DNA of 33,897 nt. Origin: an uncultured Chthonomonadaceae bacterium (GTDB lineage Bacteria; Armatimonadota; Chthonomonadetes; Chthonomonadales; Chthonomonadaceae). Below the pieces are notes generated by a model that did no database searches, was not told the origin of the DNA, and was given only the letters and a program-made list of their open reading frames with translations. Position 1 is the stretch's first letter. Every line of letters starts with the position of its first letter. Made by a program: the position numbers and the translations under genes. Below are positions 1 through 33,897 of this stretch, one piece after another. The DNA is taken from assembly GCA_963835065.1 (NCBI GenBank), contig CAWIEK010000004.1:1-33897 (forward strand). Reading direction: 5' to 3'.

Positions 1-293
1 ATCCACAGGCATTAGGCATTAGGCAAGAAACATTAGAAAAGAACAAGTCCTTCTAATGCCTGGTGCCTGATGCCTAATGCCTGTTTTTTGCGCGCTTTAC
101 TCACCTCCCCATGCAAGGAAGTGGGCACATCCGGTATTAGCACCCCTTTCGGAGTGTTGTCCCGGTCTTTCGGGCAGGTTGCTTACGTGTTACGCGACCG
201 TTCGCCGCTAGAGTATTGCTACTCCCGCTCGACTTGCATTTCTTAGGCACGCCGCAAGCGTTCGTCCTGAGCCAGGATCAAACTCTCCATCAA
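1..293 (-). rRNA. rrs: 16S rRNA gene, 5' portion (runs off the window start), with an insertion in helix 10
   Basis: The reverse complement of 267-286 is the 27F site AGAGTTTGATCCTGGCTCAG. It is followed by GACGAACGCTTGCGGCGTGCCTAAGAAATGCAAGTCG and the conserved GCTAATACCG. After helix 9 and AAAGCGC the sequence departs from 16S at about position 90. The 5' end is estimated from the 27F position. Confidence 0.97.
5..84. repeat. GGCATTA/GGCATCA heptamer hairpin element (family A, copy 1) inside the 16S gene
   Basis: ACAGGCATTAGGCATTAGGCA (5-25) pairs with TGCCTGATGCCTAATGCCTGT (64-84) with one G.T. An inner stem CATTAGAA (31-38)/TTCTAATG (51-58) is also present. Confidence 0.9.
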
Positions 294-618
294 GTAAACC
301 TGATGTAAAACTCGAACACCTGAATAAATCCAAGCATCGAGGTTGAGAACATTTTTATGTAACTGCTCCGAAGAACAATTACAGTGATCTGGCCCATCTT
401 TGTGGATTTTACTCCACATTGTAAAGTTACATATGGCACGTGTACGAAACTCAAAACGTCACACGCGACTCTCAAGGATCAACAGCAAGCTAACGTTCTA
501 ACACTGAGAGCGTCAGCCGTCGAACAGACAAGACTACTCGGTTATACTATCACGGTGGGTTGTGTCGGGAGGAGAACTCTCGGTCACAGCGCTTCGGAGA
601 TTACTGCCGGGGCGTCTT

Positions 619-848
619 TCGTTCAAGCCTTAGTAGTATACACTGCTTCGCCGCATTTGTCAAGGGCACTTTTTCAAGTCTTTTTCTTAACGACTGCGTC
701 AGTTTGTGTATCGTTCAAGCCTAAACTAGTATACACTATTGCAGTGCTTTTGTCAAGAACGCTTTTGCAAGTTTCTCTCAACATTTGCGTCTGCCGGTGT
801 ATGTCGTTCAAGCCTTAGTAGTATACACCTGCTCCGCCCTGTTGTCAA
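619..848 (-). promoter_or_regulatory. Three tandem sigma70-type rRNA operon promoters
   Basis: TTGACA-17 bp-TATACT occurs three times on the minus strand: -35/-10 at 658-663/635-640, 751-756/728-733 and 843-848/820-825. Each is followed by a near-identical start region ending AGGCTTGAACGA. Confidence 0.9.
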
Positions 849-890
849 GGGGCGTTGCGAAACTTTTTTCACATCGTTTTAACGGTTCGT

Positions 891-1988
891 TTATGGCGTT
901 TCCACACGCTCGTGCCGCATGATAATGGAAGGGATTGCTTGCAGGCGCTTCCATGTGGTTTCGATTGCCGCCTCTCCCATATCGCAGCCGATCCACCTGC
1001 GTCCTAACTTTTGCGCAACCGCAAGCGTCGTGCCGCTTCCACAGCAAAAATCGCCTACGAGATCACCCTCATTGGTGGACGCCAGCAATATGCGTTCCAG
1101 CAACGCTTCCGGTTTCTGCGTCGGATAGCCGGTTCGCTTGGCGCTTGCCTGATTTTCTATGTCTATGTTCCAGTAATCAACCGGCAGCGTTCCCTCTCCC
1201 AAATAGTGCCGGTACGTCAATCCGGGGTACAGCGTCTCGTATTCAAGGGGCAGGTCGCGCTTACACCTTATAGGGCTGTTCACAATGCCCCGGCCCATCA
1301 AACGGTACGCGCCCTTCTCATCCCGGTGGCGGTACTTGCGGATGTTCGACTCGGCATATGGCTGCTGCACCCGATTGTAGTTGAAGGTAAAGCGCTCGCC
1401 CTTGCTGTAAAATAGAAGGGTGTCGTGCTTACGGTTCCAGCGCTTTTTAGAATTAATCGCTTCCCGGTAACACCAGATGATCTCGTTTTGGAACCGCTCA
1501 CCGCCAAAAATCTCGTCCAGCAGCAGTTTCGCGTAATGTGCCGCCTGCCAGTCCAGATGCAGATACAACACGCCGTCTTCCGCCAGCAGACTATGGCACA
1601 AAACCAACCGATCATATAGCCATTGCAGGTACGTCGCCAGATCGCCCTTCCATTTGTCCGTATACGCATGAACCGGCGTTTGCCCCGCTTCACCGTCTAA
1701 CACTTTATCACGACCCAATGCCTTCTCTCTCGCAGTCAAGGCCATGTGAAAATCGGAACCCGTGAAGAACGGAGGATCAAGGTACACAAGTCGAAACATG
1801 CCTGCAAGTTCCTGTTTCAGCGCGGTCATCACAAGCAGATTGTCGCCTTGAATCAGCCGTCCGGCAGGCGTACCGCTGTCTGCATTGCCATACGTCTCCA
1901 CGCAGCGCAAAATCGGCGCCGCTATGGGCGTAAGCGCCGCCGTCCTTTTCCCTTTCCAGACCAGTTCCACGCCGTCAGATGCCGCCAC
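891..1988 (-). CDS. Site-specific DNA methyltransferase (N6-adenine/N4-cytosine, beta class, Mod-like)
   Basis: Motifs LIQGDNL, YLDPPF, YPTQKPEALLERI and DFCCGSGTT occur in beta-class order. The probable GTG start at 1988 overlaps the upstream TAG. The ORF track extends to 2084, inside the upstream gene. Confidence 0.9.
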   Translation of the reverse strand: MAASDGVELVWKGKRTAALTPIAAPILRCVETYGNADSGTPAGRLIQGDNLLVMTALKQELAGMFRLVYLDPPFFTGSDFHMALTAREKALGRDKVLDGEAGQTPVHAYTDKWKGDLATYLQWLYDRLVLCHSLLAEDGVLYLHLDWQAAHYAKLLLDEIFGGERFQNEIIWCYREAINSKKRWNRKHDTLLFYSKGERFTFNYNRVQQPYAESNIRKYRHRDEKGAYRLMGRGIVNSPIRCKRDLPLEYETLYPGLTYRHYLGEGTLPVDYWNIDIENQASAKRTGYPTQKPEALLERILLASTNEGDLVGDFCCGSGTTLAVAQKLGRRWIGCDMGEAAIETTWKRLQAIPSIIMRHERVETP

Positions 1989-4148
1989 TAGAGCCTGCCT
2001 ATCCCCGCAGGCACGGTGGAACGGTAGGCGTTTTTCATCAGCCCTATGTTGGAACCCATTGGCTTTCGCTGAGACGTTGCCCACATCGCTACGGCGTTCC
2101 TGAAATCAACATCGTCCTTGTAATCGGAGGTATGGGAATCAGAAGCATTGGCGGAACCGGATTTTTCCTCTACATGATTGCTGTCGAAGCGAACGGTTTT
2201 GTCGGTCAGGCCGTCCTGCAATTCCAGCCACTTGCCGCCAACGCAAACGTTATTGACGACGGAGTTCCCGGACGCAAAGGACGGATTTTCCGCTTCTATT
2301 GTCGCCAGTTTCGGATAGCGCGTACTATATGGCGGTTTCCGGTAATCCATTGCCGCGAGTTTCTGCTGCATCTGCCAGTCGCCGCCCGGTTCAATGTACT
2401 TTTTGGCCCAGCCGATTCCCCGCGCATCCACATGCACTGAAGGATTGCAGGCGACGAAAACATTGTTGTCAATGGTATTGTCGCGCCCGCCGCCAAGCAG
2501 TACGCCCCGCCCGGCTTTGTAGAAAATGTTGCCGAACACCGTCGTGCCGCTTGCCGCATCATCCAGATACACGCCCATCGCGTCGAAAAACCCTTCGCCG
2601 CCAAAGTCCGCTTTCGGCCCACCGAGATTGTGGAAAAAGTTATAGCGAATCACATTGCCGCGCATCGTCCAGTCGCGCCCCATATAAAACGCGCCCACAT
2701 CCCCCGTTTCGCGGCATACATCATGCACGTCGTTGTACTCCACAACATGCTCGTTGCCGCTCAATTGAATGGCGTTGTGCGGCCCGTTGTAAATCAGGTT
2801 GTGCGAAACGCGGTTGCCGACGCCGTTGATTGCCACTGCCGGACGATAGCAGCGCACCCACCGGCTGTAATCGTGTATCTCGTTGTTGTGCGCGAAATTA
2901 CCCGCCGCCACAAGCGTTTTGCGGTCGCCGCCGTTCAGATTGATGCCGCCCTGCCCCGTGTCATAGAGCGTACAGCTATCTACGCCGTTGTCCGTTCCGC
3001 CGTCAATATTGACGCCTGCTAATCCCGTGTTGCGAATGGTGCAGGCGGAAACGCGGTTATGCGCCCCGCCCTTGATTTCAACCGCCATCCCCCGCGTATC
3101 TTCCAGCGTGAAGCCCTGCATGGTAATGTTGGAAGCGTTGTCAAGCCGAATTAACGGCTCATCCAGCAGCGAAACCGTGACGCGCTTGGTTTCGGTAATC
3201 GGCGCAGGCGGCCAAAAGTAGAGTACGCCCGCCTTGCGATCCAGATACCATTCTCCCGGCGCATCCAGTTCTTCCAGCGCGTTCAGGGCATAGAACCGCT
3301 TGCCTTTGGTGTAGCCATACGCGCCGTGCGGTTCCTGCGTGAAAATGGCATGAGTTGCGGCATCAATGGATTTGATTTTGGTGTAAGAGTCCGCCCAATC
3401 GAACGACCAGTAGCCATGCAGCCACACATCCTCGGCGTTCTTCCATCTCGCGGGACGATTTTCCGTCTTGGCCGCGTCATAAGTGAACGTGCCGCCGTTC
3501 TGTCCCTGCGGCGTGTCGGCAATGGTCGCCCACCCCTTGTTCGGCCAGCGCGCAATCTGCATCGGTTTGGATTGGAAAAACACTTCCAGACCGTGCAGCG
3601 CGGGCGCAAACGTTTGTCCATTGGGCGTAATCTCGCCGAAATCGGTAATACCCTGCGCCCTCAAATCGGCCTGCATCACCTTGCCCCGGCACTCCGGTTC
3701 CATGCGGCTCAACACGGCCTCATCCGTCACCGGCTTCCAGTCCGCCACCTCCCGCCCGCCGATAATCCGTACCGTCTCGTCCTTGTACGCGGCATACAAA
3801 GTGGGAAGCGAATTGTTAAGGCCGCTGTCCTCTTGCGTCAATGTAAAACTCTGCGTTTGTGGGTACACACCGCCCCGAACAAAAATGCGAACGCAGCCAA
3901 AGTCCATCTGGCGTGTTACCCGGCGCTTTCCGCGCCGCCTGCTGCGCCCGAACCAGCGTAGCGAACGGCCCATCCGTACCCGCTTTGTTAGGCGCAGGCA
4001 GTTTCCCCGACCACGTATCCCGCCCATTCATCGCCACATAGTAAACCGCAATCACCGGACGCGCCCATGATGTTTGCATAGTCAACACCAAAAACAAGGT
4101 ACAAACGGCTATGTAAAATTTGACTGATTTCATCTTCTTTTGCTTCAT
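1988..4148 (-). CDS. Secreted right-handed parallel beta-helix (pectin lyase-like) protein, frameshifted near 3895
   Basis: A signal peptide and YYVAMNGRDTWSG...DGPFATL (ORF 3816..4148) continue in another frame as VRIFVRGGVY and beta-helix repeats (ETGDVGAFY, GVYLDD) in ORF 1988..4027. Confidence 0.8.
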
Positions 4149-4207
4149 CCTACTTCACCTGCAAATGAACCGATTACAAGTTATCTACGCTCCGTGTACA
4201 GTGGTGG

Positions 4208-4808
4208 TTATGGCTGTGCAATGCCTGCTGCATCCAATGCCTGCTTCAACAGTTCAGATAAATTCAACTCTGCCGCCCAGTAGCTTAAGTAGTCATGGTC
4301 CAGCGTATCATTGTACCTTCAGCATTCCCTGAACGTCCCGCCATTGCCGATCCGAAACGCCACCGCCCATGCGAAACCAATTCAGCTTCTGTAAGACCAT
4401 GTCTTCAGGACTTGCGACATATACCAGACATGGTATCTCCCACCACTCCAATCGATTCGAGGCGGCGTCTGCCCGCGATTCCTCTTCCTCTGCCCAAGGC
4501 GTATGCGGCATCACGAAGAAATCGGCTTTGAACGCTGTCGTCAGATGAATGGCGTTAAACGAACTGTGAAGCGCAATGGCATCTCGTACACAATTCGTCG
4601 TCAATGTAGAACTCTTCCTCCAATGGCCTCCACAAGCGGCGCAACGTGTTCCGGTTCTCAAGTCCGCGACGAAATCAATGTCATTCGTGTGCTAGAAATT
4701 CTCCATGTACTGCGAACTGGCCATGGAGCCACCAAGCCAGTACACCACATCTTGCCGCTCAAGAACGCGGATGACCAAACTCGATGCTAGTATCGGTTCA
4801 GATGCCAT
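4208..4808 (-). pseudogene. Nucleotidyltransferase-like protein with several frameshifts or stops
   Basis: Fragments in different frames read YWLGGSMASS, TNDIDFVADL, SSFNAIHLTTAFKADFF and VASPEDMVLQKLNWFRMGGGVSDRQWRDVQGML. The GGS...DID pattern is typical of minimal nucleotidyltransferases. Confidence 0.65.
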
Positions 4809-4809
4809 G

Positions 4810-5069
4810 AGTAGACCTTTCACGTCGTGTATCGCCATACCATACACTTTACGCATGATGTCCGCAGGCAACCGGCGGGCTGCAACTCTCAGTTGGCATT
4901 CCCGTTCGTCGCTTCCGGGCACTGCTCCCGAACGTCTGCTCGCGCCATCAATTCCACCATCTGCGTCAGTTCCGTAACACGCTCCATTTTTCGGCATCGT
5001 CATTTTCCGCTGACGCTCAATCAGCATCTGCTTGATTCTTGGATGCGTATCATCAAGCGTCTGCGTCAT
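4810..5069 (-). CDS. Small helical partner (antitoxin-like) upstream of the nucleotidyltransferase-like gene; reading frame disturbed
   Basis: MTQTLDDTHPRIKQMLIERQRKMT...ERECQLRVAARRL abuts the downstream ATG. The 3' boundary is approximate. Confidence 0.45.
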
Positions 5070-5174
5070 CAGGTTCGACTTCAAAGACTGCTCTCCATGT
5101 ATACTAACGGCATGTCGGAAGTTCAATATAACGGCAAGTTGATCTGGAAAACAAGACGGGAATATACGTTACGC

Positions 5175-5471
5175 TCATGACAGCAGCGGCTGAATGTTCA
5201 GTAAGCGCATCACATTGGCAAGCGACAGCCCACGCCTGCGGCCAATTTCCGCCAAAAACTCCAGACGCGCCACATTAATGCCTTCCAGAGTGTTCGTCAG
5301 TTCCATCAACTCACGATGTTCCTCCGGCGTCAATTGCTCTTGCTCCAGTTGCCGCCGTAAGAAATGAAAACGTCCTTGCGTGTTGCTGTCAACGGTATTT
5401 TGGAAGCAGCGCAGTTTTTCCGCTTCCTCCTCCGTCAAGTTTAAGGTTACTTCTGCCTGCGCAGCGCTCAT
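5175..5471 (-). CDS. Small hypothetical helical protein (antitoxin-like)
   Basis: The ORF includes LTPEEHRELMELTNTLEGINVARLEFLAEIGRRRGLSL, which resembles small proteins often found just upstream of HNH nuclease genes (recalled, not searched). Confidence 0.6.
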   Translation of the reverse strand: MSAAQAEVTLNLTEEEAEKLRCFQNTVDSNTQGRFHFLRRQLEQEQLTPEEHRELMELTNTLEGINVARLEFLAEIGRRRGLSLANVMRLLNIQPLLS

Positions 5472-5533
5472 GATGTTTGCTCCTGTCAACCAACGACGGC
5501 GGCTTGGTTACTCCTGAATGTTGATTCTACACT

Positions 5534-7045
5534 TTAGAAGTCCGCGCTGCCGGGAGTTCTTGGGAACGGAATCACGTCGCGGATGTTTTTCATGCCGGTC
5601 AGGTACAGCATCAGGCGCTCGAAGCCCAGTCCGAAACCGGCGTGAGGGGCGCTGCCGTACTTGCGCAGTTCCAGATACCACCAGTACGCGGCCTCGTTCA
5701 ACTCCTGCTTACGGATTTTTGCGAGCAATACGTCATGGCGTTCCTCACGCTGACTGCCGCCGATAATCTCGCCGATACGCGGAGCCAGCACGTCCATCGC
5801 CCGCACCGTTTTGTCATCGTCGTTGGCTCGCATGTAAAAGGCTTTGATTTCCTTTGGGTAATCCGTCACAATGACCGGCTTTTTGAACGTCTGCTCCGTC
5901 AAATATCGCTCATGCTCGCTTTGTAAGTCCACGCCCCACCGTACCTCAAACTCGAACGGGTGTCCGCCGTCCCGCGCTTGTTCCAGAATACGAATCGCTT
6001 CCGTGTACGTCACATGCTCGAAGTCGCTGCTGACGACGTGTTCCAGCGTTTCCAGAACCGTGTTGTCAATGCGCTTGTTGAAGAACTCCAAATCGGGCAG
6101 GCACGAATCCATGACTTTGCCGATGATGCTTTTGAGGAAACTTTCGGCAAGTTCCATATTGCCCTGCAAGTCGCAAAACGCCATTTCCGGTTCGATCATC
6201 CAGAACTCGGCCAGATGGCGCGGCGTGTTGGAGTTTTCCGCCCGAAACGTCGGCCCGAACGTATACACGTTGGAAAAACTAAGCGCGAAAATCTCGGCTT
6301 CCAATTGCCCACTCACGGTCAGAAACGCCGGCTTGCCGAAAAAATCGGCCTCGTAGTTGATGCGTTCCACCAGTTTAGCATCGGCTTGCCTGCCGCCCGA
6401 CGGGTTTTCGCCACTGCCCGCAGAACCCGCACCGGAAGCAGGATGGGAACCACCTTCCCCGCTTCCCGCCTTCGGTTCCGCCTTGATGCGCGGCAGGTTC
6501 ATCAGGTCGAGCGTGGTCACGCCGAACATCGCGCCCGCGCCCTCCGCGTCGCTTGCCGTGATGATAGGCGTATGCACGTACAAAAAGCCGCGCTCCTGAA
6601 AAAAGCTGTGAATAGCCCACGCCAGCGCGTTGCGAACCCGAAAGACGGCTCCGAACGTGTTGGAACGGGTGCGCAGGTGCGCAATGTCGCGCAAAAACTC
6701 CATCGTATGCCCCTTCTTTTGCAGGGGATACGTGCCCGGATCGGCGCTGCCGTACACTTCGATCTCTTTGGCCTTCAACTCCACGCTTTGCCCCGCAGCC
6801 GGGCTTGCCACCAGTTCGCCGGTGACGCGCAGACACGCGCCCGTCGTCACTTCCTTCAGCGTGTCCTCGCCAATCGTGCCGGCTTCAATCACCACCTGCA
6901 AGTCGGCAAAGCACGAGCCGTCGTTGAGTTGGGCAAAAAACACGCCCTTCTGGTCGCGCCGCGTCTTCACCCACCCATGCGCCGTCACCGTCTGCCCCAC
7001 CGCGCCGTTCAATATATCTTTAATGTATTCGCCTGGTTCAATCAT
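5534..7045 (-). CDS. asnS: Asparagine--tRNA ligase
   Basis: It has an OB-fold N-terminus ([13 protein letters not shown]) and class IIb motifs [45 protein letters not shown] and GFGLGFERL. The start was chosen at MIEPGEY. Confidence 0.97.
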
Positions 7046-7208
7046 TTGTTCTGCCTCAGTGCGTCTAAATTTGTGATGATTATGGCTTTGTTCGCAAAAG
7101 CATGGCAGTAGATTCGCCATACAGTCGGCTTTGTCCTGCGAAACCACCTTATTGCCTCTACGTACACATGACATAAGCTCTGTTCATTCTATTAGGAAAG
7201 GCAAAATA

Positions 7209-7433
7209 ATGCCTAAAGGAAACAAGCGTCACGCATCTGGTTTTGGCAGTATCTTGGAAGGGCTAATACCAATTGCAATTTTTGCCGTTCTTCTTGCTAT
7301 TGTTAGCGCGATTGTCCTTCCTATCCTCAAAGAAATTCGCGTTCATCATGCGGTAAATACCGCACATCGCTTACTGCTTGGAACACTGCTGTCGTGGATT
7401 TCAGCAGGTATCAAGGGTTTATCTAAATTCTAG
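7209..7433 (+). CDS. Small membrane protein with a degenerate prepilin-like N-terminus
   Basis: AGGAAAGG precedes the ATG. The sequence KRHASGFGSILEGLIPIAIFAVLLAIVSAIVLP is a basic leader plus GF and a hydrophobic helix. The DNA is AT-rich. Confidence 0.45.
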   Translation: MPKGNKRHASGFGSILEGLIPIAIFAVLLAIVSAIVLPILKEIRVHHAVNTAHRLLLGTLLSWISAGIKGLSKF

Positions 7434-7539
7434 ATTACCTGATGAGAATACTAAATTTAGAACGGCTATGCAAGGCTTAGGTTGTTTGCTGATGCTCTAC
7501 ATTGCCGTGACAGTTATACCATTCATCTTTCTAGCGTTA

Positions 7540-8370
7540 TTAGCGTTGCGCTGGTATATTCATCCTGTTCCGTGATTTTGCAGGAGAAACAGCGGCAGAC
7601 AGGCGGAGCATTTCAGGAATGGTGACGAAGGTAAAACCGCGCTGTTCGAGGCGGGTGAGGATTTCGGGCAAGGCTTTGGCGGTGTGCGCTTTGCCGCTGC
7701 TGTCGTGCATCAGTACGATGTCGCCGGGATTGATGCCTTCCGTTACGTTGTCGCGCACAACGGTGTAATCCTGCGTGGCGGTATCCGCGCCCGATACGCT
7801 CCACAAAATAATGGCGTCTTTTTCCTGCCGCGCAATTTTGGTGTAGTGGCTTTTCACATCCCCATACGGCGGACGGAACAGCACCGGGTCGTGTCCTGTC
7901 GCTGCCCGTACCAACTCCCGCGTTTGTTTCATCTCTCGTTCCGCCACTGCCTGCGCAGGCCGTATCGCATGGGTGTAACTGTGACAGCCGACAACATGCC
8001 CCTCCGCAACCGCCTGCCGTACCAGTTGCGGATACTGCTTCACGTTCTGCCCCATGACAAAAAACGTCGCGTGGGCATGATGCTGTTTCAGCAAGGCGAG
8101 AATTTGCGGCGTGATGTTGGCGGAAGGTCCATCATCAAACGTCAGCGCAACCGCTTTCAGGGCAATACCATGCCTGCCGCTGCTGATCGCTTTGCCCCGA
8201 TACTGCGCAGGCACACTCCAAGCGTCTATGGGCATTTGTGACGCTGCCGACTTGACTTGCTGCGCATCCGCGTATGGCCTGCCACAGAACAAAATTAGCA
8301 ACAGCCCCAAACACCTGAACACCTGAGTACCTGAATACCGATATTCCCATTCGCGTTTATTCGCGTTCAT
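7540..8370 (-). CDS. Polysaccharide/peptidoglycan deacetylase (NodB/CE4), probably exported
   Basis: Motifs ALTFDDGP, ATFFVMG, HSYTH, FRPPYG and IVLMHD are present, with a hydrophobic N-terminal segment. Confidence 0.92.
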   Translation of the reverse strand: MNANKREWEYRYSGTQVFRCLGLLLILFCGRPYADAQQVKSAASQMPIDAWSVPAQYRGKAISSGRHGIALKAVALTFDDGPSANITPQILALLKQHHAHATFFVMGQNVKQYPQLVRQAVAEGHVVGCHSYTHAIRPAQAVAEREMKQTRELVRAATGHDPVLFRPPYGDVKSHYTKIARQEKDAIILWSVSGADTATQDYTVVRDNVTEGINPGDIVLMHDSSGKAHTAKALPEILTRLEQRGFTFVTIPEMLRLSAAVSPAKSRNRMNIPAQR

Positions 8371-8377
8371 TCGCGGC
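8308..8377. repeat. Octamer (TGAACACC/TGAATACC-like) and decamer (ATTCGCGTTY) tandem repeats overlapping the deacetylase start
   Basis: AAACACCTGAACACCTGAGTACCTGAATACC is followed by ATTCGCGTTTATTCGCGTTCATTCGCGG. Confidence 0.75.
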
Positions 8378-8386
8378 TAAAACTCC

Positions 8387-11300
8387 TTAAAATAGCTTCT
8401 TCAGCACGTCGGCGCAGATACGGCCCGCCACGCGCTTGCCATAGCCTCCATTTTCCACCACGCAGGCAAAGGCGTATTTCGGCACAGCGGGAAGCGCGGT
8501 ATTCGATAAGGGCGCGAAGCCGATGAACCACGAGTGCGGCTCCTTGTCGAACTGCTCGTTTTGCGCCGTGCCCGTTTTGCCGCCAACGGGTACGCGCAAA
8601 TCATCGAATACGCCCTCCGCCGTGCCGCTTTTGGTAACATTGTGCATCAGGTCACGCAGAATTTTGGCGGTTTCCGGCTTCATGCTTTGCGCAAGCAGTT
8701 GCGGCGCATAATCTTTTTTGCGCGTTTTGTCCCGCTCGTCCTTGCCCGGATCAACCAGTTCCGACACGAACCGCGCCTGCATCATCTGCCCGTTGTTGGC
8801 GACGGCGCAGGCTAATCGCGCCATTTCCAGCGGTGACGCCCACATCCGCCCCTGCCCGAAGCCGACATACGGCAAATCGGCGTCGAACGCGGCCTGTTTG
8901 GGGATGCGCCGAAAACCCATTTTTGTTGTCAGCGTGTCATGGAAAACATCAGGGTTGAGCGTTGAGGCCAGTGTTGCGAAATAGATGTTGCTGGACTGCA
9001 CAAAACCGCGTGGCATGGCAATCGTGCCGAACGACGGGTCGCCTTTATCATCGTGGATGCCGCGCACCGCATACGTTTTTCCATGCGCCTGCCACCGGAT
9101 CACGTCCGAGATGCGGTTGCAGGCAACGCGGAAATTAATGGCGTCTGGCTGCGCGTCCAGAGCGGTTGCCGCCGTCGCCACTTTCAGAGTCGAGCCGGGC
9201 GGGTACAGGCCATCTACGGCGCGATTGATGAGCGGGTGTTCCCGTTCCGCGTCCGGCCCGACAATCAGGCTGCGGTACAGTTCGGGTGTCAGGGCGTTGG
9301 GGTCAAAGGCCGGAAACGTCGCCGCGACAAGCACGTCCCCGGTTTGCGGCGACATCAGCACGAACGCGCCCCGGTCTTTGGGCTTGCGCGTGGTTTTGTC
9401 AATCAGTTTGCTTGCCGTTTTCGCCAGAATTTGCTGCACGTCGCGCTGCAAGTTGGCGTCAATGGTAAGATGCAGGTCATGTCCCTTCCGCGCCTGATAA
9501 CCCGGCAGGTTGCGGTTGCGGTAATCCGGCAATAAGTCAGCGAATTTCACATAGCCGCGTAGATCGTTGTTGTAGCCGCGCTCCATCATGCCGAACGGCC
9601 CGCCGGCAGTTGCATCCGCGTACCCGACAAGATGCGCCAGCGCCTCGCCATACGGATACAGTCTTGTCCGGCTGTCCACAAGCTGCGCCGCCCTTTCCGG
9701 CGCAATCTGCTTGATTTCTTCCGGGCGCGATGTTGCCAATACGCGGTTCGCTCGATCATAAATGCTGCCGCGCGGAATAGCGTTTGCCAAAGCGATCAGG
9801 CGCGGGTTCAGGTGCGGACGAACCACGCCATCTTTGTCCGGGGTGGCAATGGAGCGGAGCGCGGTTTCATTGGCCTGCCACAATTGCATCTGCCCCAACC
9901 GCCATGCGCCGACAACGCCAAGCAGCACACCCGTCAAGGCAAACCCGAACGTTCGCGCCGCCCGCGCCACTTCTTTATTAGGTTCCGGGCGAGCTTCCCT
10001 GCCGGGCGCGGGCGCGGAAATAGCCCGCAGCAATCCGATCAAAATAGCATCCGCGACTAATGCGCTGTTGCCATAGGACAAAAACGGCAGGGCAATGCCC
10101 GTTAATGGGAATAAGCCGGTCACGCCGCACAAAATCAGCGCGGTTTGCAGGCCGAGTAAGGCAGTCAGGCCGAACGCAAGCGCGCGGTCCATGTCCGATT
10201 GGGCGCGAAGGGCAATCCGCAGACCGCGCCACACCAGACACGCAAACACAACCAGGGCAAGCCACGCCCCCAACAATCCGGTTTCTTCCGACCAACTGAT
10301 AAACGCCAGATCGTCCTGACCGCGCGGCAGCAGGTTTGGCATCCCCAACCCCAGTCCGCTGCCTTCCCAGCCGCCCGACGCCAGCGCCCAATACGCCTGC
10401 CCCAACTGCATCCCATTCGGGTGCGCGTTGGCGAACGGATGCAGCCACATATCCACCCGCGTCCCAAACACGCCGACGTGCCGCGCATAGCCAAGATACC
10501 CGCCCAGCACCATCAGCGCAATGCCGATTACGACAAAACTGCCTTTGCCCGTCGTGAGATACAAAACTGCGATAAACGTGGCGAACAGCAATAATCCCGG
10601 CCCCATATCTTTAATGACCAGAAACATCACTAAGGCCAGCGCGAACATCACCACAACCGGCCCCAAATCCTGTCGGCGCGGCAGGGAGAACGCGAACAGG
10701 GGCTTGCCGTCCGATTTCCGCAAACTGTTGAGCATGGGCGGCGTATACGCGCTCGCCGCATCCGCAATCAACCCGGCGCGTTCCGACAAATACCCGGCGA
10801 TAAAGAAAACGAGCATCAATTTGATGGCTTCCACAGGCTGGAAAAATCCGAACAAGTTCAGCTTCACGCCCTCCGGCCCCCTGCCGAACACATACAGCAT
10901 CGCCACCAATACCAATGACGCAAGCACCCAAACGTACTGAACGCGCCGTATCTTCTGCCGTCCAAGCGGCGTCAAACGAGCCGCGAAAGTGAGCGCCACC
11001 AACGCTAAAACAAGCCCCTGCGCGTGATGCCGATACGCCATCGCCTCGCGCAACGGGTCTTTCAGGCTGAACAGCATCACCACGCCACACCCGCACAACA
11101 GCAAGGTCAGGGGCAGCAAAAACGGGTCGCCACCCACCCGCGCCTTTTGCCGCAGCCACGCGGGCAGCACAAAAACCGCCAACAGCAGCAAGCCGGCCAC
11201 CAGAACATACGAGCGAAACACCTGCGCGGGATGCCGCACGACAACGCGGCTTTCCACAACCCGCGCCGCTTCAGCATCCAGAAGATGGCTGAGGGTTGAG

Positions 11301-11686
11301 GGAGAAGACAATGATGAGTGATGAGTGATGAGTGATGAATGAGAATCTGATTCATCATTCATCATTCCGCGTTCAGCATTGTCCTTTGTTTCCTCGCCAG
11401 AACGTTGGCGCAACGCAAGTATTTGCCCTACGCTCTCGAAACCGTTGCGGCGGGCGCGTTCTGCCATTAGACGCTGCGCAATCGTTTTGTCAATGCCGAG
11501 CGCGCCTGTCAGCGTTTCCGCCGTCACGTCGCTGTCATTAATATAAACAGGGTTGGCAGGAAGCGGTACGGCGGTTTTGGCAAAGTACGTCAGCAGTAAA
11601 AGCGGAAACAGAAGCATCATCACCAACAGGCAAACGATACCCTCGGTTCTGGCTTCGGTATTGCGGCTGCGATCACGGAAAGACAC
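8387..11686 (-). CDS. Fusion of a ComEA-like helix-hairpin-helix domain, a FtsW/RodA/SpoVE (SEDS) glycosyltransferase and a class B PBP transpeptidase
   Basis: HhH: VYIND...LGIDKTIAQRLMAERARRNGFESVGQI. SEDS: FQPVEAIK, KDMG, LPFLSYGNS. PBP: PRGSIYDR, PGSTLK (SxxK), SSN (SxN) and KTGTA. All lie in one uninterrupted 1099-aa frame. Confidence 0.93.
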   Translation of the reverse strand: MSFRDRSRNTEARTEGIVCLLVMMLLFPLLLLTYFAKTAVPLPANPVYINDSDVTAETLTGALGIDKTIAQRLMAERARRNGFESVGQILALRQRSGEETKDNAERGMMNDESDSHSSLITHHSSLSSPSTLSHLLDAEAARVVESRVVVRHPAQVFRSYVLVAGLLLLAVFVLPAWLRQKARVGGDPFLLPLTLLLCGCGVVMLFSLKDPLREAMAYRHHAQGLVLALVALTFAARLTPLGRQKIRRVQYVWVLASLVLVAMLYVFGRGPEGVKLNLFGFFQPVEAIKLMLVFFIAGYLSERAGLIADAASAYTPPMLNSLRKSDGKPLFAFSLPRRQDLGPVVVMFALALVMFLVIKDMGPGLLLFATFIAVLYLTTGKGSFVVIGIALMVLGGYLGYARHVGVFGTRVDMWLHPFANAHPNGMQLGQAYWALASGGWEGSGLGLGMPNLLPRGQDDLAFISWSEETGLLGAWLALVVFACLVWRGLRIALRAQSDMDRALAFGLTALLGLQTALILCGVTGLFPLTGIALPFLSYGNSALVADAILIGLLRAISAPAPGREARPEPNKEVARAARTFGFALTGVLLGVVGAWRLGQMQLWQANETALRSIATPDKDGVVRPHLNPRLIALANAIPRGSIYDRANRVLATSRPEEIKQIAPERAAQLVDSRTRLYPYGEALAHLVGYADATAGGPFGMMERGYNNDLRGYVKFADLLPDYRNRNLPGYQARKGHDLHLTIDANLQRDVQQILAKTASKLIDKTTRKPKDRGAFVLMSPQTGDVLVAATFPAFDPNALTPELYRSLIVGPDAEREHPLINRAVDGLYPPGSTLKVATAATALDAQPDAINFRVACNRISDVIRWQAHGKTYAVRGIHDDKGDPSFGTIAMPRGFVQSSNIYFATLASTLNPDVFHDTLTTKMGFRRIPKQAAFDADLPYVGFGQGRMWASPLEMARLACAVANNGQMMQARFVSELVDPGKDERDKTRKKDYAPQLLAQSMKPETAKILRDLMHNVTKSGTAEGVFDDLRVPVGGKTGTAQNEQFDKEPHSWFIGFAPLSNTALPAVPKYAFACVVENGGYGKRVAGRICADVLKKLF
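11290..11395. repeat. TGATGAG/TGATGAA heptamer hairpin element (family B, copy 1), in frame inside the SEDS-PBP gene
   Basis: A 34-bp imperfect stem (11307-11340 with 11350-11383) closes a 9-nt loop. It is translated as DNAERGMMNDESDSHSSLITHHSSLS. Confidence 0.88.
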
Positions 11687-11710
11687 GGGGGCAGGACTCC
11701 TCAGTAGGAT

Positions 11711-11837
11711 GGTGTTCAGGTATTCGGGTGTTCAGGTGTTCAGACAGATTGCTTTACGCTTCTACACAAACATTGGCTTCGGGAGAAACATTGTTCCTGA
11801 ATACCAAATACCTGAATACCCGAACACCTGAATACCT
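11711..11837. repeat. GGTRTTCA octamer hairpin element (family C) upstream of the SEDS-PBP gene
   Basis: GGTGTTCAGGTATTCGGGTGTTCAGGTGTTCAG is inverted against CCTGAATACCAAATACCTGAATACCCGAACACCTGAATACC. Confidence 0.85.
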
Positions 11838-11979
11838 GTGGTACGTGACGAAGTGGGAAATGGCTTCACCAACTTGCGGCTGCGCCAAACGCAAAATCAC
11901 GCGGGGCATCAAAGAAGATTACCCGCGTGATAAACAGTAAGTGCATTTTGTGTCAGTCAAAGCAACCGCAAAAGAACGT

Positions 11980-12009
11980 TGTAGGGGCGCAATTTATTGC
12001 GCCCCTACA
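11980..12009. repeat. GTAG-type REP-like palindrome
   Basis: TGTAGGGGCGCAAT-TT-ATTGCGCCCCTACA has perfect 14-bp arms and lies downstream of secG. Confidence 0.75.
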
Positions 12010-12055
12010 TTATTGTTGCTCAAAATACCCGCGCCCTTGTTACCATCTCTGCTAT

Positions 12056-12295
12056 CTACGCATGGGACACAATCGCCAGCAGGACGCACAGCACCAGAAA
12101 CGTGATGCTGATATTGCGCGTGACCAAATTCAGTTTTTCCTCGCGCCCGGCCTTGCCCTTGAACGCCGAAGTCGCCGCCGTGCCGATCTGTCCCTGCAAG
12201 CCGTCGTTCTTGCTTTCCTGCATCGTCACCACGCCAATCAAAGCGATGGCGACAAAAAAGGTAATAATACTAAGCAGTATATTCAAAACGTGCAT
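12056..12295 (-). CDS. secG: Preprotein translocase subunit SecG
   Basis: Two TM helices flank VTMQESKNDGLQGQIG...FKGKAGREEKLNLVT. An alternative ATG lies at 12307. Confidence 0.9.
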   Translation of the reverse strand: MHVLNILLSIITFFVAIALIGVVTMQESKNDGLQGQIGTAATSAFKGKAGREEKLNLVTRNISITFLVLCVLLAIVSHA

Positions 12296-12322
12296 GTCCG
12301 TACTCATTCTCCCAGTTACAGA

Positions 12323-12417
12323 GGGTGTCGGGTGTTGGGGCAATGTAAGACTGCCAGAATTTACTTCAATGCAGTAAGTAGTCCATCCGACACCCGATAC
12401 CTAACACCCGAACACCG
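12323..12417. repeat. GGTGTCG/CGACACC heptamer hairpin element (family D)
   Basis: GGGTGTCGGGTGTTGGG is inverted against CCGACACCCGATACCTAACACCCGAACACC, between tatA and secG. Confidence 0.75.
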
Positions 12418-12425
12418 ACTTAAAT

Positions 12426-12662
12426 CTACTTGCCCGCGCGCATTTCTTCTTCCACGCGGCGGCGGATTTCCGCTTCGCGCTCACGCTCTTTGCGCAACTC
12501 GTCGTCTTCCGGCGGAGTTTTCAAGCCTTCCTCGAAGGCGCGTTTGCCCTGACCGATGCCCCGCATCAGTTCGGGGATTTTCTGACCGCCGAACAGCACG
12601 AGAACCACCACGACCAGCAAAATGATGGCGGTGGGATTATTGTAAAAAGCGAGTGGAACCAT
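12426..12662 (-). CDS. tatA: Twin-arginine translocase TatA/TatE family subunit
   Basis: A TM helix is followed by LFGGQKIPELMRGIGQGKRAFEEG. The RBS is AAGGAGG. Confidence 0.92.
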   Translation of the reverse strand: MVPLAFYNNPTAIILLVVVVLVLFGGQKIPELMRGIGQGKRAFEEGLKTPPEDDELRKEREREAEIRRRVEEEMRAGK

Positions 12663-12756
12663 TCTAACAACCTCCTTCAGCGGCGCGTTTCCGGCGGCCA
12701 ATCGTTGCCCGTTCGCAGCCTGCGCAACGCAAATTTTGCAGGCGCGGCTTGCGCGG

Positions 12757-12945
12757 CTACTTTACCCCTGTACGCGCTTCTTTCTCCGCTGGAGTTTCTT
12801 TCATACCATCCTCGAACGCTCTTTTGCCCTGACCGATGCTGCGCATCAGTTCGGGGATTTTCTGGCTGCCGAAAAGCAGCACCACAACCAGCAGCAAGAT
12901 AATCAAGCCTGCCGGGTTATTCATAATGTTCGAGAGAGTGTACAT
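12757..12945 (-). CDS. tatA: Twin-arginine translocase TatA/TatE family subunit (second paralog)
   Basis: It contains LFGSQKIPELMRSIGQGKRAFEDG, and its DNA is similar to the adjacent copy. Confidence 0.9.
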   Translation of the reverse strand: MYTLSNIMNNPAGLIILLLVVVLLFGSQKIPELMRSIGQGKRAFEDGMKETPAEKEARTGVK

Positions 12946-13018
12946 TCGAGATCATCTCCTTGAGAAAAGGGGCCGTCCACGCGGCATAACTGAGAACAAA
13001 CAAAAACACATGCGAGTG

Positions 13019-13528
13019 TCAGGATTCGCGCGCAGACACGCCTTCCACAGCGGGGCTGCTTGCCTGTACGCTGCTCGAAGCGCTGGAAATTCCCGCAGCG
13101 GGAGTGGCATACGCCGATGCGCCACCATGCGCAGGCGCGGCGCTTGCTCCGTACCCGTATTCGCTGCCCGCGTCCGACAACGCGGACGCGGCAAAATCAC
13201 CGTGTACAGGTTCACTGGAAGACGCGGCGGTCAGCGATTTGGTTTCGGAGGCGGGCTGCCATACATCGGCTTCCGGTACGCTTGGCGTCGTGTCCGTACT
13301 CGCAGTCGGATTGCCATAACTGTCGTAATGCGGCGGATCGTAATTCTGGTCGTACTTGTGATGGTCCAGATTAAACGAGTCCTGTAACTCCCCGGTGGTA
13401 CGCTTGAGTTCGCGCAACGCGCGGCCAATTTGTCCGGCGATTTCCGGCAGTTTTTGCGGCCCAAAGACAATCAAGATCACGACCGCCGCCAGCATCAATT
13501 GTATTGGACTGTCTATAAAAGCGAGCAT
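13019..13528 (-). CDS. tatB: TatB-like (TatA/B family) subunit with a long low-complexity tail
   Basis: It contains VFGPQKLPEIAGQIGRALRELKR and a Ser/Ala/Pro-rich C-terminus. Confidence 0.8.
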   Translation of the reverse strand: MLAFIDSPIQLMLAAVVILIVFGPQKLPEIAGQIGRALRELKRTTGELQDSFNLDHHKYDQNYDPPHYDSYGNPTASTDTTPSVPEADVWQPASETKSLTAASSSEPVHGDFAASALSDAGSEYGYGASAAPAHGGASAYATPAAGISSASSSVQASSPAVEGVSARES

Positions 13529-14463
13529 AACGATACCTTTTCTGCCAGTGTGAAAATCTGTTCGCGGGTACAGAACCCGGCTCCAATCACGGAAGCGTTG
13601 GCTGCGCCTGCCCCGGTTGCCAGTCGCAGCGCGTATTCCGGGTCGGCGGGATGGTCGCTGTGCAGCCATGCCCACAGGAACGCGGCTAAAAACGAATCGC
13701 CGGACGCTACCGCGCTTGCAAACTCAATGGACGGCGGCGTGGACTGCCAGGTTTCACCTTGCAACACGAGCGCTGCGCCTGCCGCGCCCAGCGTTACGGC
13801 CATTACGTCTATAGTATACTCCCTGCAAAGGGTTTGCGCGGCTTTAATTGCGGCTTGCGGCGTATCAATCGAAACTTGCAGCAGGGTTTCCAGTTCGGAA
13901 CGGTTCGGCTTGACCATCCAGGGACTAGCGCGTATCCCCTCCCGCAATGCCGCGCCGCTCGAATCCAGCACGGCGCGAACCCCGGCATTGCGGCAAATAC
14001 CGATCAAATCCGCATACAGGGTATCCGGCGCGTCGGGCGGCAGACTGCCACTTAATACGACAAAGCGAAAGGGCGTTTGTGACAACAGACGCTCCACGCG
14101 CCGTAAAAGTTCGCGTATGTAGCGTTTCCCGATGGACGGGCCGCGCTCGTTGATTTCCGTTTGTGTGCCTGTTTGCGAGTCAATCACGGCGATACACACC
14201 CGTGATTCCCCCGGAACGCGCACAAATTGGTTGGCAATGTTCTCCTGCGTCAAAGCCCGCGCCACAGTACGCCCGTTATTGCCGCCTAAAAACCCGGTGG
14301 CAACCGCCTGCCCGCCAAGCGTCTGGTACACGCGGGCCACATTGATGCCTTTGCCCCCGGCAACCGTCAATTCCTGCTGAGGACGATTCACGCGATCTAT
14401 GTGAAAGCCGTCCACGCGATACGTCTTGTCAACGCAGGCATTGGGCGTCACCGTTAAAATCAA
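13513..14463 (-). CDS. 1-phosphofructokinase family hexose kinase (PfkB family)
   Basis: Motifs ILTVTPNACVD, AGGKGINVARV, LSGSLP, KPNRSEL and AVASGDSF are present. Confidence 0.93.
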   Translation of the reverse strand: MILTVTPNACVDKTYRVDGFHIDRVNRPQQELTVAGGKGINVARVYQTLGGQAVATGFLGGNNGRTVARALTQENIANQFVRVPGESRVCIAVIDSQTGTQTEINERGPSIGKRYIRELLRRVERLLSQTPFRFVVLSGSLPPDAPDTLYADLIGICRNAGVRAVLDSSGAALREGIRASPWMVKPNRSELETLLQVSIDTPQAAIKAAQTLCREYTIDVMAVTLGAAGAALVLQGETWQSTPPSIEFASAVASGDSFLAAFLWAWLHSDHPADPEYALRLATGAGAANASVIGAGFCTREQIFTLAEKVSLCSLL

Positions 14464-14498
14464 AATGGTTTATCCCTAAAGTTTGTCCATCCGCAGAC

Positions 14499-14527
14499 TT
14501 GACAAATTGTACCATAGGCCGCATAAT
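14499..14527 (+). promoter_or_regulatory. sigma70 promoter for the tRNA
   Basis: TTGACA (14499-14504), a 17-bp spacer and CATAAT (14522-14527). Confidence 0.7.
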
Positions 14528-14584
14528 ATATCAACTTAAATGGACGGAGAAAACCTTCTTCACTTCTCCTTCATTAAAGAGCTT

Positions 14585-14667
14585 GCCCAGGTGGTGAAAT
14601 GGCAGACACGCTGGCTTCAGGTGCCAGTGCTCGCAAGGGCGTGGAGGTTCGACTCCTCTCTTGGGCA
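14585..14667 (+). tRNA. tRNA-Leu (anticodon CAG); CCA not encoded
   Basis: Acceptor stem GCCCAGG/CTTGGGC, anticodon arm CTGGC-TTCAGGT-GCCAG, long variable arm and T arm GGAGGTTCGACTCCTCT. Confidence 0.97.
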
Positions 14668-14702
14668 TTTTCTATAACAAGTTTTCTACAACAGAATGGT
14701 TC

Positions 14703-14742
14703 GCAAACATCAGCCGGTCACTTGACCGGCTGTTTGCTTTTT
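14703..14742 (+). terminator. Intrinsic terminator after the tRNA
   Basis: The hairpin CAGCCGGTCA-CT-TGACCGGCTG is followed by TTTGCTTTTT. Confidence 0.8.
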
Positions 14743-14924
14743 CAACATTTCTTCCCAACATTCCCGACAACCTTTCTGTTTTCCCTGCGTAGTTTGTGTA
14801 GCCATAGCAACCGGCTGCCCGTATTTACCTTAACAGCGCGGCTTTCTTCCATCAGCAGAATCGCGCTGCCTCTTCCCGGCATGTTCCTGCCGGAAGCACA
14901 TCTCGCAAATCTTTACATTCAGAG

Positions 14925-14982
14925 TTTATCCCAACAGGTCCCCCTTCTGCTAATTTGTGGAGAAAGGGTCAGGGTTGAGGGC
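14925..14982. repeat. CCCCTTCT...AGAAGGGG...GGGTTGAGGGC palindromic repeat (family H, copy 1)
   Basis: It is similar to the reverse complement of 25639-25690 and to 29497-29551. Confidence 0.7.
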
Positions 14983-15043
14983 CATCAGGGATAGGCTCTA
15001 AAGGCTGTTTGAAGGCTATTGGCCGGAAAGGCAACAGACTCCC

Positions 15044-16227
15044 ATGAACTCTGCTCCTCCTTTGAACTCGGTTCCGCTGCGCAGACTGATTCGCAGGCAT
15101 GGCAACCTGGGCTATCTTCTTGTCGGCTTTTACCTCGCGGGGTACTGGCTGTACCATTTCAAGCGCCGTCAAACCATCGCCATTCTCACGCTGGCAATGG
15201 CGGCGGGAGCCTTCACGCTCTGGACAGGTCCGTACCGCCTGTCGCATGGCAATACACAGACGCCAACGGGTATCCGCGCCGCCTACAAAATTACCGATCT
15301 TGGCATCGTTTCGGGCTATGAATACAGCTTTGGCGAGGCTATCAACAACAAAGGCCAGGTTGCGGGCGATATTGCCGACGAAGAATTTGAAACCATGCAC
15401 GGCTTTTTCCACTCCGGCAATAAAATGTCCGACATGGGCACATTGGGTGGTGAAATAAGCCTCGCTTTCGGCATCAATGACAACGGGCAGGTCGTTGGCA
15501 TTGGCGATACCCGTGAAGGCGAGATTCGCGGCTTCGTGTGGCAGAACGGCAAAATGACCCGTATCGGCACATTTGGCGGGCAGATCAGCGTGGCGCAAGG
15601 CATCAACAACAAGGGCGAAGTGGTCGGCGTTGCCGCTACGTCGTCCGGCCAGGGCCATGCGTTTGTGTGGAAGGACGGCAGCCTCCGCGACATCAGCGGC
15701 AAATGCCCCGGACGAGTTCAACAGCGCCACCGCCATCAACGACAACAGCGATATTGCCGGCATTTTCTCGGCGGACGGCAGAACCGTTCAGTCGTTTGTG
15801 TTGAGCGGCAACAAATCCCGGCCCATCCCAACGCTTGGCGGCGACTTTGCCATTCGCAGCCTGCATCAGCAACAAGGCGCATGTGGTCGGCTACAGCAAT
15901 CTCAAGCCCGGCGATTTCGATGTGATACACGGCTTTGCGTGGCAGCCCGGCGGCATCAAGGATTTGGGCACGTTAGGCGGCGACAGCAGCGTGGCGTATG
16001 GCGTCAACAGCAGTGGGCAAATCGTTGGCGGCGCGGAAACGACCGGCGGCATGTTTCACGCGACCACATGGAAGAACGGCACAATCACCGACCTCAACAA
16101 ACTCATTCCTGCCGGTTCCGTCTGGGAGTTGGTCGTGGCAAGCGGCATCAACGAGCGCGGCCAGATTACGGGTACGGGCGTCGTCGGGAACACCATTCAT
16201 GCTTTCCTGCTGACGCCGCAGGATTGA
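15044..16227 (+). CDS. Extracellular HAF-repeat protein with two frameshifts (about 15705 and 15855)
   Basis: Repeats of the type DLGTLGG..S.A.GIN..GQVVG...HAF.W continue across ORFs 15044..15925, 15573..16265 and 15835..16227 and end HAFLLTP. Confidence 0.85.
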
Positions 16228-16266
16228 CACGCCATCCATCTTTTCAATCGGCATCAAATGCATAAT

Positions 16267-16455
16267 AAACCGCGAAACACGCGAAATAAACGAAAAGAAG
16301 ACGAAAACAAAAATGCAAATCACGGAGAACACGGATAAAGCCATCAAAAGGCGAGTCCTGCCTGTTGGGTAATCCTGTTCAATACTTCTAATCCTGTTAA
16401 TCCCATCTATTTCCTTTTTGTCTTTTTTTCGTTTATTTCGCGTGTTTCGCGGTTT
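16267..16455. repeat. MITE-like element with perfect 30-bp terminal inverted repeats built from CGCGAAA-containing units (family F)
   Basis: AAACCGCGAAACACGCGAAATAAACGAAAA (16267-16296) is the exact reverse complement of 16426-16455. It lies between convergent genes. Confidence 0.85.
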
Positions 16456-16459
16456 TACC

Positions 16460-19400
16460 TTATGGCTTTACCTGCGACAGTTCCGTTTTGGTACGCTCGA
16501 TTTCGGCGGTTACGCCCTCATCTATGCGCAGTTTAGGCGCGAGTTGGTCGAACTGCGCCAGAGCGCTGCGGGCGGCGGGATAGTCCTTCAAGCGCAGGCA
16601 GGCGTAGGCGAGCGCGTCAAGGGCGGTGCAGCGCTCTTCGGGCGTGGCGCTTTTGTCGGCGATGATGGCCTCGGCTCCCGCGCGCAATTCCGCAAACTTG
16701 CCCGTCCGTCCCAACGTCCACAGCGTGGTGACGCGATTGGTGTTGCCCGGATGATTGCCGGATTGTGGCGGCGTAACCGGAACCGCGTTGTCTACCACGT
16801 CGAGATGCAGGTCATCCATCCAGATGCGTCCTTTGCCGCGTATATGGAAGCCGAAAATCAGCATTGTCGCGTTCTGCGGCACATCGAACACATAACCGGC
16901 CTGCGTCCAGTCGCGCGTTCCTTTCTCCTGCCCAGCCCACCCCTGACTGTCGTTCTCATCACTCGTGACGACAGTGGCAAACAACCCGCCGCTACCCGTA
17001 ACGTCCTGCTGTTTCACAAACGCCTGCAGCCGGACGCGCTTGCCGCGATACTGGTCGGCGCGGATGCGCTGCGCGACGGCGGCGCCTTGCACGGTCTTTT
17101 GCGATTTGCCTTCAATCGTGGGAACGGCAATGTCGGGGCGCCGGCCCTGCGCGTCTTTGGCGATGCGGTAGTCGCTGACGTCATACCGCTCCCATTGTTT
17201 CCAATCCTGCTTGAAGTCCAGATTGACGGGCTGCAAGGGCAAGAGCGCTGTTTCCCGGTTGGAAGCCTCCTGTTCCCGATTTTCGTTGCTGTCGGGGGGC
17301 GTGACCGGGGTTGTTCCCTCCACCACCTCGAATTGGAAGCCGTTGGCCCACACTTTGCCCCTGCCGCGTATGCTGGCCCCGAACATCAGGGTCAGGCAGT
17401 CCTGCGGCACGTCCACGACATACTCATAGCGCGTCCAATCCGTTGTGCCGCGTATGGGCTTGCTGTTCATGTCCCATGAAATGTTGCTTTTGGGCGTGAC
17501 GGCGACCAGCAGCAGGCCGGTGTAATCCTGAATGTCTGCCGTTTTCAGATAGCCGCTGAACCGGACGCGCTTGCCGCGCAGGGTTTCGGGCTGAAAGTCC
17601 TGCCGCAGCGCGCCGTACCCGATGGGAGCGGAAATTTTGTTTTGCAGGCGCGCGCTTTGTACGCCCTGATAGGTGACGGCGGAGTCGAGGCGCAGATCGT
17701 ACTCCTCGTTGGGCGTGCCGTTGCCATTTGCCGAGCGCCCCCATCCGGTTAATCCCTGCTTGAAGTTCAGATTGGTGGGTTCCACAGACTTACGCCTGAA
17801 CCGGGCGTCGTAGTCGGGTTTGGAAAGGGGGGTATCGTTGTCAACAATCTCCAGTCTCACTTCGGCGACGGACGTTTTGCCCCGGCCCGCCATGCTGATA
17901 CCGAACTGCATCCCCTGCGCGTCGGCGGGAACATCCAGCGTGTACTCATAGCGCTTCCAATCGGTTGTGCCGATGATGGGCTTGTCCAGACTGTTCCAGG
18001 CTTTTTGGCCCCGCGCATAATCCAGCCGCAGCCACAGGGACGCGCCGCCTGCAGTATCCTGCGTTTTCATCGCCGCGCTGAACCGAATCCGCTTGCCCCG
18101 GTAAGCGTCGGCGCGAACCCTCTGTTCAAGCAAGGCTTCGGTGTTGATTTTACCGGGCAGGGGCGTCAGGGTCGCGCTTGCCAGTCCTGCGCCCGGCCCG
18201 TTCGCCTCGACTGCCGCCAAATAGTTATTTGCGCCCGGAATACCGGGGGAATTGCCGCGCACTTCTTCTTTCTGCCAGCCCTGCAACCCCTGCGCGAAGT
18301 CCAGGTTTGTGGCCGCGAGGGGCGCAGCAGCCCAATCCGCGCCGGAACCGGGATTGAACAGCGTTTTGGGTTCCGCCTGTTTGGACGGGCGCGCGGGTTT
18401 GGGCGCGGCGGACACAAGTTTCCAGGGTACGAGCGTTGCCAACCCGCCCAGAGCCAGCAGCGTGAAGCCGGCCAGAAGACGGCGGCGCGAAACGGGAGCC
18501 GATGTTTGCAGCATGACAATTCTCCTTTTCAGCGTATCGAAATGCGGGCTGACGCCCAGGGCGACACCCAGGCCGGACTGCGCCGGGCGCGTTCCCAATT
18601 GAAGCAGCAGCCGCCCGTAAACATCCGGGGGCGTTTGCGTGACCTGCACGGCAAGCGCGTCGCAGGCGGCTTCGGAAGCCAGATGGTACTCGCGGCAGGC
18701 AAGCCAGGCGGGCGGAAAGAACCAGAACAACATGCGCGCCAACACCGGAACCGGAGCCTGCCATAAATCGCGCCGTTTCAAATGCCCCAGTTCATGCGCC
18801 AGCAGCGCGCGTTTTTCGGCGTCGGACAGGCCGGCAAGATGCGCGTCACCGAACACAAGCGCGGGCCGCAAAATGCCGACAACAAAGGGGCAGGTATCGG
18901 CGTTCACCCGCAGCAGGCGCGGCAATCTGCGCAGGCCAAGCGAATTCGCCACTTCCCGCGCCTGCGAAATCAAGTCTGCCTCTGCAATCGGCGTTGCCTG
19001 CCGGACAATGCGCCGAACAAAGCGCAGTTGACGCGCCATCACAACACAGCAGGCCAACACCCCGACCAGCCACGCCAGCAGCCCACAAGCCAGCAGTGAA
19101 GGCCGTGCCACAGCAGGAGCAGGCGCAGCGGAAACCACGTTATCGCGCGCAATCGGGGCAGCCTGACCATACGGCTTTGCGTGAGAAACGAGTGTCGTCA
19201 GCAGGTTTGAAGTAAAACCCGCGCTGTCACTCACCGGCGCTTGCGCCACAATCGGCGGGGAAGCCAGAACGGGTACGCGAACAGGGGCCACCCACGCCAG
19301 CCCCAACAGCAATTTGACACAGGTAAGCCACCAGAGCGCGCTGCGCAGGGAAGCAGGCAGGCGCGGCAGGCATCGCATCACCAGCCACACGGCCAGTATC

Positions 19401-19468
19401 AGCAATCCGCCCTGCCAACACGCCCGCCACAACAGCGGAGAAACCGTTTGCGCCCACGTATTCAGCAT
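16460..19468 (-). CDS. BlaR1/MecR1-type M56 metallopeptidase sensor with three repeated beta-sandwich domains and a helical C-terminus
   Basis: It has N-terminal TMs, PFVVGILRP, LAHELGHLKRRD (HExxH) and EAACD. Three modules each contain NL[DN]F...W and RGKR[IV]R. The RBS GGAGG precedes MLNTWAQ. Confidence 0.92.
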   Translation of the reverse strand: MLNTWAQTVSPLLWRACWQGGLLILAVWLVMRCLPRLPASLRSALWWLTCVKLLLGLAWVAPVRVPVLASPPIVAQAPVSDSAGFTSNLLTTLVSHAKPYGQAAPIARDNVVSAAPAPAVARPSLLACGLLAWLVGVLACCVVMARQLRFVRRIVRQATPIAEADLISQAREVANSLGLRRLPRLLRVNADTCPFVVGILRPALVFGDAHLAGLSDAEKRALLAHELGHLKRRDLWQAPVPVLARMLFWFFPPAWLACREYHLASEAACDALAVQVTQTPPDVYGRLLLQLGTRPAQSGLGVALGVSPHFDTLKRRIVMLQTSAPVSRRRLLAGFTLLALGGLATLVPWKLVSAAPKPARPSKQAEPKTLFNPGSGADWAAAPLAATNLDFAQGLQGWQKEEVRGNSPGIPGANNYLAAVEANGPGAGLASATLTPLPGKINTEALLEQRVRADAYRGKRIRFSAAMKTQDTAGGASLWLRLDYARGQKAWNSLDKPIIGTTDWKRYEYTLDVPADAQGMQFGISMAGRGKTSVAEVRLEIVDNDTPLSKPDYDARFRRKSVEPTNLNFKQGLTGWGRSANGNGTPNEEYDLRLDSAVTYQGVQSARLQNKISAPIGYGALRQDFQPETLRGKRVRFSGYLKTADIQDYTGLLLVAVTPKSNISWDMNSKPIRGTTDWTRYEYVVDVPQDCLTLMFGASIRGRGKVWANGFQFEVVEGTTPVTPPDSNENREQEASNRETALLPLQPVNLDFKQDWKQWERYDVSDYRIAKDAQGRRPDIAVPTIEGKSQKTVQGAAVAQRIRADQYRGKRVRLQAFVKQQDVTGSGGLFATVVTSDENDSQGWAGQEKGTRDWTQAGYVFDVPQNATMLIFGFHIRGKGRIWMDDLHLDVVDNAVPVTPPQSGNHPGNTNRVTTLWTLGRTGKFAELRAGAEAIIADKSATPEERCTALDALAYACLRLKDYPAARSALAQFDQLAPKLRIDEGVTAEIERTKTELSQVKP

Positions 19469-19501
19469 TGCAATCCCTCCAGTATTTCCAGCCACGTCCG
19501 T

Positions 19502-19623
19502 TGAGGCATTAGGCATTAGGCATTAGGAACCATTCCAGCAGAATACCGTCGTCTAAAAACACGATACGTTTAAACCGACAATGAGCAACCTAATGCCTAA
19601 TATGCCTAATGCCTAATGCCTCA
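19502..19623. repeat. GGCATTA heptamer hairpin element (family A, copy 2) between blaI and blaR1
   Basis: TGAGGCATTAGGCATTAGGCATTAGG is inverted against CCTAATGCCTAATATGCCTAATGCCTAATGCCTCA. Confidence 0.9.
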
Positions 19624-19624
19624 T

Positions 19625-20152
19625 CTACTTCTCTTCCCCCGCTTGCAGTTTGCCAATGAGACGTTCCAGTTCGGCGACTTCCTGCGGTGAAAGTTTGTCG
19701 CTGCTGGCGAAATAGCGCACGAACGGAGACAGCGACCCCGCAAGCGTTTTTTCCACGAAGCGGCGCACCACGCCGCCCATCAATTCTTCCTGCGCGACGG
19801 GGCAGGAGTAGCGAAACACGTCGTTGTGCTTCTTGCGCGTCAGATACCCTTTTTTGCGCAGGCGCTCCATCACGGTGACAATCGTGCTGCGCGACAAGTT
19901 CTGCGGCGCTCCGAACCCTTCCGCCGCTTCCCCAACCGTGACGGCTTCGCGGGCGGCAATGTAGCGCAGCAGCGCGAGTTCCTGGTCTCCGAGTGAAAGT
20001 TCACTGGAAGGTTGATTGGAAGTCGCGTGGGACGGTTCATTGGCCGCCGCGTCAGCATGTTTGTTGCCGGATTCCTCGGCAGGCGTAGCGCCGGGATTCG
20101 GTTCAGGCGGAATGTCAGGCGTCCGGGCCGGTTTTAGATCAGGTTTCAACAT
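19625..20152 (-). CDS. BlaI/MecI/CopY family transcriptional repressor
   Basis: It contains LGDQELALL, STIVTVMERLRKKGYL, FRY and FVEKTLAGSLSPFV, and lies directly upstream of the M56 gene. Confidence 0.93.
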   Translation of the reverse strand: MLKPDLKPARTPDIPPEPNPGATPAEESGNKHADAAANEPSHATSNQPSSELSLGDQELALLRYIAAREAVTVGEAAEGFGAPQNLSRSTIVTVMERLRKKGYLTRKKHNDVFRYSCPVAQEELMGGVVRRFVEKTLAGSLSPFVRYFASSDKLSPQEVAELERLIGKLQAGEEK

Positions 20153-20173
20153 TGGTTTCCTCTCTGCGAACAA

Positions 20174-20223
20174 TCTACAAGTGTAGACAGGAGAGTATAC
20201 ACCATGTTTACGCTTGTAGACAA
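20174..20223 (-). promoter_or_regulatory. blaI promoter with two BlaI/CopY-type operators
   Basis: TCTACAAGTGTAGA (20174-20187, a perfect TACAnnTGTA) and GTTTACGCTTGTAGAC (20206-20221) flank a -10 TATACT (20194-20199). A -35 TTGTCT lies at 20218-20223. Confidence 0.85.
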
Positions 20224-20246
20224 GGGGGTTGACAACTTTTTTCAGA

Positions 20247-20330
20247 AATGAGGAATGAGGAGTGATGAGTGATGAATACAATGCCGAATCCCATTCATCA
20301 CTCATCATTCATCATTCATCATTCATCATT
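20247..20330. repeat. TGATGAG/A heptamer hairpin element (family B, copy 2)
   Basis: AATGAGGAATGAGGAGTGATGAGTGATGAAT, a 15-nt loop, then ATTCATCACTCATCATTCATCATTCATCATT..., next to a stop codon. Confidence 0.88.
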
Positions 20331-20331
20331 G

Positions 20332-21258
20332 TTATGGCTGTTGAGACAGGGCTTGCAGCAGATGGTTGCAGGCAGGCTGAGGATTTTGCAGGGTAAAGTA
20401 GGGCAGGAAGTGGCGGGCGACGGCGCGGTTCACGGCTTTGTCGGCGCGGGCGGATTCGAGGCTGGACTCATGCAGCAGCCATTGCGCGTTTTCGACCACG
20501 TTGAGCAGAAAAGGCGGGATGTGCAGTACGGTTTGCGACAGGGCGCTGATGGTGAGATGTTCGATTTGGTTGGTGTTTTTGGGATCGCGGATGTAGCCGG
20601 GATGGAAGCCGGACAAGCCCCACACAGCGTCCACGCCGATCTCGGTTCCGGTATGATAATGCCACATTTCCACGACGTTGAAGCGCGCCCAGTAGGAATG
20701 GGTGTAAGCGTCCCGGTGAAGATGTGGAATCTGGCGGTTGGTTCCGGTTGCCACCTGCTGCCACAGAAAAATGGCCTGCTGCTCGCGGGACAGGCGAGGG
20801 CGCGTTGCCGTCATAACAAGCGGATGCTCGCCCCGAACATAGTTTGCGCTTTCACGCAGCAGCATTAGAACCGTTGCCACCGCCGTTGTCGCATTGTTGT
20901 TCTGCTTGAACGCTTCCAAATGCCCATAGCAGCGCGCCAGAAACGACACATAAGGCTGATAAGGCAACGCGGCCAGCGCATGGACAAGCGCGTACTCGTC
21001 CAGTCCGACGGCCTGCATGACCGGGGTACGCGCATCCCAAAAATCAACCGGCAGCGCAACATGCTGCGCTTGAGTCAGTATGGAGAGAATGTGCAGGTCA
21101 TCGGCGTACCGCGCCAGTATTTTGCCGCTTGCCTGCCCCTGTTGCCAGCGCTTTCGGTGCATTGCAATGCCGGTTGAGCGCAGTCGGCTGTCCGCACTTA
21201 GCCCGACTGCGCGCAGGGCTTCTTCAATGGCGTTCCATTCTTGTGTGTTGTTCGTCAT
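20332..21258 (-). CDS. Hypothetical protein
   Basis: This long open frame fills the gap downstream of the dioxygenase and has no recognised motif. The start may be 21258 or 21321. Confidence 0.6.
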   Translation of the reverse strand: MTNNTQEWNAIEEALRAVGLSADSRLRSTGIAMHRKRWQQGQASGKILARYADDLHILSILTQAQHVALPVDFWDARTPVMQAVGLDEYALVHALAALPYQPYVSFLARCYGHLEAFKQNNNATTAVATVLMLLRESANYVRGEHPLVMTATRPRLSREQQAIFLWQQVATGTNRQIPHLHRDAYTHSYWARFNVVEMWHYHTGTEIGVDAVWGLSGFHPGYIRDPKNTNQIEHLTISALSQTVLHIPPFLLNVVENAQWLLHESSLESARADKAVNRAVARHFLPYFTLQNPQPACNHLLQALSQQP

Positions 21259-21283
21259 AATCAGGCGCGTTGCAAAAACACCG

Positions 21284-22099
21284 TTAATGTTTGCGGGCAA
21301 ACTGTGGGAAGAGTTCGTCATGGATTTTGGCGGGCTGTGAGAGATGCCGCAGGCGCTGCTCGCTTGCCGTATCCAGCATCAGGGGAAAGAACATCCCCGC
21401 GCCCGTATCCACCTTGTAGCCGCCGGGCGAATGAACGCTGATGTAGCGCCGCCCCAATTCCTGTTCCTCTTCGGTGTGGCAATGCCGGATGCAGTTCATG
21501 GTGAACATGCGTCGCCGCGTACCGCCGCCCCACGCGGAATGGTAGGTATCGTGGTTAAAAAGGACTAAATCTCCGGGCGTGGTTTCCAGTGCGACATTGC
21601 CGGGAAAATCACGGGGCGCGATCCCGAACATTTCCTGCGCTTTGTTCGGGTTGATGGCCTGCCTGCGAATAAGATGCTCCGGGTCCTGACTGCCCGGCAG
21701 GACGCGCAGGCAGCCGGTGTCGCGGGTCAGAGGGTCAAGGTAAAAGGCGGCCTTAACCGCAAACAATTCGCCCCAGTTGCCATCGGGGTGCCAGGGCGTA
21801 TCTCCGGTATAATAGTTGCCGTCGCCGCTGCAATAATTGAAATCCTCGCCCAGCAGACTGCCGAGAATTTCCAGCAGGCGCGGATCATCGAGGAGCGAGC
21901 AGAGTTTTTCCGTCCGTTCAATGGGAGCGCCCATCATCGTGCGCGCCGACCCGTCGTGCTTCTGCCCGCCTCCATACGCTTGAATGGCCGTTTCAAATTC
22001 TTCAGTAATCCACGCCATTTCGTCGGGAGAAAACAGCGCGGGGAACATCACGTACCCGAATGTGCTAAAAAATTGCTTTTGCGATGCCGTAACCTGCAT
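21284..22099 (-). CDS. Phytanoyl-CoA dioxygenase (PhyH) family 2OG-Fe(II) enzyme
   Basis: Motifs FFSTFGY, WHPD (HxD), GCLRVLPGS, PGDLVLF and HSAWGG..RR are present. The RBS is GGAGG. Confidence 0.9.
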   Translation of the reverse strand: MQVTASQKQFFSTFGYVMFPALFSPDEMAWITEEFETAIQAYGGGQKHDGSARTMMGAPIERTEKLCSLLDDPRLLEILGSLLGEDFNYCSGDGNYYTGDTPWHPDGNWGELFAVKAAFYLDPLTRDTGCLRVLPGSQDPEHLIRRQAINPNKAQEMFGIAPRDFPGNVALETTPGDLVLFNHDTYHSAWGGGTRRRMFTMNCIRHCHTEEEQELGRRYISVHSPGGYKVDTGAGMFFPLMLDTASEQRLRHLSQPAKIHDELFPQFARKH

Positions 22100-22262
22100 G
22101 GAGTGCCTCCTTTGGTTCTTCACAAGCGTCTGGTATCATGCGGGCGAGGAACCCGTTCGTTCTCATTCGGAAGACAGTTCTGTTTACCGCGCGTCTTTCC
22201 CTGCCTTTCTTGCGCAGCCGCGCTTGCTTTTTCGCTCGTCCTTTTCTTTTTGGAATCCTGCC

Positions 22263-25200
22263 ATGAATATTTCCAATATTAACTTTCGCGCTTTCAGGCG
22301 CTTTCTCGCGCTCAGCCTGCTGCTCTGGATGCTTGCGCCGGTACGCAGCGCAGGCGCGCAGGGTGTGCAGAAGGACTACAAAGCGCCCACTATCGTGATT
22401 CCCTACGCCTGGAAAAAGCCGACGCTTGACGGCAGCATACACGAGGACGAGTGGCAGGGCGCGGTCAGTTTGAACGCGCTGCAAACCACCGCAAAGTCTG
22501 TCAGCGCGCGGCAAACGCGCTTCTGGCTGATGTGGGACGAGGACAATTTGTATATGGCGATGCGCTCGCCCCTGCGACCGGGCGAGCGGCTGATACAGGC
22601 GCTCCGGGAACGCGGCCACGATGTAAACGCTGTCTTTGACGACTCGTATGAAATCTGGCTGGATGTGGGAACGCGCAGCGCGGACGGGCAGCCCGTGTTT
22701 TTCCAGTATCTTTCCAACTTCGCGGGTGCTCGATGGGACGTGATGCAGGAACCTGCAGTTGGAAACTCGCGCCTGAGTTGGACGGCGGGCTGGAAGCCGC
22801 GCAATCATCTCACGCCCGACGGCAAGTTCTGGGAAATGGAACTGGCGATCCCGCGCCGAAGCCTGTACAAAGACACGCCGTTTCGGGATGGCTTCGCCTT
22901 TTTGGGACTGCTGGCGCGCAACTTCAAGCGCCCCTGGGATCAGGTGACGATAGCCGGGAGCGGCAGTTTTTCCGTCCGCGAAACCTACGCCCGGTGTGTT
23001 CTTGCCAAAAACGCGCCCGCGATTCACCTGCTTTCGGTTGGCGACCCGACAGCGCAAACTTTTGGATTGACGCTGGCCGCTTACGAGCAGGATGGGCAAG
23101 GCGCGCAAACGCTGCGGTGGCGTTTTGACAGCGACAGCAATGTTCACGAGACGGGCGCGCTTGTCGCGCAGCCCGGCAAACTTACGATTCTTCCGCCCAA
23201 TCTCGCTCTGGATCGGGCAGGAACGGGCGCGTTTCGGATACAGGTTTATGCCCCGGACGGCAAAACGGTTTATCTGGATTGGAGCGCGAAACGGGAATGG
23301 GGCGGGCTGGAAGCGCTGGCGCAGCCGCTTCAAGATACCGGGGATCGGATTGATCTGACGCTTGCTTTAAACCCGGCGCGGGACTATCTGCGCGTGAGCG
23401 GCGACTTTATCAACTACGATGCGCGGGGCACAATCGCGCGCTGCGATGTGACTGCGCGGGACAGTCAGGGGCGCGTCCTTGCCTGGAAAGAAGTGCGATT
23501 AGATGCGCTCGCGTACGCGCGGGACGTTCTGACGCTTCCTCACCTATTACCCGGCATGTATTCGGCGGAACTAACGGCCTATGACAAAAGCGGCCACGCC
23601 CTGCTGACGCGCAGAACGGAATTTGAGAAGAAAGACCCTTCCATAGCGTTCCCCTGGTGGAATACCACGATGGGAAACGCCGACAAAGTCCTTGCGCCCT
23701 GGACGCCCGTACAATACGCAAAGGGGCGCTTCAACGTATGGGAACGCGAAATGACCGTTGGGGAAGCGGGACTGCCGACGCGGATACGGACGCAGGGGCA
23801 GGACCTTCTTGCGCAGCCCATGACGCTGATTGCGCAAATGGCGGACGGAACCACGCGGCAGGCAAAGGGCATACGCTTGCGGACGATTTCACAGCAGCCG
23901 AACCGCGCGGTTGTGGAGGTTCAAAGCCGCCTGGGGAACATCGCGATTCAAAGCCTCGTCACGGTCGAATACGACGGCATGATGAAAATCGAGATGCGGC
24001 TCACTCCCGAACAGGCGACAACGCTCCGTTCGCTGCGGCTGGTCGCGCCCTTGCGCCCCGAAATCGCCGATTATCTTCATGCGTGTGGCGAAGGTATCCG
24101 CTACGGCTTCGATTATCGGTTTTTGCCGAAAGCCAAGCAGGGGCGTTTGTGGGACTCGCGCTCGGTGGATGGGCAGCCGATGCAGGTCGGCTCGTTCCTG
24201 CCGTATGTATGGGTGGGAAATCCCGGCGCGGGGCTGTGCTGGTTCGCGGACAGCGACGAGGGCTGGGAGCCGAACAACAAAGTTCCCGCGATTGAAGTAC
24301 GCCGCGAGTCCGTTCGCAGCGCCGATCTCGTTCTGAACCTTATCGGCGCGGCAACCACGCTGAAGCGCTCGCGCCGCCTCGTGTTCGCGTTTCAGGCGAC
24401 TCCCACCCGCCCGCTGTTTCCGGGCTGGCGCATGGATACCTGGGGAACGAGCGATACTTTCAAAGATTGGGCGCAGGTGGAATCCAAAGGCAAGGCGGGC
24501 AATATGGGGCTGATTTTCGGCTCCATTCCTTTTCCGCTCGACCCGGAAGTGAGCCGCGCAATGGTTCAGGCGCGTCACAAAGAAGCGAGTTCGATTTTAG
24601 GCGCGGCCAGTCCCAAATACCGCGCTAACGCCGTGCCCTACTTTGAGCATATCAACATGGGCGAGCAGTTCGCGCCCGAACTGCGCTATTTTGACGAGGA
24701 ATGGCGAACGCGCGTCAGTCGCGGGCTTTCGTATGGCAAAACGCTGGCGGATTACATGGTGTATCACGTCGGGCAGTGGGCGCGCGACTGCGGGATTGAC
24801 GGCTTTTATCTGGACAACGTGTACCCGATTGCCGATGACAACCTGGAAGCGGGACGCGGGTATCGGCTGCCGGACGGGCGCGTTCAGCCCGCTTATCAGA
24901 TGTTTGACACGCGCCGCTATCTGCTGCGCCTGCGCGCCGCGCTTGCCGAACAGGGCAAGCAGGATAAGTTTGTCCTGCACATCACGAACCATATCATCGC
25001 GCCCTGGATCGGCGCGGCGGATATTGCGCTGGACGGCGAACACCATGTCATTTACCCCGAAATGAACAAAGATTTCATGGATTTCTGGTCGCTGGAGCGC
25101 CTGCGCGTGGACGATCCGGCGACATGGGGCGTGGCGGTCAACTTCTTGCAGGAGTATCAGGGCGCGTGGGAACCGCAGCAACTGAAAAAGGCGATGCGGG

Positions 25201-25622
25201 CGTACACGGGAATGCAGTTGCTTCAGGACACGCTGGCTTCCGCCAACGCCAACGGCCTGAACCCGGAAGTGTGGCAGGGGCGCGAGCGTTTCGGCATCAC
25301 GCGCCCCGGTATTCGTTTCCTCGCCTACTGGGAAAAAGCAAGCGGGCTGCAAAGCGAAGCCAAACAGGTGTATGTTTCCGGCTGGCTGGCTCCCGGCGCT
25401 CCGGGCAAATCCGGCAGGCTGCTGCTGGCCGTCGTCAACACAGGGGAGAAAACCAACGCTTCCGTTCAGATTGACGCGAAGCGCCTTGCCCTGCCGGAGA
25501 CGAGCCACTGGCGCGTTTATGACGCCGAAACGCTGGAACCGCTTACCGTAAGCGCGTCCGGCAGGCTGGACCTGTCATTGGAAAGGCACGATTACCGACA
25601 GGTCATTCTTGAAACGCAGTGA
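22263..25622 (+). CDS. Large secreted putative glycoside hydrolase (CBM9/DOMON-like N-terminus, DUF6067-like barrel region)
   Basis: A signal peptide (..SAGA|QG) is followed by PTLDGSIHEDEW, WDEDNLY and WEMELAIP (CBM9-like), with GIDGFYLDN and LDGE further on. Confidence 0.7.
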   Translation: MNISNINFRAFRRFLALSLLLWMLAPVRSAGAQGVQKDYKAPTIVIPYAWKKPTLDGSIHEDEWQGAVSLNALQTTAKSVSARQTRFWLMWDEDNLYMAMRSPLRPGERLIQALRERGHDVNAVFDDSYEIWLDVGTRSADGQPVFFQYLSNFAGARWDVMQEPAVGNSRLSWTAGWKPRNHLTPDGKFWEMELAIPRRSLYKDTPFRDGFAFLGLLARNFKRPWDQVTIAGSGSFSVRETYARCVLAKNAPAIHLLSVGDPTAQTFGLTLAAYEQDGQGAQTLRWRFDSDSNVHETGALVAQPGKLTILPPNLALDRAGTGAFRIQVYAPDGKTVYLDWSAKREWGGLEALAQPLQDTGDRIDLTLALNPARDYLRVSGDFINYDARGTIARCDVTARDSQGRVLAWKEVRLDALAYARDVLTLPHLLPGMYSAELTAYDKSGHALLTRRTEFEKKDPSIAFPWWNTTMGNADKVLAPWTPVQYAKGRFNVWEREMTVGEAGLPTRIRTQGQDLLAQPMTLIAQMADGTTRQAKGIRLRTISQQPNRAVVEVQSRLGNIAIQSLVTVEYDGMMKIEMRLTPEQATTLRSLRLVAPLRPEIADYLHACGEGIRYGFDYRFLPKAKQGRLWDSRSVDGQPMQVGSFLPYVWVGNPGAGLCWFADSDEGWEPNNKVPAIEVRRESVRSADLVLNLIGAATTLKRSRRLVFAFQATPTRPLFPGWRMDTWGTSDTFKDWAQVESKGKAGNMGLIFGSIPFPLDPEVSRAMVQARHKEASSILGAASPKYRANAVPYFEHINMGEQFAPELRYFDEEWRTRVSRGLSYGKTLADYMVYHVGQWARDCGIDGFYLDNVYPIADDNLEAGRGYRLPDGRVQPAYQMFDTRRYLLRLRAALAEQGKQDKFVLHITNHIIAPWIGAADIALDGEHHVIYPEMNKDFMDFWSLERLRVDDPATWGVAVNFLQEYQGAWEPQQLKKAMRAYTGMQLLQDTLASANANGLNPEVWQGRERFGITRPGIRFLAYWEKASGLQSEAKQVYVSGWLAPGAPGKSGRLLLAVVNTGEKTNASVQIDAKRLALPETSHWRVYDAETLEPLTVSASGRLDLSLERHDYRQVILETQ

Positions 25623-25638
25623 GAGTCACTCTCACCCG

Positions 25639-25690
25639 GCCCTCAACCCCTTCTCTCAACTTTGGAAGAAGGGGAACCTGTTGGGATAGG
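25639..25690. repeat. Family H palindromic repeat, copy 2, between convergent genes
   Basis: GCCCTCAACCCCTTCTCTCAACTTTGGAAGAAGGGGAACCTGTTGGGATAGG. Confidence 0.7.
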
Positions 25691-25716
25691 TTCTAAGAGA
25701 GTACCCAATTAACACC

Positions 25717-26430
25717 TCATGGAACGTTCTTCGCGCACTCCGCGCAGATTGTATCCAATGCGCCGAGCAGTTCCGGCAGAAATTCCGTCGTGTAGGAGCC
25801 TGTCTCGAATATCTCCCCCGCCCGCGTCAGTCTGTAGAACTGCCAGTTCTGCCCGTTGCTGACGATGCCATAAATGTCAATGTCCAGCCCGCGTTGTTGA
25901 TTGCTCCAACGACAGGCCGCCATTTCCGCCAGACACTGAACGCGCCCCCTTGCAAAATCATCCTTTTTGGCTTCGGCAACACAGAGCAGAGGCGTTGCCA
26001 TGTATGCCCGTTTCGGCGCAATCACGTAATCCGCCACACCCGTTGTTGTGTCCGTGTTCAGTATTGCCTCTTTCCAGACCTTCAGTTTTTTATGCGCAGG
26101 TACGATTTCCACAAACAGCGCGTCAATCAGCAGGGTTTTCGCAGGTTCCGAGGATTGCAGGTCAAAGAACTCGAAGCGGCTTAAAATGTCTTTCAAGGTC
26201 TCGCCGGGCGGGCGTGGCTGCGCATGGAGATGCCATGCGGTCAGGCTCTCCCTTCCCAGCAACCCCATTGCCTGTTCCAGCGTCATGGCGGAATAGTTTT
26301 GTTTTTGTTTCGGCGCGGGCTTCATCCGACTCATGTCCGATCCAGTGCTTGCGTTAGTATCAACATACATCTTGATCGTTGAAAGTCTATCAGGCGGCGT
26401 CTGTTGGGAAAGGCTGTTCTCGTAAGCCAT
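25717..26430 (-). CDS. PD-(D/E)XK-like (HsdR N-terminal-like) nuclease-fold protein
   Basis: It contains GVADYVIA, CVAEAKKDDF, QCLAEM and YGIVSNGQNWQF. The true start may be 26334 or 26325. Confidence 0.7.
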   Translation of the reverse strand: MAYENSLSQQTPPDRLSTIKMYVDTNASTGSDMSRMKPAPKQKQNYSAMTLEQAMGLLGRESLTAWHLHAQPRPPGETLKDILSRFEFFDLQSSEPAKTLLIDALFVEIVPAHKKLKVWKEAILNTDTTTGVADYVIAPKRAYMATPLLCVAEAKKDDFARGRVQCLAEMAACRWSNQQRGLDIDIYGIVSNGQNWQFYRLTRAGEIFETGSYTTEFLPELLGALDTICAECAKNVP

Positions 26431-26482
26431 GCAAACGTTCGCGCGCTCTTTCCCAACACCCGGCGCCTGACACCCAACACCC

Positions 26483-27079
26483 TTATTGCGTCACGGTAAT
26501 GGTAATCGGGGCGGAAACCGGGGTCGGGACGCTGTTTGCCACGCGGTTGCCGTTGTCGTACAGCAGTTCGGGGAGGCTGGCGTAAATCTGGTACGTTCCC
26601 GGCGGCAGCGCGCTCACCTGGGGCGGGCTGTCGGGCGAGGGCGTGTAGGGAAACACGTAATTGAACGTTTTGGTTTGCCCCCCCGCATAGGTGTCAAAGC
26701 CTACGACCTGCGGAAACACCTGCTTGTGTCCCGGCCAGTATTCATAGGCCACGATTTTGCCGTCTTGCGCGATGGTATAGCCCCACCATGCAATCTGCGA
26801 CACGGTGGGGAAACTCACCATGCTTTGCGAACCGGAGGAGTTGCTGACGGTCACGGTCAAGTTAATCGTGTCGCCCGTCTTGTACGTGGTTTTATCCGCG
26901 CTGATTTGAAAGCGCAGGGTGGACAGATTGGTGGCGGGCGGCAGCGCGCGGCCATCCGGGGAGTAGTTATTTGGAATTAGGACTGCCTTGGGACTGCTTC
27001 CGCCCCCGCAGCCCGGCAAACATACGCTCATTACGGAAGCGACAAGCGCTGCGCCCATCAAAGCCAAAAGTCGGGACAT
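26483..27079 (-). CDS. Lipoprotein with an Ig-like (BsuPI-like) domain
   Basis: The lipobox LPGC follows a hydrophobic stretch. It contains DKTTYKTGDTINLTVTVSN and LPPGTYQIYA. The RBS is AAGGAG. Confidence 0.75.
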   Translation of the reverse strand: MSRLLALMGAALVASVMSVCLPGCGGGSSPKAVLIPNNYSPDGRALPPATNLSTLRFQISADKTTYKTGDTINLTVTVSNSSGSQSMVSFPTVSQIAWWGYTIAQDGKIVAYEYWPGHKQVFPQVVGFDTYAGGQTKTFNYVFPYTPSPDSPPQVSALPPGTYQIYASLPELLYDNGNRVANSVPTPVSAPITITVTQ

Positions 27080-27195
27080 GAGTACCCTCTCCTTCGTAGA
27101 AAATGCGCGCTGTTCCACGCTTCCGAACGCCTGTGAGAAAGCCGTTCGCTTTCAAGCCGCTTGCAGCAGCGCCGATGTGATGGGGGGAAATTGGG

Positions 27196-27312
27196 AAGGA
27201 TGAAGGATGAGGGGAAAGACAGTGATGAGTGCTGAGTGATAAGTGATGAATTTGCATCCTATTCATCACTTATCATTCATCATTCATCGTTTGTTCCTCA
27301 TCCTTCATCCTT
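27196..27312. repeat. Nested heptamer hairpin element (family B, copy 3)
   Basis: An outer perfect 17-bp stem AAGGATGAAGGATGAGG/CCTCATCCTTCATCCTT encloses an inner ~30-bp TGATGAG stem with a 9-nt loop. It abuts the WecA-like stop codon. Confidence 0.9.
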
Positions 27313-28303
27313 AGTGTGTGCCTCGTCCGGCGTGGAACACGGCCAGCGCGGTGATGCACAGCAGCAGGGTCATGCTGTAAATGAACCAGACCACCTGCTT
27401 TTGGCTCCAGCCTAGCGCGAGCAGGCGATGGTGCAGGTGACGCTTGTCCGCAGCCGTCAGTTTCGCGCCGTCCATCAGGCGGCGCGTCAGCACATGGGCG
27501 TAATCGAAAATGGGCACACCCAGCACGAGAACCGGAACCAGGACAGACACCGCCGCCGCCGCTTTGAACGCGCCCATAATGGAAATCGCCGCCAATGCCA
27601 GGCCAAGCACCTGCGCGCCGATAGTTCCCATGATGATTTTGGCGGGATAATAGTTGTGGCGCAGAAAGCCCAGACACGCGCCCATGACCGCAGCCGCAAG
27701 CAGCGCCAGCGTCGGGCCATCATGGGAGCGCAGCATGGTTGCCATTAAAGCGAGGGTTGCGGCGGAAATCGCGCACACGCCCGACGCCAGGCCGTCCACG
27801 CCGTCAATCGCGTCAACGGTTTTGGTCACCGTAAACACCCAGGTTACGGTCAGCACAACCGAGATCATCGGGGTCAGTTCGTGCCAGGTGCTGCTGCCCA
27901 CGCCGAACGGATTGGTGATGCCCTCGATACGAACGCCGAATTTCACCAGAATCAGCGCGGCAATGATAATGGCAAGCGCCTGCCATTTGGCCGACAGGTC
28001 TTTGAAATCGTCAATGAGGCTGGTGATGGCAATAAAGGTTGTGGCAATGAGCATGCCTATGACGGGCATCGTCCACGTATGCTGTCCCGTGTTGACGTGC
28101 CGGACGCTGACAGTCAGCAGCACGGCAATCACGAAGCCGAGATAGATGGCGATGCCCCCGGCGCGCGGAATCGGCTTGACGTTGACGCGGCGCTCGTCCG
28201 GCATGTCTATCGGACCGCGCTTTTCCACCCACGCGCGCACGATGGGCGTAGTGGCGGAAGTCAGGAACGCGGCCACAAAGGCCGCAATGATTATGCCATA
28301 CAT
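27311..28303 (-). CDS. Undecaprenyl-phosphate GlcNAc-1-phosphate transferase (WecA/TagO; MraY-like family)
   Basis: Motifs IPRAGGIAI, LIDD, IDGVDGLA, PAKIIMG and ADKRHLHHRL are present, with many TM helices. Confidence 0.92.
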   Translation of the reverse strand: MYGIIIAAFVAAFLTSATTPIVRAWVEKRGPIDMPDERRVNVKPIPRAGGIAIYLGFVIAVLLTVSVRHVNTGQHTWTMPVIGMLIATTFIAITSLIDDFKDLSAKWQALAIIIAALILVKFGVRIEGITNPFGVGSSTWHELTPMISVVLTVTWVFTVTKTVDAIDGVDGLASGVCAISAATLALMATMLRSHDGPTLALLAAAVMGACLGFLRHNYYPAKIIMGTIGAQVLGLALAAISIMGAFKAAAAVSVLVPVLVLGVPIFDYAHVLTRRLMDGAKLTAADKRHLHHRLLALGWSQKQVVWFIYSMTLLLCITALAVFHAGRGTH

Positions 28304-28406
28304 TTCCGTACCCCGGCGGCTTGCCTGTCCAAACGTTTAATCGAAAGAGCCGCTGTCAGGTGTTACTTATCCCTTATCCCTTACACCTTATCCCTCGTTA
28401 CGCGGG

Positions 28407-29244
28407 CTATTTGACGGCTCCGTTGCCCAGCAAGTCTTTCACGCTTTTTTGTTCCGTCACTCCCGGCGGCGGCGTAAACACAAAGGCTTTGTCGTCGGCA
28501 GGCGCGTTAGGCTTGACATCAATGGCGCTGGCGCGCATGGTAAGCGTAACGGCCAGCCGCGCTTTGACGATCTTGCCGTCCTTTTGCTTCATCGGCTGCT
28601 GCAGCATCCCGCCAATCTGCGCTTCCACTTTTTGCAGCAGGAAACTGGCCTTGTCAATGTAGAGCGTCCAGCGCGCGCCCTTGCGCGTGAACATATTTTT
28701 GGCGGCATTTGCCGGCGGGTCGCCCGTCCAGGCTCCGCTCACAATCGTCACGGGGCGTCCGTTGACGCTGCCGCTGCCCTGCACCTTCAGGTTGGTCAGT
28801 TGGGGCGGCAGGGACGTTGCGCTTAAAAAATAAAGGGGGTCCAGCATGCTGTCAATACCGGCGCGCTCCCGCAGCAGGGGCATCATGGCGTTGATGTTGG
28901 GAGCCGTCGTTCCCGTGGAGTATTTTTTGAAATTCTCCATATACACGACCATTTTGCCGCCGTCGCTAGTACACTTCCGTCTGATTGGTACGGGAGGACA
29001 TTTTCAGCGCGATCTTGTTCGGGCGCTTGTACGTAAAGTCGGCGGAAACCGCACCGAGCAGTTTGCTGTTTTTCGCCGACGTGACATTGATATCCGTGCT
29101 GAGTTTGCCGGAATAGGAGGCGAGGTCATGGTACGCCTTGAGGGTTTTTTCCAGCAGCGCCTTGCCGTCCTGCGCCTGCGCCTGTGCGCCTGTCCCTGCG
29201 ATGCTCATCCCTCCGATAACCGCTAAAACCGCCCATTGCCGCAT
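28407..29244 (-). CDS. LolA-like / DUF2092 exported protein, with a frameshift at about 28968
   Basis: A signal peptide and YKRPNKIA are followed by GTG TAC T AGC GAC GGC (one extra base restores VYSDGGK). The C-terminus is FVFTPPPG. Confidence 0.75.
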
Positions 29245-29260
29245 GTCGTTCGTCCTTCTT

Positions 29261-29395
29261 CATCAGGCATTAGGCATTAGATTTACATATTAGGCATTAG
29301 GAGCCGGGTTCATATCTTCTGCCTTGTACCTTGTGTCTAATACCTGATGCCTGATGCCTGATGCCTGATGCCTGATACGTGAATGCCTAATGCCT
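29261..29395. repeat. GGCATYA heptamer hairpin element (family A, copy 3) in the leader of the LolA-like gene
   Basis: CATCAGGCATTAGGCATTAG..TTAGGCATTAGG is inverted against (CCTGATG)x4...TGCCTAATGCCT. Confidence 0.88.
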
Positions 29396-29401
29396 TTCAA
29401 C

Positions 29402-29430
29402 AGTATAGCAGACAGCGTCCTTTGCGTCAA
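29402..29430 (-). promoter_or_regulatory. sigma70 promoter for the LolA-like/WecA-like genes
   Basis: TTGACG (29425-29430), a 17-bp spacer and TATACT (29402-29407). Confidence 0.75.
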
Positions 29431-29496
29431 CAGGCGGCCTTGTTTTCCCGCTATTTTGTCTGGTACAGGGGCAGAAAGGAATTTAACCATCCTAAA

Positions 29497-29551
29497 GGGG
29501 ATAGGTTCCCCTTCTCCCGAAGTTGGGAGAAGGGGTTATGGGGTTGAGGGC
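29497..29551. repeat. Family H palindromic repeat, copy 3
   Basis: GGGGATAGGTTCCCCTTCTCCCGAAGTTGGGAGAAGGGGTTATGGGGTTGAGGGC lies next to a stop codon. Confidence 0.72.
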
Positions 29552-29553
29552 AT

Positions 29554-32500
29554 TTAGAAGGTGAGGGTCAGGGTGGGCTTGTTGGAAGCGGCTTCCCAAC
29601 TCTCGAAGGTCAGGTAGACGTTTTGCGGGCTGGCATCTATCATCTGGAGCGTCACCACTTTGCCCAGGTTGGCCGCGATGAACGCCGAGAGGTCGAAAGA
29701 GGCTTTGGTTCCCGCTGCGAGCGAGATGCTCTGAGAGGTGAGGAACGCGCCCGTACTGGAAAAATTCGTCCGGTTCAGGCCGGGCGCATTGTTCCAGGTG
29801 ATTGTCGACTCGCTCCAGGTCGCCCCGGCAATGCTGTACAGATTGACGTTTTCCGCCGACGTGGTGGGATTGGAGGCGGAGTCTACGGTCAGCGCGAGCA
29901 GGGCTTTCGTGGGCGTTTTGGTTACGGCTGTCAGGTCGAACTTCAGGTAAATGCTGCGATTGTAAACGCTTGTGGAGTCGTTGGTGACTTTCTTGACAAT
30001 CAGCAGCGTCTGGCTCCCGAAGTTGCTGTTGGCGTTGTCGCCGGCCTGCACATAAGCGTCGGCGGTGGGAAACAGGACTTGCATGGTCGGCGGGGCCGGG
30101 GCTTGCACGGTCAGGGCTGCCGTTTTGGTGACGCCCGCATAAATGGCGGAAATGGTTACGCCTGCGTTTGCGGTCACGGTTTTGGTCGTTACCGTAAACG
30201 TCGTGGAGGTCGCGCCTGCCGCAATCGTGACGGTGGCGGGAACGGTTGCCGCCAAAGTATTGCTGCTCGTCAGTGTGACAATCGCGCCCCCGGTTGGAGC
30301 GGGCGAATTCAGCGCCAGCGTACCCTGCACAGACGTGCCGCCCGTCACGGTTGTCGGGTTGAGCGCGAGGGATTGCAGCGACGCGAAGGGCGTTGCGGCA
30401 ACTTCGCTGGAGTTCGGGCCGATCCCTCCCGAATTGGCGGCGTCCACCACATAGTAGTAGGTGACGCCGTTCGTTAGAAGCGTATCCAGGTACGTGGTCG
30501 TGGTGACGTTGGAAGCAATCGTCGTATACGGCCCGCCGTGTACGGTGGCGCGTTTGACCACATATTGCGAGATGCCGCTTACGGCGCTCCAGGACACGCT
30601 CACCTGCGTCGCGCCGGGAGCCGCCGCCACGTTTGCCGGAGCGGTCGTTGGCTGCGGCTGCGGGACAAGCTGTTCCGCGCTGACCGACAGGATTGGGTCC
30701 GTATTGGCGTAACCCCGCACCAGGAGCGAGGAGAAGTTCATCGTGGTGCTGTTGCCGGGAGCGGCGTAGGCGAACAGCCAGGGCTTGAGGCTGACAGTGG
30801 GAATGACGGTGCTGATCGTCTGCCAGGGGCTGTTGTCGCTCTGGCCTTTGACCAGACCTGCAGAAATAAAGGCCACGCGCTGCGTGTGCCAGCCGGTGTC
30901 AATGGACTGCGGCAGGGCAAGGAGGGACTGATCGGGCGCATACGTGGTGTCGAAAAGCCAGTAGGGAGAGTTGTAGTCATACATGCGCAGCAGTTGGGTG
31001 CGGTCTTCGATGCCGAACCCGAATTCTCCCGCATGATTGCCGGTTCCATCCGCGTTGTTGCGGCGCACTGACACTTCCATCGTATGCCCGGCCCCGAAGG
31101 AGCGCCGCCCGACGAGCGTTTCATAGGAGCCGACGCCCGAATTCAGGGTAAGCACATTGTTGGCGACGCTGAAGCTGCCGCCTTCGCCTGACTGCGCGGG
31201 ATGGCCCCACTTGTTGTAGTCCACGCTCGTACCGGAGAAATCATCGTAGTAGTCGAACACCTGAAAGGGATCAAAGCCTTTCGCTGTGGAAACCGCGTTC
31301 ATGGTCGCCACGCTCCAATCCGCGGCATTGGAGTAGGGAAAGAACCAGATGCCGGCGTAGTTGAGCGCGCCCTTGCTGATGGCGCCCCGGAAGGCGTTGG
31401 CGGCGTCCCATTCCCCCGTCGTGCCGCGCCCGTAAACGATGTGCTGCTTGGTAAACGTCTGGTAGTCTTTGGTGGTCACAAAGCCGACTTCCCAGGGCTG
31501 ATCCGAGGTCGCGCCGCCCGTGTAGAAAATGTAGGCCGTGCCGTCAAGCTCGACGCAGAACGGGTCGGCAACGGTGGCGGCGTCCCAGGCGGGCGCGGGG
31601 CTGAAATCAATGATCGGATTGCCGGCAAACTTCGTCCAGGGGCCGGTAGGGCTGTTGGCAACGGCGTACCCCACGCGCTCGATGTTGACCGCGTCCGCCC
31701 CCGCGTCGCCCATGTAAAGCATGATCCACTTGTTGATAATGGTGGAGTAGTAGACATAGGGTTCCGCATCCGGGACTGCTCCCAATCACCGGGCAGGCGC
31801 GACGCCGAAAGCGGGGATTGCCGCTGTAGCGGGTGTAGGGGCCGGTGACGCTGGCAGCGGTGGCGACGCCAAGCGCATTGTTATCGCCATAAATGTCTGT
31901 GCCCCCGGTGTAATACAGGAACCAGGTTCCGTTGTTTTGTATCAGGTGCGGCGCGTACACCGTGTTGGCGTCCCAGGAACCGGCGGGGCGAGCGGCAGGA
32001 TCGTTCCCGATCCGTCCAGGGGCCGAGCGGCGAGGACGCGGAAGACATATTCACGGTGTTGATGACGCCATTGACGACGGGACAGTAGATCACGTAAAAC
32101 TTGTTCGTCGCCGCATCATAAACCATGTTTTCGGCCACGCCATGCCCGATGGGGGCGGTAGGGCGATTGAACAGGCCGGTCGGGGGCAGGGTAAAGGTGG
32201 CCGGGGCGCTGTTGCCGTAATAGAGATAAATGGATTTGGCTTGGGCGCCGGGAATGGTGGGAACGCGAAACCCAGATGGTGGCCATGTGGCTCGTCTGGC
32301 TGTCGTATTGTTGAATATGGTAGAGGAATGAGGCTGACGCCATCGGCATCGGTGACGCGCAAGTCGGAGCCATCGGCAAGCGGCCGGGTAAAATGGAGGT
32401 TCGCGTTGGTGAGAGAAATCTTCACCTGAAACGAGGTCAGGTCGGTCAAGTTGGCCGTATTATCAACGTTAATGGTGCGGCGGTATTTCCAGGCGTTATT

Positions 32501-32584
32501 GTACCAGGTGGCCGGCGCGCAGTTACTAATCTGCGCGGCCAGAATCAGGGACATAATCCGCAGTAACAACAGTATTCTTTTCAT
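29554..32584 (-). CDS. Secreted multidomain protein (DUF2341-like, five-bladed beta-propeller glycosidase-like, FnIII, Ig-like, DNRLRE/CBM96-like) with at least 4 frameshifts in 31780-32330
   Basis: It contains a signal peptide, WYNNAWKYRRTI, DGSDLRVTD, IYLYYGN, propeller motifs (GPWTK..GNPI, WDA..VADP), FnIII NGVTYYYVVDA and PTADAYV...YLKFDL. Confidence 0.75.
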
Positions 32585-33265
32585 TCAAATCCTCAGCGAT
32601 AGTGAAATCGGGAGGCGTTTTTGGCGTTGCCGGGCGTCAGTCGCAGGCGGGCGCGTTTGCGGCCTTCAGCGAAGAAGATAGCGGCCTCCGGGAGAGCGTT
32701 TCTCCGTAATTTCAGTTATGTCAAACAACGTGATGTTCGCGAACAGGCGCAGTTATGCAGGCAGGCGCAACTGCGCTCCGGCAAGCCGGAGGCATAGCCC
32801 TGCCGCGCATGCGTTTACGCGCAGAGTGGCGATTTGCCGCTCTATCGGCGCAAAGCATTGGGGCGAGACAACGTTGTGAAATTTTAAATCGGGGACGAGA
32901 AAATCTGCGTCGAAGCGGACTGGCCGGTTATTCCAACCGAGACAACAAACGAGAACATCGACACCGGGGTAACACGCAAGCCGACTGTCTGACACTGCCA
33001 TTCCTTATCCACAGATTCCAAACCAACGAAATGACCTTATCGGGATACTTCCGTAGAAATGGAAGCGATGAGTATTCTGGCGGCGCAGGACACATTTGAA
33101 AGGTTGAGAGGAAGAATTCTTGAAAAACAATTTGGCGGAATCAGGAACAAGACGTGGCCAAGTTTGGACATCAAACTTGCATTAAACACTGTAATGCGTA
33201 TTTTGCTGAATATCCGCGCCGTTTCTCTGCTTTGCCCTTTTCTCAATTTTCACAAGTTTTTCTCA

Positions 33266-33897
33266 ATGAAGAAAACGTGTCCGTAGTTGTCGCCTCCCCC
33301 ATTTTGGCGGGGTTGTGTCTCGTCGCTGTTTCAGCGGCGCAAGCGCAAACACTCTCTCTGGGTTCGTCTACAGGATGCCACTATCGCCAATGCTGGCCCA
33401 GGCTAACTTAAATTTTGGCATGTCTGACGAACTGCTCGTCAACTGGACCCACTTTCTGAGCAACATTTCGCGCGGGTTGATCCAGTTTAACCTCGGCTCG
33501 CTTCCCGGTTCCGCCACTATCACCGGCGCGACCCTTACGCTGGTTCGACCATCAATGACGGCTACGGCAAGGCATACAGCTTGTATCGTAATACCGATGC
33601 CTGGGATGAGGCCACTGTAACCTACAACACGCGCCCTGCCTTTGACGCGCCGACGGTCTCTACGCTGGCTATCAATGACCACACTATCAGTCCGCGCTCG
33701 TGGGATGTTACAAATGTCGTACAGGGGTGGTACAGCGGCGCGTATGCCAACGATGGCCTGACGCTGATCCAGACTCCAGAACTGGCAGAAGATTACACTT
33801 TTTTCTTCAGCAGCAAAGCCTTTTATTTAATAGACCGTCCCGTTCTGACCGTCACCTATACAACCCCCGTTCCCGAACTCGGCAGCATTGCCCTCCT
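33266..33897 (+). CDS. DNRLRE-domain PEP-CTERM protein, frameshifted and truncated by the window end
   Basis: Fragments read SAAQAQ, QDATI, RGLIQFNL, ITGATLTL, AWDEATVTYNTRP, WDVTNVVQGW and RPVLTVTYTTPVPELGSIAL. Confidence 0.75.

Follow-up and report, generated by a model that had tools for sequence, protein, structure and literature searches.

A heptamer-armed hairpin in helix 10 of the 16S rRNA of a Chthonomonadaceae bacterium and its relation to a dispersed repeat family

The origin of rRNA intervening sequences (IVSs) is called unclear in the available text of PMC4990558, which also cites the IVSs of Leptospira and Salmonella, and the DNA analysed here raises the question at its very start: what has entered helix 10 of this 16S rRNA, where does it come from, and what becomes of it in the RNA? 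The window, by which we mean the whole stretch analysed, comprises bases 1 to 33,897 of contig C4 from an 8.0 Mb genome in 71 contigs, that of a Chthonomonadaceae bacterium of the Armatimonadota (G000 below, with C numbers for its contigs); its congeners are labelled G001 and G002. Our preferred reading, to which we give a probability of about 0.55, is that the loop of helix 10 holds a gene-less hairpin of the GGCATYA family, likely excised by RNase III without religation.

Positions 1-293 hold, on the minus strand, the start of a bacterial 16S rRNA (Rfam RF00177, 5' end). An earlier note on this DNA had read the gene as canonical up to AAAGCGC (window 98-92) and helix 10 as interrupted from there, and both the Rfam match and the covariance model bear this out. 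The canonical sequence is followed by a linker of GC and an A-tract; here the note had recognised the heptamer hairpin correctly and had omitted the two bases (GC) before the A-tract. In the copies on C51 and C5, the covariance model finds 94 nt where helix 10 has 5 model positions. The note had asked whether helix 10 closes and the 16S resumes, and it does so after these 94 nt, with a complete 16S gene on C51 (model 1-1533, 1485 bits). The insert stem has 33 predicted pairs, including 4 G-U pairs when folded as rRNA, and a folding energy of -46.9 kcal/mol. Window positions 1-95 are repeated with 100% identity on C51 and C5. Over 7 kb upstream of the gene, C4 and C51 agree at 95%, and they probably represent a single locus; the leader on C5 differs from theirs, so the insert is present at no fewer than two distinct loci, and every assembled copy that covers the helix-10 site carries it. 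Since the insert is identical on three contigs, helix 10 closes and a complete 16S is present, we regard it as real, closed, gene-less and present at at least two loci. The encoded ORF that had been thought possible in the then unseen remainder is absent: 94 nt with a 16-nt loop hold no ORF, and no four-helix-bundle ORF in particular. No intron family reached the Rfam gathering score in four rRNA loci, which by its core sets the insert apart from group I and group II introns. It shows several features of an IVS, namely extra sequence at a helix tip in a complete 16S, a long inverted-repeat stem, a sporadic distribution and a host with RNase III, and would be a full IVS if it is excised. The features discussed here are collected in the table.

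Table. Features of the window and related inserts elsewhere in G000. Single coordinates refer to the window; 23S helix numbers are our reading of model positions.
Feature	Position	Strand	Unit or build	Evidence or remark
Canonical 5' 16S, ending with the helix-10 5' strand	92..293	-		Rfam RF00177 and covariance-model alignment of the full C51 copy
Helix-10 insert, first 91 of 94 nt	1..91	-		Model alignment; last 3 nt and remaining 16S on C51 and C5
Basal linker	85..91	-	GC and A-tract	Folds and anchored extracts; first bases pair with UGUG 3' of the hairpin
5' arm	53..84	-	32 nt: four AGGCAYY heptamers, AG at end	
Inner stem-loop	37..52	-	16 nt	
3' arm	5..36	-	32 nt: CT and four complementary heptamers	
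Three sigma-70-type promoter matches upstream of 16S	663-635, 756-728, 848-820	-		Each agrees with 11/12 consensus bases; expectation from shuffles 0.9
TGATGAR hairpin (unit as in the helix-44 insert)	11290..11394	-	TGATGAR	In frame within large ORF 8387-11686
Intergenic GGCATYA hairpin	19500..19625	.	GGCATYA	Loop also present in five unlinked copies
Intergenic TGATGAR hairpin	20247..20330	.	TGATGAR	Absent in G002 beside the orthologous gene
Intergenic hairpin	27195..27312	.	GAAGGAT and TGATGAR	G002 holds a different degenerate array
Intergenic GGCATYA hairpin	29261..29395	.	GGCATYA	G002 orthologous spacer unrelated, not repetitive
16S helix-10 insert	C51 operon		AGGCATY	
16S helix-44 tip insert	C51 operon		TGATGAR	
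23S insert	C51 operon, model position ~312		degenerate ACAGGGC	
23S helix-45 insert	C51 operon, model 1218		AGTAGTC	
23S insert, helix 68	C51 operon, ~model 1892		AGGGAAC	
RNase P RNA gene with hairpin in P12	G000:C46:28064-28509 (L122:1501-1946)		4+4 AGGCATT/AGATATT	

Several observations on the genomic setting can be added. The promoter matches belong to three cassettes in tandem (window 600-860) with identical -35 and -10 boxes. One 16S gene, made up of C5 (1-540) and C37 (1-1340), has no 23S within 6 kb, and the 23S-5S pair on C49 (337472-341930) lacks an adjacent 16S, as is likewise found in G001; unlinked rRNA genes thus occur beside one linked operon in a genome with RNase III. The ends of C4 duplicate other contigs (window 1-6991 matches C51 at 95%, and 23841-33897 matches C34 at 98.7%), near-duplicate or repeated sequence makes up about 300 kb of the assembly, and the near-duplicate contigs probably reflect a mixture of strains.

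The units of the insert arms recur throughout the genome. Exact runs of at least three heptamers number 1330 in G000, compared with 31, 32, 123 and 6 for periods 5, 6, 8 and 9, and the pattern GGCATYAGGCATYAGG has 537 matches and its reversed control 0; because the runs exceed those of hexamers and octamers and the control is empty, the abundance of heptamers cannot be ascribed to chance. The same unit has 8 matches in G002, 0 in G001 and a single match apiece in 4 of the 58 other genomes; by these counts, it expanded recently in G000. Inverted partners far outnumber direct ones: among 2562 period-7 arrays, an inverted partner lies within 150 nt in 1258 cases and a direct partner in 136, and 1304 arrays across the genome lack a partner nearby. 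The polarity of the arms is fixed, as 211 of the 243 AATGCCT-class arrays have a partner and the AGGCATT arm comes first in all 211. Merging the arrays gave 697 hairpins, 134 of them in the GGCATYA group, and the two hairpins that had been reported at 19502-19623 and 29261-29395 indeed share this unit with the helix-10 insert. According to a home-made gene caller with rRNA unmasked, co-directional gene pairs enclose 515 hairpins, convergent pairs 66 and divergent pairs 41, while 65 fall within genes and 10 at the edges of contigs; in the co-directional gaps, 329 of 513 begin within 10 nt of the upstream stop. Four orthologous sites in G002 are empty, unrelated or occupied by another array.

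Other repeats were observed alongside this family. TGATGAR hairpins, the one at window 11290-11394 among them, lie within 32 called coding stretches, some of them in duplicated contigs, always in a single frame and orientation, and add a peptide like NAERGMMNDE..SHSSLITHHSSL; they are reminiscent of the Rickettsia palindromic elements. A one-armed CTTATCC array at window 28330-28410 lies in a 79-nt stretch absent from G002, and a second dispersed palindrome, which is not built of heptamers and has many copies in G002, is found at 25500-25700 and 29500-29560.

The helix-10 insert has sisters in the structured RNAs of the same genome. Six such inserts were found in G000, at helices 10 and 44 of the 16S rRNA, at three sites of the 23S rRNA and in P12 of RNase P RNA; none was detected in tmRNA. 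The P12 insert has the same 4+4 layout with AG/CT, aligns arm to arm with the helix-10 insert and is among its closest relatives. When both strands are folded, the rRNA strand gives the better fold, owing to G-U pairs, for 11 of 12 rRNA inserts (from the genus and from two metagenome loci), and the intergenic hairpins split 190:220 of 413; the preference of the helix-10 insert is small (-46.9 vs -45.6 kcal/mol), and the helix-44 insert folds better on the other strand. On C37 the helix-44 insert is shorter (145 vs 207), with several single-base losses that may be long-read errors at a hairpin, and we did not count it as a true allele. Outside the genus, the metagenome contigs L047 and L048 carry helix-44 tip inserts of ~150 and 118 nt, the latter with CCCTAGT heptamers, and their position in the tree apart from the genus suggests that these were gained independently. 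As to RNase P RNA in other genomes, P12 of G001 holds a purine-run, octamer-like hairpin, the gene is long in G023 (477 nt) and of normal length in G005 and G013, and it was not found in G002. Such inserts may be tolerated because they extend a surface helix and, in the rRNA, form a single clean stem.

How old the insertion in helix 10 is can be approached through relatives. The anchored span from helix 9 to helix 11 measures 184 nt in G000, 190 in G002 and 263 in G001, compared with 92-102 nt at 21 other loci. A narrower search pattern had no matches in metagenomes, and a wider one returned 13 loci, all 13 with a short helix 10. In a phylum sample of 401 genomes, helix 10 was long in 2 and short in 85 of the 87 matched by the anchors (314 were unmatched by either pattern); both long ones belong to this genus, and G002 is additional to them. 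The three congeners form one clade (100/100) of unresolved internal order, and the 16S core of G000 is 98.9% identical to that of G002 and 97.2% to that of G001. The linker of GC and A-tract is common to G000 and G002. The G002 hairpin keeps the 4+4 register of G000 and uses the unit AGATATT instead, which also occurs within intergenic GGCATYA arms of G000; 6 of 32 pairs are changed on both sides and 17 of 32 are invariant, a count made on two sequences from which the structure was also drawn. The G001 insert shares only the basal stem, has only the base of the linker, is without heptamers and has no copy beyond its three 16S genes, so not every helix-10 insert is traceable to a dispersed family. 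In two metatranscriptomes from a single study, contigs span additional helix-10 alleles of differing length on the same base. The earlier derivation of the insert from a genome-wide repeat holds for its arms, which belong to the family of 134 GGCATYA hairpins, and has to be qualified for the site, which probably predates the expansion of that family. The simplest reading, we infer, is that helix 10 is an old landing site, which would have been opened in the ancestor of the genus and in which the hairpin would since have been replaced or rewritten.

What becomes of the insert in the RNA can be argued from its structure, from the host and from known systems. A near-perfect stem of 33 pairs is a typical substrate of RNase III, and the RNase III gene of G000 is intact (TIGR02191, 243 bits, no stops). 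In Coxiella burnetii, RNase III cleaves a helix-45 IVS with tandem heptamers at the first of these repeats, as the available text of PMC4990558 describes, and structured IVSs occur at helix 10 in Campylobacter (excerpts of PMC11261738). Taking stem, gene and Coxiella IVS together, we lean towards excision of the helix-10 insert by RNase III, at odds somewhat better than even. Excision without religation would break the 16S rRNA into pieces that the short basal stem holds together. The strongest competitor shares the origin proposed here and differs in the outcome, the hairpin being kept in the mature 16S rRNA as an expansion segment on the 30S surface; we hold this to be possible and distinctly the less probable of the two. 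Contigs from RNA libraries do bridge the insert of relatives (runs X1 and X2, at least 31 letters on each side; the X2 insert measures 90 letters between joints and 118 by record coordinates), and two X7 contigs with fewer than 31 letters on one side were not counted as bridging. Insert-bearing molecules therefore exist in RNA libraries, where they may be precursor or DNA. The whole 16S served as query, so the run search found relatives (share at most 0.55) and not this organism, and no run contig matches the arms of G000 at 80%. Strong selection for the rRNA-strand fold would suit retention too, and P12, which carries the same element, is a place where the inserts of cyanobacterial repeats are retained. 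Retained inserts are also described in 5S rRNA in the accessible part of PMC7812874, according to which sequence alone cannot decide the fate. Against retention stand the 33-pair stem with the intact RNase III gene, the hypervariable length and sequence of the insert among close kin, as fits a disposable piece, and the tested heptamer-bearing IVS, that of Coxiella, which is excised (PMC4990558, as far as available).

Two other uses of the run contigs were tried and abandoned. Contig depth was considered as an excision test, with lineage-like flank contigs at ~19,800 and 12,500 and the insert-bridging contig at 1,573 in X1, and insert contigs near flank depth in X7; these depths were set aside because contig depth shows neither levels nor ends, X7 may be DNA and strong hairpins may bias libraries. 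Joints that skip an insert were considered as splicing (helix 44 with GCAA between; X10 with 8 other differences) and come instead from insert-free relatives.

Returning to the preferred reading of a hairpin from the dispersed family, its arms could have reached helix 10 by copying or could have arisen in place. According to the second possibility, which we think improbable, polymerase slippage and quasi-palindrome correction, working on whatever hairpin was already present, made the arms without any transposition, and their likeness reflects a shared mutational bias. This would suit the uniqueness of most loops, since 94 of 129 GGCATYA loops fall in no cluster and 35 fall in 8, and 7-nt indels are found within arrays between duplicated contigs; slippage has moreover been proposed for heptamer excess in the available text of PMC4679880, where heptamer repeats are left without a settled mechanism. 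Target-site duplication, whose absence would fit as well, was not seen by eye in the loop clusters and the four orthologous sites, and no clean filled and empty strain pair was found. What speaks against arms made in place is, first, that 18 GGCATYA hairpins in 6 clusters, the one at 19500-19625 included, share unique non-repetitive loops amid unrelated flanks, a count that excludes the three helix-10 copies and 14 hairpins linked through a second heptamer; whole units have thus been copied at least sometimes. Second, the 32 in-frame copies keep a single reading frame and peptide, the unit is genome-specific (537 matches in G000 vs 8 and 0 in the congeners), and arm polarity is fixed. Across all families, 45 of 333 loops are clustered, and the largest cluster has 25 members with five different arm units, so arms appear exchangeable on both sides together. 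This joint change of both arms would most likely come about by slippage with template switching across the hairpin, or else by conversion from the abundant dispersed copies. No other copy of the helix-10 loop was found in the genome (inner 32 nt, up to 3 mismatches), and no whole hairpin was present or absent among 22 indels in 45 duplicated stretches. The earlier notion of a non-autonomous mobile family is at best a possibility in the MITE sense, as the helix-10 loop has no donor copy and no target duplication was seen. RNA-polarised insertion was also considered and found unsupported, with loop orientation not fixed relative to transcription (11:14 in the largest cluster), and a search for cargo ORFs between distant inverted arms did no better than control (27 pairs vs 37 direct controls).

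An assembly artefact or pseudogene, made by a repeat-induced join of a 16S start with an intergenic hairpin, could be suspected from C4 ending at the hairpin, C37 starting just past it and the near-duplicate contig ends, and is dismissed as very improbable in view of an insert that is the same on three contigs and at two or more loci, the complete 16S, the same-base inserts in two other genomes and in RNA-run contigs, and the three promoter matches upstream.

A gene-bearing form of the element was sought among the four-helix-bundle genes of TIGR02436, the family of the IVS ORF S23p. G000 has three such genes, all away from the helix-10 insert and within inverted heptamer or octamer arms; one is flanked by AGTAGTC, the unit of the helix-45 insert, and GGCATYA arms surround none of the three. 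In relatives, inverted flanks were found at 19 of 23 TIGR02436 loci and at 4 of 300 control genes (30 loci were returned, 25 were tested with the five weakest omitted, and two gave no alignment). No TIGR02436 gene was found in G001, whose genome is 97% complete; this, like the lack of GGCATYA arms around the G000 genes, argues against a straightforward link. From these flanks, the S23p/TIGR02436 cassette is the best candidate for a gene-bearing form of the hairpin element.

Compared with known systems, the insert shows both familiar and unfamiliar features. The Coxiella burnetii IVS is likewise a stem-loop at an rRNA helix tip, and G000 also has an insert in helix 45; tandem heptamers occur in the 5' arm of the Coxiella IVS with varying copy number, and its S23p ORF has family members flanked by arms in this genus. 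The Coxiella IVS differs in being single, 428 nt long and ORF-bearing with demonstrated excision, whereas the helix-10 insert lies in the 16S rRNA, measures 94 nt, carries no gene and is one of six, its excision being predicted; the available text of PMC4990558, from which the Coxiella features are taken, makes no link to a dispersed family. The Campylobacter 16S IVS lies in helix 10 too, is structured and is sporadic among relatives, but it is ~230 nt long, occupies 2 of 3 loci of a strain and belongs to another phylum, and no repeat unit is mentioned in the excerpts of PMC11261738. In the CPR, rRNA inserts are mostly predicted introns, and the available part of PMC9297842 makes no mention of repeats. 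Across the literature covered, which included few subscription papers, we found no paper that connects inserts in rRNA with a dispersed family of heptamers.

The closest parallels among dispersed repeats differ in other ways. Cyanobacterial STRR sequences are dispersed tandem heptamers, mostly intergenic, and their inserts in RNase P RNA are retained; Vioque (1997) reportedly described such heptamers in RNase P RNA. The repeats of G000 are similar in being dispersed, tandem, mainly intergenic heptamers that enter RNase P RNA (P12). They are unlike STRR in having units other than STRR1-3, in belonging to another phylum, and in occurring as arms at five rRNA sites and around four-helix-bundle genes. 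MITEs, REP, Correia and Rickettsia palindromic elements have in common with the G000 hairpins a short, non-coding build, inverted ends and hundreds of copies, some of them in frame within genes. Unlike these elements, the G000 hairpins have ends made of tandem heptamers of many interchangeable units and interiors that are mostly unique; by eye, no target duplication was seen at the sites compared.

In conclusion, the parts of this system were already known, and the present DNA contributes the in-register change of unit between close congeners, the six inserts in one genome and evidence for a site that outlives its unit. As a tentative proposal that we consider rather unlikely, these hairpins may represent an undescribed mobile class, with arms co-written by a machinery that includes the four-helix-bundle IVS protein; it would be a common source of rRNA IVSs, of the STRR sequences inserted into RNase P RNA and of peptides inserted in frame into proteins, rRNA helix tips in this genus would be standing landing sites overwritten by successive families, and the ribosome might consist of up to seven large rRNA pieces. 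With six inserts whose units match dispersed families in one genome, the claim that IVSs are mobile remnants gains named donors, sites and a candidate protein, and in the pair of congeners with 98.9% identical 16S cores both arms of one helix-10 hairpin have changed their unit. The 16S gene in this genus exceeds the usual length by ~180 nt, and full-length rRNA sequencing would miss a 16S rRNA that had been cut. If the insert is excised, the unexplained 'intervening sequences' of rRNA would be tied to a genome-wide repeat family.
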